A stretch of DNA of 62,996 nucleotides, counting the filler. It is 8 parts of 8 records of this genome, joined end to end, with 100 filler letters (N's around TTAATTAATTAA, not from the genome) between each part and the next. Parts side by side here need not be neighbours in the genome. Positions count along the whole stretch, not along the records: positions 31,255 to 36,262 come from SRR31147125_3711; 7 more parts are not named here. One strand, given 5' to 3'. Below are positions 1-62,996 of this stretch, in pieces. The translations under genes were made by a program, and so were the position numbers. The first letter of the stretch is position 1. Each line of letters begins with the position of its first letter. Under the pieces are notes generated by a model. It was not told where the DNA came from and made no database searches. It saw only the letters and a list, made by a program, of their open reading frames with translations.

Positions 1-14
1 TTTATTCTAGAACT

Positions 15-66
15 AAGGTGGTACCGCGATTATAATCGTCCTTAGATTTTTCTAAGGGCGTTTTTT
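15..66 (+). promoter_or_regulatory. T-box riboswitch 3' part (T-box antiterminator and intrinsic terminator); Stem I/specifier lies outside the window
   Basis: AAGGTGGTACCGCG at 15-28; pairing partner CGTCCTTAG at 37-45; terminator CGTCCTTAGA/TCTAAGGGCG (37-60) plus T6; upstream of valS operon. Confidence 0.9.
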
Positions 67-78
67 ATTGGAGAAAAA

Positions 79-633
79 ATGAAAACAATAGAAACGAAAC
101 GCCTCATTTTAAGAGCCCCAAGACCCAGTGATGTTTTTGCTTTATATGCATATGCACAAAAACCACATATTGGTCCTCGAGCAGGTTGGGCACCTCATGA
201 TTCAATTGAAAAATCAAGACAAATCCTTCACATGTTGATTAAAGATCAAGATGTGTGGGCCATTACATTAAAAGATGATGATGTCTTAATTGGTACGATT
301 GGACTTCATGCAAAAGATATTCATGATGCACTTGAAGGAAAAAGAGAGCTTGGCTATGTCTTAAATGATGATTATTGGAATCAAGGCATCACCACTGAAG
401 CAGCAAAAGCACTTATTTTTTATGGATTTCATGAACTTGATTTACATAAAATAGAATGTGGACACTATGATTATAATCAAGCATCAAAAAAAGTGATAGA
501 AAAATGTGGGTTTCAGTATGAAAAAACGATGATTAAAGAAAACCAATTAAAAGAAAAAGTCAATGTCTTGATGTATCAATTGACTAAAGAAATGTTTAAA
601 CAAAAGGAGTATCAAAATGACAACATTAGATAA
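79..633 (+). CDS. GNAT N-acetyltransferase, RimJ/RimL-like (Acetyltransf_3)
   Basis: ETKRLILR start, ELGY..YWNQGITTEA, N.AS.KV.EKCGF motifs; GGAG RBS. Confidence 0.88.
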   Translation: MKTIETKRLILRAPRPSDVFALYAYAQKPHIGPRAGWAPHDSIEKSRQILHMLIKDQDVWAITLKDDDVLIGTIGLHAKDIHDALEGKRELGYVLNDDYWNQGITTEAAKALIFYGFHELDLHKIECGHYDYNQASKKVIEKCGFQYEKTMIKENQLKEKVNVLMYQLTKEMFKQKEYQNDNIR

Positions 634-3193
634 AAAATATGATTTTAAATCCGTTGAAGAAAATAGATATCAAACTTGGTTAGAAAAAGGTTATTTTGAA
701 GCAGGAAAAGACTTAAGCAAAACACCTTTTACGATTGTTATTCCACCGCCAAATGTGACAGGAAAATTACATTTAGGACATGCATGGGATAATACATTAC
801 AAGATATTATTATTAGACGTAAACGTATGCAAGGGTTTGATGCGTTATTCTTACCAGGTATGGACCATGCAGGTATTGCAACACAAGCAAAAGTAGATGC
901 ACGTTTAAAAGAGCAAGGTGTCTCTCGTTTTGATATTGGACGTGAAGCATTTTTGGAACAAGCTTGGGCATGGAAAGATGAATATGCAAATACGATTAAA
1001 AAACAATGGGCTGCACTTGGTAATTCTGTTGATTATACAAAAGAAAGATTCACACTTGATCAAAAGTTAAATGATGCTGTTAATCATGTGTTTATTGCAC
1101 TTTATGAAAAAGGATTAATTTATAGAGGACATCGTATTATTAATTGGGATTCACAAGCAAAGACTGCTTTATCTAATATTGAAGTAGAGCATAAAGAATC
1201 TAAGGGTTATCTTTATTATTTTAGATATCCATTTGTTGATGGATCTGGTTATTTAGTGATTGCCACAACACGTCCTGAGACCATGTTTGCTGATCAAGCG
1301 TTAATGGTTCATCCTGATGATCAAAGATATCAAGATGTTATAGGTAAAAAAGTGTTTATACCAGGGACTAAAGTAGAGATACCTGTGATTACTGATGATT
1401 ATGTCGATATGTCATTTGGTAGTGGCGTCGTTAAAGTAACACCTGCACATGATCAAAATGACTTTGAAGTAGGAAAAAGACATCAATTAGATATGCCACT
1501 TTGTATGGAAGAAGATGGCTTAATGAATCATATGGCTGGTAAGTATGAAGGTATGGAAAGATTTGCATGTCGTAAAGCTTTAATCGATGATTTAACATCG
1601 ATTAATTTAGTTGATAAGATTGAAGATTATACAAATAATGTTGGATATAGTGAGAGAACTGGTGTTGTCGTTGAACCAAGATTATCAGAACAATGGTTTG
1701 TGAAGATGGATGAATTATCAAGCCAAGCTTTATCTGACTCAGGGAGTCAATTTGTGCCAGAAAGATTTAAAAAAATATTTGTTAATTGGATGACTGATAC
1801 TTATGATTGGTGTATTAGTCGTCAATTATGGTGGGGACATCGTATACCAGCTTGGTATAAAGATGGTGAAGTGAAAGTACAAGTTGAATCACCAGGAGCA
1901 GATTGGCAACAAGATGAAGATGTCCTAGATACATGGTTTTCATCTGCATTATGGCCATTTTCAACACTTGGTTGGCCAGAAATCACAGAAGATTTTAAAC
2001 GTTATTATCCGACAAATGTTATGGTAACAGGTTATGATATTATATTCTTCTGGGTTGCTAGAATGATTTTTCAAGGTCTAGAATTTACAAAACAAGATCC
2101 ATTTAAAGATATTTTAATTCATGGTTTAATTAGAGACCGTGAAGGTAGAAAGATGAGTAAATCATTAGGTAATGGTGTTGACCCAATGGATGTTATTTCT
2201 AAGTATGGTGTCGATGCACTAAGATATTTCTTAACGACTAACTCAGCACCAGGTGCTGATCTTCGTTATGAAGAAGAAAAAGTGGAATCAAGTTGGAATT
2301 TTATTAATAAATTGTGGAATATTACTAGATTTATTACGATGAATATTGACGATTTAGATGCTGAAATTAATGATGAACTACAATTACAAGATCAGTGGAT
2401 ATTATCAAGATTATCTGAAGTGATAGAAGAAGCAGATTTAAATTATGAAAAATATGAATTTGGTGAAGTTGCAAGAACCTTATATAATTTCATTTGGGAA
2501 GAGTTTGCTAATTGGTATTTAGAGTTTGCAAAACTTGCATTAAATGATAAAAAGCATAGACAAACAACACAAAGTATCTTGTTAAAAGTACTTCGTACGA
2601 TATTAAAACTGATGCACCCATTTATTCCATTTGTGACTGAAAAACTATTTTTAGAAATTTCAAATGAAGAAAGTATCATGATAAGCACATGGCCAAAAGC
2701 ATCTGATGTAAATCATCAAGTGATCCAAGACTTTAATGTTTTACAAGATACGATTACAAAGGTAAGAAATTTACGTGCAGAAAATGATGTTGCACCATCA
2801 AAACCATTAGAAATTCATTTAGTCATTCAAAATGAAGATGATTTAGCATTATTTGAAGGACAAAGCGTATTTTTTGAAAAATTCTTAAATACATCAAAAT
2901 TATTGATGTCACAATCTCTATCAACTGATGAAGAGACCATTTTAATTGTTGGATCTAGAATTGTTGTCCATGTGATTAAATCGGATATTATTGATCCTCA
3001 TAAAGAACTTCAATCACTTTTAAAACAACAAAAACAATTAGAATCTGAAATTAAACGTAGTGAGTCATTACTACATAATGAGAAATTTATGAGTAAAGCA
3101 CCACAATCAAAAATCAATGATGAGAAACAAAAATACCAAGATTATTTAAAACAATATGCATTGGTGAAGGTGAAGTTAAGTGAGTACATTTAA
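617..3193 (+). CDS. valS: valine--tRNA ligase
   Basis: PPPNVTGKLHLGH (HIGH), DWCISRQLWWGH, KMSKS, C-terminal coiled coil. Confidence 0.98.
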   Translation: MTTLDKKYDFKSVEENRYQTWLEKGYFEAGKDLSKTPFTIVIPPPNVTGKLHLGHAWDNTLQDIIIRRKRMQGFDALFLPGMDHAGIATQAKVDARLKEQGVSRFDIGREAFLEQAWAWKDEYANTIKKQWAALGNSVDYTKERFTLDQKLNDAVNHVFIALYEKGLIYRGHRIINWDSQAKTALSNIEVEHKESKGYLYYFRYPFVDGSGYLVIATTRPETMFADQALMVHPDDQRYQDVIGKKVFIPGTKVEIPVITDDYVDMSFGSGVVKVTPAHDQNDFEVGKRHQLDMPLCMEEDGLMNHMAGKYEGMERFACRKALIDDLTSINLVDKIEDYTNNVGYSERTGVVVEPRLSEQWFVKMDELSSQALSDSGSQFVPERFKKIFVNWMTDTYDWCISRQLWWGHRIPAWYKDGEVKVQVESPGADWQQDEDVLDTWFSSALWPFSTLGWPEITEDFKRYYPTNVMVTGYDIIFFWVARMIFQGLEFTKQDPFKDILIHGLIRDREGRKMSKSLGNGVDPMDVISKYGVDALRYFLTTNSAPGADLRYEEEKVESSWNFINKLWNITRFITMNIDDLDAEINDELQLQDQWILSRLSEVIEEADLNYEKYEFGEVARTLYNFIWEEFANWYLEFAKLALNDKKHRQTTQSILLKVLRTILKLMHPFIPFVTEKLFLEISNEESIMISTWPKASDVNHQVIQDFNVLQDTITKVRNLRAENDVAPSKPLEIHLVIQNEDDLALFEGQSVFFEKFLNTSKLLMSQSLSTDEETILIVGSRIVVHVIKSDIIDPHKELQSLLKQQKQLESEIKRSESLLHNEKFMSKAPQSKINDEKQKYQDYLKQYALVKVKLSEYI

Positions 3194-4517
3194 TGATTTA
3201 GAAAAAGCGATTGCTTGGATTGAATCACAAACAAAATTTAGTCCAAAAAAAGACTTATCGCGTATGCGTGCAGCATATGCGATGCTAGATATTGACCTAT
3301 CACATGTTAAAAAGATTCATGTTGCTGGTACAAATGGCAAAGGGTCTACATTAGAATTTATTTTAAGAATACTAAGAGAAAAAGGACATAAGATTGCAAC
3401 ATTTCGTTCTCCTTATGTTTATCAATTCAATGAGCGTATAGGTTTTGATTTAAAATACATTAGAAATGCTGAACTACTTGATTTAATCAATGAAATCTAT
3501 GATTTTAATGAGATGTTTAAAACATCTTATGGTCAACATTTAAGTTTCTTTGAACTTTTAACACTGATGGCATTTAAGTATACATTTGATAAAAAAGCTG
3601 ATTTTATGATCATTGAAGTTGGTATTGGTGGATTATTGGATGCGACTAATATTCTAGATTATGATTTATCTTTAATCACAAATATTGGTTATGATCATAT
3701 GCATATATTAGGTGATACATTAGAAAGTATTGCAAAAAATAAACTAGGTATTCTAAAGAAAGGTAATCATTTAATCTCAACTGTTGATCAAGCACTACAT
3801 CAACAATTTAAACATTATGCTGATCAAGTAGGGGCAACCCTTCATTTAATTGAAAAACCACTAGAAATTATTGAATCAGACCCATTATTTTTAAACTATG
3901 AAGGTTATCGCTTATATATTGCAGCACGAGGGACATTCCAAGCAAAAAATGTCACTTTGGCGATTGCAGCAGCAAAATATTTTTATCCTGATTTAGATAT
4001 CTTAACGATTAATCGTGCATTTAAACATGCAAAAGTCATTGGACGATTTTATATGTTAGCACCTCAAGTATATACTGATGGTGCACATAATATCTCAGCC
4101 ATGCGTGCACTTGTTGATCATTTAAAAGAGATATTAAAGAAAAGATCTAAAATTAAAGTGATTTTTAGTGCATTAAGCGATAAAGATATTAATGGTATGT
4201 TAGATTTACTTGAAGAAATATCAGATGATATTTGTATCACGTCTTTTCCTGATCCAAGATTTAAATCTCTACAACCCTTTGTGAGACCAGGTATGTATTA
4301 TAATGAAGATGCACTCAGTGCATTTCAAAACTTTTATATCAATAAAACATATGATGAAGCGATTGTGATCACAGGATCATTTCATTTTGTCAGTCATATG
4401 ATTCATACGGTTAAAGCTTATCAACATAAAGTGATGGATGCAGAGGATTTTGCTATTGCCTATAAAGAGAAATATATGCATTTAATGGATAAAGATTTAT
4501 TTGATGATGAAGAGTAA
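3180..4517 (+). CDS. folC: folylpolyglutamate synthase/dihydrofolate synthase
   Basis: IHVAGTNGKGS, EVGIGGLLDATN, DGAHN; canonical valS-folC linkage. Confidence 0.93.
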   Translation: MSTFNDLEKAIAWIESQTKFSPKKDLSRMRAAYAMLDIDLSHVKKIHVAGTNGKGSTLEFILRILREKGHKIATFRSPYVYQFNERIGFDLKYIRNAELLDLINEIYDFNEMFKTSYGQHLSFFELLTLMAFKYTFDKKADFMIIEVGIGGLLDATNILDYDLSLITNIGYDHMHILGDTLESIAKNKLGILKKGNHLISTVDQALHQQFKHYADQVGATLHLIEKPLEIIESDPLFLNYEGYRLYIAARGTFQAKNVTLAIAAAKYFYPDLDILTINRAFKHAKVIGRFYMLAPQVYTDGAHNISAMRALVDHLKEILKKRSKIKVIFSALSDKDINGMLDLLEEISDDICITSFPDPRFKSLQPFVRPGMYYNEDALSAFQNFYINKTYDEAIVITGSFHFVSHMIHTVKAYQHKVMDAEDFAIAYKEKYMHLMDKDLFDDEE

Positions 4518-4523
4518 AACGAT

Positions 4524-4560
4524 AACACCTTTTCTATGATTACATAGAGGAGGTGTTTTT
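4524..4560 (+). terminator. hairpin with short T-tract after folC whose 3' arm contains the radC Shine-Dalgarno
   Basis: AACACCTTTTCTATG-atta-CATAGAGGAGGTGTT-ttt; ATG at 4563. Confidence 0.6.
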
Positions 4561-4562
4561 AT

Positions 4563-5252
4563 ATGAAAACATACAAATTAAAAGAAACACCGTTAGAAGA
4601 AAGACCAAGAGAAAGATTGATTGCAAAAGGTGCACAAGCATTATCTAATTATGAATTGATTGCGATATTACTTAGAACAGGGACAAAATATCAAACAGTG
4701 ACAGAACTTTCAAAAGAAGTGCTTTATCATCTTGATCACTTAGAAGATATTAAAAAAGTTAGTTATTATACATTTACTAAAATACCAGGGATTAAACGGG
4801 CAAAAGCAACAACACTATTAGCTGCTATTGAACTTGGTAGAAGACTTTCTCATATCACGCATCAAGAGAAAATAGTGATTACATCGCCTTATGATGTTTA
4901 TCATTTACTTGTCAATGATTTAATGCCATTAGAACAAGAGCATTTTATTGTCTTATATTTAAACATTAAAAGTCAAATCATCAAACAAGAAACACTTTAT
5001 ATGGGAACCATTAATCAAATGGTCATCCATCCCAGAGATATTTATAAAAAAGCAGTCGTATATGCAGCATCAGCAATGATATTTGTTCATAATCATCCAA
5101 CAGGTGATGCGACACCATCACGAGCAGATATAAAAGCAACCAAAGTCTTATTTGAAACCTCAGAAGTCATGGGTATTGATATTATTGATCATATCATTAT
5201 TGGTAGAAATGAGTTTTATTCACTAAAAGCAAATCAGAAAACAAAGCTATAA
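4563..5252 (+). CDS. radC: RadC family JAB/MPN domain protein
   Basis: ERPRERL..GAQALSNYELIAILLRTG, HNHPTGD.TPS..D, DHIIIG. Confidence 0.93.
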   Translation: MKTYKLKETPLEERPRERLIAKGAQALSNYELIAILLRTGTKYQTVTELSKEVLYHLDHLEDIKKVSYYTFTKIPGIKRAKATTLLAAIELGRRLSHITHQEKIVITSPYDVYHLLVNDLMPLEQEHFIVLYLNIKSQIIKQETLYMGTINQMVIHPRDIYKKAVVYAASAMIFVHNHPTGDATPSRADIKATKVLFETSEVMGIDIIDHIIIGRNEFYSLKANQKTKL

Positions 5253-5297
5253 AAAAACATAGATTTAATGATATAATATCAATAGTGAGGTGACCAA

Positions 5298-6235
5298 ATG
5301 AAAAAAAGAGATAACGCAAAGATATTTTGGTATTTAACAGCTATAGGATTTATCCTATTATTTATATTAATATTAATAAGTAGTGTATTAGATGTAGGCG
5401 ATCGATTAAGTGGATTTACCATTTCTCAAATACCTGTCATAGAATATGCATTTTATGGTCTGGTGATACTACTTGTCTATGTATTGATCTTACGACCTAT
5501 ACATATTATTTTGTTTTCACCAACTTTTTCTATTGAAACAACACTCGAACAGTCAGAGAAAAAAATCATAGATTATACAAAAGAGTTGCTTATAGACTAT
5601 TAAAAAATGAAGATTTATCAGATGAATCTCGAATCAACTTAGAAAATGCATTATCCGATCATGATGCATTAAAAGAAACACTGCAACATGTATTTAATCA
5701 TGATATTAAAAAAATCATAAATAAACGGATTAAGAAAAACGCAAAAACAGTGATGGTATCAACAGCGATTTCTCAAAATGGACGACTTGATTTTTTTACA
5801 GTTGTTGCAGTTAATTTAAAGATGATTAAAGAGATTGTTGAAATATGTGGATTTAGACCTAATTTTAGAAAACTTGCAAAACTAACAATTAATGTTTTTT
5901 CTACAGCGTTAATCGCAGAAGGTTTAGAAGATCTTGATCTATCTGAAGTACTGCCTTCTCAAACACTCACAACGCTATCTGAACTACCACTTGTTAAGCC
6001 ATTGATGTCATCAATGACTCAAGGTATTTCAAATGCATTATTAACACTTAGAATAGGTATCGTTACACGTAAATACTTATTTACAGATGCTCAAGAAGTC
6101 ACTAAAGAGAAGGTTAGAAGAGATGCTTTAGTAGAAGCTGCAGGTATGCTACCTTCTGTAATTGGTGATGCTGCAGTGTCCATTCCTAAAAAATTTATGA
6201 ACATGTTTAAAACTAAAGATAAAAAACAGTCATAA
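5298..6235 (+). CDS. YcjF/DUF697-like membrane protein, split by a frameshift in the A-run near 5560
   Basis: N-terminal TM ORF 5298-5603; alternate frame from ~5565 (NHRLYKRVAYRLL...) is open into 5750-6235 ORF with STAISQNGRLD and QGISNALLTLRIG. Confidence 0.7.
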
Positions 6236-6362
6236 ATATAATATATTTAAATAAAAAATTAATTGTAAAAAATTAAATATTCATGTTGAGACTTATGTAA
6301 AAATTATGTATAATATAAGTAATTGAGCATAAGCTCATAAATATAGGAGGATATAGAGAGAG

Positions 6363-7439
6363 ATGAAGAAAATTTTAGCTTTATTAGTTTTACTTTCTGC
6401 TGGTTTTGTCTTAGCATCATGTGGTGACGAGACATATACAATCGCAATGATCACTGATACAGGTGATATTGATGATGGTTCATTCAACCAAGGTACTTGG
6501 GAAGGTATCAAAGAATATGCTGATGCAAATGATATTTCACGTAAATATTATAAACCAGCTGGTGAATCAACAGATGATTATGTAGCTGCTATTGATTTAG
6601 CTGTTGCAGGTGGCGCAGAAATCGTTGTAACACCAGGTTTCTACTTTGAAACACCTATCTTTACTGCACAAACTAAATACCCAGATGTTAAATTTGTGTT
6701 AATTGACGGTTCACCACATAATGGTGACTACAATGTTGTCATTGAAGATAATGTATTATCAATTTTCTTTAACGAACATGAAGCTGGTTTCTTAGCTGGT
6801 TATGCTGTTGTTAAAGAAGGATTTGAAGAATTAGGATTTATGGGTGGTATTGCTGTACCTGCTGTTCAACGTTTTGGTGTTGGATATGTAGCTGGTGCAT
6901 ACTATGCTGCTGAAGAATTAGGATTAACTGATTTTGAATTTGATGTTGATTACTACACATACTTAGGTTCTTTTGGTCCAAGTGATGAATATAAAACACT
7001 TGCTGCTACTTGGTATGATAATGGTATTGAAGTGATTCATGCTGCTGCTGGTGGTGCTGGATTCTCAGTCATGGCTGCTGCTGCTGAAAGAACTGATAAA
7101 TGGGTAGTTGGTGTTGACTCTGACCAAGCTGAAGATAGTGATACTGTAATCACATCTGCGCTTAAAGGTGTTGGTACTGCTGCATACAATGCACTAGACG
7201 AATACTTTAGTGATAACTGGGATGGCGGAAAATCTATTTCTCTTGCTGCTTCAGACGATGCTGTAGGACTTCCTATGGAAACATCAAGATTTGAAACATT
7301 TAATGATGCTGCATACGATTCAATTTTCGGTATGTTAGGTACTACTGTTGTTGTTCCATCAGATGCTGCTGCATTAAATACATTCGTTACTGATTTAGGT
7401 TATACATTACCTGAAGGTTTCGTAGCTAAAATCGGATAA
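6363..7439 (+). CDS. BMP family ABC transporter substrate-binding lipoprotein (nucleoside/purine type)
   Basis: lipobox LASC, DTGDIDDGSFNQ..WEG, VGVDSDQ. Confidence 0.9.
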   Translation: MKKILALLVLLSAGFVLASCGDETYTIAMITDTGDIDDGSFNQGTWEGIKEYADANDISRKYYKPAGESTDDYVAAIDLAVAGGAEIVVTPGFYFETPIFTAQTKYPDVKFVLIDGSPHNGDYNVVIEDNVLSIFFNEHEAGFLAGYAVVKEGFEELGFMGGIAVPAVQRFGVGYVAGAYYAAEELGLTDFEFDVDYYTYLGSFGPSDEYKTLAATWYDNGIEVIHAAAGGAGFSVMAAAAERTDKWVVGVDSDQAEDSDTVITSALKGVGTAAYNALDEYFSDNWDGGKSISLAASDDAVGLPMETSRFETFNDAAYDSIFGMLGTTVVVPSDAAALNTFVTDLGYTLPEGFVAKIG

Positions 7440-7467
7440 CAAAAACAATCATATTTAAATTTAAAGC

Positions 7468-7498
7468 AAGGGGTATATGCACATATACCCCTTCTTTT
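7468..7498 (+). terminator. intercistronic hairpin/terminator after bmp gene
   Basis: AAGGGGTATATG-ca-CATATACCCCTT followed by CTTTT. Confidence 0.65.
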
Positions 7499-7515
7499 AA
7501 AAACTGGAGGAACTT

Positions 7516-9036
7516 ATGTTAGAAATGCGTAACATAACAAAAGTCTTTGGCAAACTTGTTGCTAATGATCATGTTAATTTAAAAGTAGATAAAGGGGAAG
7601 TACATGCACTGCTCGGTGAAAATGGTGCTGGTAAATCAACATTAATGTCTATTCTTTTTGGATTATATAAACCAGAAAGTGGAGAGATTTTAATTGATGG
7701 AGAAGTCGTTAACATTCAATCACCAAATGATGCCAATAAATTAGGGATAGGTATGGTGCATCAACATTTTAAACTTGTTGAAACATTTACAGTACTAGAA
7801 AATATCATTTTAGGTGCAGAAGATACTAATAATGGTTTTTTAACAACTGTTGAAGCAAGAAAGAAAATTACAGAATTATCAACAAAATATGGTTTAAATG
7901 TTGATTTAGATGCCAAAATTAAAGATATTACAGTTGGTCAGCAACAAAGAGTAGAAATTATTAAAATGCTCTACAGGGATGCTGATATTCTTATTTTTGA
8001 TGAACCTACTGCAGTACTTACACCTCAAGAAATACATGAATTAATAGAAATTATTAAGAATTTTGCTAAAGAAGGAAAAACAATCATCCTAATCTCACAC
8101 AAGCTTAATGAAATTAAGCTTGCTGCTGATAATTGTACAGTACTTAGACGTGGTAAACATGTCGGAACTGTTTCTGTCAAAGATACGACGACAAAACAAA
8201 TGGCAGAAATGATGGTTGGACGTTCTCTTACATTCGAGTATGACATTAAGAAACAAAAACCCGGAAAAGCAGTACTTAAAATCGAAGATTTAGTCGTATC
8301 ACATATCAATAAAAATGTTGTTGATCATGTTAGCCTAGAAGTACGAGAAGGTGAAATACTAGGTATAGCTGGTATTGATGGTAACGGACAAACAGAATTT
8401 ATACAAGCCTTAACAGGACTTCGTCAAATTCACAGTGGTAAAGTGTTATTAAACGATGAAGATATGACACATATGCATATTAAAGATCGTTATGAACTAG
8501 GCCTATCTCATATTCCTGAAGATAGACAAAAACATGGACTTATCCTTGATTTTGATCTTGCCTATAACCTGATGCTGCAAAGATATTACACGCCAGAATT
8601 CCAAAATAAAGGTTTTCTTAAAAAAGATGATATATATGCATATGCTGATCGTTTAATTGAACAATTTGACATTCGTTCTGCGGCAGGTGCACAAACAACA
8701 GTACGATCTATGAGTGGTGGTAATCAACAAAAAGCTATCATTGCAAGAGAAGTTGACCGTAAACATAATCTTATGATTGCTGTTCAACCGACTAGAGGTT
8801 TAGATGTTGGGGCAATCGAGTATATTCATAAACAATTAATTAAAGAAAGAAATGAGAAAAAAGCGATTTTATTAGTGTCACTTGAATTAGATGAAGTCCT
8901 TGATCTCTCTGATAGAATTTTAGTCATGTATGAAGGCAAAATAGTTGGTGAATTTAGTAAAGATAAAGCAACTGCACAAGAATTAGGTCTTTATATGTCT
9001 GGATCGAAAGTTGATGGTGAGCAAGATGGAAAATAA
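7516..9036 (+). CDS. nucleoside ABC transporter ATP-binding protein (double ABC domain)
   Basis: GENGAGKST, FDEPT, MSGGNQQK, QPTRGLDVGA. Confidence 0.93.
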   Translation: MLEMRNITKVFGKLVANDHVNLKVDKGEVHALLGENGAGKSTLMSILFGLYKPESGEILIDGEVVNIQSPNDANKLGIGMVHQHFKLVETFTVLENIILGAEDTNNGFLTTVEARKKITELSTKYGLNVDLDAKIKDITVGQQQRVEIIKMLYRDADILIFDEPTAVLTPQEIHELIEIIKNFAKEGKTIILISHKLNEIKLAADNCTVLRRGKHVGTVSVKDTTTKQMAEMMVGRSLTFEYDIKKQKPGKAVLKIEDLVVSHINKNVVDHVSLEVREGEILGIAGIDGNGQTEFIQALTGLRQIHSGKVLLNDEDMTHMHIKDRYELGLSHIPEDRQKHGLILDFDLAYNLMLQRYYTPEFQNKGFLKKDDIYAYADRLIEQFDIRSAAGAQTTVRSMSGGNQQKAIIAREVDRKHNLMIAVQPTRGLDVGAIEYIHKQLIKERNEKKAILLVSLELDEVLDLSDRILVMYEGKIVGEFSKDKATAQELGLYMSGSKVDGEQDGK

Positions 9037-10180
9037 GCAAACATTTACTGATAAAGTAAAAAAAGCAACTTTGATTGCGTTAAATTATACAAAAAAAGGC
9101 CTTATTGCAATATTTAATAAAGCGAAACCAAGTTTAATCGCTATTGGTATTGGTTTAGTAATTGGATTTATTGTTATGCTTATCTTTAATCCAAGTGGTG
9201 CATTTTCTGGACTTGTTCATATGCTACTTGGTGGATTTAATAATGGTGTATTTAGTATTGCTGATATGCTTATTAAAGCAACACCAATTATATTAACAGG
9301 TGTTGCATTAGTTTTTGCGTTTAAATCAGGATTATTCAATATTGGTGCATCAGGTCAAATGATTATGGGTGCTTATACAGCGGTTCATATTGGTGTTTTA
9401 TGGAATATTCCTGCACCGTTTCACTGGATGGTTGCCATTATTCTAGGTACGATTGTTGGTGCATTATGGGGTATGATTCCTGGATTACTTAAAGCATATC
9501 GTAATACAAATGAAGTTGTTGTAACGATTATGATGAACTATATTGGAACACTATTTGTCATGTATATGGTTAAAACATTTGTCTACAATGCTTCATATGC
9601 GAAGTCTTTAGATATTCAAGCATCTGCTGAATTACCAATGATTGGTGGTATATTTTCAAATTCTACTTTAACTATTGGTATTATTATTGCTGTAGCAGTT
9701 GCTATATTAGGACATATCGTCATGCATAAAACAACACTTGGCTATCAATTACAAGCTGCTGGAATGAATCCAGATGGCGCAAAATATGCAGGTATGAATG
9801 AAAAAGCAAATATTATTAAATCGATGATGATATCTGGGGGTCTTGCAGGTCTTGCAGGTACACTCGTATATTTAGTAAAAGGTAAAAATCTAGGTGTCTC
9901 ATTGACATTATTAACTGAAGGTTTTGATGGTATTTCTGTTGCATTACTAGGTTTAAATGAGCCTATTGGTGCACTACTTGCTGGACTATTCTTATCACAT
10001 ATTAATACAGGTGGTTTCTTTATGCAAGTTGATGGCTTTGTGCCACAAATTACAGAAATAGTTATAGCTGTCATTGTTTATGTCACTGCAATATCTGCAG
10101 GTATACAGTTATATCTTAAAAATAGAAAACTTAAAAAAGAACAAGAACGACTACTCAAAGAAGAGGGGGCAAAATCATGA
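9011..10180 (+). CDS. nucleoside ABC transporter permease (true start possibly ATG at 9026)
   Basis: GLFNIGASGQ, EVVVTIMMNY; multi-TM. Confidence 0.9.
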   Translation: MMVSKMENKQTFTDKVKKATLIALNYTKKGLIAIFNKAKPSLIAIGIGLVIGFIVMLIFNPSGAFSGLVHMLLGGFNNGVFSIADMLIKATPIILTGVALVFAFKSGLFNIGASGQMIMGAYTAVHIGVLWNIPAPFHWMVAIILGTIVGALWGMIPGLLKAYRNTNEVVVTIMMNYIGTLFVMYMVKTFVYNASYAKSLDIQASAELPMIGGIFSNSTLTIGIIIAVAVAILGHIVMHKTTLGYQLQAAGMNPDGAKYAGMNEKANIIKSMMISGGLAGLAGTLVYLVKGKNLGVSLTLLTEGFDGISVALLGLNEPIGALLAGLFLSHINTGGFFMQVDGFVPQITEIVIAVIVYVTAISAGIQLYLKNRKLKKEQERLLKEEGAKS

Positions 10181-11130
10181 CATTTTATAACTTATTACAA
10201 AGCTCATTTGTCAGTATTATCCCTTTATTGATTGTTGCACTGGGTGCACTTGTTTCTGAACGAAGCGGTGTAACAAATATCGCACTTGAAGGTATTATGC
10301 TTATTGGTGCATTTGTTGGTATTTGGGTGATTAAGGATATTGAAGGATTAGGTATACCACTACAATTAGTATTTATCATTGGTATTATCGTCGGTGGTAT
10401 TGTCGGTGCACTCTATTCATTGATTCATGCGTATGCATCAATTAATATGAATGCCGATCAGATTATATCAGCAACCGCACTTAACTTATTCGCTCCAGCA
10501 TTTGTAGTTTTTACTGCAAGAACTATTCAAGGTGGGCAACAAGTCAAATTTAATTCAGTATTTAGAATTAGTGAAGTAGGTTTTTTATCAAAAATTCCAG
10601 TTATCGGTGATATTTTCTTTACCAATGCATTTATCTCAACATATATCGGTATTGCACTGCTTATTATTGTATTTGTATTTTTATACAGAACAAGAGCAGG
10701 ATTACGTATTCGCTCATGTGGTGAAAATCCGCATGCAGCCGATTCACTTGGAATTAATATTTATAAAATAAGATATTTCTCAGTATTAACATCAGGATTT
10801 TTTGCAGGTATGGGTGGTGTCATCTTTGTTGCAACAACTTCAAATACATTTGATGCGACTGTTGCAGGATTTGGTTTCTTATCACTTGCTGTATTAATCT
10901 TTGGTAATTGGCGTCCATTTAGAATTCTTGGTGCTGCCATATTCTTTGGTTTAATGAGAACAATTGCTTCATCAGTTGTTGCGATTCCATTCTTAAATGA
11001 TTTAAGTTTACCTGGTGAATTCTATCGTATGATTCCATATATTATGACACTCATTGTTTTAGCGTTTTTCTCTAAAAACAGTCAATCACCTAAAGCAGTT
11101 GGACAACCATACGATCAATCAAAACGATAA
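10177..11130 (+). CDS. nucleoside ABC transporter permease
   Basis: SERSGVTNIALEG, GLRIRSCGENPHAADSLGIN, FGNWRP. Confidence 0.92.
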   Translation: MTFYNLLQSSFVSIIPLLIVALGALVSERSGVTNIALEGIMLIGAFVGIWVIKDIEGLGIPLQLVFIIGIIVGGIVGALYSLIHAYASINMNADQIISATALNLFAPAFVVFTARTIQGGQQVKFNSVFRISEVGFLSKIPVIGDIFFTNAFISTYIGIALLIIVFVFLYRTRAGLRIRSCGENPHAADSLGINIYKIRYFSVLTSGFFAGMGGVIFVATTSNTFDATVAGFGFLSLAVLIFGNWRPFRILGAAIFFGLMRTIASSVVAIPFLNDLSLPGEFYRMIPYIMTLIVLAFFSKNSQSPKAVGQPYDQSKR

Positions 11131-11136
11131 ATAATG

Positions 11137-11164
11137 ACAGACATCCTTGCGATGTCTGTTTTTT
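11137..11164 (+). terminator. rho-independent terminator of ABC operon
   Basis: GACAGACATC-cttgc-GATGTCTGTT-TTTT. Confidence 0.75.
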
Positions 11165-11244
11165 AATATGATTAAGTTTCATATACAATTTAGTGATTAT
11201 TCATGATATAATAACGTTGTACAAATCATACAACGAAAGGGTAT

Positions 11245-12069
11245 ATGATGGATAAAATAATTAACCAATTAGAAAACATATTTTTCACAACACAAGAAGC
11301 TAAAATCTACATCCAATGCTTAAAGACTCCTGGTATCACCGTATTTCAAGCATCTAAGGCTTTACATGTATCTAGATCAAGTATATATCCAGTCATGCAA
11401 CGCATGACAGAAAAGGGTTATTTGTTGCTTGAACAAGGAGACAAAGATTTATACTATAGTGAAAAACCTGATATCTTGCTAGAACATTTGAAAAATACTT
11501 ATAATCAACAAATTGACGCATTAAAAGAAGATTTAAAAGATGTTCCAAGAGAAATCGATCAAGAACCTTATTTGAATCTACATGGATTTAAAGCAATCAT
11601 AGGAAAAGCAAGAACGATGATTTATGGTGCAAAAGATGACATCTATCTAAATACAGATCTCAATTTAACATTACTAGAAGATGCACTAAGATTTTTAGAA
11701 CCAAAAGGTGTTGATATTTATGCTTTTTCTTTTCAAAAACAGCAAATGGTTCACCTGGGTATGAAAATTTATTCACATGAATATCCAAATTTTAATCCCT
11801 CAAGACTCATGTTAGTCATTGATCAAAAAGAAGTGCTTGTTGCGAATTTAAATGAACAATCCAAACAATGGAGTGCGACATATACAAAAAATCCTTTAAT
11901 GGTATCTATTATTTCTGAACATATTCATCATGATATTTATTTACTCAAATTAGAACAAAAATATAAAAAAGATTTATTTGAAATATATCCGAATTTAGAG
12001 ATAGGTTCTAAGCAAGAAAAAAGACCTGAAAACAAAACAAATATATTCCCATTTAAAAACTATGATTAA
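11245..12069 (+). CDS. TrmB family transcriptional regulator
   Basis: FTTQEAKIY..L, HTH VSRSSIY, C-terminal RLMLVID..EVL and SEHIHHDIYL. Confidence 0.82.
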   Translation: MMDKIINQLENIFFTTQEAKIYIQCLKTPGITVFQASKALHVSRSSIYPVMQRMTEKGYLLLEQGDKDLYYSEKPDILLEHLKNTYNQQIDALKEDLKDVPREIDQEPYLNLHGFKAIIGKARTMIYGAKDDIYLNTDLNLTLLEDALRFLEPKGVDIYAFSFQKQQMVHLGMKIYSHEYPNFNPSRLMLVIDQKEVLVANLNEQSKQWSATYTKNPLMVSIISEHIHHDIYLLKLEQKYKKDLFEIYPNLEIGSKQEKRPENKTNIFPFKNYD

Positions 12070-12073
12070 AAAA

Positions 12074-12173
12074 NNNNNNNNNNNNNNNNNNNNNNNNNNN
12101 NNNNNNNNNNNNNNNNNTTAATTAATTAANNNNNNNNNNNNNNNNNNNNNNNNNNNNNNNNNNNNNNNNNNNN
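12074..12173. other. artificial contig spacer
   Basis: N44-TTAATTAATTAA-N44, stops in all six frames. Confidence 0.99.
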
Positions 12174-12227
12174 GGGAACGCCCGAAAGCACTCCCCTAAT
12201 AGATCTTATAACTAAAAAATACATTTT

Positions 12228-13433
12228 CTAACTCAAGAACGAAATCAGCACACCGGCTGCAACGGCCGAGCCAATTACACCCGAAATGTTACTGGCCATA
12301 CAATACTGAAGTATGTGGTTTCGTTTGTCGTATTTTAATGCCAGCTCGTTGGCAACACGCGATGCCATTGGCACTGCACTTAAACCGGTTGCTCCAATAA
12401 GCGGATTGATTTTCTTTTTAGCGAACATGTTGTAAATCTTCACTGCAAAAATTCCACCGGCAATGGAAATAGCGAAGGCCACAAAACCACCTACCACAAT
12501 CCCTAATGTTTTGGCATTGAGGAAAACTTCCGAAGTCATGGTTGCACCTACGGTTAAACCAAGAAAAATGGTAGCTGTGTTCATAATTGGACCTTGTGCA
12601 GCTTCGGCCAAACGGCTGGTGCTCGAACCAATTTCTTTAATCAGGTTACCAAACAACAGCATTCCCAGCAGTGGCACCGACGAAGGTACAAGAACTGCAG
12701 CCAGTGTTCCCAAAGCAATTGGGAAAATAATTTTGGCGGTTCTCATATCTTTAATCTCATGCTTTGCAGGAAATTGTTTCTCCATCTGTTTCATGTTAAT
12801 TGTAAACTCTTTTTTAGAGATTAACAATTTCGAAACCAAAGGAATAATTACCGGAACCAGTGCCATGTACGAGTATGCAGCAATCGCAATTGGACCAAGC
12901 AAATGCGGCGCCAGTTTAATGGTTGTGTAAATAGCCGTTGGACCATCGGCACCACCAATAATACCAAGCGAAGCAGCTTCCTGTGGAGTAAAACCAACAG
13001 CAATAGCACCAAGCAGGATACTAAAAATACCAATTTGTGCAGCAGCACCAAACAAGGCCAGTTTCAGGTTACGAAGCATAGGGCCAAAGTCGGTGAGTAC
13101 ACCCACTCCCATAAAAATTATAGGAGGTAGCAAACCTGTTTTAATCAGCGAATAATACAGGTAATTCATAATCCCGTATTCATGCGCTATTTCAAACAAG
13201 TTCATATATCGGTGTCCTTCCAGCTCAATCAGTTCCGAGTCGACAATACCCATTTGGGCGCCCGGAAAGTTGGCCAACAACACACCAAAGGCAATAGGAA
13301 TGAGCAACAAAGGCTCATATCCTTTTTTAATTCCTAAATAGAGCAGCACAAACGAAATCGCCCACATAAGCAATGTTTGCCAGGTGATTTCAGCAAATGC
13401 TGTCATATTAAATAATTCTGTTAAAATTTCCAT
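12228..13433 (-). CDS. oadB: sodium ion-translocating decarboxylase beta subunit
   Basis: EPLLLIPIAFG, GIIGGADGPT, IAIAAYSYMALVP, SAVPMASRV. Confidence 0.93.
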   Translation of the reverse strand: MEILTELFNMTAFAEITWQTLLMWAISFVLLYLGIKKGYEPLLLIPIAFGVLLANFPGAQMGIVDSELIELEGHRYMNLFEIAHEYGIMNYLYYSLIKTGLLPPIIFMGVGVLTDFGPMLRNLKLALFGAAAQIGIFSILLGAIAVGFTPQEAASLGIIGGADGPTAIYTTIKLAPHLLGPIAIAAYSYMALVPVIIPLVSKLLISKKEFTINMKQMEKQFPAKHEIKDMRTAKIIFPIALGTLAAVLVPSSVPLLGMLLFGNLIKEIGSSTSRLAEAAQGPIMNTATIFLGLTVGATMTSEVFLNAKTLGIVVGGFVAFAISIAGGIFAVKIYNMFAKKKINPLIGATGLSAVPMASRVANELALKYDKRNHILQYCMASNISGVIGSAVAAGVLISFLS

Positions 13434-13442
13434 AAACTTTGC

Positions 13443-15338
13443 TTATGCCAATTTTATCAAAACGTCGTCTTCTTCAACTGTGTCGCCGTTTGCTTTCACT
13501 ATTTCAACCACTTTACCGGCTTTCTCAGCAACAACAGCATTATATGTTTTCATCGATTCGATGTAACAAACCAAATCTCCCTCTTTAACAGAATCGCCAA
13601 CTTTCAATGCAGTTTCTGTATTATCTTTAGTAAGCATAAACTTACCTTCGAGCGGAGCAATTACCTCAACTGCGCTACCATTAACCGGAGCAGGAGCTGC
13701 TTGTGGTGCCGCTGCAGGAGCGTCGGCTTTAGCAGGAGCTTCAGCAGTTTCGCCATACGATACATTTACATTGAATTTCTCGCCGTTAACATCAACAATC
13801 ATCGACTTTGGTTCGAGAGAAGCACCTGCTGCAGGAGCCGTAGCTATACCATCGGCACATTTTTGCTTTTTAGCTTTTGCGTCTATTTTACGTGCTAAAT
13901 CTTCTTCGAAATCTTGTTTTGCCTTACCCGATTTGTATGCGCGATACTGCTCAGGGTGCATAGCCAATTCCAGCAATTCTTCGTCGTCCTGACCAAAGTC
14001 CCAGTTGTTTTCTTTCATTTCTTTTTTGAAAGTATCAAGGTCGTTCGGATACAAATCCTGAGGAACACCGGTATAGAAACGTTTTCCATTGGTTTCGGCA
14101 AGGTGAATAATTTCCGGGTCTAATTCTCCCGGTAAATTACCCGATTTACCAATAATCATATCCCAAATGTTATCGGCAATCATACTCCAACGCTCGCGGC
14201 CTTTAATCATCTGAATAACATTCATTAAAGCCAGGTTTTTCACATACTGACTGAATGGTGTTACAAGTGGTGGATAACCTAATTTTGGCCAAATATATTC
14301 AACTTCCTCAAACAACTTAATAAGAAGGTCGTCTTGAGTAAGTGTTGGTTTATCGCGTTTTGCAAGCCACTTGTTCAAGCTTTTCAGGTTCGAACCAAGG
14401 TCCGCCATTAAACTTCCCATCATTCCGCCAGGAAGACCAGAACCAATCAATAGAGAGTTCATGTGGCGGTTTTTAGGATTAATATAATAACCAAGGAAAT
14501 CGTCGATAAACTCCTGTGTCATCGAACGCACTTCCATGTAGGCTTTCATATTAATGTCTTTCACTTTAAAACCTGCATCTTTTAACATACCATGAACGGC
14601 CAAAACATCGGCGTGACCGGTACCCCACGATAGTGGCTCCATAGCAACGTCAACATAATCAACACCGGCACGGGCAGCTTCTAAAATACTTGCCATCGAG
14701 AAACCTGGGCCCGAGTGTCCGTGGTACTGAACAATAGTTTCGGGATGCGCCTTTTTAATATTTTTAATGATTTTACCGATGAATGCAGGACGACCAATAC
14801 CGGCCATATCTTTCACACAAATTTCGTCGGCACCCATTTCAATTAAAGTGTTCGCCAAATTGGTGTAATACTCAACCGTGTGAACTTTCGAAATGGTTAA
14901 ACTCAATGCTGCCTGGGCAATCATTCCACCTTCTTTGGCGAATTTAATCGAGTTTTCAAGGTTACGAGGGTCGTTCAATCCACAGAAAGAACGTGCAATA
15001 TCGGTACCCTGTAATTTTTTCACTTTAAACATTAACTTACGAACATCGGCTGGAACCGGGCTCATACGAATACCATTTAAAGCACGCTCTAACATATGCG
15101 TTTGAATACCGGCATCGTTAAATGGCTGTGTCCAGCGGCGGTTAGCCACGTTTGGATTTTCGCCAAAAAGGAGGTTAATCTGTTCAAATCCTCCACCATT
15201 GGTCTCGACCCTGTCGAAACATCCCATATCTATAATTGCAGGAGCAACTTTTTCTAATTGGTCTACTTTGGGAACATATTTCCCTGACGATTGCCACATA
15301 TCTCTATACAGCAAACTAAATTTAATCTCTCTCTTCAT
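13443..15338 (-). CDS. oadA: oxaloacetate decarboxylase alpha-like carboxyltransferase with biotin carrier domain
   Basis: RD.WQS, KDMAG, H.HSGPG, GYPPLVTPFSQ, Ala/Pro linker, ESMK biotinylation site. Confidence 0.88.
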   Translation of the reverse strand: MKREIKFSLLYRDMWQSSGKYVPKVDQLEKVAPAIIDMGCFDRVETNGGGFEQINLLFGENPNVANRRWTQPFNDAGIQTHMLERALNGIRMSPVPADVRKLMFKVKKLQGTDIARSFCGLNDPRNLENSIKFAKEGGMIAQAALSLTISKVHTVEYYTNLANTLIEMGADEICVKDMAGIGRPAFIGKIIKNIKKAHPETIVQYHGHSGPGFSMASILEAARAGVDYVDVAMEPLSWGTGHADVLAVHGMLKDAGFKVKDINMKAYMEVRSMTQEFIDDFLGYYINPKNRHMNSLLIGSGLPGGMMGSLMADLGSNLKSLNKWLAKRDKPTLTQDDLLIKLFEEVEYIWPKLGYPPLVTPFSQYVKNLALMNVIQMIKGRERWSMIADNIWDMIIGKSGNLPGELDPEIIHLAETNGKRFYTGVPQDLYPNDLDTFKKEMKENNWDFGQDDEELLELAMHPEQYRAYKSGKAKQDFEEDLARKIDAKAKKQKCADGIATAPAAGASLEPKSMIVDVNGEKFNVNVSYGETAEAPAKADAPAAAPQAAPAPVNGSAVEVIAPLEGKFMLTKDNTETALKVGDSVKEGDLVCYIESMKTYNAVVAEKAGKVVEIVKANGDTVEEDDVLIKLA

Positions 15339-15368
15339 TTCAGTCTTTATTATAGTTCTAATTGATTT

Positions 15369-15614
15369 TTAAATTTTCTCTACCGAGCTAACTTTACCTC
15401 TTCCTTTTGTGGTAAGTTCAACTGCTGAAATAATTGCTGCCAGCTTGGCTGGTTCAATTTCTGTACTATTTTTCGGTTTTGTCGTGGACGCTACCGGAGC
15501 GACAGCAAACTTATTTGTAATTCTGATAATTAAGTTTCCGAGTAGTACCACCATTATCAAAATGAAAAAAACGGTGCTCATACCTGTGAGCATTAATTTT
15601 AAAGCTTCAGCCAT
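15369..15614 (-). CDS. oadG: decarboxylase gamma subunit (OadG family)
   Basis: GMSTVF..L TM helix, AAIISAV; first gene of oad operon. Confidence 0.85.
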   Translation of the reverse strand: MAEALKLMLTGMSTVFFILIMVVLLGNLIIRITNKFAVAPVASTTKPKNSTEIEPAKLAAIISAVELTTKGRGKVSSVEKI

Positions 15615-15891
15615 TTTTAGTTTTCGAATTAAATTGATTTTAAAGCGTGCAAATATAAAATTGTGTTTTAATTGCGGGGAGACTTCTGCTTACGATTTGA
15701 AAGAAAATAGGATTTTTTAACATTAAATCGTAAGAAATAAATAAAGAAAATTTTCTTTTTATTATTTTTTGCGTAGTATTATATTAACCATCGCAATAAC
15801 ACACAAATCCTGTTAACCCAATCTGTTGTAAAACATATATCCAAAATATTTAACATTGAAATTATATTTATTGAAAGTTAGAAGCAGGAAT

Positions 15892-16362
15892 TTACTCCTC
15901 TCCACTTTTTTGCAACAATTTAATAGTTCCGTGTTTCAACTTCCTGTCTCTAACAAGCAAGGTTGTTACCGGAGCTTTTGATTTTGCATTAATAATCATG
16001 TCGTGCCCCAGGCAAAGTCCCATCGCAATATTCATTTCAGTATTTCTTTCGGCTAAATACATGGCCTGCCCTACCGGATTGCAGCTTGTTCCTTTATATC
16101 CTTCCAATATATCATCAAAAGGTACTTTCCCGTATTTACAGTTCACTTTTTCAACCTGAAAGCCCTCATCAACAAGGATGCTTTCCAATACACCCGTTTC
16201 TTTCGTCACCGATGTACAGTAGTCTATTCCAATTTTCTTACACTTAGCTTCTTTCGCATAAGCGATAATCTCCTGAATTCTGTCGTTGGAACGAATTTTC
16301 GAATCGTCGGCAGTTTTCATTATTGCTTTATCGTCGGCACTGTAACAATTCTTAAAATTCAT
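15892..16362 (-). CDS. DUF1847 family Cys-rich putative metal-binding protein
   Basis: RIQEII.YA....KKIGI.YC, CK.G, CNP.GQA, GLC.GHD, PVTTL.V.DR. Confidence 0.8.
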   Translation of the reverse strand: MNFKNCYSADDKAIMKTADDSKIRSNDRIQEIIAYAKEAKCKKIGIDYCTSVTKETGVLESILVDEGFQVEKVNCKYGKVPFDDILEGYKGTSCNPVGQAMYLAERNTEMNIAMGLCLGHDMIINAKSKAPVTTLLVRDRKLKHGTIKLLQKSGEE

Positions 16363-16371
16363 AAGTATTTA

Positions 16372-16430
16372 TCTTGACTCCTGGATCTCGTCTTTTGGAT
16401 CTTGATTCTTGACTCTTGACTCTTGACTCT
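16372..16430. repeat. degenerate heptamer tandem repeat (TCTTGAC)n
   Basis: tcttgac tcctgga ... tcttgat tcttgac tcttgac tcttgac tct filling the intergenic gap. Confidence 0.85.
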
Positions 16431-16431
16431 A

Positions 16432-17811
16432 CTAACACATTTGTTTAACAGCACTAATGGCAGCCATTGCTACCGGATAAGCTGTTGGGCCGGCAGTAAG
16501 CCTGGGTTGCGTGCCATATTGTATCAAGGCAAGTTCCGAAGCTGTCATGTTTTTCTGAATGGCCAGCCCGAGCATGTTTATCATTTCGCCTGTTGAATCG
16601 CCACCAATAACCTGGGCACCTAAAATCACGCCACTTCCTTTCGAAAAAATAAGTTTCACCATTTGTTTCGAAGTATCGGGCAAGGTAGCCGGATGATGAT
16701 CAACGCCGCTATTCTGTCCGACAATTATATTAAAACCTTCGTTGCTTGCCTGTTTTTCGGTAAGGCCGGCAGCTCCCATCGAAATCTCATTGAGCGAAGT
16801 TGAAAAAATGGCAATACTTCCTTTGGTTTGACGGATAATCCGCAAATTGTAAAGGTTCATTCCGGCAATACGTGCTTCCGAAGCTGCAGTTGAGGCCAGC
16901 ATAAGTTTCGATTGTTTGCGGGTAAAATAGTCGCGGTGCTCGACACAATCGCCCACTGCAAAAACATCCTTAATATTGGTTCGCATATATTCATCGGTAA
17001 TAATTCCACCGTAAATACCAATGTCGATACCACAGGCTTTTGCCAGCGTAACATTCGACCTGTAGCCAATAGAAAGAATTACGCGGTCGGCTTTAATTTC
17101 GTCGCCACTTTTTAGTTTTATTGCACTTACTTTTCCGTTTTCGCCCACAATTTCATCTACCATGGTATCTGTACGAATATTTACACCATGATTTTTTAGA
17201 ATTGCCGCAGCCGGTTCAACCACATCGTTATCGAAAGCCAGTGGTAAAATGGAATCCATAGATTCTATAAGCGTAACATTTTTACATACTTTGCTAAGTT
17301 CGTCGCTCATTTCAACACCAATAAAGCCGGCACCAACTACCACAATGTTTTCACCTTTTATTAACTGTGGTTGAATCGATTTTATGTATTCCAGCTCTTT
17401 CCGAATGGTTACCACACCCTCTAAATCGGCTCCGGGAATAGGTGGCACAAAAGGCTCCGAACCGGTAGCCACAATCAACTTATCGTACGAAACAGGCTCA
17501 TTGGTTTTCAAACTCAATTGTTTATTATCGCTGTCAATTGCGGTAACTTCATCAACAAGAAGTTCTATCCCCGCTTTTTTAAAACGTTCAGGATTAACCA
17601 CATTCGCATCTACATTTTCAAGCGTTCCGAATGTGTAAGGAATTCCGCAAGGAACAAGTGATGCCGGTTCCTTTCTAATTATCAATATTGATTTATCGGT
17701 GTGCAACATTTTTGCAGAAATTGCTGCAGCTGCTCCGGCAGGATTACCGCCAATTATTACTACGTCGTAATTCATTTTATTATATTTCATTTGTATTCTC
17801 TTTTTTAGCAA
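16432..17811 (-). CDS. FAD-dependent pyridine nucleotide-disulfide oxidoreductase (CoA-disulfide reductase/NADH oxidase-like); start may be slightly downstream
   Basis: IIGG.PAG, single redox Cys PCGIPY, VVVGAGFIGVE, FAVGDC, ILGAQ. Confidence 0.85.
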   Translation of the reverse strand: MLKKRIQMKYNKMNYDVVIIGGNPAGAAAAISAKMLHTDKSILIIRKEPASLVPCGIPYTFGTLENVDANVVNPERFKKAGIELLVDEVTAIDSDNKQLSLKTNEPVSYDKLIVATGSEPFVPPIPGADLEGVVTIRKELEYIKSIQPQLIKGENIVVVGAGFIGVEMSDELSKVCKNVTLIESMDSILPLAFDNDVVEPAAAILKNHGVNIRTDTMVDEIVGENGKVSAIKLKSGDEIKADRVILSIGYRSNVTLAKACGIDIGIYGGIITDEYMRTNIKDVFAVGDCVEHRDYFTRKQSKLMLASTAASEARIAGMNLYNLRIIRQTKGSIAIFSTSLNEISMGAAGLTEKQASNEGFNIIVGQNSGVDHHPATLPDTSKQMVKLIFSKGSGVILGAQVIGGDSTGEMINMLGLAIQKNMTASELALIQYGTQPRLTAGPTAYPVAMAAISAVKQMC

Positions 17812-18263
17812 ACAGTCTCAACTCCTTTTTTAACAGCTCGTTTCATTATTCCTTTATCGATGAAAAAGAGTTTATGCTCCTCCGGTTTTTCTTCCAGTTC
17901 ATCAGTGAACCATTGCATTTTTGCCGACAGTATTGACAATACTTCCTGGGGCGAATTATTGCGAATAATTACCGGTATAAAATGCTTGTTTACCATCTGA
18001 ATATTCAGTCCGAATTGTTGAGAGACCAAAACATCTACACCACTTGTTTTCAGCAGCGAGATTATTGAATTACCCTTCTTTTTCGAACCATGCGCTGCTT
18101 CTTCATCCATTGTTTTGTACGCATTAATATGTTCTTCTATAAAATGGAAATCCCCTTCTTTAAAATCGTACACCAAAAACTTTTCAGCATCGCCAAAATG
18201 TTTTGCCTCGAAATTATTTTTGTGGCTTACCGCAAATGCAAACCTTATATTGTCTTGTTTCAT
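17805..18263 (-). CDS. NifB/NifX (dinitrogenase FeMo-cofactor) family protein
   Basis: AFAV....HFGDA.KFLVYD, GVDVLVS.QFG. Confidence 0.8.
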   Translation of the reverse strand: MKQDNIRFAFAVSHKNNFEAKHFGDAEKFLVYDFKEGDFHFIEEHINAYKTMDEEAAHGSKKKGNSIISLLKTSGVDVLVSQQFGLNIQMVNKHFIPVIIRNNSPQEVLSILSAKMQWFTDELEEKPEEHKLFFIDKGIMKRAVKKGVETVC

Positions 18264-18477
18264 GACCGTTTATTTTTGATGACAAAATTAGTTGCACAAT
18301 ACAGTTGCGGCAAGAAATCGGTATTGGAGTATTCGGCACCGAAAATTGAAATTTGATAAGATTTTTATGATGAGATGACAACCTAAATTCAGCTTTCAAA
18401 CCGATTATTCAAAAATGCAGTTTGATTTTAAGGCACGATAAGTAAATTTGCTCCTGATTTGCATACAATTAAAAAAC

Positions 18478-19149
18478 ATGAAAGAAAACCTTAATAATGC
18501 ATCGCACTGTTTTCAGAACCTGAGTCCTGAAGATTTAGCAATAGTTAGCGAAAACAGAAAGCAGGTTACTTTTTTTAAAGATGAAACCATTTTTAAACAG
18601 GAAGCTTTTGCACCGCATGTTATGTTTGTAAACAAGGGCTTGGCTCGTGTTTATTTGCAAACCGACCGCAACAAACAAGTTAATATTCGTTTGGCTAAAA
18701 GTGGCGGCATTCTTGCCTTTTCCTCGGTTTTTAAACGCAAAACATACCTCTACTCGGCGGTTGCGTTAAAAGACTCGTGCATTTGCATGGTCGACAAAGA
18801 AGCACTAACAAAACTGATTCAGAGAAACCACGAGTTCGCCATGCAAATTAGTTCGATAAACAGCAACAACGAATTGCGCTACATCGATATTATCCAGAAT
18901 ATTTCGTACAAACAAATGCGTGGCAAACTGGCATCGGCCCTGCTCTATTTATCATCTGACGAATTTAAAGACGAAAATGTATTCGAATATTTAACCCGCC
19001 AAAATATTGCCGACTTTGCATCAATCAGTGTTGAAAGCACCGTTAAATTCTTAAAAGAATTTGAGAAGGAAAAAGTTATAGGACTCGACGGCAAAAACAT
19101 TATTGTTGAAAATTACGAGAAGTTGGAAGAATTAAACCTGCACGGATAA
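18478..19149 (+). CDS. Crp/Fnr family transcriptional regulator
   Basis: cNMP-binding fold (FKDETIFKQ, YSAVAL), C-terminal LTRQNIADFASIS.ES HTH; ATG 18478 preferred over ORF start 18448. Confidence 0.88.
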   Translation: MKENLNNASHCFQNLSPEDLAIVSENRKQVTFFKDETIFKQEAFAPHVMFVNKGLARVYLQTDRNKQVNIRLAKSGGILAFSSVFKRKTYLYSAVALKDSCICMVDKEALTKLIQRNHEFAMQISSINSNNELRYIDIIQNISYKQMRGKLASALLYLSSDEFKDENVFEYLTRQNIADFASISVESTVKFLKEFEKEKVIGLDGKNIIVENYEKLEELNLHG

Positions 19150-19160
19150 AATCCAAAGAA

Positions 19161-19643
19161 ATGACAGAACAATACACAACAATAATGGTATCGTATTTCG
19201 GGAAAGACTTGCACCGAATTAACCATGCATTAAAAGTTTTGGGTTTTGCCAGTTGCATTGCCGATGCAGAACAATTAAGCAGCGAACAAATAAGAACCAT
19301 CAAACTGGCAGCTATTTTTCACGACATTGGTATTCCCGAGGCTGAAAAGAAATACAATTCAAGCGCCGGCCACCTTCAGGAAAAAGAAGGACCGGCTGTA
19401 GCTCGCGAATTACTTGCCTCTGAAAATATTCCATCGGAAATGCTCGAACGTGTTTGTTTCTTAATTGGCAACCATCACTCCTATAAAAACATTGATGGAA
19501 TTGATTTCCAGATTTTAATTGAAGCCGATTTTCTGGTAAATGTTTTCGAAGATGAAATGTCGACAGAGACGGTAGAAAAGGTAAAGCGTAATATTTTTAA
19601 AACGAAATCGGGCACGCAAATGCTTGAAACTATGTATTTATGA
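19161..19643 (+). CDS. HD domain phosphohydrolase
   Basis: RINHALKV, AAIFHDIG, HH, ILIEAD. Confidence 0.85.
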   Translation: MTEQYTTIMVSYFGKDLHRINHALKVLGFASCIADAEQLSSEQIRTIKLAAIFHDIGIPEAEKKYNSSAGHLQEKEGPAVARELLASENIPSEMLERVCFLIGNHHSYKNIDGIDFQILIEADFLVNVFEDEMSTETVEKVKRNIFKTKSGTQMLETMYL

Positions 19644-19674
19644 TAAAGGACAATTGGGCGACAGAAAAAACTTT

Positions 19675-20571
19675 ATGAAAGACATACTTCAGAATAACTT
19701 AATTCTTTGCGAAGGTACAATTAACGAGCGCATAAGACGTTCGAGTACAAAACTCCACCCTACTCTGGCAAATGCACCGTTAATTTACACCGAGGATAAA
19801 TCTTTTTTAGCCAACATCTACAAAAGTTATTTAAAAATTGCCCAAAGAGCAGGCTTGCCTATTTTTATGTACACACCTACCTGTAAAGCAAACAAAGAAA
19901 GAGTAAAAGCATCGGGAATAAACACAAAAGTTAATCAGGATGCTGCCCGTTTTATGCAGGAAGTAAGAGATGCATTTTTTGAATTTTCCTCAAAAATTAA
20001 AATAGGAGGTTTAATGGGGCCAAAAAACGATTGTTATACGCCCGAAGTTGGTCTATCTGTTGTAGAAGCTGAAGAATTTCACGACTGGCAAATTAACGCA
20101 CTGGCCGAAGGTGGGGTTGATTTTATTGTTGCCGAAACCTTGCCTGCATTAAACGAAGCGCTTGGTATTGCACAAGCAGCAGCAAAAACAGGCACGCCAT
20201 ACATTATTAGTTTTGTTATTTCACGAGATGGCAAAATTCTGGATGGCACAGATTTATACGATGCCTTTCAAACTATTGATTCCGAAGTTTCGGTACCTCC
20301 TATTGGATATGCGGTAAATTGTGCGCATCCATCTTTTCTTTGCCCCGAAACACAAAACAAAGTCATGTTTAAACGGCTAATTGCGTTTAATGCCAATTCA
20401 TCGTCGCTCGACCATTGCGATTTGGAAAACGCCGATTGTTTACATATTGACGATATTCAGGAATGGGGCGACCAAATGCTGGAATTAAATCAGAAATGGG
20501 GAATTAAGATTTTAGGAGGTTGCTGTGGTGCGGGAGTTAAACATATTCAGTATTTGGTTGATAATTATTAA
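19675..20571 (+). CDS. homocysteine S-methyltransferase family protein
   Basis: GVDFIVAETL, VNC, C-terminal GGCCG zinc motif. Confidence 0.85.
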   Translation: MKDILQNNLILCEGTINERIRRSSTKLHPTLANAPLIYTEDKSFLANIYKSYLKIAQRAGLPIFMYTPTCKANKERVKASGINTKVNQDAARFMQEVRDAFFEFSSKIKIGGLMGPKNDCYTPEVGLSVVEAEEFHDWQINALAEGGVDFIVAETLPALNEALGIAQAAAKTGTPYIISFVISRDGKILDGTDLYDAFQTIDSEVSVPPIGYAVNCAHPSFLCPETQNKVMFKRLIAFNANSSSLDHCDLENADCLHIDDIQEWGDQMLELNQKWGIKILGGCCGAGVKHIQYLVDNY

Positions 20572-20667
20572 ATTTCTTAGTATTTCGACTAATTCAAGAA
20601 AACACTGAAAGGAAGGTATTTAAATAGAAAATCGTAACTTTGATTCATCATTCAACGAGCTGAAAAA

Positions 20668-21267
20668 ATGTACAAAACACCGGAAACAATTCATAAAGTA
20701 GAAGACCTTGATATGTCGGCAGAGTACAGTTATGCCGATTATTTGCAATGGAAATTTGAAGAACGGGTGGAAATAATTAAAGGAAAAATTTTTCAATTGG
20801 CGGCTCCAAAAAGGAGACATCAGGACATTTCTGCCGAAATTTTTGTTCAATTAAAAAGTTTTGTAAATAATTCAAAATGTAAAGCTTATTACGCTCCGTT
20901 TGACGTACGCCTCCCAGTTTCAACTAACGAAGAGAAATCTTTCACTGTTGTTCAACCCGATATTTGCGTAATTTGTAATTCCGATATTTTAGACGAAAAA
21001 GGCTGCAATGGCGCGCCAGATCTTATTGTTGAAATCCTTTCACCATCCACTTCGCAAAAAGATGCTACCGTAAAATTTGATTTGTACGAAGAAGTTGGCG
21101 TAAAAGAATATTGGATGGTTTATCCGGAAATGAATCTTGTTGATGTTTTTCTTCTGAATGAAAAAGGAAAATACGAATGGATTAAAAAGTACGCTGCAAA
21201 CCAGAAAGTCGCGGTAAATGTTTTAGAAGGCTGCGAAATAGATTTGGAACAGGTTTTTGCAGAATAA
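20668..21267 (+). CDS. Uma2 family PD-(D/E)XK endonuclease-like protein
   Basis: P...HQ.IS, APFDV, VQPDICVIC, PDLIVEILSPST, GVKEYW. Confidence 0.9.
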   Translation: MYKTPETIHKVEDLDMSAEYSYADYLQWKFEERVEIIKGKIFQLAAPKRRHQDISAEIFVQLKSFVNNSKCKAYYAPFDVRLPVSTNEEKSFTVVQPDICVICNSDILDEKGCNGAPDLIVEILSPSTSQKDATVKFDLYEEVGVKEYWMVYPEMNLVDVFLLNEKGKYEWIKKYAANQKVAVNVLEGCEIDLEQVFAE

Positions 21268-21411
21268 TCTAAAAAATATCAAATCTGCAAATTACAGTTG
21301 GCAAACTCACTGCTTATAAAACTCGTTACTAATTCCTGTAATTCATCACCTCCAAACTTCAACAATTATCCTATTTTTGTACCTCTCGAAAATAATTAAA
21401 ATCAAAATAGA

Positions 21412-22785
21412 ATGAAAAAATTTGCTCTTGCAGTACTTTCTGCATTGCTGGCTTTCGGAGTTTCTGCACAGGATCTCGACAAGGAAGCTATTAACGAAAT
21501 CCGCTCGTCGGTAAAAATGGATGCCTACACAAAAGGTATGCAAAATGCCCTGTCGAACAACGACATTAACAAGCTGGCGAAAAATCTGAGTAATATTAAT
21601 GAAGACGATCATCATTTTACTTACCGTATTGATGTAAAAGGTATCACCAATCAAAAAAGCTCGGGACGTTGCTGGTTGTTTACTTCGCTTAATATGTTCC
21701 GACCAAATGCAATGAAGGTTTTTAACGTGGGCTCATTCGAATTCTCGCAAAACTATCTGTATTTCTGGGATTTATTCGAAAAATCGAACCTGTTCCTGAA
21801 TAACATGATAGAAACGACCGATAAACCAATTGACGATCGTCTTGTTCAATGGTATCTTCGCTCTCCAATAGATGATGGCGGAATGTGGAGCAGCTTTGCC
21901 AATTTAGTTGATAAATACGGAATGATTCCGAAAGATGCAATGACAGAAACGAATTCTAGCGAGAATACCCGTTACATGGTAAAATTCATCAATCTGAAGT
22001 TAAAAGAAGATGGTTTGCGTTTGCGCGAGGCGGCAGAAAATGGTGCCAAACAAAAAGAATTGCAGGCACAGCGCGAAGAAATGATGAAAGAAGTTTACCG
22101 GATGCTGGTTTTAAATTTAGGCGTGCCTCCATCTGAATTTAGCTGGCGTTACGAAGACAAAGACAAAAATGTGTCGGAATACCAAACTTATACTCCGCTT
22201 GAATTTAAAAAGAAGGTTTTGGGCGATATCCAGGTAAAAGATTATGTAATGTTGATGAACGACCCTACCCGTCCATTCGATGTGCACTACGAAATTGATA
22301 ATTACCGAAATGTGGAAGAAGGTGTTAACTGGCACTATGTAAACCTTGCAAACGATAAAATTAAAGACATGGCCATTGAGTCAATAAAAAACAACATGGC
22401 ACTTTATGCATCGTGCGATGTTGGCCAGCAATTAGATCGTAATTACGGCATTTTGGACGTTGATAATTTCGACTACGAATCGGTTTACGGCGTATCGTTT
22501 GGCATGGACAAAGGAGAACGAATTCAAACCAAAGCCAGTGGTTCTTCGCACGGAATGGCACTTATTGCTGTTGATTTAGATAAAAATGGCAAGTCGACCA
22601 AATGGCAATTCGAAAACAGCTGGGGAACTTCAGCCGGTCATAAAGGCTACTTAACATTTACCGACGAATGGTTCGATGAGTTTATGTTCCGAATTGTGGT
22701 TCACAAAAATTTTGTAACACCCGAAGTTCTCAAAATTTACGAAACCAAAGCTACTTTCCTTCCTCCCTGGGATTGGATGTTTTAG
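21412..22785 (+). CDS. secreted C1B family cysteine aminopeptidase (PepC/bleomycin hydrolase-like)
   Basis: signal peptide, NQKSSGRCWLF, SHGM, ENSWG. Confidence 0.92.
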   Translation: MKKFALAVLSALLAFGVSAQDLDKEAINEIRSSVKMDAYTKGMQNALSNNDINKLAKNLSNINEDDHHFTYRIDVKGITNQKSSGRCWLFTSLNMFRPNAMKVFNVGSFEFSQNYLYFWDLFEKSNLFLNNMIETTDKPIDDRLVQWYLRSPIDDGGMWSSFANLVDKYGMIPKDAMTETNSSENTRYMVKFINLKLKEDGLRLREAAENGAKQKELQAQREEMMKEVYRMLVLNLGVPPSEFSWRYEDKDKNVSEYQTYTPLEFKKKVLGDIQVKDYVMLMNDPTRPFDVHYEIDNYRNVEEGVNWHYVNLANDKIKDMAIESIKNNMALYASCDVGQQLDRNYGILDVDNFDYESVYGVSFGMDKGERIQTKASGSSHGMALIAVDLDKNGKSTKWQFENSWGTSAGHKGYLTFTDEWFDEFMFRIVVHKNFVTPEVLKIYETKATFLPPWDWMF

Positions 22786-22844
22786 AAAGTCCGAAGTTAG
22801 AAGACAGAATACAATAAGCGGTATTAATAAATTCCGCTATATGT

Positions 22845-22888
22845 AAAAAAGGCAGATCTTGAAATTATTTCAGGTTCTGCCTTTTTTT
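22845..22888 (+). terminator. rho-independent terminator
   Basis: AAAAAAGGCAGATCTTGAAAT...ATTTCAGGTTCTGCC-T7. Confidence 0.75.
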
Positions 22889-22988
22889 NNNNNNNNNNNN
22901 NNNNNNNNNNNNNNNNNNNNNNNNNNNNNNNNTTAATTAATTAANNNNNNNNNNNNNNNNNNNNNNNNNNNNNNNNNNNNNNNNNNNN
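22889..22988. other. artificial contig spacer
   Basis: N44-TTAATTAATTAA-N44. Confidence 0.99.
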
Positions 22989-23602
22989 GATTGCGAAAAA
23001 ACGGAGTGTTAAGGCCGTCGGGTCTCAGGAAGATGCTAACAAAAAATTTACGTGCCAAAAAATTCGATGACCTTAATACCCCATTGATTATTGCAGCTAC
23101 AAACATGCGAACTGGCAAGGCAGAGTACATAGACAAAGGAAATCTGGTAGATACAGTGATAGCGTCTTCAAGTATCCCGGTTCTATTTGAATCAACAAAA
23201 CTAAAAGATGACATTTATATGGATGGTGGTATTGTAGATAACCTGCCTGTAGAACCGATCCAAAATAAATGTAAAAAAATTATAGCGGTACACGTTAATC
23301 CAATTGGTGAAGAAAAAAATTTGAAAGGCATTATAAAAATGGCATTCCGTTCATTTCACCTCAGTGTTGCATCCGGTGTCGAATTTAAAAAAGATAACAT
23401 TGATATATTCATTGAACCCATTGAACTAAAAGACTTTGGCCTTCTTGATATAAATAAAGGAAGAAGTATGTTTGATATCGGATACCACGAAGCTAAAAAA
23501 ATTCTTACGCAAAAAAAGAAGGAATCCGTGCCTAATGTTAACTTTGTAGGCTTTATTTTAATTACAATTGTTTCAGATGCCAAGAAAGACTTTTATATAT
23601 AA
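22989..23602 (+). CDS. patatin-like phospholipase, 5'-truncated; true stop may be near 23535
   Basis: ASSSIP.LF, DGG..DN.PV; tail runs over a TAACTTTG Bacteroidota-type promoter element and the cysS start. Confidence 0.8.
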
Positions 23603-25042
23603 TACTCTCACAAAGAAAAAAGAAGAATTTATTGCTGTAAATCCACCTCATGTTGGCTTGTATGCTTGCGGCCCAACTGTTTATAGCGATCCCCACTTAG
23701 GTCATGCCCGCCAGGCCATTACATTCGATATACTTCTTCGATATTACACACACATTGGCTACAAAGTACGCTATGTGAGAAATATTACCGATGTTGGCCA
23801 TTTAGAAGATGAAGTTTCAGGTGAAGGAGAAGACAGGATTACCAAAAAGGCACGATTGGAACAATTGGAACCCATGGAAGTGGTTCAACATTATACAAAC
23901 CGCTACCACCTTTTCCTTGATCAGCTTAATGTAAAAAGACCAAGCATAGAACCAAAAGCTTCGGGACATATTATTGAACAACAAGAATTAATTCGAAAAT
24001 TGCTCGAAAACGGTTTAGCCTATGAGTCGAATGGTTCAATCTATTTTGATGTAGAAAAATACGACAAGGATAATAATTATGGAAAATTATCAGGCCGCAA
24101 AATTGAAGACCTGTTAAGCAATACACGTGAGTTAGACGGACAATCAGAAAAGAAAAACAGTCTTGACTTTGCACTTTGGAAAAAAGCATCTCCTCAACAT
24201 ATTATGCGTTGGCCGTCGGAGTGGAGCGATGGTTTCCCGGGCTGGCACCTCGAGTGTTCGGCAATGGGCAATAAATATCTGGGTGAAGAATTTGATATTC
24301 ACGGCGGAGGAATGGATTTGATGTTCCCACACCATGAATGCGAAATTGCCCAAACAAAAGGAGCTTTTGGAAAAGAAGCCGTAAAATACTGGATGCACAA
24401 TAACATGATTACCATAAACGGACAAAAAATGGCTCGTTCACTAAACAATTTTATCACGTTGGAAGAATTGTTTGCAGGAAATCATGAAAGGTTGGAACAG
24501 GCTTACTCCCCCATGACGATAAGATTTTTATCCTTCAGGCACATTACCGCAGTACACTTGATTTCTCGAACGATGCATTGCAAGCATCAGAAAAAGGTTT
24601 AAAGCGGCTTTTCCAGGGATACAAAACTTTGTTTAAATTAAATCCAGGCAAAGAATCTACAATTAATGTTCAAAAAATAGAAGAACAGTTCTACGAGGCC
24701 ATGTCTGATGATTTGAATACACCCATCGCCATTTCACATTTGTTTGATGCAGTCCGTATTATCAATTCAATAAACGATGGCAAAGAAAAAATAGATGCTG
24801 CGTCTCTAGAAAAGTTAAAATCTCTGTTCCAGGTATTCATTTTCGATATCTTGGGCTTGGTTGAAGAAGAAGCAAGTAACGATGATCTTTCATCTGACCT
24901 TATTGATATGATCCTAAACGTAAGAATGGATATTAAGGCGAACAAAGATTACGCAACTGCAGATAAAATCCGTGATGAACTCACAAAACTTGGCGTTATA
25001 ATTAAAGATAGGAAAGACGGATTTGATTGGGAGATTGGGTAG
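23577..25042 (+). CDS. cysS: cysteine--tRNA ligase, split by a frameshift in the T-run near 24527
   Basis: [32 protein letters not shown]; adding one T restores [11 protein letters not shown] and joins the 24578-25042 ORF. Confidence 0.95.
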
Positions 25043-25046
25043 GTTG

Positions 25047-25457
25047 TTACTTTAAAATAGTAATCCAAAAAACAGCTGAAATAGGAGCCGGAAGACTTTT
25101 CCATTTTCCATGACTAACTTCTTTATAGGCTCCTCTTGAACCTAAAAGGGCAACGGACAAATGATATAGTTGGAATTTGTTTACCTGGTGTTATTTTCCT
25201 ATCAGGATTAATATAAACAGCGACATTTTCTAGACAATAAAAACATCATCATAGACTGATATTTTGTACTCACTCAGATCTAGTTTATTATCTCCAGAAT
25301 CCTGCTTATGCAGAGTGAAATAAATATTTTCTTTTAATAGGTTTTCTCCAATCACTCCTCCTTTACCATTATAAAAATTAAATCTTAGTATAGCCGAATC
25401 AGCATAGTTACCTGCGATATGAAAACTAAAATCTGTTTTTTTATGGTATTTTTAGAA
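25047..25457 (-). pseudogene. 5'-less, frameshifted paralog of the C-terminal domain of the adjacent 25458-26462 gene
   Basis: manual translation KTDFSFHI..DSAILRFNFY..IGENLLKENIYF..DLSEYKISVYDDVFI / LENVAVY / SHGKWKSLPAPISAVFWITILK*. Confidence 0.8.
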
Positions 25458-26339
25458 TTATTTGAGAATAGTAACCCAAAAGCATGTTGATAAAGTAGCT
25501 GGCCATTCCTGCCATTTCCCAATACTTGTTTTTCTGTGATATCCTTTTGAACCTGCCATTGTTCCTCTAAACATCATAGAACATATAAGTTTATCATTCT
25601 TATCTTTTTTTAGATTCTGATTAGTTGATAAATAAGCAGCTATATTTTCAAGAGTAACAAAAATATCATGATCAACAGACAATCTTAAATCACTCAAATC
25701 AATACAATAATTACCCTTGTCTCCTTTCTTAACAACAAAATATAAATTACTTGCTAAAAGGTTTTCTCCAATTTTTCCATTTACATACTTATAAATATTC
25801 AATCGTAATTTAACAGAATCAATTTTTACATAGGTTATCCTAAAATTAAAGTCTTTAATAAATGTTGTCTTATTAGGCATATGAATAACATTCCCAACCT
25901 CCATCCCTAACCGATCAGAATTAGCATAAAATGCATTCCAAAGTTTTATCACACTTTTTCTAACTTTATTACCCCTGATTCTCTTTGTTAGTTTATTGGA
26001 AACTATTTTAGCTTCTACTAATTCCGTTGATTTTGGAGTCAAATAAAATTCAATATCTTTTTGTATTGTTATTTTAGAGATAGCAACCTTCCTTTTTGAA
26101 TATCCAATCCTGGAAAATGTCAAGCTATCAAGCAATAACGAATCTGGAATTTCTAATTGAAAATATCCGGAATCATTCGAAACGGTTCCCAGATTTTTAC
26201 CTTCTATGCCAATGTTTGCATAATCTATGGAGTTTTGATTATTGGAATCAATGAGCAAACCTTGCACTACAAAAGTCTTCTGGGCATTCAGCATAATTGG
26301 AAAGAATATAAACAGAACAACAACATTTGTTTTCATCAT
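25458..26339 (-). CDS. carboxypeptidase-like regulatory domain (CarboxypepD_reg) secreted protein
   Basis: signal peptide from MMKTN, G.LID.....I.YANI.I, GTVSN..GYF.L, FS.IGY. Confidence 0.75.
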   Translation of the reverse strand: MMKTNVVVLFIFFPIMLNAQKTFVVQGLLIDSNNQNSIDYANIGIEGKNLGTVSNDSGYFQLEIPDSLLLDSLTFSRIGYSKRKVAISKITIQKDIEFYLTPKSTELVEAKIVSNKLTKRIRGNKVRKSVIKLWNAFYANSDRLGMEVGNVIHMPNKTTFIKDFNFRITYVKIDSVKLRLNIYKYVNGKIGENLLASNLYFVVKKGDKGNYCIDLSDLRLSVDHDIFVTLENIAAYLSTNQNLKKDKNDKLICSMMFRGTMAGSKGYHRKTSIGKWQEWPATLSTCFWVTILK

Positions 26340-26898
26340 GAAAAGTATGTGGTTATATAATTGAAACTTTCGAAAACAAATATATCTTGTTATTGTAACG
26401 ACTCCTAATTCATTAACATTCTTTAAGTTAATATATGTTAATACAGGTTGATGTTCATACAACCTTGAATATTATTATATGATCCAATAAGTGATACTGT
26501 GCATAATTGTATATAATGAATTAAACATAAAAACAAGAAGAAAAATTTACGCTAATGCTTTTGTTATGAATAAAAAGGCTAAATGCAAATCTCAACAGAT
26601 TATTTCAGATTAGTAACAGACAAAAATAATCCTGCTAATGACGCTTCCCCATAACAATTCGAATTAATAAATACGCTTAGGCGTTTTTAAGATTACAAAA
26701 TGAAAAAACAAAATCGCTAAATAATTTACAACATTACAATATGCAGAACAATTTGCGCGGAATGCTTTGCAAAATCACAATGAGTACAAACGTATCCGTT
26801 AAACATTTTGCAAGTGCGCAATAAGATATGATTTATTTATTCTTACATTCTGAAGCAGTCAAATACGAATTTACGCAAGTAAAATGGATTTTACGTTA

Positions 26899-28344
26899 TC
26901 AAAGTGCTTTTCTCAACCTGGCCACAGGAATATTTAATTGCTCGCGGTACTTGGCAACGGTTCGACGGGCAATTTGATAACCTTTTTCTTTGAGAATCTC
27001 GGCTAACCTGTCATCGGTAAGTGGTTTCTTTTTCTCTTCGGCATCAATACAATCCTGAAGAATCTTTTTAATCTCGCGTGTTGAAACTTCTTCGCCCGAT
27101 TCTGTTTGAAGTCCTTCAGAAAAGAAATATTTCAACGCATACATTCCAAAATGTGTCTGGATATATTTGCTATTCGCGACCCTTGATATAGTAGAAATAT
27201 CCAGGGCTGTCCTATCCGCTATATCCTTAAGAATCATTGGGCGCATTTTTGTTTCATCACCCTCCTGAAAATATGCTTCCTGGTATTCAATGATGGCTTC
27301 CATAGTTAGAAGCAAGGTATTTTGTCGTTGCCTAATGGCATCAATAAACCATTTAGCTGAATCGAGCTTATGCTTTACAAAACTAACCGCATCTTTCTGT
27401 TGCTTGTTGTTTTTCTTACTTTTTGCATAAGAGTCAAGCATTTCAGTGTAAGTCCTGCTTAACCTTAAATCAGGGACATTTCTTTGGTTCAGGCTCAATT
27501 CAAGTTCACCATCATTATTATCCAGGATAAAATCAGGAATAATGTGTTGTGCTGTTTTGTTAGAAGGATCGCTGTATGAACTTCCAGGCTTCGGATTTAA
27601 GTGAACTATTTCTTCAATGGCATCTTTTAAATCTTCTTCCTCAATATTCAATCGTGCTATTATTTTCTCGTAATGCTTTTTAGTAAACTCATCAAAGTGA
27701 TGCTTGAGAATTTGCCTTGCAAGTTTTACGACCGGATCATCCTGGTTCTTTTTATCTATTTGAAGTACGAGGCACTCTTGTAAATCTCGTGCTCCAACAC
27801 CCACTGGATCAAAATCCTGGATTATCCTCAATATTTCAAGAAGTTCCTCTTCTGTAGTTTGAATATTAAGTGAAAAAGCCAGGTCATCCACAATGGCTTC
27901 TAGTTTACGGCGCAGGTAACCGTCTTCATCGATATTACCAAGGAGGTAAAGTGCCAGATTGTATCTTGTTTCATCAAGCTTTCGGAGACCGAGCTGTGTT
28001 TCTAAATGATCATGGAAAGTAGCACCAACAGAAAACGGAATATCTTCCCGCTTATCATCTTTGGAATAATTCCTGGCTTGAAGCTTATAGTCGGGAATAT
28101 GATCTTCCTCGTTCATATAATCTTCCAAAGAAAACTCATCTTGTTCGCTTTCAGAAGTATTTTCGTCTTGTGGTTCCCCGTCCTCGTCGGTTTCTTTTCC
28201 CATTTCTAAAACAGGGTTCTCCTCTATTTCCTTTTTAATCCTTTGCTCAAGTTGCATGGTAGGAACCTCTAGCAACTTAATCATTTGGATTTGCTGCGGA
28301 GATAGCTTTTGTAATAACTTCTGTTGTAACCGCTGTTTTAACAT
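26899..28344 (-). CDS. rpoN: RNA polymerase sigma-54 factor
   Basis: Q/L-rich N-terminus, DP.GVGARDLQECL, RpoN box ARRTVAKYRE. Confidence 0.97.
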   Translation of the reverse strand: MLKQRLQQKLLQKLSPQQIQMIKLLEVPTMQLEQRIKKEIEENPVLEMGKETDEDGEPQDENTSESEQDEFSLEDYMNEEDHIPDYKLQARNYSKDDKREDIPFSVGATFHDHLETQLGLRKLDETRYNLALYLLGNIDEDGYLRRKLEAIVDDLAFSLNIQTTEEELLEILRIIQDFDPVGVGARDLQECLVLQIDKKNQDDPVVKLARQILKHHFDEFTKKHYEKIIARLNIEEEDLKDAIEEIVHLNPKPGSSYSDPSNKTAQHIIPDFILDNNDGELELSLNQRNVPDLRLSRTYTEMLDSYAKSKKNNKQQKDAVSFVKHKLDSAKWFIDAIRQRQNTLLLTMEAIIEYQEAYFQEGDETKMRPMILKDIADRTALDISTISRVANSKYIQTHFGMYALKYFFSEGLQTESGEEVSTREIKKILQDCIDAEEKKKPLTDDRLAEILKEKGYQIARRTVAKYREQLNIPVARLRKAL

Positions 28345-28409
28345 ATAATTATCTCGATGAAAGAAATAAATCTAATCACAAAATTAAAAAAATATGTGAA
28401 TGTTCAATC

Positions 28410-29798
28410 CTAGAACTCTGCGCTCTTAGGAGTTCTTGGGAAAGGAATCACGTCTCTGATGTTGCTCATTCCGGTAACAAACTGAACCATACGCTCAAAG
28501 CCAAGACCGAAACCACTATGAGGTGCTGTACCAAATCTTCTTGTATCAATATACCACCACATTTCTTTTTCGTCCATATCCATTTCTCTGATACGTTGCA
28601 GTAACTTATCAAGGTCTTCTTCTCTTTGCGAACCACCGATAATTTCACCGATTTTTGGAAATAGTACATCCATGGCTCTTACCGTTTTTCCATCATCATT
28701 CTGCTTCATATAAAAAGCTTTGATGTCTTTTGGATAATCTACCAAAATAACCGGTTTTTTGAAATGCTTTTCAACTAAATATCGTTCATGTTCCGATTGA
28801 AGATCCAAACCCCATTCAACAGGATATTCAAATTTCTGATCTGCCTTTTTAAGGATTTCAATTCCTTCGGTATATGATAAACGAACAAATTCATTATCAA
28901 CAATAAATTTCAATCTTTCAATTAATTCTTTATCAAACATTGAATTAAGGAACTCAAGATCATCTGCACAATTATCGAGTGCGAATTGAATAAGGTATTT
29001 TACAAATTCCTCAGCCAAATCCATGTTATCATTGATATCATAAAAAGCCATTTCCGGTTCATTCATCCAGAATTCGGCAAGGTGACGTGGCGTATTTGAA
29101 TTTTCTGCACGGAATGTAGGCCCGAATGTATAAATCTCGCTCAAAGCAAGTGCTCCTAACTCACCTTCGAGCTGTCCCGAAACGGTTAAGTTAGTTTCGC
29201 GGCCAAAAAAATCTTCATCAAAATTAATTGCCCCATCTTCCGTTTTGGGTGCGTTATTTAAATCGAAAGTTGTAACGCGGAACATCTCCCCTGCCCCCTC
29301 GCAATCAGATGCTGTTACAATTGGTGTATGTAAATAAACAAATCCTTTTTGATGGTAAAATTGATGGATAGCGTAAGCAAGATTATGCCTAATTCTAAAT
29401 ACGGCTCCAAATGTATTTGTACGAAAACGCAAGTGTGCGATTTCGCGTAAAAATTCCATAGAATGCCCTTTTTTCTGCAAAGGATATTTTTCCGGATCAG
29501 CAGCACCATAAAGTTCTACTTCTTTAGCCTGAATTTCAACTGATTGTCCTTTTCCACCAGATTCTACAAGATTACCTTTAACAGCGATACATGCACCGGT
29601 AGTTATATCTTTTAGAACAGCCTCATCAAAATTGGCTACATCAACTACAACTTGTATATTTTTTATTGTTGAACCATCATTCAAATGAATAAAGGCAACA
29701 TTTTTATTTCCTCTCTTTGTCCTAACCCAACCTTTAACTAATACATCTACATTGTATTCAGTCGATAGAAGTAAATCCTTTATTTTTATTCGCTTCAT
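28410..29798 (-). CDS. asnS: asparagine--tRNA ligase
   Basis: [38 protein letters not shown]. Confidence 0.96.
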
Positions 29799-29872
29799 TC
29801 CTTAAAAAATTTTGAAATGCAAAAATAGAATTATTATGAAGAATTTTCGATTTTGTATTTTATATAAAACAA

Positions 29873-29898
29873 AAAAAGCTGCAATAATGCAGCTTTTT
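29873..29898 (-). terminator. terminator after TPR gene
   Basis: AAAAAGCTGCA-ataa-TGCAGCTTTTT with A/T tracts on both sides. Confidence 0.7.
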
Positions 29899-29919
29899 AA
29901 AATATTTTAACGAATAATC

Positions 29920-30900
29920 TTATTCACCGCATTTTAATACTTGTTCCATTTGGTACTTAGCAGATTCTTCGTATCTACCTACCGCAGCTTTGGTATATGT
30001 TGCACAAGCATTCTCTTTATCACCTTTTCCTTCGTAAGCTTTTGCAAGTTCGTAATTAACTTTTGCCATTGCTTCTTCACCGCTTGTTGTCATTTCAACA
30101 GCTTTTACTCCATTTTCAATAGCTTTATCCCAATTCTCTAAATTATTATAAGACATTGCTATGTAATAATAAGTATCGCCTGTTGCATCTTTATAATTTA
30201 ATGAATTTTCGAATGCTGATGCCGCTGTTTTGAAATCTCTGCTATTTATTGCTTTTTTAGCAGTATTTTCGTAATGGTTACCCAATGTTTGGATTGTTTT
30301 CTTTACTGTTGAATTACCCTCAGGTCCTATTTCAATAATTTTATTGAAATTTTCAATCATAGCATCTTGGTTATCAAGATTTTTTTCTGATAATGCAAGG
30401 TAAAAATACGCATTGATATATTTTGGGCTTAATTCAATCGCTTTTTGAAATTTAGGCCTGGCATTTACATAATCTTTTGCTTTATATGATTCTAAAGCTT
30501 GAGCATAATAAAACTTTGGAAGATTCTTTTTAGCTTTTTCTTCTGTATTTGAATCTCCATATTCTTGAGATTTTTCTATTGTTTTTTCAAGACCTTTAAT
30601 TGCATCGTCCATTTGTTTTGCTTTATAAGCATCTAAAGCAATACCATAGTATAAGTTTGGTAAAAGTTCTTGCGCTTTAATCTTATGTTCATCTGCTTCA
30701 GAACCTACTTCTTCACAAACTTTTATTGCATTTTCTAGTTTTTCAATTGCATCGGCAGTTTCACCAGCATTAATTGCTTCTGCTCCAGCATTAAACGCTT
30801 CAATTGCATCGGTTAAAGTTTGTGCAAAATTTTTCTCTGTCATGCCTAACATTGCTACGACGAATGCTATAAAAAATACTTTTACATTAAATCCCTTCAT
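29920..30900 (-). CDS. secreted tetratricopeptide repeat protein
   Basis: signal peptide; repeated TPR-like helices (FQKAIELSPKYINAYFYLA). Confidence 0.85.
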   Translation of the reverse strand: MKGFNVKVFFIAFVVAMLGMTEKNFAQTLTDAIEAFNAGAEAINAGETADAIEKLENAIKVCEEVGSEADEHKIKAQELLPNLYYGIALDAYKAKQMDDAIKGLEKTIEKSQEYGDSNTEEKAKKNLPKFYYAQALESYKAKDYVNARPKFQKAIELSPKYINAYFYLALSEKNLDNQDAMIENFNKIIEIGPEGNSTVKKTIQTLGNHYENTAKKAINSRDFKTAASAFENSLNYKDATGDTYYYIAMSYNNLENWDKAIENGVKAVEMTTSGEEAMAKVNYELAKAYEGKGDKENACATYTKAAVGRYEESAKYQMEQVLKCGE

Positions 30901-31079
30901 ATTTAATTAACTTTGGTTAAACTATTTAACAAATGGCGGTAAAAATAGTTAACATAAACGAAATATAAAAAATATTTCCATCTATAAACAAAAACAGCTG
31001 CCAAACGAATTTGACAGCTGTTCCTAATGAATGATTTGTATATATATTGTGAATTATTGTTAGGATGTAGCGATTGTTA

Positions 31080-31154
31080 CTAGTTTACCCAGCATTCTGT
31101 GCTATTCATCCACTCTTCTAGTGCTAATTCAGAATCTCTGATTTCGTCTAATAA
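31080..31154 (-). CDS. 3' end of a truncated hypothetical protein
   Basis: LLDEIRDSELALEEWMNSTECWVN* runs from the contig edge; hairpin at ~30993-31022 downstream. Confidence 0.45.
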   Translation of the reverse strand, partial: LLDEIRDSELALEEWMNSTECWVN

Positions 31155-31254
31155 NNNNNNNNNNNNNNNNNNNNNNNNNNNNNNNNNNNNNNNNNNNNTT
31201 AATTAATTAANNNNNNNNNNNNNNNNNNNNNNNNNNNNNNNNNNNNNNNNNNNN
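31155..31254. other. artificial contig spacer
   Basis: N44-TTAATTAATTAA-N44. Confidence 0.99.
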
Positions 31255-31381
31255 GAAAAATTTCTATTTTTCTACAGTCCCTGAAGCTAATACTAATATT
31301 ATTTTGTCGAATATTCTCAATTATTGCTTGCTAAATGATACTGTGATAAAATACTACCAAATGATTCAACGAGGAGTAATT

Positions 31382-31866
31382 ATGAGAAATAAATGTTTTG
31401 TATTTTCTATTATAATTACTATAGCCAAAGGTTGCAAGGTGCAAGCATTATGTGCCCTAACAACTGGATACCCAAAGAAAGTTTATACTTTTCATTAAGC
31501 AACAGTATACTGTCATTAACGACAACAGATGAAGAGGCTACAATAACCGTAAGATACTTCCCAAAATCTTCTTTAGATAACGTTAACAGCAATGAGGATT
31601 TTAACAATTATATGATTAATGACTTGCTGAAAAGAGGACTAATTAGAAATGTCGATATTCAAAACATTCAGCCCTTTGCTAGCGATGATAAAAGGCCTTT
31701 TATTGTTTATCCTTCAGAACTCATTATTACGCATTTTAACCTGGAATACTCAGATGCCTACTACTGTATTGAGATGATATATTCAGGTGATGATAAAACT
31801 CTTATTGAACAAATGCTTGATATTGGGCAGAGTTTTGTTGGAGTTGGTAATGGGGTTATAAACTAA
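31382..31866 (+). CDS. hypothetical protein, probably frameshifted near its 5' end
   Basis: GAGGAG RBS before ATG 31382 (MRNKCFVFSIII) and TTGCTT-17-TAAAAT promoter-like site, but the long ORF is in another frame (31393-31866). Confidence 0.5.
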
Positions 31867-31896
31867 GTAAGTAAAAATAATTAAACTATAGAAGAG

Positions 31897-32939
31897 GTGC
31901 AAATGAAGAAATATATACAGAAGCTAGACATCCTTTACTTTGTGTTAGGAATGTTGGGGTTTTTATCGCCATTCTATTTATTCGGCACATACAAATACGG
32001 AACAAAGTTGACACATATATTTGCAAAGAGTATTTCAATTTGGCTAGTGGTAGTTCTTATGAGCATAGTTTTAATTAATGTTATTGTAAGAAAAAAAATA
32101 GTTAAAATCTTCTTAAAAATATTAATCGTATCCTTTTTTTCATGTGTAATATCTATTTATTTCGTTCAGGATTCTATGGTTTTTATAGGGTATTACATGC
32201 AAAATGAAAGTTACATGCCTGATATAGACACAAAGTATGAAACATTAGAAAACGACGAAACTTTAAGTCAAATTCAGATAGAAAGCAAAGGAACTACATT
32301 AACTGGGTGGATAAAAAACTGTGACAAGCCTAATGCTCCTATCCTGATTATTTTTAACGGTAACGGAGGATTTGCAGGCTACACTATGGAAATGTACTCA
32401 GCTATAAGTGATGAATTAAACATCGTGCTTTTTGACTACAGGGGTTATGGGAAAAGCGAGGGTATTCCTAACCAAAACAATGTAAAAGAAGATGCATTAG
32501 CAATAATTGATTATTTTTGTGAAGATGAAAACTACAAATCATCAGAAATTTATGTTCTAGGATATAGTATAGGCACAGAAATCGCAACCTATGCAGCCGT
32601 AGAACGTCAGCTAGATGGTTTGATTTTAGTTACTCCATTTGATGATTTTGTGAATGTTTATAACGAAATGATTGATATATTTCACGACCATTTAGATGGC
32701 TTGTAAAATATCAATATAGTCCAATGAGAAATGTTAAAAATGCTGATGAGGATATTTTAATACTCTGCTCTGACAATGACGGAATGTTTTCCCCACAAAT
32801 GGCAGAAAACATACAAGAAGAAGCAAAAGGAAACGTACATATTTATAACCTTATTGAGCCTGATCACAATAGCTATTTCGCTGAAGCTTATAGAGATATT
32901 ACAAGCACATATATCGTTGATTTTATTAAAATGAACTAA
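31897..32939 (+). CDS. membrane-anchored alpha/beta hydrolase, split by a frameshift near 32686
   Basis: F.GNG, DYRGYGKSEG.P, GYSIG nucleophile elbow; Asp/His half in 32724-32939; one added G gives HGPFRWLVKYQY. Confidence 0.8.
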
Positions 32940-33115
32940 TAGGCTAAACTGTGGTTTTAAAGCTGCTGTTTTATGCAAAAATTTATAATATATTTTCGCC
33001 TTGAGATTGTCTTGCACTTTTTTGCAATATATCTTTTTAAAAAACATATAGAGAAAGCATATAAAAAATAAGCTTTCTCTACACAACTTAATTGTATAAA
33101 AATTTTATATCAATA

Positions 33116-33454
33116 TTAGCATCTTCGTCTACAGCCTCGTCCCCATCTGCAGCCTCTGCCGCACTTGCATCTACCACATCTGCATAGCAATGCTCCTGTT
33201 AATAATCCCCAAAGGAATCCACTGCATCCATAGTATGAGACTTGTACATCGCCAGTACTACCAACACTCAGTATCTCGGTAAGTTCAGGATTTTTCTTAA
33301 TCAACTGCTTTCTTATATCTATCACCATATTCTCTACTTCTTCTAAATCAGGCATTTCCTTTAGCTGCTGATTACTATATTTAGTATCAAGGTATTTTTC
33401 GATATATAGTTTGACTTTATCGTTTATCTGGTTAATGTTTATATCTTTTCTCAC
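33116..33454 (-). CDS. small protein with hydrophobic segment and Cys/Gly/Arg-rich tail (possible spore coat protein)
   Basis: AGGAGG RBS, GTG start; GFLWGLLTGALL then CRCGRCKCGRGCRWGRGCRRRC. Confidence 0.7.
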   Translation of the reverse strand: MRKDININQINDKVKLYIEKYLDTKYSNQQLKEMPDLEEVENMVIDIRKQLIKKNPELTEILSVGSTGDVQVSYYGCSGFLWGLLTGALLCRCGRCKCGRGCRWGRGCRRRC

Positions 33455-33605
33455 ATTTATTCCTCCTATAATTTGCTACTACATATATATGCATAATAAA
33501 AATTATAGGTGTTTTATGCGTTTTTATTCATTTGTTGTCATTTCCTCTATTGTAAGCTGATTTTGCATTATGCAATCTAATATACATGCATAATATCCTG
33601 TTTTA

Positions 33606-33998
33606 TTATTGCAATAGATTGACTCCGTAGCTCTGGATTACTTCAACATATTTATTGTTTTCACTATGCGAGGGATATGAACTCTGTTTAGGATAAATCC
33701 GCAAATACTTTGTCCCATCAATATCTAATACACTGCCTATTTCGTTAAGTTCATCACCAATCTCCCACAAAATAGAGCAAACCAATTTGGAGGTGGCAAC
33801 CGCCTCCTCATAGCTTTTGGCTCTGCATCTTACTTGCAGTCCAATGCGTTCAATACCTGCATCTTTTAATGAGGATTGTCCCCAATATCTATAAAGTCCT
33901 ATACATTCTGTTTCTCCCTCTGGAATTTTATTTAAAAACACTGGTACACTTATACCTTTGCTTATTAAGTATGTTTTAATATCCTTTATCATAGTCAT
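33606..33998 (-). CDS. phage minor capsid/tail-terminator-like protein
   Basis: IK.YL..KG, VFL..IP, IGLY.Y.G, GLQVRCRAKSYEEA pattern and ~130 aa size. Confidence 0.6.
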   Translation of the reverse strand: MTMIKDIKTYLISKGISVPVFLNKIPEGETECIGLYRYWGQSSLKDAGIERIGLQVRCRAKSYEEAVATSKLVCSILWEIGDELNEIGSVLDIDGTKYLRIYPKQSSYPSHSENNKYVEVIQSYGVNLLQ

Positions 33999-34280
33999 AT
34001 ATTCAACCTTCCTAAACTATCCTTATACTCATAATACTGGCTTAATAGTTATTTAAAATTTATTTTGTGTTGATATACATCATATGGCAAGTGTTATTAA
34101 ATAGTTACAATTTAACTGGATAATGAGCTGCTATGTAAGTTGACAAATGATGATTGCCTGTTTTTTGCAGGCAATGGTTTATATACGTATAAGCCAAAAT
34201 CATTGGACGAATAAAAATCCACCACTTGAAGTGATGGATCAAAGTATTTATTAATAGAATATATTATTTATTTTTATTTT

Positions 34281-35027
34281 TTATGGCATCTTCTTTTGCA
34301 ATTCCTCTTTTGGCAGCACATATTTTACATCGCAGTCAGTTGAATAATTATCAGAGAATACATTAAAAATCAAATCATTATCTATTGTATTATCCAATTC
34401 ATAAGCCACTTGACCTTTACCCTTATCTCCTGTTTCTAAATAACTTGGCAATCTTTCTACTTTATAAGTCAAATCTTTTTGGAACACCAATCCGTCTGTA
34501 TCATTTAATTTATAATCCAGATAAAGCACTGTGCTTATCTTACTAGGATAACTGCCTATGTATTTCAATTCATAATCAATTACCAATACTTTATTATCCT
34601 CGTCATCTTCCACATTATAGTCAGTAACTAGTATCTCGTAATCTCCGCTAAGAGCTTCTGTACCTACATTATATATTTGATCTGATTCAACATCATGCTT
34701 GTTAGAGTTTCCAGTGGTACCTATTAGTATAAAGATGACACCTATAACTGCACATATGATGATTTTTGTTTTTTTGGATATTTTATCACTTTTGATGATA
34801 ACAACAAATATCATGACATACCAGAACAATAACCATAGAATAATTTGAACCCAGATATTTTTCTTATTTACATTTTCCTCATGATTATAGTGTTTTTGCA
34901 CATACTTATTTGTTGTGTTTGTATTTTCAATATAAATGTTGACTTCTTTTTCCTCTTCTTTGACTTCGTATCCGCAATATGCGCATTTATTATCAACTAG
35001 GTTAGCACCACAGTTTTCACATTTCAT
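34281..35027 (-). CDS. zinc-ribbon, two-TM, DUF4352-like extracellular domain protein
   Basis: CENCGA....C.YCG, two TM helices, C-terminal L..GDKGKGQVAYE. Confidence 0.65.
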   Translation of the reverse strand: MKCENCGANLVDNKCAYCGYEVKEEEKEVNIYIENTNTTNKYVQKHYNHEENVNKKNIWVQIILWLLFWYVMIFVVIIKSDKISKKTKIIICAVIGVIFILIGTTGNSNKHDVESDQIYNVGTEALSGDYEILVTDYNVEDDEDNKVLVIDYELKYIGSYPSKISTVLYLDYKLNDTDGLVFQKDLTYKVERLPSYLETGDKGKGQVAYELDNTIDNDLIFNVFSDNYSTDCDVKYVLPKEELQKKMP

Positions 35028-35124
35028 ACTCTACTCTCTCCTATTAAATTTCTCCATATATTATACAATATTTTAAGTTGCTAAACAATATATTAACATA
35101 AATGGTTTTTAAAATAAACAGCCC

Positions 35125-35153
35125 TTGACAACCCAGCACAAATAATCTAAAAT
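35125..35153 (+). promoter_or_regulatory. sigma70/SigA promoter of the tyrS leader
   Basis: TTGACA (35125-35130), 17 bp, TAAAAT (35148-35153). Confidence 0.85.
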
Positions 35154-35177
35154 AACCTAAACTAAAAAGGAAACTCT

Positions 35178-35258
35178 ATGGCAAAATTTATTAATACAAT
35201 ATCTCTATATTATTACTATCAGCTAGATTTAAATAATCGAGCTTTTAGTGTTGTCTAA
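35178..35258 (+). CDS. tyrS attenuator leader peptide MAKFINTISLYYYYQLDLNNRAFSVV (26 aa)
   Basis: AAAAGG RBS 7 nt before ATG; TAT TAT TAC TAT at 35208-35219; TAA at 35256-35258. Confidence 0.8.
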   Translation: MAKFINTISLYYYYQLDLNNRAFSVV

Positions 35259-35284
35259 ATTTTCTTAAATTTCATGAAGATTAT

Positions 35285-35318
35285 GGCTTGAAGCTCAAAA
35301 GAGTTTCAAGCCTTTTTT
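35285..35318 (+). terminator. attenuator terminator (3:4 hairpin) upstream of tyrS
   Basis: GGCTTGAAGCTC-aaaa-GAGTTTCAAGCC-TTTTTT, ending 21 nt before the tyrS ATG. Confidence 0.88.
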
Positions 35319-35339
35319 AATACTTAAAAGGAGAATTAT

Positions 35340-36262
35340 ATGAAAGACATTATTAAGCAAATCAAAAAAGGCGCAGTTAACATCTACACAGAGGTAGCTT
35401 TAGATGAAAGGCTAAACTCAGGAAAAAAGCTAATCATCAAGCTAGGGGCAGACCCTAGTCGGCCGGATTTGCACTTAGGCCACACAGTAGTATTGCGAAA
35501 GCTAAAGTTATTTCAGGATTTAGGTCATGAAGTAGTATTTGTAATTGGTGATTTTACTGGAATGATAGGTGACCCTACAGGCAAAAGCAAAACACGTCCC
35601 GCTCTAACTTTGGAAGATACTCGAAAATCAGGGCAATCTTATTTTAATCAAGTTACAAAAATTTTAGATCCCAGCAAAACACGAATAGAGTACAATTCAA
35701 AATGGCTATCTAAACTTAACTTTGAGGATGTAATAAAATTAGCATCCAAATATACTCTTGCTAGAATATTAGAGCGAGATGACTTTAAAACACGTTATGC
35801 TAACAACGCTCCAATAAGCCTTCATGAGCTTTTGTATCCACTAGTGCAAGGCTATGATTCCGTTGCACTTAATGCAGACATCGAATTAGGTGGTACAGAC
35901 CAAACATTCAACTTGCTTGTTGGCAGATCACTGCAATCTAACTACAATCAGCAACCTCAAGTTGTTATGACATTTCCTTTGCTAGTTGGTCTTGACGGCA
36001 AGGAAAAGATGAGCAAATCATTAGATAACTACATTGGCATAGATGAACCTGCCAATGTAATATTTGAAAAGTGTATGAAAATACCTGATAATATCTTAGT
36101 TGATTATTTTGTCCTTACCACTGATATCACAAAAGATGAAGCACAGGAATTCATCAGCGAAGATATTAGAGAAGCTCATTTTCATTATGCAGATATTATA
36201 ACTACTATGTACCATAGCAAAGAGCAAAGTATAAAAGCAAAAGAGCACTATCTTACTATGGC
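35340..36262 (+). CDS. tyrS: tyrosine--tRNA ligase (TyrZ-like type), 3'-truncated
   Basis: KLGADPSRPDLHLGH, IGDPTGKS.TR, YPL.QGYDS, ELGGTDQ.FN, KMSKS. Confidence 0.96.
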
Positions 36263-36362
36263 NNNNNNNNNNNNNNNNNNNNNNNNNNNNNNNNNNNNNN
36301 NNNNNNTTAATTAATTAANNNNNNNNNNNNNNNNNNNNNNNNNNNNNNNNNNNNNNNNNNNN
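36263..36362. other. artificial contig spacer
   Basis: N44-TTAATTAATTAA-N44. Confidence 0.99.
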
Positions 36363-37211
36363 GCCAATCGTATGCGATAAAAAGAAAATATTTATCCAGA
36401 ATTTCATTGTAAATTATTTCAGGCTATTCAATATTCCCATTTATTATTCCATTGCTAAAACCACGATGAGCTACTCTTTCGCCTTTATCGCCGGCAGAAA
36501 TCGGAAGCCCGGTGTTTGGATTAAGTTGAAGGCGATAGATTCCATCCCACGATGAACCATAATAAAACCAGTGTTCGCCATTTTTACCAACTACAACAGA
36601 TGGATCGATTGCATTGGTATGAACCTGGTTATTATTTACCGATCGTACAACAATATCTTTTTCGACCCAGGTTCTAATGGTAACGATGAAGTTGCCAGGC
36701 CAATACAACTTAATCGTCCTAAATTTGAGGCAAGTGAATAATACAGTCTATATTCATCTCCAACTTTTATAACATAAGGAGCCCAAAGAGAATTGTTTGC
36801 GATACCACCTTTACTATTTATATAATCTGCACCTTTTGAAGGAATTGAATTAAACACCCATCCAACAAATTCCCATTCTATTAAATCTTTTGATTTTCTT
36901 ATTTGTAACCCGGGTTTAACCGATTCGCCAAAAGCCACATCGGTGCTGTAACAATAATATGTATCGCCACTTTTAATTATAGAAGGATCGTGAACGTTGT
37001 AGACCCCCCAACTATAGATATTTTCTACCGAAGCTAAATTATAATATGTGTCACTAATGCTGTTAATATCAAAAGTATCATTCTCAACAGGAGCGACATT
37101 CCCATTTCCGTTATTATCATTTACATCTAATTCTTCTTTATTACATGAAACAATAAAAACAGTTCCCAGCAGGATTATGATAATATTTAATTCTATCAGT
37201 TTCTCCTTCAT
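36363..37211 (-). CDS. GH43 endo-arabinanase-like lipoprotein, frameshifted near 36674 and 3'-truncated
   Basis: lipobox IVSC, VHDPSI, LWAP, NAIDP, YYGS..DGI, NIE.PEIIYN. Confidence 0.85.
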
Positions 37212-37346
37212 CTTTTGAAAAGCAAAAATGTATTAAAAAAAAGCCGGCTCAAAAAAATATAATCTAACTAAACTAACCCATTAAACAATGAATACAGAAC
37301 TTTTAAGAGCCGGGCTTTACATCTATTAATTTATTTCAAAAATCTT

Positions 37347-38927
37347 TTAGTTATATCCCTCATTTTGTACAGTACCAGTATTGGTATCCATCTCAACCTG
37401 AGGAATTGGAAAATACTCTCTTCCATCGACGAAAGTATTAAACTCATCATCGCGAGATTGTAACCAACTCAATTTAGTAGGATCATCCAACCATCCCCAC
37501 CGACGAATATCATCGAAACGATGACCTTCCAACGCAAATTCCAGGTAACGTTCATGTCCAATTTGTTCACGAATTTCTGCCTGAGACATTCCTGGTTTTG
37601 TCGTTTGCAGATTGGGAAGATTTACACGATCGCGAACCATTTGAATGTAATTATAAGCCTCACTTGTATTTCCAGTTTCATTTAAACTTTCAGCATACAT
37701 TAGCAGTACATCGGCATAACGCATAAGTCGTTCGTTAATACCTGATCGCCAATCAAACTCATCGGCATAATCTCCATCTGAATTTTGATACTTACGACAA
37801 TACAAATCATTTAAATCCGATTCATTAGCAGCATAAAATTCTGAAAATTTTTGACCATAAAGCATCATATCAACACTATCGTAGGCAAGTTTATTATAAA
37901 ATATGGTTGCATCAAGTCTTGGATCAACTTCTCCATCAACTGTTTTTTCCTCGCGAAATTCCCAAAACAAATTCCAGGTTGGCTGAACGTCTCTCCATCC
38001 AAAACCAGTTGGAGCATAGGTAATTGCTCTGGCAGAAGTACGTCCCCACCCTGAGGAAGGTATTCCTCCCCAGCTAAGATCTACTCCTCCTGCATCTCTA
38101 CTAAACTGAATTTCAAAAATCGATTCAGCATTATTTTCATTATATGCTGTAAAATTATCGCGATAATTATCGACAAGTGAATATACTCCTAAATCAATTA
38201 CTTGTTTAAATGTATTTTTCGCGGCTTCAAAATCCTGAGTAAACAACTGAGCCTTTCCTAAATATGCCAGAGCTGCACCTTTTGTTGCGCGACCAACCTG
38301 ACCTGCATCCAAACCAGAAACATTATTATAAGAAACAGGTAATAGTTCTGCCGCAGCAGCCATGTCTGATTTTATTTGTGCCCATCCTTCTTCATTTGTT
38401 TTTTGCGGATGATACAATTCTGCATTTGACGTTGGAAGAGGTACACTTTTAAACATTTTTACCAGGTGAAAAAGATATAATCCTCTAAGGAAATATGCTT
38501 GTCCTAAAACTCTGTCTTTTAATGCTTCATCTTCCATTTCCATATCAGTTACATTGTCGAATACCTGATTGGCTCTGAATATTCCTTGATAAAAATCGCG
38601 ATAAGCCCAGCCATAAATTGCAGCATCGGCAATGCTTGAGTTAAAGCGACCAACATTTGCCATAGCTGCCCACGGGCTGTTACTACGGGTTGCATCATCT
38701 TTTAAATCCAGCAGCAAACAGGTACTTCTCATGTATGTCCCGTCAATTAACATACTTCCATAAATTGAATTGACTCCTTTTACCGCATCTTCATCTGTTT
38801 TCCAAAACGATTCCTCGGTATTTACGTTTGGATCTACCTGAAGTAAATCGTCGTCGCTAACACAAGCCGACATAAAACTCACCAGGATAATCCAAATAGC
38901 TAAACGATATATTTTTTTATTTTTCAT
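37347..38927 (-). CDS. RagB/SusD family nutrient uptake lipoprotein
   Basis: lipobox MSAC, GQAYFLRG, GRATKGAA, MRYADVLLMYAE, EF.LEGHRF.DIRRW. Confidence 0.95.
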   Translation of the reverse strand: MKNKKIYRLAIWIILVSFMSACVSDDDLLQVDPNVNTEESFWKTDEDAVKGVNSIYGSMLIDGTYMRSTCLLLDLKDDATRSNSPWAAMANVGRFNSSIADAAIYGWAYRDFYQGIFRANQVFDNVTDMEMEDEALKDRVLGQAYFLRGLYLFHLVKMFKSVPLPTSNAELYHPQKTNEEGWAQIKSDMAAAAELLPVSYNNVSGLDAGQVGRATKGAALAYLGKAQLFTQDFEAAKNTFKQVIDLGVYSLVDNYRDNFTAYNENNAESIFEIQFSRDAGGVDLSWGGIPSSGWGRTSARAITYAPTGFGWRDVQPTWNLFWEFREEKTVDGEVDPRLDATIFYNKLAYDSVDMMLYGQKFSEFYAANESDLNDLYCRKYQNSDGDYADEFDWRSGINERLMRYADVLLMYAESLNETGNTSEAYNYIQMVRDRVNLPNLQTTKPGMSQAEIREQIGHERYLEFALEGHRFDDIRRWGWLDDPTKLSWLQSRDDEFNTFVDGREYFPIPQVEMDTNTGTVQNEGYN

Positions 38928-38952
38928 TTCGACTAATTTTTTTAGTTAACTG

Positions 38953-41900
38953 TTAGAAATTTAATTCCACACCAATTGCAAAGGTTCTTGGATTTGGAAA
39001 AGAACCAAAGTCATAACCTCTTGAGAATAATCCATCGCTGATAAAATCCGGATCGTATCCTGTGTATTTTGTAATTGTCAATAAGTTTTGCCCTGAAAGG
39101 TATACGCGAGCATTTTCGAATATATCTATACTATTAACCGGAATGTTATAACCAAGCTCCAGAGTTTGTAATTTTATAAACGAACCATCTTCAATAAAAC
39201 GATCTGATGCTCTTGCATTTTGGTTTGTTTCCAGCACATCGGGGCGAGGTATATTGGTATCGGTGTTAGATGCAGACCAGTAATCCAACATATCTGTATG
39301 ATGATTTAAAAGTCCACCAATCATTAAAGAGTTATAAGTTCCGTTATATACTTTATTACCGGCGCTTCCCTGCCAAAACATTGAAGCATCCCAGTTTTTA
39401 TACGAAGCACTTACATTTAATCCAAAGTTTACTTTTGGAATTGTTACTCCCTGGAAAGTTCGGTCATCATCGGTAATTAAACCATCGTCGTTTACATCCT
39501 TAAATTTTATGTCTCCCGGAACTGCTCCCGACTGAGTAGCATGAGCCGCAATGTCTTCTTCATTCTGAAAAATTCCTTCAGTTTCGTATGCATAAAGTTC
39601 GCCAATAGAACGACCAACTTCTGTTCTTGAATTTGTTCCGGTAATTGGAGTTCCTTCCAAACCAATCTTTAAAACTTCATTTTTTAAGGTACCTGCATTT
39701 GCCGTAATGTTGTATTTCAAATCATTTTCAGAGTTGCTGTACGACAAAACAAATTCAAAACCTGTATTTTGAACTGAGGCCGCATTTGTAGTTACGGTTT
39801 GTGCCCAATTTATATCAATTGTACCTGTTGAGTAAGGTAGTGGCACATCAGCTAATAAGTCGGTCGATTTCTTTTTGAAATATTCAGCTGTAAACTGAAG
39901 TTTGTTTTCAAAGAAACCAAATTCAGCTGCAACATTAACAGTTTCAGTATCCTCCCATTTTACATTCGGATCGGTTGCATCTACTACAATTGTTCCCGGA
40001 GCAAGTACATTGCCAAATAAATAACTGGCAAAAGCATTTGTTGTGGGTGTATATTGATATGCACCAATTGTATTGTTCCCCAAAGTACCATATCCACCTC
40101 TGAATTTCAGAGAATTCATCCAACTTGGTAAATTTATAAATTCCTCGTTATGTGCTTTCCATGCACCCGAAACTGAGAAATAACTACCCGAATTATTTGC
40201 TTCATTAAATAACGAAGATTTATCTTGTCTGAAATTGGCAGTAATAAGATATCTGTCGTCATAGCCATAATTTAAACGGCTTAGGTACGATACACCGGTA
40301 ATTGTACTTTCATATTCTCCGGTTGAGGTATCTTCGGCATATTCCAGATGACTGATTTCATTGTTTTCGTACCCAACACCTCTTGACCAATGGTTATAGT
40401 ACTTTGTTGTTTCCTGAATCCAACCGGCCAAAACATCGAATTTGTGCTTTTCTCTTTCAAAACTGTATGTTAAAAGATTATCGAGCGAAGTAAATGTTTT
40501 TCTACTATCTGTGATATCCAAAGACGATTCAGCATTTGTAGTAATATAATACCAACCAAGATCACTTGGAGGAATAAAACGGCGTGTATTAATATCCAGA
40601 TAGTCGTAACTTAAACTAAATTTATATTTCAATCCTTTTAAAATCTCATATTCAGCCCAACCATTCCCAATAAAACGATCACGGTTTGTCGTATTATCAT
40701 TAATTGTATTAAATCCAATAACATTCAGGGTAATAGCTTTTTGTGTTAAATTATCAGCACCACCAAATCCTCCTAAACGATTTTCATCATAAACAGGCAT
40801 TGTTGGAATAGCTTGCAATAAGTATACTACCGATGATTCCCATGAGTTGTACGAGTTAAATCCTTCTTTATCAGACTTTGTATATCCAATTTTTGCACCA
40901 TAACTAAATTTCCCTTTTTTACCACTTAAATTTAAGTTGGTGCTAACACGTTCATAATCCTGAGGAGTATCAATATAACTCGTATTTTTATAATAATTTA
41001 CATTGAAATTATACCCAATATTTTCGGCACCACCATTTAAGGTAACAGATTGATCCTGTACAATACCCGTTGTATATGCTGCATCCTGCCAATCGGTGTT
41101 CACATTGTTAATAAAATAAGGACTGGTTGGATCGTTTCCCGGCAAAATTTCGAGACCTGCATTTACATAAGCAGCATTTGTAATATTCTGATATCCGGTG
41201 CGGTCGGTAAGTGGAATTGTTTTAGGTATATTTTGAACACCAACAATTGACTTGATTTTTACACCAAGCTTTCCATCTTTACTCCCTTTTTTTGTTGTAA
41301 TAATTATTACTCCGTTTGCTCCTCGCACTCCATAAATAGCGGCAGAAGATGCATCCTTTAATATCTGGATTGATTCTATGTCTCCCGGTGCGAAATCATT
41401 TGGAGAGTCTACAATCATTCCATCAATAACAAATAAAGGATTATTATTATTGAATGAAGTAATACCACGAATTTTAATATTTACAACACCTCCCGGCTCA
41501 CCCGACGATTGTACTGTAACACCAGGAGCTTGCCCCTGAATCATTTTTGCCACATCGTAAGTAATTACTTTTTTAGCTTCGTCGGTATCAACTACACTTA
41601 CGGCACCTGTTAAATCCGATTTTTTCTGTGTACCGTATCCAACTACTACAACCTCTTCGAGTGATTTTGTATCTTCTTCTAATACTACATTTATATTTGA
41701 TTGATTTCCAACCAAAATTTCGGTTGAATTAAATCCAATAAATGAAAATACCAGAACATCATCTTCGTTAACAGAAACTGTATAATTTCCATCGAAATTT
41801 GTTACCGCCCCTGTTGTAGTTCCTTTAATTAACACATTTACACCAGGTAATGGCTCACCATCGTTTGATGTAACTTTCCCGTCAACCGATCTTTGCTGAG

Positions 41901-42000
41901 CGGAAAGCCCCAATGATAACAGAAACATATTCACCAAAAGTATAGCTGCAAATTTTGGCAAAAACGCTCTATTAGTAATTAACATTAATCTTTTATTCAT
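38953..42000 (-). CDS. SusC/RagA TonB-dependent transporter
   Basis: LEEVVVVGYGTQKK, DIESIQILKDASSAAIYG.RGANGVIIITTK, C-terminal F. Confidence 0.96.
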   Translation of the reverse strand: MNKRLMLITNRAFLPKFAAILLVNMFLLSLGLSAQQRSVDGKVTSNDGEPLPGVNVLIKGTTTGAVTNFDGNYTVSVNEDDVLVFSFIGFNSTEILVGNQSNINVVLEEDTKSLEEVVVVGYGTQKKSDLTGAVSVVDTDEAKKVITYDVAKMIQGQAPGVTVQSSGEPGGVVNIKIRGITSFNNNNPLFVIDGMIVDSPNDFAPGDIESIQILKDASSAAIYGVRGANGVIIITTKKGSKDGKLGVKIKSIVGVQNIPKTIPLTDRTGYQNITNAAYVNAGLEILPGNDPTSPYFINNVNTDWQDAAYTTGIVQDQSVTLNGGAENIGYNFNVNYYKNTSYIDTPQDYERVSTNLNLSGKKGKFSYGAKIGYTKSDKEGFNSYNSWESSVVYLLQAIPTMPVYDENRLGGFGGADNLTQKAITLNVIGFNTINDNTTNRDRFIGNGWAEYEILKGLKYKFSLSYDYLDINTRRFIPPSDLGWYYITTNAESSLDITDSRKTFTSLDNLLTYSFEREKHKFDVLAGWIQETTKYYNHWSRGVGYENNEISHLEYAEDTSTGEYESTITGVSYLSRLNYGYDDRYLITANFRQDKSSLFNEANNSGSYFSVSGAWKAHNEEFINLPSWMNSLKFRGGYGTLGNNTIGAYQYTPTTNAFASYLFGNVLAPGTIVVDATDPNVKWEDTETVNVAAEFGFFENKLQFTAEYFKKKSTDLLADVPLPYSTGTIDINWAQTVTTNAASVQNTGFEFVLSYSNSENDLKYNITANAGTLKNEVLKIGLEGTPITGTNSRTEVGRSIGELYAYETEGIFQNEEDIAAHATQSGAVPGDIKFKDVNDDGLITDDDRTFQGVTIPKVNFGLNVSASYKNWDASMFWQGSAGNKVYNGTYNSLMIGGLLNHHTDMLDYWSASNTDTNIPRPDVLETNQNARASDRFIEDGSFIKLQTLELGYNIPVNSIDIFENARVYLSGQNLLTITKYTGYDPDFISDGLFSRGYDFGSFPNPRTFAIGVELNF

Positions 42001-42049
42001 AAGTCGATAGTTTAAATTTGAAAAATTTTATCCTGCATTTTAAAATCTC

Positions 42050-43326
42050 TTACTTTTTAATTTTTCCTTTAATCATGGTAAACGAATGCGGAGCAAATGA
42101 ATAAGTAAACAGGTCAGAATCTTTCACTTTAATTGAAGGATTCTTTTGCGTATTTACGTTCGTTACTCCAAAATCGTTCACCGATTTAATATCAAAGTCC
42201 ATTTACTTCATACACCTCAAATTCGCCGTCAAAATTTCCTTCCTGCGAAATAATATCGGTTATTACCGCTTCATCTTTATTGCGGTTTACCACACAAATA
42301 GTTATATCATCGTTTTCGTATGTTGCCGAAACATCGAGAAAAGGCACATCTTTTTGAACTGTTGTAGATTCGCCAAGGCCGATAAAAAATTCATCGGTAT
42401 CGTACGTTTCGCAATCAACCAAAACATCAACCGATTGACCTTTTACATTATTTGCAAATAACTGTAATGGGTAAAAAATAGTTTGTTTAAACATGCCCTC
42501 TTCGGAAGTAAAAATTGGAGCAATAACATTAACAAGCTGAGCCATGTTAGCCATTTTAACCACATCGGCATTTCTGATAAAAACATTCAGGAATCCTGCA
42601 ATTACCAGCGCATCTTCTAAATTATAATGTTCTTCTAAAGCACGGTCGCCGGTCATGTGTTCTCCAACCCGCGCACGGTACCAGATATTATATTCATCCC
42701 AGGCTATATAAATAGGATCGCGATCGCCACGATCGGCATTTTCCATTTCCCGGGCTATCATTCCTTTTACAATTTGAGTTCGTTGTTCGCAAACCAATGG
42801 GCTTGAAACAAAATTGTAATAACTGTCTGCCGGATTACCTACATAAATATGTAATGCAATATAATCTACTACATCGCGCAATTCATTTAAAATAGTTGCA
42901 TTCCACTCATTTGGATCAGCATCGGGACGATAATTCGAAGAACCGGCCGCAATTAATTTGATTTCGGGCGAAGTTAGTTTCATTAACTTGGCTGCTTCGC
43001 GTGCTTTTTTGCTGTAGTCTTCGGCATTTAAATGACCCATTTGCCAAAAACCATCCATCTCGTTTCCTAAACTCCAGTATTTAATATTATGTGGTTCAGG
43101 ATATCCGTGTTTTTTACGTAACTCGGCATAGTACGGTCCTTCTTTTACGTTGCAATATTCCACCCAGTTTTGAGCTTCTTCGATGGTTCCGGTACCCATA
43201 TTAACTGCGAAATAGGGCTCAGTATTCATTCGTTTGGCATATTCAATAAACTCGTTTGTCCCAAATCTATTTGATTCTAAACGAGCCCATGCCAGTTCCA
43301 TTCTTGGCGGACGTTCATCTTTTGGC
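42050..43326 (-). CDS. GH51 alpha-L-arabinofuranosidase, 5'-truncated, frameshift near 42195
   Basis: FGTNEF, WSLGNEMDG.WQ.G, DEYN.W, ANMAQLVNVIAPI; tail ...FAPHSFTMIKGKIKK* in a shifted frame. Confidence 0.9.
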
Positions 43327-43426
43327 NNNNNNNNNNNNNNNNNNNNNNNNNNNNNNNNNNNNNNNNNNNNTTAATTAATTAANNNNNNNNNNNNNNNNNN
43401 NNNNNNNNNNNNNNNNNNNNNNNNNN
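43327..43426. other. artificial contig spacer
   Basis: N44-TTAATTAATTAA-N44. Confidence 0.99.
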
Positions 43427-44325
43427 AAAAGCTGTGCAATCTTTATACTTTGACAAACAACATGAGGCGCCAAAAATAGTCCTTGATAATACGGCAAATA
43501 CCCAGCTGGATTACATCCAACCTCTCTACCTATTGCGGGAGAAGTAAGTCTTTGTGCAATCATTTCAACACACTCTTTTTTACCTGCAATATAAGCACCT
43601 GTTGGTGCAATGCCTCCACCTGGATTCTTAATTAATGACCCTACTATTACATCCGCACCAACCTGTGTAGGCTCAATAGCTTCAACAAATTCACCATAAC
43701 AATTATCTATCATAATATATACATCCTGTCGGACGCTTTTAATATCGTTTATAATTTGTTTTATTCTTTCAATCGACATTGCAGGTCGCCAAGCATAACC
43801 GCGTGAACGTTGAATGAATACAACTTTTACATCACTTGTTAAGCTATCTATGACTCGGGAAATATCTGCTCGCCCATTGTCAGTCAATTGAATTTCGCTG
43901 TATTCCACTCCCCACTCTTTAAGCGATCCAACACACTCCTCGTTCCAGCCGATTACCGGAATCAAAGTATCATACGGAGCACCTGTTATAGATAATAGGC
44001 GCTGCTTTGGTCTTAACAATCCAAAAAAAGCACTAGTTAACGCATGTGTTGCCGACACATAATGCGAACGAACCAAGGCATCTTCCGCTCCTAAACTCTC
44101 TGCAAACAAAGCATCCAACGTATCTCGTCCGTCATCACCGTATCCATAACCTGTTGTTTGATTAAAATGCCTAGATGATACGCCACACTGATGAAATGCA
44201 TCAAGCACTTTCATTTGATTAATGCTTGCAATGTCTTGCGTAGTCTTAAAAACATCTGATAGCTTAGTTTCACACTGTTCAACATATTCTTTTGTTTCTT
44301 TTGAAATATTAAGTCCTTTGTACAA
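43427..44325 (-). CDS. YnbB-like methionine gamma-lyase/aluminium-resistance family PLP protein, 3'-truncated
   Basis: TGYGY.D.GR, IQRSRGY, DNCYGEF, GSLIKNPGGG. Confidence 0.9.
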
Positions 44326-44350
44326 CTATTAACTCTACCCTTCTAGAATA

Positions 44351-45336
44351 CTAAATTGATTTTTCCCAATCATTAATATAATTAATTACATCGTTAGTTA
44401 TACCGCAATAATCTAAGTTTGATAAGTCCCACCATTTAATCCGTTTATCACGTTTAAACCAAGTAATTTGCTTCTTAGCTAACCGTCTTGAGGCTATCTT
44501 AATATTATTAATAGCCTGCTCAAGTGAGACTACACCTTCCAAATATTCGATTGTTTCCTTATATCCGATTCCTTGCAATGATATCAAATCTTTTGAATAT
44601 CCGCTATCTAAAATGCCTTGCACTTCATTAACTAAGCCATTTTCTATCATGATATCAACTCGCAAATTAATCCTATCATATAGTTGCTGTCTATCCATAT
44701 TCAAACCAATAATAGTAAAATCAACATTACAAAGAGGCTTTTCGAAATCGTAGATTTCATTATTTTTTGCTGAGTCGGAATTAATTATCTCAAGCGCACG
44801 AATAACCCTTTTACGTTATTAGGATGAATACTTTCAGCTCTTGATGGCGCTTTTTCTTTTAGAATATTATGCAAAAATATATTGCCCTTTTCTTTAGCAA
44901 TATAGTCTAGTCGTTTTCTGTAGTTTTCATCGCGGACTACTTTCGTAAAATCCACATCATACGTAAGCGCATGAACATAAAGCCCCGTGCCTCCAACAAC
45001 TAACGGCAAACAATCTTTATCAATTATATCATTAATACACTTTCTAGCATTGTTTTGAAACTGTGCAACGCTATATGAATAATCCAAAGGTATGCAGTCA
45101 AGCATATGATGCTTTACACCAGCCTGCTCAATAATATCAGGTTTTGCTGATCCAATGTTTAAATGCTGATATATTTGCATAGAATCTGCCGATACGATTT
45201 CTGTATTCAATGCTTTTGCAACATCTATAGAAACCTTAGTTTTTCCAATCGCAGTCGGACCAATTACAACAGCAAAAGGTCCTTTAGGTGGTATCCTGTT
45301 TTTTATCTCTTCCAATTCATCCAACCACCCTTCCAA
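44351..45336 (-). CDS. miaA: tRNA dimethylallyltransferase, split by a frameshift near 44810
   Basis: GPTAIGKT, SADSMQIY, VGGTGLY; one added A gives HPNNVKRVIRALE; AKKQITWF. Confidence 0.93.
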
Positions 45337-47175
45337 ACGCTTTTTCTAAAGTTCTTCTCGATAGCTTAAAAACAATAGGACGCCCATGAGGACAGGTTAT
45401 TGTTTCTCCTTTGATCAATACAATGCGTATTATCTCATCCATTTCTGTTTTATTCAAGGTATCTCCAGCTTTTATTGCGCTTCTACAAGCTAGTCTAGCA
45501 AGTTTTTCTTTTTTTAGTTCTACGCTGTCCTGAGAAACACCTTGAGCTGAGATCTGCATGAAAAAATCATTCATGCTAACCTGTCCTAAAACAAATGGTA
45601 AAGCACTTATCCTTAGTGTATTTGCTCCAAATCCCTCTATTTCAAAGCCAAGACTCTCAAGGTTATCTAATTGTGACATAACCGCAGTATACTCCTTTGG
45701 AGAAAGAGTTATTATCTCAGGAGATAAGAGCTTTTGTGACATCAATTTTTCTGTATTAAGACTATCAATTAAATCATCATATCTTATTCTTTCATGAGCT
45801 GCATGCTTGTCAACTAACCATAGCTCATCAGATTTTTCAAGTACAATATAAGTATTAAACACTTCTCCAATAACAATATACCCTTCGTTATCATCCTCAA
45901 CTATTGGTACAGCCTCTAACCTATTATCATAATTCTTTTCTATACTTTCTTTTTGAGGTGCTTCGGTCAATTCTTTTTCTTTTTCATATCCAATAAGACC
46001 AATCTCATTTATTTCATCGCGATAGTCTTTATTTAACCCTTGCCTTTCCTCAACTTTATGTAGCTTCTCAGGTTTTTTCTCAAACCCGAACCTAAGTGCA
46101 ATTTCATTAATGTTTTCTTTCAACTTTGCAGTTGGGTTTTCATTGTTCACAGACGGTTGTTCAATATTTATGCTATCTTTATTCTCATAAACCGAATCAT
46201 CCAGCGTATTCATTACGGCTGTAGATAAAAAGTTTAATACTTTTTGTTGATCATTAAAACGAATTTCAAGCTTATTTGGGGAAACGTTTACATCAACAAA
46301 TTGTGGTTGAACATTAATATTGATTGCACACACTGGGAATCTATGTTGCATCAACCTTACCCCAAACGCTTTTTGGAGAGATTCGGCTAATTGTTTAGAT
46401 TTAATATAACGCCCGTTAACAAAAAAAGATTGCCATGTACGATTAGCCCTTGATACGCGTTCCGTTCCAATAACTCCCCTAATTGTTAGCTCATCCTTTG
46501 AAAAAGATACTGAAGCAATTCTCCTAATAGATCTTTTCCATAAATACTTAACAATACATTATTTAGTTTTCCATCACCCATTGTTTGATAGAGTGTTCGT
46601 CCATTATGCGCAAATCGAAAAGCTATATCAGGATGAGCCATCATCATACGCATAACAATATCTGCACAATATGCTGCCTCATACGAAAACTTTTTTAAAA
46701 ACTTCAACCTTGCCGGCGTATTATAAAAAAGATTCTTTACAATAACACCTGTTCCTACAGGCGCTCCAACTTCCTTATGATCAAGAAATTCTCCACCTTC
46801 CACTCTAACTAAAACTCCGCTTTCATCTTTATGCTGTCTTGTCATAAGCTCCACCATTGAAACAGCTGCAATTGAATACAGTGCTTCGCCACGAAAACCA
46901 AGGGATTTTATGCAGTCAATATCCTGAGACGTTTCTATTTTACTAGTTGCATGCCTTAAAAACGCGGTTTTAGCATCTAAAAAAGACAATCCTGTGCCAT
47001 TATCGCTAACACGTATTTGGCTCATTCCTCCATCTAATATTTCGATGGTTATTGCCCTAGAATTAGCATCAATAGAGTTTTCGACTAATTCCTTAACAAT
47101 AGACGACGGTCTTTCCACAACCTCTCCTGCGGCTATTTTTGAAGCCACAGAAGCATCCAAAATCTTAATACTCAT
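45317..47175 (-). CDS. mutL: DNA mismatch repair endonuclease MutL, split by a frameshift near 46512
   Basis: IAAGEVVERP, GFRGEAL, DVNV.P.K, D.HAAHERI, CPHGRP. Confidence 0.94.
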
Positions 47176-47212
47176 ATTAATTATCCTCTAATATTCAAAT
47201 ATCCAACTATAG

Positions 47213-49001
47213 TTATTCTTTTATTCCAGATTGTAATGAATACAATGTGTTTAATGCTTCAATAGGTGTAGTCATCGATAAATCAACATCTTTTATTTTC
47301 TTTATAATTTCAACATAGTTATCACTTATTGCATCCACATGTTTATGTTGAACATCAGCTTTTTTATTCTGTATTTCATCCATTATTGAAGTTTGCCTCA
47401 TATCAACATCTTCAAGGTGAGAAAGAATTTCTTTTGCTCTATCCGTTACTTGACTTGGTATTCCAGAAATGTTTGCAACATGAATACCAAAGCTTTTATC
47501 ACATCCTCCACGCGTAATCCTGTGCAAGAATACAATATCTTCTCCAACTTCCTTCACTGCAACACGATAATTCTTCACACCCTCTAAGTTATCCTCCAAC
47601 TCAGTTAACTCATGATAATGAGTAGAAAAAAGTGTTCTGGCTCCAATGCTCTCATTACTACAAATATGTTCCAAAACAGCCCACGCTATGCTCAATCCAT
47701 CAAACGTACTAGTACCTCTGCCAATTTCGTCTAATACAATTAAACTACGACGTGTTGCAGACCGTAAAATAGAGGCTACTTCTGTCATCTCAACCATAAA
47801 TGTGCTCTGTCCAGATGCCAAATCATCCGAAGCACCAATCCTAGTAAACACCCTGTCCACTCTACCGATATGAGCTGAATTTGCAGGTACAAATGATCCA
47901 ATATGCGCCATTATTACTACTAAAGCAGTTTGACGCATATACGTACTCTTACCTGACATATTAGGCCCCGTAATGATAAGCATACGGTTATCAGTAGTAT
48001 TTAGTTCTGTGTCGTTTGGCACAAACATCTTATTATTCAGCATTTTTTCTACAACTGGATGCCTGCCATCTTCAATATTTATTTCAAATCCTTCATCAAC
48101 CGTTGGACGAACATAATTAAATTCTAGCGCACACGCAGCCAATGCGTATAACGAATCAAGCTGTGCAATCACCTGCGCTGACTGCTGTATCCGCGGTATT
48201 TGCTGTTGAATATGCTGACGAATCTCACAAAACACACTGTTCTCTAATCTAATAAGCTTATCCTCTGCACCAAGGATAGTTTCTTCCATTTCCTTAAGTT
48301 CATCAGTTATATATCGCTCTGCATTAGCGAGGGTTTGCTTACGAACGTATCTATAAGGCACTTTACCAAAATATGATTTCGTAACCTCTAAGTAATAGCC
48401 AAATACTTTATTAAACCCAACCTTAAGATTTTTGATCCCCGTAGCTTCACGTTCTTCAGTTTCTAAATCACTTATCCATTTTTTACCGTTAGATGACACA
48501 TTCTTAAATTCATCTACCTGATCGTTGAACCCATCTTTTATAATACCGCCATCTCTTATGCTTGTTGGTGGATCGGGATGAATAGACTCATCAATGAGCT
48601 TTGTAATATCTTCAAGTGGATCTAGGCTTGTGTGCAGCACATTCAGTAAAGCAGAATTTGTACCATTCAATAATTTTTGTATATCAGGTAAAGCTGAAAG
48701 CGATTTTCCAAGCGATAACAAATCTCTTGCATTAGCCGAAGCATAGGCAATTTTTGATGAAAGACGTTCGATATCATATATCTTACTAAGCGATTCTTTC
48801 AAACTCATACTTAATCCAACATCAGACACCAGCTCTTGTACAGTATCTAGTCTAGCATTAATTTGTGCCGTTTCTTGTAGAGGCTGTTCTATCCATCTAC
48901 GAAGAAGCCTCGCCCCCATAGCAGTTCTTGTTTTATCTAATAAACTAAGTAGAGTTCCCTTTTTCCCACCATCTTTTAACGACCTAGTAAGTTCCATATT
49001 T
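47213..49001 (-). CDS. mutS: DNA mismatch repair protein MutS, 5'-truncated
   Basis: GRHPVVE, ITGPNMSGKST, GQSTFMVEM, DEIGRGTST, THYHEL. Confidence 0.96.
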
Positions 49002-49101
49002 NNNNNNNNNNNNNNNNNNNNNNNNNNNNNNNNNNNNNNNNNNNNTTAATTAATTAANNNNNNNNNNNNNNNNNNNNNNNNNNNNNNNNNNNNNNNNNNN
49101 N
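49002..49101. other. artificial contig spacer
   Basis: N44-TTAATTAATTAA-N44. Confidence 0.99.
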
Positions 49102-49185
49102 ATTGAAAATGGACTTTTCGGTCACCCTCTTACTAAAATCTCATAAAAACATCTCGAAATCTAAAGATAAGGATGGGGGTAATAA

Positions 49186-49620
49186 ATGAAACATATTCAC
49201 GTTAATTTACTAAATAATGATGAATTAAGAGGTAAAATAAGAAATATAATCGATGAATTTGAAAAAGATAGAGAAGAGCTAATAAACAAACTTTGTGATG
49301 AGAGATTTGATAAAACATGTAGTCATAAAAAATCAACTTTTGTGGTTTTTGGACGAGAGTTTGAGGTATCACTTGCAATGCAGGAAGCTTTGGTAGAAAC
49401 AGTATTATATAAATTTGACTTTTTAATAAGAGAGGTCTATAAAGCTCCTAATGGAGAAGTTGAAAAAAAAGTTGATGTAAAACTGAACTACGATTACTTT
49501 TATACTCTAAATCACCAATTTAGAAGAACTGACAGTCATGAGAACTATACCATTGAAGATGTTGTGGCATCATTTAGAAAATGGTATGAAATGAACTTTA
49601 GAAAGACAGTAATTGCATAA
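49186..49620 (+). CDS. hypothetical protein
   Basis: GGGGGT RBS, 144-aa ORF, downstream hairpin. Confidence 0.65.
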   Translation: MKHIHVNLLNNDELRGKIRNIIDEFEKDREELINKLCDERFDKTCSHKKSTFVVFGREFEVSLAMQEALVETVLYKFDFLIREVYKAPNGEVEKKVDVKLNYDYFYTLNHQFRRTDSHENYTIEDVVASFRKWYEMNFRKTVIA

Positions 49621-49646
49621 ATAGAAAAATATTAAATAGAATTAGA

Positions 49647-49686
49647 ATTCGGCTGATTAAAAATTAATTTTTTAGTCAGTCGAATT
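49647..49686. repeat. palindromic element GGCTGATTAAAA...TTTTAGTCAGTC, copy 1 (likely bidirectional terminator)
   Basis: AATTCGGCTGATTAAAAA / TTTTTAGTCAGTCGAATT between convergent genes. Confidence 0.65.
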
Positions 49687-49729
49687 TTTTAGTTATTAAT
49701 GACTTTTACTTTAATGATAAAGGTTTCAT

Positions 49730-49921
49730 TTATTTCTTTTTTGATTTTTCTCTCAAAAAAATCTCAATATCAACAAATGAAGAGTATTTTGCGATACAAG
49801 TTCTTGTTTTTAAATCAATGATTTTCCAAGTAGTCCTATCTGTAGTTATTCCAACAGGTCTCTTTTTTAATTTACTATAGTTTGCTTCTACTCTTTCAAT
49901 TCTTGCTCTAGATATCTTCAA
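49730..49921 (-). CDS. small basic hypothetical protein
   Basis: AAGGAG RBS before TTG start; 63 aa. Confidence 0.55.
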   Translation of the reverse strand: MKISRARIERVEANYSKLKKRPVGITTDRTTWKIIDLKTRTCIAKYSSFVDIEIFLREKSKKK

Positions 49922-50060
49922 TAGTTTTTCTCCTTATTCTTTGCTTAAAATATTTTATATCATTTTTATTGATTTTGCTAGTAATTTTTTCTGATAAAAG
50001 AGGTTTCGTGTTAATATTATAGAATAACATACTATTAAGATATTGTTGAACTAGTCAGAA

Positions 50061-50089
50061 TTGACCTTTAAGCAAAAATTATGTATACT
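50061..50089 (+). promoter_or_regulatory. sigma70-type promoter
   Basis: TTGACC-17-TATACT. Confidence 0.55.
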
Positions 50090-50155
50090 ATCAAAAGTTA
50101 GAAAAATAATCAGTTTTACTAGTCTCTTTATGACTGCCAAGGGGTTGATATAATT

Positions 50156-50899
50156 ATGAGATGTAAAAATATAATAGGGGCTGTAGTTTTGTTACAGCTG
50201 GTGCTTTGTATTAAGGTTTTTTCGATTGAGGTTGAGGTATATGCTTTGGAAGCTATGCCATACTGCGGTATTGTTGATGGCAAACCAGCAGGTATTGCAA
50301 TCGATGTGCTATCAGAGGCTACGAATTACGGGGCTCCAACGTTTAAGTTCAACTTTGACGTCTCATGGCGCAGAGCTCAAAGAACCATACAAAATTCAAA
50401 AAATAAGCTTGTAGCAATTATACCTTTCTCTAGAGTGGAAAAAAGAGAAAAAGAGTATAAATGGATTGTTGAACTTTTTCCAACGATATCAAGATTTTAT
50501 TCTTATAGGAGATTTCAACCAGTGATGTCTATTGATGAAGCAAAAGAGTTAACTATTGGTGTGGTTAAAGGACATGCGATTATATCGAGACTAAAGGACT
50601 TGGGAGTTAATAATTTAGATGAAGGTGCAGCCGATGCGGGAATGAACGCTTCGAAGTTATTTAGAAAACGATTTGATGCACTTGCAGATTCTGATTTAAT
50701 TAGTATTTATAATTGGAAAAAAATAGGTGGAAATATGGAAGAGTTACAAGAAGGAGCAGCAATTGGTGATGTAACAAGAGTATTTATCGCTGCAAACCTT
50801 AATTTTCCAGAAGATGTTGCATCTAGTATATACGAAGCAGTAGAGAAGATGCGAAAAGATGGAACTTATCAGAGAATAATGCAAGAATGGAGAAATTAA
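50156..50899 (+). CDS. family 3-like periplasmic substrate-binding protein
   Basis: signal peptide, G...GIAID, W.RA, R.E.REK.YKW, MRKDGTYQRI. Confidence 0.8.
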   Translation: MRCKNIIGAVVLLQLVLCIKVFSIEVEVYALEAMPYCGIVDGKPAGIAIDVLSEATNYGAPTFKFNFDVSWRRAQRTIQNSKNKLVAIIPFSRVEKREKEYKWIVELFPTISRFYSYRRFQPVMSIDEAKELTIGVVKGHAIISRLKDLGVNNLDEGAADAGMNASKLFRKRFDALADSDLISIYNWKKIGGNMEELQEGAAIGDVTRVFIAANLNFPEDVASSIYEAVEKMRKDGTYQRIMQEWRN

Positions 50900-50938
50900 T
50901 AATAGAGCCTCTCAAAGTCGTGTGAGAGGCTCTATTAT
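50900..50938. terminator. bidirectional terminator-like hairpin
   Basis: TAATAGAGCCTCTCA...TGAGAGGCTCTATTA between convergent genes. Confidence 0.7.
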
Positions 50939-50954
50939 ATATTAATATAATATT

Positions 50955-51749
50955 CTAGAATCCACTGACCACTTCTTGTACTCTTATATATGAGTCATTT
51001 GGGACATTTCCTTTTCCATAGTATTTTTCCATAATCTCCATCCACGTACCATTTTCAACAATCGTTTTCATACCTTTTTTAAGTTTTGGAGCAAATTTAG
51101 CATAATCAGGATGAGATTTATTTAATAATAGTGTAGCTTCCGCAGTTACAAATGGCGTATTATTGTTAACAGTAAAACTTGATGTTTTTCCTTTAAAGAG
51201 GTCATCTAACATTGTTTGGATAGATAAATCAACAGCAACTCCTATATCATTTCTACCACCGTCAACTTTTTTAAAAACTACATCCAAAGTATTAGCAGGC
51301 TCAACTTTTAATCCACTTCTTTGTCCTACAGATTGTGTTATACCTGGTATAACCCCAATGCTATAAGGTCTTAAATCACTAAGTTGACTAAATGATAATC
51401 CATTTGGGAAACGATTATTTTTGTAAAAAACTAAAAATCTAAGTTTAATAAACGGAAAAACTTCCAGTTTTGGTTTTACATTATCAGGAAAAGCTCCTAA
51501 TACTCCAATGTATGCTAGATTAGTATTGTTAATAATTAGAGAAGTAGCTCTTTTAGATGGTAAAATGGTTAATTTAGTATCTACTCCCGCTTCTTTGAAA
51601 GAAGCTTCGATTAGCTCAGGTAAAACACCTTCTTTCGAATAAGAACTTTCACCCATAAATGGTGGATAATAAAATGATAATATTTCTAGAGTATCAGCAA
51701 AACTTACGATACATAAGATAAATAGTAACCCTGTGATTAATCTTTTCAT
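50955..51749 (-). CDS. family 3-like periplasmic substrate-binding protein
   Basis: start MKRLITG after AAGGAGG; YPPF, G...ELI, P.KRA, GRND, NGTW..I.EKY. Confidence 0.8.
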   Translation of the reverse strand: MKRLITGLLFILCIVSFADTLEILSFYYPPFMGESSYSKEGVLPELIEASFKEAGVDTKLTILPSKRATSLIINNTNLAYIGVLGAFPDNVKPKLEVFPFIKLRFLVFYKNNRFPNGLSFSQLSDLRPYSIGVIPGITQSVGQRSGLKVEPANTLDVVFKKVDGGRNDIGVAVDLSIQTMLDDLFKGKTSSFTVNNNTPFVTAEATLLLNKSHPDYAKFAPKLKKGMKTIVENGTWMEIMEKYYGKGNVPNDSYIRVQEVVSGF

Positions 51750-51921
51750 AAAAATTCCTCCTTTTTTATAATTAAGTTCATAATAGTTCATACTATTCCA
51801 GTGAGGCATATCCTGCTTTAAATAATAAAAAAACAAATTCAAATTGACAATAGTCAAAAAAATAAAAACTAACCCTTGATTTTAAAGGGTTAGTAATGTT
51901 TGGAAGTATTAAATTGATTTA

Positions 51922-54900
51922 TTATTTTTTAATTAGTTTAATAACAATGTCGCCGCGATACTCTCCAGTTTCTATAGCTGTTTTCTTACCGTCAACTGTC
52001 ATCTCTAAAGAATAACCCTCTTTAGCTCTAATAGTAGTTCCCTCTTCAATAGTTAAGCTACCTAAGTATGAATCGTAAGTAACAAGCCAAGTAGAGCTAT
52101 CATTGAATTCTGCGGTGATTCCCCAATTAGCTTCTGCGTTATAGTAGTTCCCGTTTCTTGAAGTAGTTTCGCCAGCATTATCAGTGTAAGAGGTAGGTGT
52201 ATTCCATAAACCATTTGATCCATCAGCAAATGAACCAGTAAATGTCGAACCAGTAAATGTAACATTTAGCTTTGAATTTCTATTACCAGGTCTGCCTTCT
52301 ACAGCTCTTTGAACGACACCCTCATTCCATATAATCCCCTCTGCGGCTGAATTACTAATATTAATAGCTGGTTCAGAGCCTGCTTCTGAGGCAATCAGAT
52401 AATTATAATCATCTCCATTGTTATTAGCAAAAGTGGATTTATCTATATTCATAGTAATTCCAGCTGATTCAAACTCAAGAACTGAACTTACAAAGCCTCC
52501 AAATGAACTTCCAACTGTTAAATATGGTACATCAGAATAATCTGTAGTTCCAGTATATGCACCAGCTGAATAGTTGTAATATGTGTTATCTAATATAGAG
52601 TTTCTTAATAGAGTGGCTTCTGTATACTCAACACCAGCAATTTCAGTTAAAGTATTTAAAAGTATTTTTTGATTCTCAGTGGAAATTTCGTAATTTTCAC
52701 ACAACTCGCCAATAGTCATATTAGTATCACTAATCATATAGTGAATTAACTCTGCATTTCCATTATTGGCTTCTTTCCAAGCTTCTACCGCAAGCTCTGC
52801 TTTTTCTCCATAAGTATAGTCTCCGTAATCCTTATTTACCATAAATGCTACATTCTCAAATGTAGAGGTAGAAGAGTTATTTATTCCTCCTCTGTTTCTA
52901 AATGCCATTTGTCCCTCACTACTAGAATTCTTAATTTTAAACGTTCCTCCTGAAGCAGAAACTAAGCCACCATCCATTTTTGATATGAAACTAGAGTCTT
53001 CAGCGTTAATAATTCCGCCACCAATAACATATGCACCGGCAGATCTATTACCATAAGTAGTTGTATGGAAATCTACTGCATCAACAACACCATTACCAAA
53101 ATCATTTGCTAAAGCTGAAGCTTGTCCCACAGAGTAACTTCCAACTTTTCCAGTTGTAGAATCAATATTTTCTAAGTAAGAATAGCCACCATAAACAACA
53201 TCAGCAACATGGTTGTTCCAACCTTCAAGAGTAAAATCAGCATTATATAGATAAACTGCAGCAGTTTCACTTGGAGCATCAACTTGCCCGGCTTTTGTTC
53301 CAGCTCCACCGGCAATGACTCCATTTGCTCCATCTCCGTTAGCGTAATATGTACTTCTTTCTCCGTTTAAATCACCAGCTGTGATTACTCCACCGTTTGT
53401 AGCATATAGCAGGGCATTCATTCCCCACTCCATTACAATTTCAACGTTATATGCATCTAGTTCACTTTCATATGACATTTTAGCCCAGTTTCCCATAGAT
53501 GTACTTTCAGCATTTACAGCACCTACGTTAATAGTTCCATAATTAGTTGCCCACAAGATACTTCTCTCTTCGTTAGATACAGCATCAATTGATTTTCCAT
53601 CTTTTGAGCTACTAACATCTAAACTATCAAGTTCAACAGCACTATCTTCTCCATCAGATTTAATAACAGAGTTTGCAAATGATAAGTATTTTGGATTTAA
53701 AATATCTCTGGCGTTCAAATCGTTTAAATTTTCGTTATCACTTTTTATTTTAACCGAATTATAATCGTATTTAACACTAAATGGAGAGTAGTATAATGTA
53801 TCAATGTCTCCGTCGTTATCATTATCTCTATAAGTTACGTATTTATAACTACCAACACCTGTAGAGGGTAACAGGTTCGTTAGAGAATCAGCTTCAATTT
53901 TTTCTCCGCTTTTTACGTTATATGCAGATACATTTTCATCTAACTCTACTCTGTTTCCATTTACATAATATCCTTCTTTATAATTAAGAATAGATTTAAC
54001 TTTTGAGTAAGAACTACTTTCAGCAATTTCAGTATTTATATTTTCAGCATCCTCACTGGTTAATGCTTTAAAAGTTTTATTTAGTTCATTAGCACTAAGT
54101 ATTTCAGAAAAATCAGAATGAATTTCAATTTTCTGCTCTTTAGCTACATAGTTTTCTCCATTAAATGTAACGTTGTTTGAGCTTAGGTTAAAGTTATGTT
54201 CATCATCGCCTGTTGATTTTGAAATGTTTAGAATGTCGCTAGTAGAGATTTCATTGCCCTCGAACTCCGTAACATTTAGGTATGTTCCACCTGCAATTAT
54301 TGCAGCTTCCGAATTTTCAACAGTGATACTTAGAGTTTCAATGTTGTTAGTATTAACTTCTTTTCCACCAACATTTGTTTGCGCTGTTGTTGCAGGCATA
54401 TACACCTTTGCATTTCCACTACTTTGGAAAGCTGAGTCATCAACTTTAATATCGGGATTTGCAAATGAAATTATCAACGCTGTATTTAAGTCATAAAAAG
54501 CCCAATCTGCAACTTCCTCAACTGCTGATGGAACATAAACTGCTGTTATCTCACCGTGATGCCCAAAAGCCTGTGCGGCGATTTTAGTAACTGGAGCTCC
54601 TCCGAGAACAGCTGGAACAATAACAGTGCTATCAGTTTTTCCTGAATAATAAGTGATTGTACTAGTCACAGTTTTTTTATTATCATTAGTTGTTGTTACA
54701 ATATCAAATGACCAATCTCCCTCAGTTACTGCTACTTTTGTTGTTTCAATTTGTGCTCCAAATCCACCTGGAGGAGGGCCTGGAGGCATCCCCATTACTG
54801 CATCAGGTGCGTTAATATCTTTTACTTCGTTCGTTACTTGTAAATTTTCACTTTTCTCATCGTTATTTGCACATCCATTTAGAATAACGCTTAGTGAGCA

Positions 54901-54932
54901 AAGTGCTAACAAAACCTTTTAGAATTTTTCAT
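51922..54932 (-). CDS. large lipoprotein with BspA-like LRR and putative beta-helix region; frameshift near 54918 in the signal peptide
   Basis: AGGAGG before ATG 54932; lipobox LNGC; VIVPAVLGGAPVTKI..AF, V.EV..WAF; Gly/Ser/Asn-rich beta strands. Confidence 0.7.
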
Positions 54933-55245
54933 ATTTCCTCCTTTTAGCTTGAACAATTATGTGATTTGATTTAAAATATAAGCATAAGTTTGCATAATTT
55001 ATTTATGGTTTGAATTTGAGTAATATGCAAATCTCTTAGTAATAATTAGATAGATTTTATCTTTCTAAAATCATGATAACAAGAAAAGATGAATAATTTG
55101 TGAAAAATATTTATATAAATAAAAAGTACAGAAGAAGAGAATAATTTAGACTCTTTCTGTACTCTATCATGTTACACCCCTGCCAAGGAATTAAATTTTA
55201 CCATACTATACTTAAAATATCAATAAATTGAAAGGTTGATGAGAT

Positions 55246-55749
55246 ATGTTGTTACGTAAAAGCCAAGCCAAAGATATAAAAAAAATTATGCAGATGATTA
55301 GTCAGGCGCAGAGATATATGAAAGAAAATAATATTGACCAATGGCAAAATGGTTACCCTGATGATAGTGTAATTGAAAATGATATAAAAAATGATTGGAG
55401 TTATGTGTTAGAATTAAACGGAGAAGTAGTTGCGTCAGCTGCTATCTCATTTGAAGAAGAACCGTCGTACAATGAAATCTTTGAGGGAAGCTGGTTAAGT
55501 AATCAACCTTATGCAGTTTTACATAGAATAGTTGTTGATACTGACCTAAAAGGCAAAGGTCTCTCATCTCAAATATTGAAAAATGTTGAAGAGCAGTGTT
55601 TAGATAGAGATATTCATAGTATAAAAATTGATACTCATGAGGACAATAAATCTATGCAAAGGCTGGTTGAGAAAAATGATTATACTTATTGTGGAAAGAT
55701 ATACTTGGAGGATGGAAGCCCTAGAATTGCATTTGAAAAATTAATATAA
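55246..55749 (+). CDS. GNAT family N-acetyltransferase
   Basis: QWQNGYP, LHRIVV....GKG, IDTH.DN.SMQ. Confidence 0.88.
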   Translation: MLLRKSQAKDIKKIMQMISQAQRYMKENNIDQWQNGYPDDSVIENDIKNDWSYVLELNGEVVASAAISFEEEPSYNEIFEGSWLSNQPYAVLHRIVVDTDLKGKGLSSQILKNVEEQCLDRDIHSIKIDTHEDNKSMQRLVEKNDYTYCGKIYLEDGSPRIAFEKLI

Positions 55750-55906
55750 AAAAGTGACACTAAAAATTAGAGTTTTTTTGAAAAATTATTATTAAAATTA
55801 ATTTTGGTATATAAAAATTAATAAGTTAAAATAAAATAATTGTAAATTATCTTGTGATTATAAATTATCTATCATTTTATTAAATTAAATTTAGGGTGAG
55901 TTTTTA

Positions 55907-56800
55907 ATGAAGAAAAAGCTAATTTTTATTATATTTCTATTTGTATTTGCTTTTATTCAAGCAAATACAAAAGTAAGAATACTTGAAAAAGAGAAAGATA
56001 ATGACGTCGTACACACTTATTTTTCTGACCTCTTAGACTTGATACTTAAAAAGACGGAGTCTGATTATGGGGAATATTCTATAGAGAATGTAAAAATAGA
56101 GGCAAGCAAATCCAGACAACTTTTGGAAATACAAAAAGGTAGGAAGTTGGATTTACTTTGGGCTATGACATCAGGTGAAAGAGAAAGAAACTTGAGAGCT
56201 ATAAGAATACCCCTTGTTAAAGGATTATGGGGTTATAGAATATTTATAATAAAAAAAGAATCCAAAAAGAAATTTGAAAAGGTTAAAAATATTACTCAAT
56301 TAAATGAATATATAGCTGCTCAAGGACATGACTGGTCTGATACGCAAATATTGCAAGCTAATGGAATAAAATTAATAACATCGTCAAAATACGCGAATTT
56401 ATTTAATATGCTAGAAGCGGATCGTTATGACTATTTTCCACGCGCACTTAGTGAACCTTGGTCGGAAGTAGAAAAGTTTGGTGAAGGAAAGCTTGTGGTG
56501 GAAGAAAATCTGATGTTGAGATATAGAGCTCCAATATACTATTTTGTTAATAAAGAAAATCCATTATTAGCAGAGAGATTGGAAGTTGGTTTTGAAAGAG
56601 CTATTGAAGACGGAAGTTTTGATGAATATTTTTATAATAATCCTCTTATAATGGAGGCTTTTAAAAAAGCTAAAGTTTCAAATAGAATAGTATTTGATTT
56701 AAGAAATCCCTTCTTAACAAAAGAATCTAAAAAAATTTCTAAAATTAGAAAGTATTGGTATGAAGTTGGAGATGAACAAAATTATATAAAAAATAACTAA
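55907..56800 (+). CDS. orphan substrate-binding domain protein
   Basis: signal peptide, TS.ERE..L.AIRIPL.KGL.GYR, QG.DW.D, RYDYFPR, DGSFD. Confidence 0.8.
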   Translation: MKKKLIFIIFLFVFAFIQANTKVRILEKEKDNDVVHTYFSDLLDLILKKTESDYGEYSIENVKIEASKSRQLLEIQKGRKLDLLWAMTSGERERNLRAIRIPLVKGLWGYRIFIIKKESKKKFEKVKNITQLNEYIAAQGHDWSDTQILQANGIKLITSSKYANLFNMLEADRYDYFPRALSEPWSEVEKFGEGKLVVEENLMLRYRAPIYYFVNKENPLLAERLEVGFERAIEDGSFDEYFYNNPLIMEAFKKAKVSNRIVFDLRNPFLTKESKKISKIRKYWYEVGDEQNYIKNN

Positions 56801-56801
56801 A

Positions 56802-56845
56802 GGCTGATTAAAAAGGAATTTGTTAAAGTCCTATTTTAATCAGCC
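56802..56845. repeat. palindromic element GGCTGATTAAAA...TTTTAATCAGCC, copy 2
   Basis: perfect 12-bp inverted repeat between convergent genes. Confidence 0.65.
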
Positions 56846-56860
56846 ATTTTTATATGAAAA

Positions 56861-57382
56861 TTATTTTTCAAAATCTTTAAAGAGTAAACTTTTTTGAATT
56901 CCATTATTCCCTTGATATTTACCACTAGAGTATTTCTCATAATCTCCCTCAATACTATGATAGTAGATTTGACATATCTCTACGTCAGGATAAATTCGGA
57001 TAGGTTGTACACAGAAAATCTCTAATGTCCAGAAACCATCAAAACCAACGTCACCAAATCCCGCTGTTACATGTATAAATAGACCAAGCCTCCCTATAGA
57101 TGACCGTCCCTCAAGCATGGGAACGTAGGTGTCAGTTTTTGTATGTTCCACAGTTCTTCCAAGATATAATTTACCTGGTTCTAATAATAACCCTTCTGGT
57201 GGAATTATCAAACTACTGGTATTGTTTTCTTTTTTCATATCCAATACATCTTCATCATACACCATTAATTCATTATGTAGTCTAAGATTATAACTGTTTG
57301 GATTAATTTGTGATTCAGAAAATGGTTCGATAAATAACTCTTTTCCCAACTTATTTTTGATCTCTTTTCCTGAAAGTATCAT
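56861..57382 (-). CDS. dcd: dCTP deaminase
   Basis: NPNSYNLRL, EGRSSIGRLGL, AGFGDVGF.G.WTLE, GKYQ. Confidence 0.92.
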   Translation of the reverse strand: MILSGKEIKNKLGKELFIEPFSESQINPNSYNLRLHNELMVYDEDVLDMKKENNTSSLIIPPEGLLLEPGKLYLGRTVEHTKTDTYVPMLEGRSSIGRLGLFIHVTAGFGDVGFDGFWTLEIFCVQPIRIYPDVEICQIYYHSIEGDYEKYSSGKYQGNNGIQKSLLFKDFEK

Positions 57383-57458
57383 AGAAATTCGACTCCTTTT
57401 AAATTTTTATCACCATAGTAAAGTTTAAATTTTGTAACTTTTATGTGAGTGAAAATAA

Positions 57459-57558
57459 NNNNNNNNNNNNNNNNNNNNNNNNNNNNNNNNNNNNNNNNNN
57501 NNTTAATTAATTAANNNNNNNNNNNNNNNNNNNNNNNNNNNNNNNNNNNNNNNNNNNN
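57459..57558. other. artificial contig spacer
   Basis: N44-TTAATTAATTAA-N44. Confidence 0.99.
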
Positions 57559-58151
57559 GTGTTAGCATTTGCCAGCTATCTCAACAAGCAGGTGAAGAGC
57601 TTTTAAAGCAAAGGGATATTGCTTTGATCAAGCCAGAAATAGGATGCTATAAAGCTAACGGTGTAGGTGTAGATTTAAACAGGCAATACCCTGCTCTTTG
57701 GTCATTAAAAGAGAATGAGATTGATTATCCTGCTTCTGAAGGATACAAAGGTAAGGCACCGGCAACGCAACCAGAAGTGAAATCGATTATGAAGTTATGT
57801 AATAGAAATAACTTCACATTTGCTATTACATTCCATACAAAAGGCGAAGTTATATTTTGGGCAGATTCAAACACTGGTACAGATATAAAGTATGCAAGAA
57901 AACTTACTGAGGCGATAGCAGATGTGTCAGATTATGAGATATTGCCTCCGTCTTCCGACCCCGAATACTATGCAGCAGGATTTGAAAATTGGTTTAGGCA
58001 AAAATTTTTAAAACCAGGAATATTAATTGAACTTACACCATCAGACGATACATGCTTGCCGCATGATGATAAATTTTTCTACGATTTAGTTTGGAAAAAT
58101 GCGTCTACTATTCCTGCTGAAATTATGCAGTTTGCATATGATAATATTTAA
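57559..58151 (+). CDS. M14 family zinc carboxypeptidase (gamma-D-glutamyl-meso-DAP peptidase-like), 5'-truncated
   Basis: frame open from contig edge; KAN..GVDLNRQYP, QPE, FHTKGEVIFW, IEL. Confidence 0.82.
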
Positions 58152-58717
58152 AAAAGCAAATCCGCTTTTTTCAACGCATTATATATCTTGTTTATAGGAA
58201 ACCCCATAACACAAAAATAACAACCGTCTATTTTTTTAATCAACTTACTTCCATAACCTTGAATACCATAAGAACCAGCCTTGTCCATAGGTTCTTTAGT
58301 TTTTATATAATCGAGTATCTCTTTATCACTCAAATTATCAAAAACTACTTTTGTTTTTTCATAATCAATAATTTCTTTATCTTTATGAAGAATACAAAAC
58401 CCAGTATATACGTGGTGCGTTTGTCCCGAAAGCATTTTTATCATGTTAAATGCATCATCGGTATCCTTTGGTTTACCTAAAACTTTTGACTCAAAAACAA
58501 CAACAGTATCAGACCCTATAACCACACTTTCATCTTTTATATGATTAAAAGAAGCTTTTGCTTTTTTATATGCTAATTTACAAACCAAATCAGTTGGAGA
58601 ATCGTACTCTATATCCTCATCAACATCCATAGTAATTACATCAAAATCATCCACGATATACTTTAAAAGCTTCTTCCTACGAGGCGAGGAAGAAGCTAGT
58701 ACAAATCTATTTTTCAA
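58148..58717 (-). CDS. maf: Maf family nucleoside triphosphate pyrophosphatase
   Basis: LASSSPRR, IGSDTVV, LGKP, EPMDKAGSYGIQ. Confidence 0.93.
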   Translation of the reverse strand: MKNRFVLASSSPRRKKLLKYIVDDFDVITMDVDEDIEYDSPTDLVCKLAYKKAKASFNHIKDESVVIGSDTVVVFESKVLGKPKDTDDAFNMIKMLSGQTHHVYTGFCILHKDKEIIDYEKTKVVFDNLSDKEILDYIKTKEPMDKAGSYGIQGYGSKLIKKIDGCYFCVMGFPINKIYNALKKADLLF

Positions 58718-59535
58718 ATTACAATACCTTTTTTCTTAATAAATTTTATTGCTTCTTTAGGACATTTTTTTGCACAAAGACCACAATATTTACATTTATC
58801 ATAATTGATAACAGGTAAGTTATCCACCATTTCGATAGCGTCAAATTTACAAACTTTAGCACAGATACCACATCCAATACAACCAGCTTGACAGATTTGA
58901 GAAACATCTTTGCCTTTTTGATGAATTCTACATGCAACATATACTCTTGATAATTCAGGATCCATCATTGCAATAGTATTTTTAGGGCATTCTTCTGCAC
59001 AAATTCCACATCCAACACACTTATCAGCATCAACAACAGCAACTCCGTCGTCTTTATCAACTGTAATCGCGCCAAATTTACAAACGTCTTGGCATGTCCC
59101 AAGACCTAAGCAACCAACACTACAAGCCTTTGCACCGCCAGATAGAGACATTGCTGCTCTGCAATCATCTAAGCCGCCATATACGTATTTGCTTACAATT
59201 TTATCTTTAACGCCAACGCACATTACTCTTGCAACAAGCTTTTTGCCGCCATCCATTTCTACGCCCAATATTTCAGCAATTTTATTTGCATTTGCACTAA
59301 CACAAACCGAACATTCTGAAACTTTTGCTTTACCTTCGTATAAGGCTTTTGCAAACGCATCACAACCAGGATACCCGCATCCACCACAGTTTGCACCAGG
59401 GAGCAAATCACTTATTTCACTTATTGTTTCATTCTTTTCGACTGCAAGCTTTTTAGAAGCTACACCAAGACCCAAGCCAAAGATTAGACCAAGACCACCC
59501 ACAATCGCTATAGATATTAAAATAATTTCTAACAT
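58714..59535 (-). CDS. rnfB: Rnf complex subunit B
   Basis: LPGANCGGCGYPGC; multiple CxxCxxCxxxC ferredoxin motifs. Confidence 0.93.
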   Translation of the reverse strand: MLEIILISIAIVGGLGLIFGLGLGVASKKLAVEKNETISEISDLLPGANCGGCGYPGCDAFAKALYEGKAKVSECSVCVSANANKIAEILGVEMDGGKKLVARVMCVGVKDKIVSKYVYGGLDDCRAAMSLSGGAKACSVGCLGLGTCQDVCKFGAITVDKDDGVAVVDADKCVGCGICAEECPKNTIAMMDPELSRVYVACRIHQKGKDVSQICQAGCIGCGICAKVCKFDAIEMVDNLPVINYDKCKYCGLCAKKCPKEAIKFIKKKGIVI

Positions 59536-59566
59536 AGTTTATCTATCTCCTAAACTTTAACTCTTT

Positions 59567-60151
59567 CTATACTAATCCTGCAAAGCCTAAAAACGCAATA
59601 GCCATAAGGCTTGCTGTAATTAGCGCAATCGGAAAATCTCTAAATGATTTTGGAATATCATTCAACTCTACTCTTTCTCTTATGCCTGCAAATAAAACGA
59701 TAGCAATTGTAAATCCAATCGCTGCCCCTATACCAGAAAACAGAGTTTCTAACAAATTGTAACCTTCTGTTACGTTTATAATAGCAACACCAAGTACTGC
59801 ACAGTTTGTAGTTATCAGTGGCAAATATACACCAAGCGCCTCATAAAGCGTTGGAGACATCTTTTGTATAATCATTTCTACTAGCTGAACTAGAGATGCA
59901 ATTACTAAAATAAATGCAATTGTCTGTAAAACCTCCATATTTAGAGGCACTAAAACCAAATAATGAACTAGGTATGTTATAACAGAGGCAAGTGCCATAA
60001 CAAACGTTACCGCCATACCCATTCCAAACGCCGTTTCTACCTTTTTAGAAACACCTAAGAAAGGACAAATTCCTAAAAATCTTGAAAGCACAAAGTTATT
60101 TACTAAAATTGTACTCAATAAAATCAACAATATCTTAACAAAGCTTTCCAT
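59567..60151 (-). CDS. rnfA: Rnf complex subunit A
   Basis: [30 protein letters not shown]. Confidence 0.95.
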
Positions 60152-60156
60152 AACTA

Positions 60157-60762
60157 CTATTTACCACCTTTCTCAGATAATTTGTTTACTAAAGCCATAA
60201 TAAGACCAAGGCTCAAAAATCCTCCCGGTGCTAAAATCATCAAAAGTACAGGTTTAAAGTTTGGTCCAAATAAGTCAACTCCAAAAATAGAACCATTCCC
60301 TAAAACCTCTCTAAATGAAGCAATAATTAAAAGAGCAATTGTAAAACCAATACCCATTGCAATCCCATCTAGCAAGGAGTAAAACACATTGTTTTTTGAA
60401 GCAAAACTTTCTGCTCGACCCAATATTATACAGTTAACTACAATCAAGGGTATAAACAAACCGAGTGATTCAAATAATGTTGGAATATACGCTTCTAAAA
60501 GCAGCTGCACAATGGTAACGAAAGTTGCAATTACAACAATAAATGCAGGAATTCTAACCTTATCTGGTATAAAATCTCTTAACATTGATATAACAACATT
60601 TGAACAAACAAGAACAAAAGTTGCAGCCAAACCCATACCCAATCCGTTTGACGCAGATGTTGTAACAGCCAAAGTTGGACACAAGCCTAACAACAATCTG
60701 AATATTGGGTTTTCATTTATAAGTCCATTTTTAAATATAGTTGCTACTCTATTTTCATTCAT
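60157..60762 (-). CDS. rnfE: Rnf complex subunit E
   Basis: ENP....[25 protein letters not shown]. Confidence 0.95.
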
Positions 60763-60777
60763 AAATTATAACCCTCC

Positions 60778-61338
60778 CTACTCATACACAGCTTCAAAAA
60801 AATCGTAAGCTATATTAACACCATTAGTAACCCCAACACTAGTCTTCGTAGCACTCGTAATAGAGTCAATTTCGTTTCCTACACTAACGTGTGGTTTTAC
60901 GCCATTAAACTGATCTTTAAAATAGGGCTCACTTGCATTAGCACCAAGACCAGGAGTTTCCTCATGAGAACCGATACTTATAGCTTCAACAACTCCATCA
61001 GAGCTGAATCCGACCGTCATTTCAATACCAGGGTTATAGCCTTTAGAAATAACTTTTATTGTCATTCCAATTTTTTCGCCGTTACTATCTATAGCATAAA
61101 ATGCTTCATCAATATCTACACCTGTTTCATTATCATGAGTTTGAGCTGAACATGTAGCTAAATCAATTTGTTCAAAATCCTTAGCATCTGATAATACTTC
61201 TTTTCGCGATGCAATAGCTCTTTGAAGGTTCCCATCATCTATTGGTTTTTTTGTTACTACATATGTAGCTCCAAGAAGCGCAGCTGCAATAGCACATATT
61301 AAAAATAATTTTATAGTTAAAATCAATATATCTTTCAT
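60778..61338 (-). CDS. rnfG: Rnf complex subunit G
   Basis: N-terminal TM, ETPGLG, flavinylation motif D.ITSATKTS. Confidence 0.92.
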   Translation of the reverse strand: MKDILILTIKLFLICAIAAALLGATYVVTKKPIDDGNLQRAIASRKEVLSDAKDFEQIDLATCSAQTHDNETGVDIDEAFYAIDSNGEKIGMTIKVISKGYNPGIEMTVGFSSDGVVEAISIGSHEETPGLGANASEPYFKDQFNGVKPHVSVGNEIDSITSATKTSVGVTNGVNIAYDFFEAVYE

Positions 61339-61339
61339 T

Positions 61340-62314
61340 TTATGCTTTTACCTCCCCAAACAGTTTTGGTTTAAAAGCTTTATCTAGTAAAGGAACTACA
61401 AGGTTCATAATTAAAATAGCGTACGAAACACCTTCTGCTGATGAGCCAAACAACCTAAATACTGCGGTTAACAAACCACATCCTATACCGAATATTATTT
61501 TACCTTTATTAGATACTGGGCTAGATGAATAATCAGTAGCCATAAAAATAGAACCAATCAATAGCCCGCCACCAAACAATTGATAAACCAAATATGATAA
61601 ATCACCAAAGTTCTTTGAACCAAATATAAAAACAAGAATTAGCGTTGTGCCTATATATGTTAAAGGTACATGCCAAGTAATTACTTTTCTTATCAGCAAG
61701 TAAATACCGCCAAGTATAAGTGCTATACCGCTGACTTCTCCGATACAACCAGCCATATTACCAATCATAACATCAAACATACTTCCGTATGTTTCTCCAG
61801 CCCTTAAAAGAGCGAGTGATGTTGCGCCAGAAATTGCATCAGGTGCATTAAAAGCTAAACTAAACGGAGATACTGGATCTGTGAATGCTAACATGCTTCC
61901 TGGCCATGATGCGACCAAAAAAGCCCTTGCGCCAAGTGCTGGGTTCATGAAGTTTTGACCTAATCCACCAAATAATTGTTTAACAATAACTATCGCAAAA
62001 AACGATCCAACTACAGGAATCCAAAGTGGTACGGATGAAGGAAGGTTTAGCGCCAATAAAAGTCCTGTAACTACCGCACTTAAATCATTAACTGTAACTT
62101 TCTTTTTTAATAGCTTTTGCATTAATAGTTCAAATATAACGCACGAAACTATACAAACCAAAACAATTAATAATGAATATAACCCTAAGAAATATATCCC
62201 CAAAATTGTTGTTGGGATTAATGCTATAATAACATCTAACATTATAGATGTAACTGTTTCATCACTTCTTACATGTGGAGAAGAAGTGACTTTTACCTTT
62301 TCAAAAAATTCCAT
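61340..62314 (-). CDS. rnfD: Rnf complex subunit D
   Basis: SSPH, KQLFGGLGQNFMNPAL, D.ISGAT, FMATDY. Confidence 0.94.
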   Translation of the reverse strand: MEFFEKVKVTSSPHVRSDETVTSIMLDVIIALIPTTILGIYFLGLYSLLIVLVCIVSCVIFELLMQKLLKKKVTVNDLSAVVTGLLLALNLPSSVPLWIPVVGSFFAIVIVKQLFGGLGQNFMNPALGARAFLVASWPGSMLAFTDPVSPFSLAFNAPDAISGATSLALLRAGETYGSMFDVMIGNMAGCIGEVSGIALILGGIYLLIRKVITWHVPLTYIGTTLILVFIFGSKNFGDLSYLVYQLFGGGLLIGSIFMATDYSSSPVSNKGKIIFGIGCGLLTAVFRLFGSSAEGVSYAILIMNLVVPLLDKAFKPKLFGEVKA

Positions 62315-62328
62315 AATATCATTCTCCT

Positions 62329-62996
62329 CTACTTAGTATTTTTCTTTCTAATCTGTTGTTTAGCAACTTTAAATGACTGCGTTAAGTATCTTTTTGAAGG
62401 ACATATGTAAGAACATGCGCCACACTCAATACAGTCCATTACATTTAATTCTTTAACTTTATCATAGTTTCCCTTTAGAGTATAAAGATTCATATATAAT
62501 GGTGAAAGACCTGCAGGACAAACATCAACACATTTTGAACATCTTATACAATTGCTTTGATCAGGCGCAGTTGCTAATTCTTTATCAAGAGAAAGAAGCG
62601 CAGAAACACCTTTTATAGTTGCAATATCTAAACTGAATTGAGCAAGACCCATCATAGGACCGCCAACAATTAGCTTTTCTATCTTGTTTGTAAACCCACC
62701 GCATTTTTCAATAATTTCGCCAAAACTGGTTCCAACTCTTACAAGTAAGTTTTTAGGGTTCTTAACGCACCCAGTTATTGTTATTGTTCGCTGAATAAGC
62801 GGTTTGCTTTTTCTTACAGCATTATTTATACCGATACAAGTTGTAGTATTTAGCACAACAGAACCAGCATCCATAGGCAAGCCGCCAGAAGGCACTTCTC
62901 TGCCAGCAACAGCTTTAATTAATTGTTTTTCGCCGCCCTGTGGGTACTTAACTTTTAAAACTTTAACCTCAACTGGTTCGTTTTTACATATTTTTT
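62329..62996 (-). CDS. rnfC: Rnf complex subunit C, 5'-truncated
   Basis: KYPQGGEKQLI, GGPMMG, CIRC..C..VCP, CIECGACSY.CP. Confidence 0.94.
   Translation of the reverse strand, partial: KICKNEPVEVKVLKVKYPQGGEKQLIKAVAGREVPSGGLPMDAGSVVLNTTTCIGINNAVRKSKPLIQRTITITGCVKNPKNLLVRVGTSFGEIIEKCGGFTNKIEKLIVGGPMMGLAQFSLDIATIKGVSALLSLDKELATAPDQSNCIRCSKCVDVCPAGLSPLYMNLYTLKGNYDKVKELNVMDCIECGACSYICPSKRYLTQSFKVAKQQIRKKNTK

Follow-up and report, generated by a model that had tools for sequence, protein, structure and literature searches.

The tyrS gene described here raises the question of how a tyrosyl-tRNA synthetase (TyrRS) gene is controlled when it lacks the T-box that typically precedes such genes in Firmicutes. 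The window, as we call the whole stretch of DNA analyzed (62,996 nucleotides), consists of eight contigs joined by N linkers. The tyrS contig occupies positions 31255-36262, and an N linker follows from 36263. The first 307 codons of tyrS are found at 35340-36262 on the plus strand, as are all other features described below, and the C-terminal quarter of the gene is missing at the contig end. In a profile search, the encoded protein matched TIGR00234 with 302.2 bits (cut-off 113.8, E 6e-90). The closest solved structure was that of the Thermus thermophilus TyrRS (1h3e, E 2e-103), with the E. coli, S. aureus, and Geobacillus structures at about E 1e-24; judged from these matches, the gene is of the Thermus thermophilus-like type. 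The initial annotation had reported that the 5' region of tyrS contains no T-box, and the searches bear this out. No match to Rfam was found in the whole window at the gathering threshold, and the 11 matches obtained for positions 34950-35450 at E <= 10 (best E 0.36) included neither a T-box nor an amino-acid leader family such as those for Trp, His, Leu, or Thr. T-boxes were detected with Rfam before the same gene in a sister clade and in a distant Firmicute clade (loci L002-L006, L008-L011, L109-L115, L137, and L139; E <= 3.8e-13). Both close and distant Firmicute homologues are thus preceded by T-boxes, in agreement with the annotation's premise that Firmicute tyrS genes are typically T-box controlled. 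The B. subtilis tyrZ gene, for example, is reportedly under the control of a MarR regulator as well as a T box.

In place of a T-box, tyrS in the window is preceded by a compact leader headed by a sigma-70-type promoter at 35125-35153 (-35 hexamer, 17-nt spacer, -10 hexamer). A motif scan found the consensus sequence at -35 and five of six consensus bases at -10 (11/12 matches overall), and the site was the top scorer among 16 promoter-like sites in the 2.4 kb scanned (34000-36400). A Shine-Dalgarno-like purine stretch (35166-35171) lies ~7-11 nt 5' of the ATG of a leader-peptide reading frame (uORF) of 26 codons plus stop (35178-35258). Codons 11-14 of this frame (35208-35219) are four consecutive Tyr codons, the putative sensor, and Tyr occurs nowhere else in it. 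None of 1000 dinucleotide shuffles of the leader contained an ATG-initiated frame carrying a run of four or more Tyr codons. Downstream of the uORF is an intrinsic terminator (35285-35318) made up of a 12-bp stem-loop (35285-35312; segments 3 and 4; six of the 12 pairs G-C; 4-nt loop) that folds at -18.6 kcal/mol and a tract of six T (35313-35318). The Shine-Dalgarno site of tyrS can be read from the sequence at 35328-35333, and the distance from the T tract to the tyrS ATG is 27 nt. This leaves no room for a second promoter, so expression of tyrS requires read-through of the terminator. Promoter, ribosome binding site, uORF with its four Tyr codons, terminator, and tyrS had all been annotated beforehand, and each is present where it had been placed.

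The leader also has the potential to form the alternative hairpins of an attenuator. Hairpin 1:2, the candidate anti-antiterminator, is part of the minimum-free-energy fold and is longer than had been claimed, spanning 35214-35250 at -11.0 kcal/mol. The last two Tyr codons belong to its 5' side and segment 2 (35239-35249) to its 3' side. Segment 2 is the predicted 5' strand of the antiterminator, for which the proposed pairing with 35286-35296 in the 5' arm of the terminator was recovered at 10 of 11 positions. Enclosed by the antiterminator, between stop codon and terminator, is a small 7-bp hairpin at 35258-35282. It exists in the fold as the initial annotation had described it except for its 3' arm, which had been quoted with one extra base; the pairing is between 35258-35264 and 35276-35282. 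No counterpart of this small hairpin was noticed by eye in the leader sequences of relatives.

We think it likely that 35125-35339 acts as a ribosome-mediated transcription attenuator, with charged tRNA-Tyr as the signal sensed and the Thermus-type tyrS as the gene controlled. The elements themselves and their conservation were observed directly, as were the pairing potential and the conserved register in which uORF, Tyr codons, stop codon, and terminator follow one another. From these we infer that the uORF is translated, that ribosomes stall on it, that the hairpins compete kinetically, and in which direction regulation runs. Transcription would begin a few bases 3' of the -10 box, and a ribosome would start on the 26-codon leader. 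If Tyr-tRNA were scarce, the ribosome would stall on the four Tyr codons and melt or block the 5' side of hairpin 1:2, leaving segment 2 free to pair with the terminator 5' arm once that arm had been made. The resulting antiterminator would preclude the terminator, and RNA polymerase would read into tyrS. If Tyr-tRNA were plentiful, the ribosome would reach the stop codon at 35256 and cover segment 2, or hairpin 1:2 would re-form behind it, so that the terminator could form and transcription would end.

The layout is not confined to the window. When the conservation of the uORF and its Tyr run was checked, as the initial annotation had suggested, a Tyr-rich uORF, a terminator, and a segment able to pair with the terminator 5' arm were found before orthologous tyrS genes at 15 further loci. 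All 16 leaders (the window, L001, which equals L104, L007, L101-L103, L105-L108, L131, L132, L134, L136, L232, and L233) lie directly 5' of tyrS, their carriers are a group of uncultured Clostridia, and the TyrRS proteins are 62-81% identical where measured. The uORFs have 25-32 codons, 3-7 of them for Tyr, and all 16 can be read from ATG to stop without interruption; the terminator follows the stop codon by 15-30 nt and precedes the tyrS ATG by 21-46 nt. Tyr is the commonest residue of the leader peptides (82/459, or 17.9%). It is encoded by 60 TAT and 22 TAC codons, and this use of both codons indicates that codon meaning rather than a string of bases has been kept. Tyr runs as long as those observed arose in 0/1000 shuffles for nine of 14 leaders and in at most 17/1000 for the others; in some leaders the Tyr codons are divided into two runs. 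An SD-like site precedes the uORF in 12 of the 16. For three of the other four (L103, L107, and L108) the -10 box ends 6-7 nt before the ATG, a position that would fit a leaderless start, giving 15/16 leaders with a start signal of one kind or the other. Promoter-like boxes in the relatives lie at a distance similar to that of the window's promoter.

The leader peptides are poorly conserved except for Tyr and the residues encoded by segment 2, and little of the RNA sequence is retained outside segment 2 and the terminator (mean column identity 52%). L102 reads through segment 2 in a different frame from L101 and the window yet retains the bases, which indicates that segment 2 is conserved as RNA and not as peptide. 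The terminators range from -13.6 to -23.9 kcal/mol. Covariation in the two stems had been put forward as a check on the model, and it was borne out for the terminator (3:4) helix: over 14 leaders, pairing holds in 93.9% of cells, compensatory changes occur at six pairs, and 0/500 shuffles were as high. A covariance model of the leader matched two leaders outside its build set, L232 and L233, both of which precede tyrS, and gave no match in 20 control loci (best E 5.7). When model R1 was run on five related genomes, the only strong match in each was the tyrS leader. Three other candidates were rejected. The next-best R1 match, L223 (32.8 bits), lacks a Tyr uORF and precedes a converging gene; L234, a match in G186, is a bare terminator; and the leader label of L059 was a false positive caused by a Phe-rich 44-codon frame on a contig of Pseudomonadota.

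At equilibrium with the full terminator included, the terminator remained folded under any ribosome constraint in 13/14 leaders; the switch can therefore operate only if it is kinetic, as we assume by analogy with the trp operon. For this reason, transcripts cut before the terminator 3' arm were folded instead, with a ribosome placed on the Tyr codons or on the stop codon. Of the 12 nt in the terminator 5' arm of the window leader, 10 paired with segment 2 under a ribosome on the Tyr codons and none under a ribosome on the stop codon, as the stall/stop geometry originally proposed predicts. The relatives behave similarly. A modelled stall at the first Tyr codon of the run left the 5' arm paired over 7 nt or more with the bases immediately preceding the uORF stop in 13/14 leaders, and a stall at the last Tyr codon did so in 12/14. 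With the ribosome on the stop codon, the 5' arm lost this partner in 13/14, the exception being L007, where the range of partners still reaches upstream of the stop. Because L101 has its stop codon a further 14 nt downstream of segment 2, a ribosome there would leave segment 2 uncovered, and termination in that leader would rely on hairpin 1:2 re-forming. The antiterminator was already part of the lowest-energy fold without a ribosome in 5/14 leaders, and in these the default for an untranslated transcript may thus be read-through.

The pairing of segment 2 with the 5' arm was also compared with several null expectations. In the window, the duplex is predicted at -11.4 kcal/mol, whereas shuffles average -6.1, and the fraction of 300 shuffles as low was 0.017. 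Across leaders, a segment 2 with its own arm averaged -13.24 against -10.66 +/- 0.68 for permuted partners (0/10000), a comparison that is confounded by relatedness. The window's subgroup held ranks 3, 7, 7, 10, and 13 of 14 in the own-versus-foreign test, and these middling ranks indicate that most of the own-partner signal comes from differences between subgroups. In the register of the window's antiterminator, 80.7% of cells are paired over the 14 leaders, falling to 64.2% and 58.3% when the register is slid by one column, and compensatory changes occur at two pairs. Covariation of the 2:3 helix, the other stem for which it had been anticipated, did not exceed that of column shuffles: 79.6% of cells were paired in the latter, 140/500 were as high, and the covariation score was reached in 106/500. 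A narrower alignment, A2, was left out because segment 2 was misaligned between subgroups. As a whole, the interpretation of the locus as a Tyr leader-peptide attenuator standing in place of a T-box is supported.

Several features of the leaders bear on what reads them. An open frame in every leader and start signals in 15 speak for a ribosome and make it unlikely that a translation-independent RNA switch is at work, in which tRNA-Tyr, free tyrosine, or a protein such as TyrRS would choose between terminator and antiterminator and the frame would be incidental. A conserved hairpin does carry the Tyr codons in its loop or on its 5' side, where they could face the tRNA anticodon like a T-box specifier loop, and the window leader does fold better than its shuffles (z = -3.9, 0/200 as low). 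However, a number of Tyr codons that varies from three to seven, sometimes over two runs, suits a ribosome counting codons better than a fixed binding pocket, mean column identity outside segment 2 and the terminator is just 52%, and neither a T-box nor any other Rfam model matches. Less probable again, and in our view very unlikely, is a general sensor of translation stress, by which any slowing of the ribosome through antibiotics or global starvation would lead to read-through as at ermC-type leaders. Although it would work through the same hairpins, the sole conserved feature of these otherwise divergent peptides is Tyr enrichment, the gene controlled is a Tyr-specific synthetase, and no conserved arrest-peptide motif was seen, the conserved C-terminal residues shifting frame in L102. 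Least likely of the three, we think, is an unregulated arrangement in which the product of the uORF is a working micro-protein, the terminator belongs to the uORF, and tyrS is expressed by constitutive leakage. The length and position of the frame are conserved, but the peptide, Tyr and the segment 2 stretch aside, is poorly conserved and changes frame in L102; no tyrS promoter fits into the 27 nt after the terminator; and placing terminators of such stability ahead of an essential-type gene makes no sense unless there is a way past them.

Leader-peptide attenuation as such belongs to textbook knowledge. Published leader-peptide attenuators are known to respond to Trp, His, Phe, Leu, Thr, and Ile/Val, and the synthetase genes known among their targets are pheST, trpS, leuS, and hisS paralogues. 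The tyrS leader in the window would be an attenuator of the classical type, new in its specificity (Tyr) and its target (tyrS). The E. coli pheM-pheST attenuator resembles it in having a leader frame rich in cognate codons, terminator and antiterminator hairpins, a synthetase gene as target, and ribosome stalling; unlike it, pheM-pheST senses Phe, belongs to another phylum, and shows no sequence relation to the window, where no Rfam leader family matches. The initial annotation cited pheST as the known case of leader-peptide control of a synthetase, which proved too narrow, as trpS and leuS in Streptomyces and hisS paralogues in bacilli have been published (PMC1262725, PMC2965389). Seliverstov et al. 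2005 (PMC1262725) name pheM-pheST as the proteobacterial precedent, predict the attenuators of Streptomyces trpS and leuS, and state that no Firmicute synthetase gene was known to use classical attenuation. The Streptomyces systems likewise place a classical attenuator before a synthetase gene in a Gram-positive organism but belong to Actinobacteria rather than Firmicutes and use Trp or Leu codons rather than Tyr. Histidine leader peptides were described before the hisS paralogues hisZ and hisS* in bacilli (Naville and Gautheret 2010, PMC2965389) and before his operons in three Firmicute lineages (PMC9413887). As in the window, these are 'regular' leader peptides found where relatives have a T-box, and the evidence is comparative prediction only; they differ in using His codons and in preceding different genes.

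The words 'tyrosine' and 'tyrS' do not occur in PMC2965389, and neither tyrosine nor a tyrS leader peptide is mentioned in the available sections of PMC2965389 and PMC9413887, although the supplements of both might list more leader peptides. A literature search likewise found no description of a Tyr leader-peptide attenuator before tyrS. If the proposal is right, this would be the first tyrosine-specific leader-peptide sensor for any synthetase that we could find, and tyrS would be one more Firmicute synthetase gene to depart from the T-box rule. The Tyr leaders also point to unannotated small frames missed by genome annotation.

How such a leader came to stand where relatives carry a T-box can be addressed by comparing the two. 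The Tyr T-box (RF00230) of Firmicute tyrS and tyrZ shares with the window the gene family, the charging of tRNA-Tyr as signal, and read-through of a leader terminator. It reads uncharged tRNA directly by RNA-RNA contacts, whereas the presumed reader in the window, which has no T-box, is the ribosome. The leader loci scanned with Rfam contained no T-box, and seven leader-bearing genomes searched contained 9-19 T-box matches each. Two T-box labels assigned by regular expression, at L014 and L164, were not confirmed by Rfam. At 8/11 loci of the sister clade, a second, Tyr-containing mini-ORF lies 3' of the T-box terminator and extends into the start of tyrS. We infer from the gene tree, which is unrooted and supports the key branch at 78.9%, that the T-box may have been replaced by the Tyr leader. 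A more specific history, which we offer tentatively and consider rather doubtful, is that one clade of Clostridia swapped the T-box of its auxiliary Thermus-type tyrS for a Tyr-codon leader once and that the sister clade represents an intermediate state; if so, this lineage would display the stepwise replacement of a tRNA-reading riboswitch by a ribosome-reading one. T-box and leader-peptide versions before orthologous genes in sister clades provide a natural comparison of two sensors for one signal.

The role of the regulated enzyme is suggested by the other TyrRS of these bacteria. A second gene, of the E. coli/Geobacillus type, is present in 7/8 related leader-bearing genomes, where it has neither a T-box nor a Tyr-run uORF. 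The leader-controlled tyrS is therefore probably the auxiliary synthetase, induced when charging of tRNA-Tyr fails, and the Thermus-type TyrRS of these bacteria would, as the findings suggest, be an inducible back-up enzyme. Vecchione and Sello (J Bacteriol, 2010) are said to have found an auxiliary, antibiotic-resistant TrpRS gene to be regulated by ribosome-mediated attenuation. The Streptomyces trpS concerned is an auxiliary second copy, which parallels the two TyrRS types in seven of the eight related genomes.

The tyrS gene of the window (start 35340; TIGR00234, 302 bits) is preceded by a leader that was described in the initial annotation as a tyrosine-sensing attenuator standing in place of a T-box, and this observation was confirmed. 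The promoter (35125–35153) has 11/12 matches and is the top site of a 2.4-kb scan. It is followed by a Shine-Dalgarno (SD)-like site (35166–35171), a 26-codon upstream ORF (uORF; 35178–35258) with Tyr at codons 11–14 only, and an intrinsic terminator consisting of a 12-bp stem-loop (35285–35312) and six T (−18.6 kcal/mol), with tyrS starting 27 nt past the T tract. An ATG-initiated ORF with a run of four Tyr codons was found in 0/1000 dinucleotide shuffles of this leader. Among the alternative structures proposed, the 2:3 antiterminator, whose 5' strand is segment 2 (35239–35249), forms 10 of its 11 pairs. The 1:2 hairpin is present in the minimum-free-energy fold but is bigger than had been noted, spanning 35214–35250 and taking in the last two Tyr codons. 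The small hairpin also exists (35258–35264 with 35276–35282), although its 3' arm had been quoted one base too long. An Rfam search of the whole window returned 0 hits at the gathering threshold, and hence no T-box, as the initial annotation had expected; around the leader, all 11 hits down to E ≤ 10 (best E 0.36) were to other families.

The window is not a single molecule but eight contigs with N linkers between them. The linkers (12074–12173, 22889–22988, 31155–31254, 36263–36362, 43327–43426, 49002–49101 and 57459–57558) are identical, each being 44 N, a 12-base stop-rich spacer and 44 N; genes touching them are cut, and adjacency across them is meaningless. The tyrS contig (31255–36262; 5008 bases, G+C 0.32) ends with tyrS, which is truncated after 307 codons. 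SusD and TonB-receptor genes of a kind typical of Bacteroidota occur on neighboring contigs, with GH43 as well on contig 36363–43326, whereas the TyrRS groups with Clostridia in both the homologue scan and the TyrRS tree. The assembly or bin therefore probably mixes organisms, and only contig 31255–36262 bears on the leader. Two other features of this contig were recorded. A 130-aa ORF at 33606–33998 (minus strand) has a weak Pfam match to Phage_tail_terminator_6 (E 5e-6, 27.0 bits, cut-off 23.8) and may mark a remnant of a prophage close to tyrS. An alpha/beta-hydrolase ORF (31897–32706, plus strand) is followed 18 nt on by a 71-aa ORF (32724–32939, plus strand) for which a Pfam search gave no match; judging from the translation alone, the second may continue the first through a frameshift or as a split gene.

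Conservation was surveyed using the TyrRS fragment as query against three sources: species-representative genomes, sixty relatives of the genome carrying locus L001, and metagenome contigs. For the species representatives, the best 80 loci were kept and upstream regions were compared for the 11 closest (64–71% identity). Two of these, L001 (Clostridia MAG) and L007 (Acetivibrio sp. MSJd-27), have a Tyr-rich uORF and terminator and no Rfam T-box, and the other nine have a T-box (Rfam 101.8 bits for L002; 70–90 bits with E ≤ 3.8e-13 at the remaining eight loci). Fifteen of the sixty relatives encode a TyrRS of the window type. A Tyr uORF and terminator were found in all eight at 64–81% TyrRS identity (L101–L108, L104 being the same place as L001), and T-boxes in all seven at 52–56% identity (Rfam E ≤ 1.2e-14). 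From the metagenome scan, the best 80 loci were likewise kept and nine were compared upstream: the leader is present in four (L131, L132, L134 and L136), a T-box in two (L137 and L139), and neither in one distant locus. At the remaining two, L133 and L135, the TyrRS is close and lies within the leader clade, and tyrS sits immediately behind another gene without a leader. The 700 nt upstream of these genes matched neither Rfam nor R1, a covariance model built from 14 leaders; control either lies further upstream than this or has been lost. Searching 151 relatives of the L007 genome with R1 uncovered two new leaders (L232 and L233), each directly before tyrS, and 151 relatives of the L001 genome yielded solely the eight already known; on 20 control loci with a T-box or no leader, the best E was 5.7. 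In total, 16 leaders were found, that of the window and 15 more before orthologous tyrS genes.

The 16 leaders share a common anatomy. Their uORFs are 25–32 codons long with 3–7 Tyr codons and a longest Tyr run of 2–5, and Tyr is the most frequent residue (82/459; 60 TAT and 22 TAC). The stop codon lies 15–30 nt upstream of the terminator (−13.6 to −23.9 kcal/mol), which in turn lies 21–46 nt upstream of the tyrS ATG. An SD-like site is present in 12/16. Three leaders without one (L103, L107 and L108) have their best −10 box ending 6–7 nt before the uORF ATG, as expected for a leaderless start, and in these three, translation of the peptide would begin on a transcript with no leader; L132 is the only leader with neither arrangement. 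In most leaders a hairpin carries the Tyr codons in its loop or on its 5' side, and its 3' strand extends into a segment able to pair with the terminator 5' arm. The peptides diverge apart from the Tyr codons. In L102 the reading frame over segment 2 is shifted and the bases are retained, indicating that this stretch is conserved as RNA.

Covariation supports the terminator strongly: 93.9% of cells are paired, six pairs show compensatory changes, and 0/500 shuffles scored as high. That of the antiterminator is weaker. In the window register 80.7% of cells pair, versus 64.2% and 58.3% for one-column slides, and compensatory changes occur at two pairs, but column shuffles gave 79.6% paired, with 140/500 as high as 80.7%. 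An alignment-free partner test gave −13.24 kcal/mol for own partners versus −10.66 ± 0.68 for permuted ones (0/10000 permutations), a signal that is mainly between subgroups; within the window's own subgroup, own partners ranked 3, 7, 7, 10 and 13 of 14. The window segment 2–arm duplex (−11.4 kcal/mol) compares with a shuffle mean of −6.1, a fraction of 0.017 of 300 shuffles being as low; across the 14 leaders this fraction ranged from 0.003 to 0.447.

When equilibrium folds included the complete terminator, it won in 13/14 leaders at every ribosome placement. Any switch would therefore have to be kinetic, like that of the trp operon. Transcripts were accordingly also folded cut before the terminator 3' arm, with a ribosome footprint of −15 to +13 around the A-site codon. 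A ribosome at the first Tyr codon of the run leaves at least 7 nt of the 5' arm paired with the stretch immediately preceding the uORF stop in 13/14 leaders, and one at the last Tyr codon does so in 12/14. A ribosome at the stop codon removes this partner in 13/14, the exception being L007. In the window, 10/12 nt of the 5' arm are paired in the first state and 0 nt at the stop codon; in these folds the proposed stall/stop geometry gives the pairing expected of it.

Synthetase genes under leader-peptide control have been published before. PMC1262725 gives pheST as the proteobacterial precedent, predicts trpS and leuS attenuators in Streptomyces, and states that classical attenuation was not known for any synthetase gene of Firmicutes; PMC9413887 describes His-leader attenuators in three Firmicute lineages. 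A full-text literature search for a tyrosine or tyrS leader peptide, with subscription journals and supplements outside its scope, returned nothing relevant. The comparative evidence supports the attenuation reading, and the tyrS leader is predicted to act as a classical attenuator whose amino-acid specificity and target gene are both new.

This leader stands where sister lineages have a T-box. A TyrRS tree of 68 rows (IQ-TREE quick search, SH-aLRT support alone, unrooted) was built omitting L104, L103 (ORF filter), L232 and L233, and about 100 distant leaderless rows were represented by 12 drawn at random. Within a 26-row clade (support 97) there are three groups: the window with three other leader rows (support 96), eleven T-box rows (support 98), and eleven rows comprising nine leaders plus L133 and L135 (support 99). 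Because the best tree places the 15 rows of both leader groups on one side of a branch (support 78.9), a single origin of the leader is possible. A separate 19-row Firmicute clade carries T-box labels throughout, seven Rfam-confirmed and the others by regex. From the distribution of loci on this unrooted tree, we infer that a T-box preceded the leader at tyrS. The seven leader-bearing genomes searched contain 9–19 T-box hits each, so they have retained the T-box machinery.

A second TyrRS, about 30% identical to that of the window and of the type whose solved structures come from E. coli, S. aureus and Geobacillus, is encoded by seven of the eight relatives of L001 that bear the leader. The window enzyme, which may be of the TyrZ type, has Thermus thermophilus TyrRS as its nearest structure. 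Upstream of the seven second genes (L211–L217) there is no T-box or Tyr-run uORF, and putative promoters lie close; one incidental ORF with a Tyr pair was flagged at each of L214 and L216. These genes look constitutive, which suggests that the related genomes pair a constitutive housekeeping TyrRS with an inducible second one. A review (PMC9437257) describes a similar arrangement for B. subtilis TyrZ and an indolmycin-resistant TrpRS.

In the sister T-box clade, 8/11 loci (L002, L003, L004, L006, L008, L011, L137 and L139) have a strong SD and a mini-ORF past the T-box terminator, and the upstream regions compared for L005, L009 and L010 have none. The mini-ORFs, to which R1 had no match, are ∼17–35 codons long with 2–3 Tyr codons, just past a small hairpin in most cases, and reach or overlap the tyrS start. 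They could provide a second Tyr-sensing step or represent a transitional form linking the T-box to control by a leader peptide.
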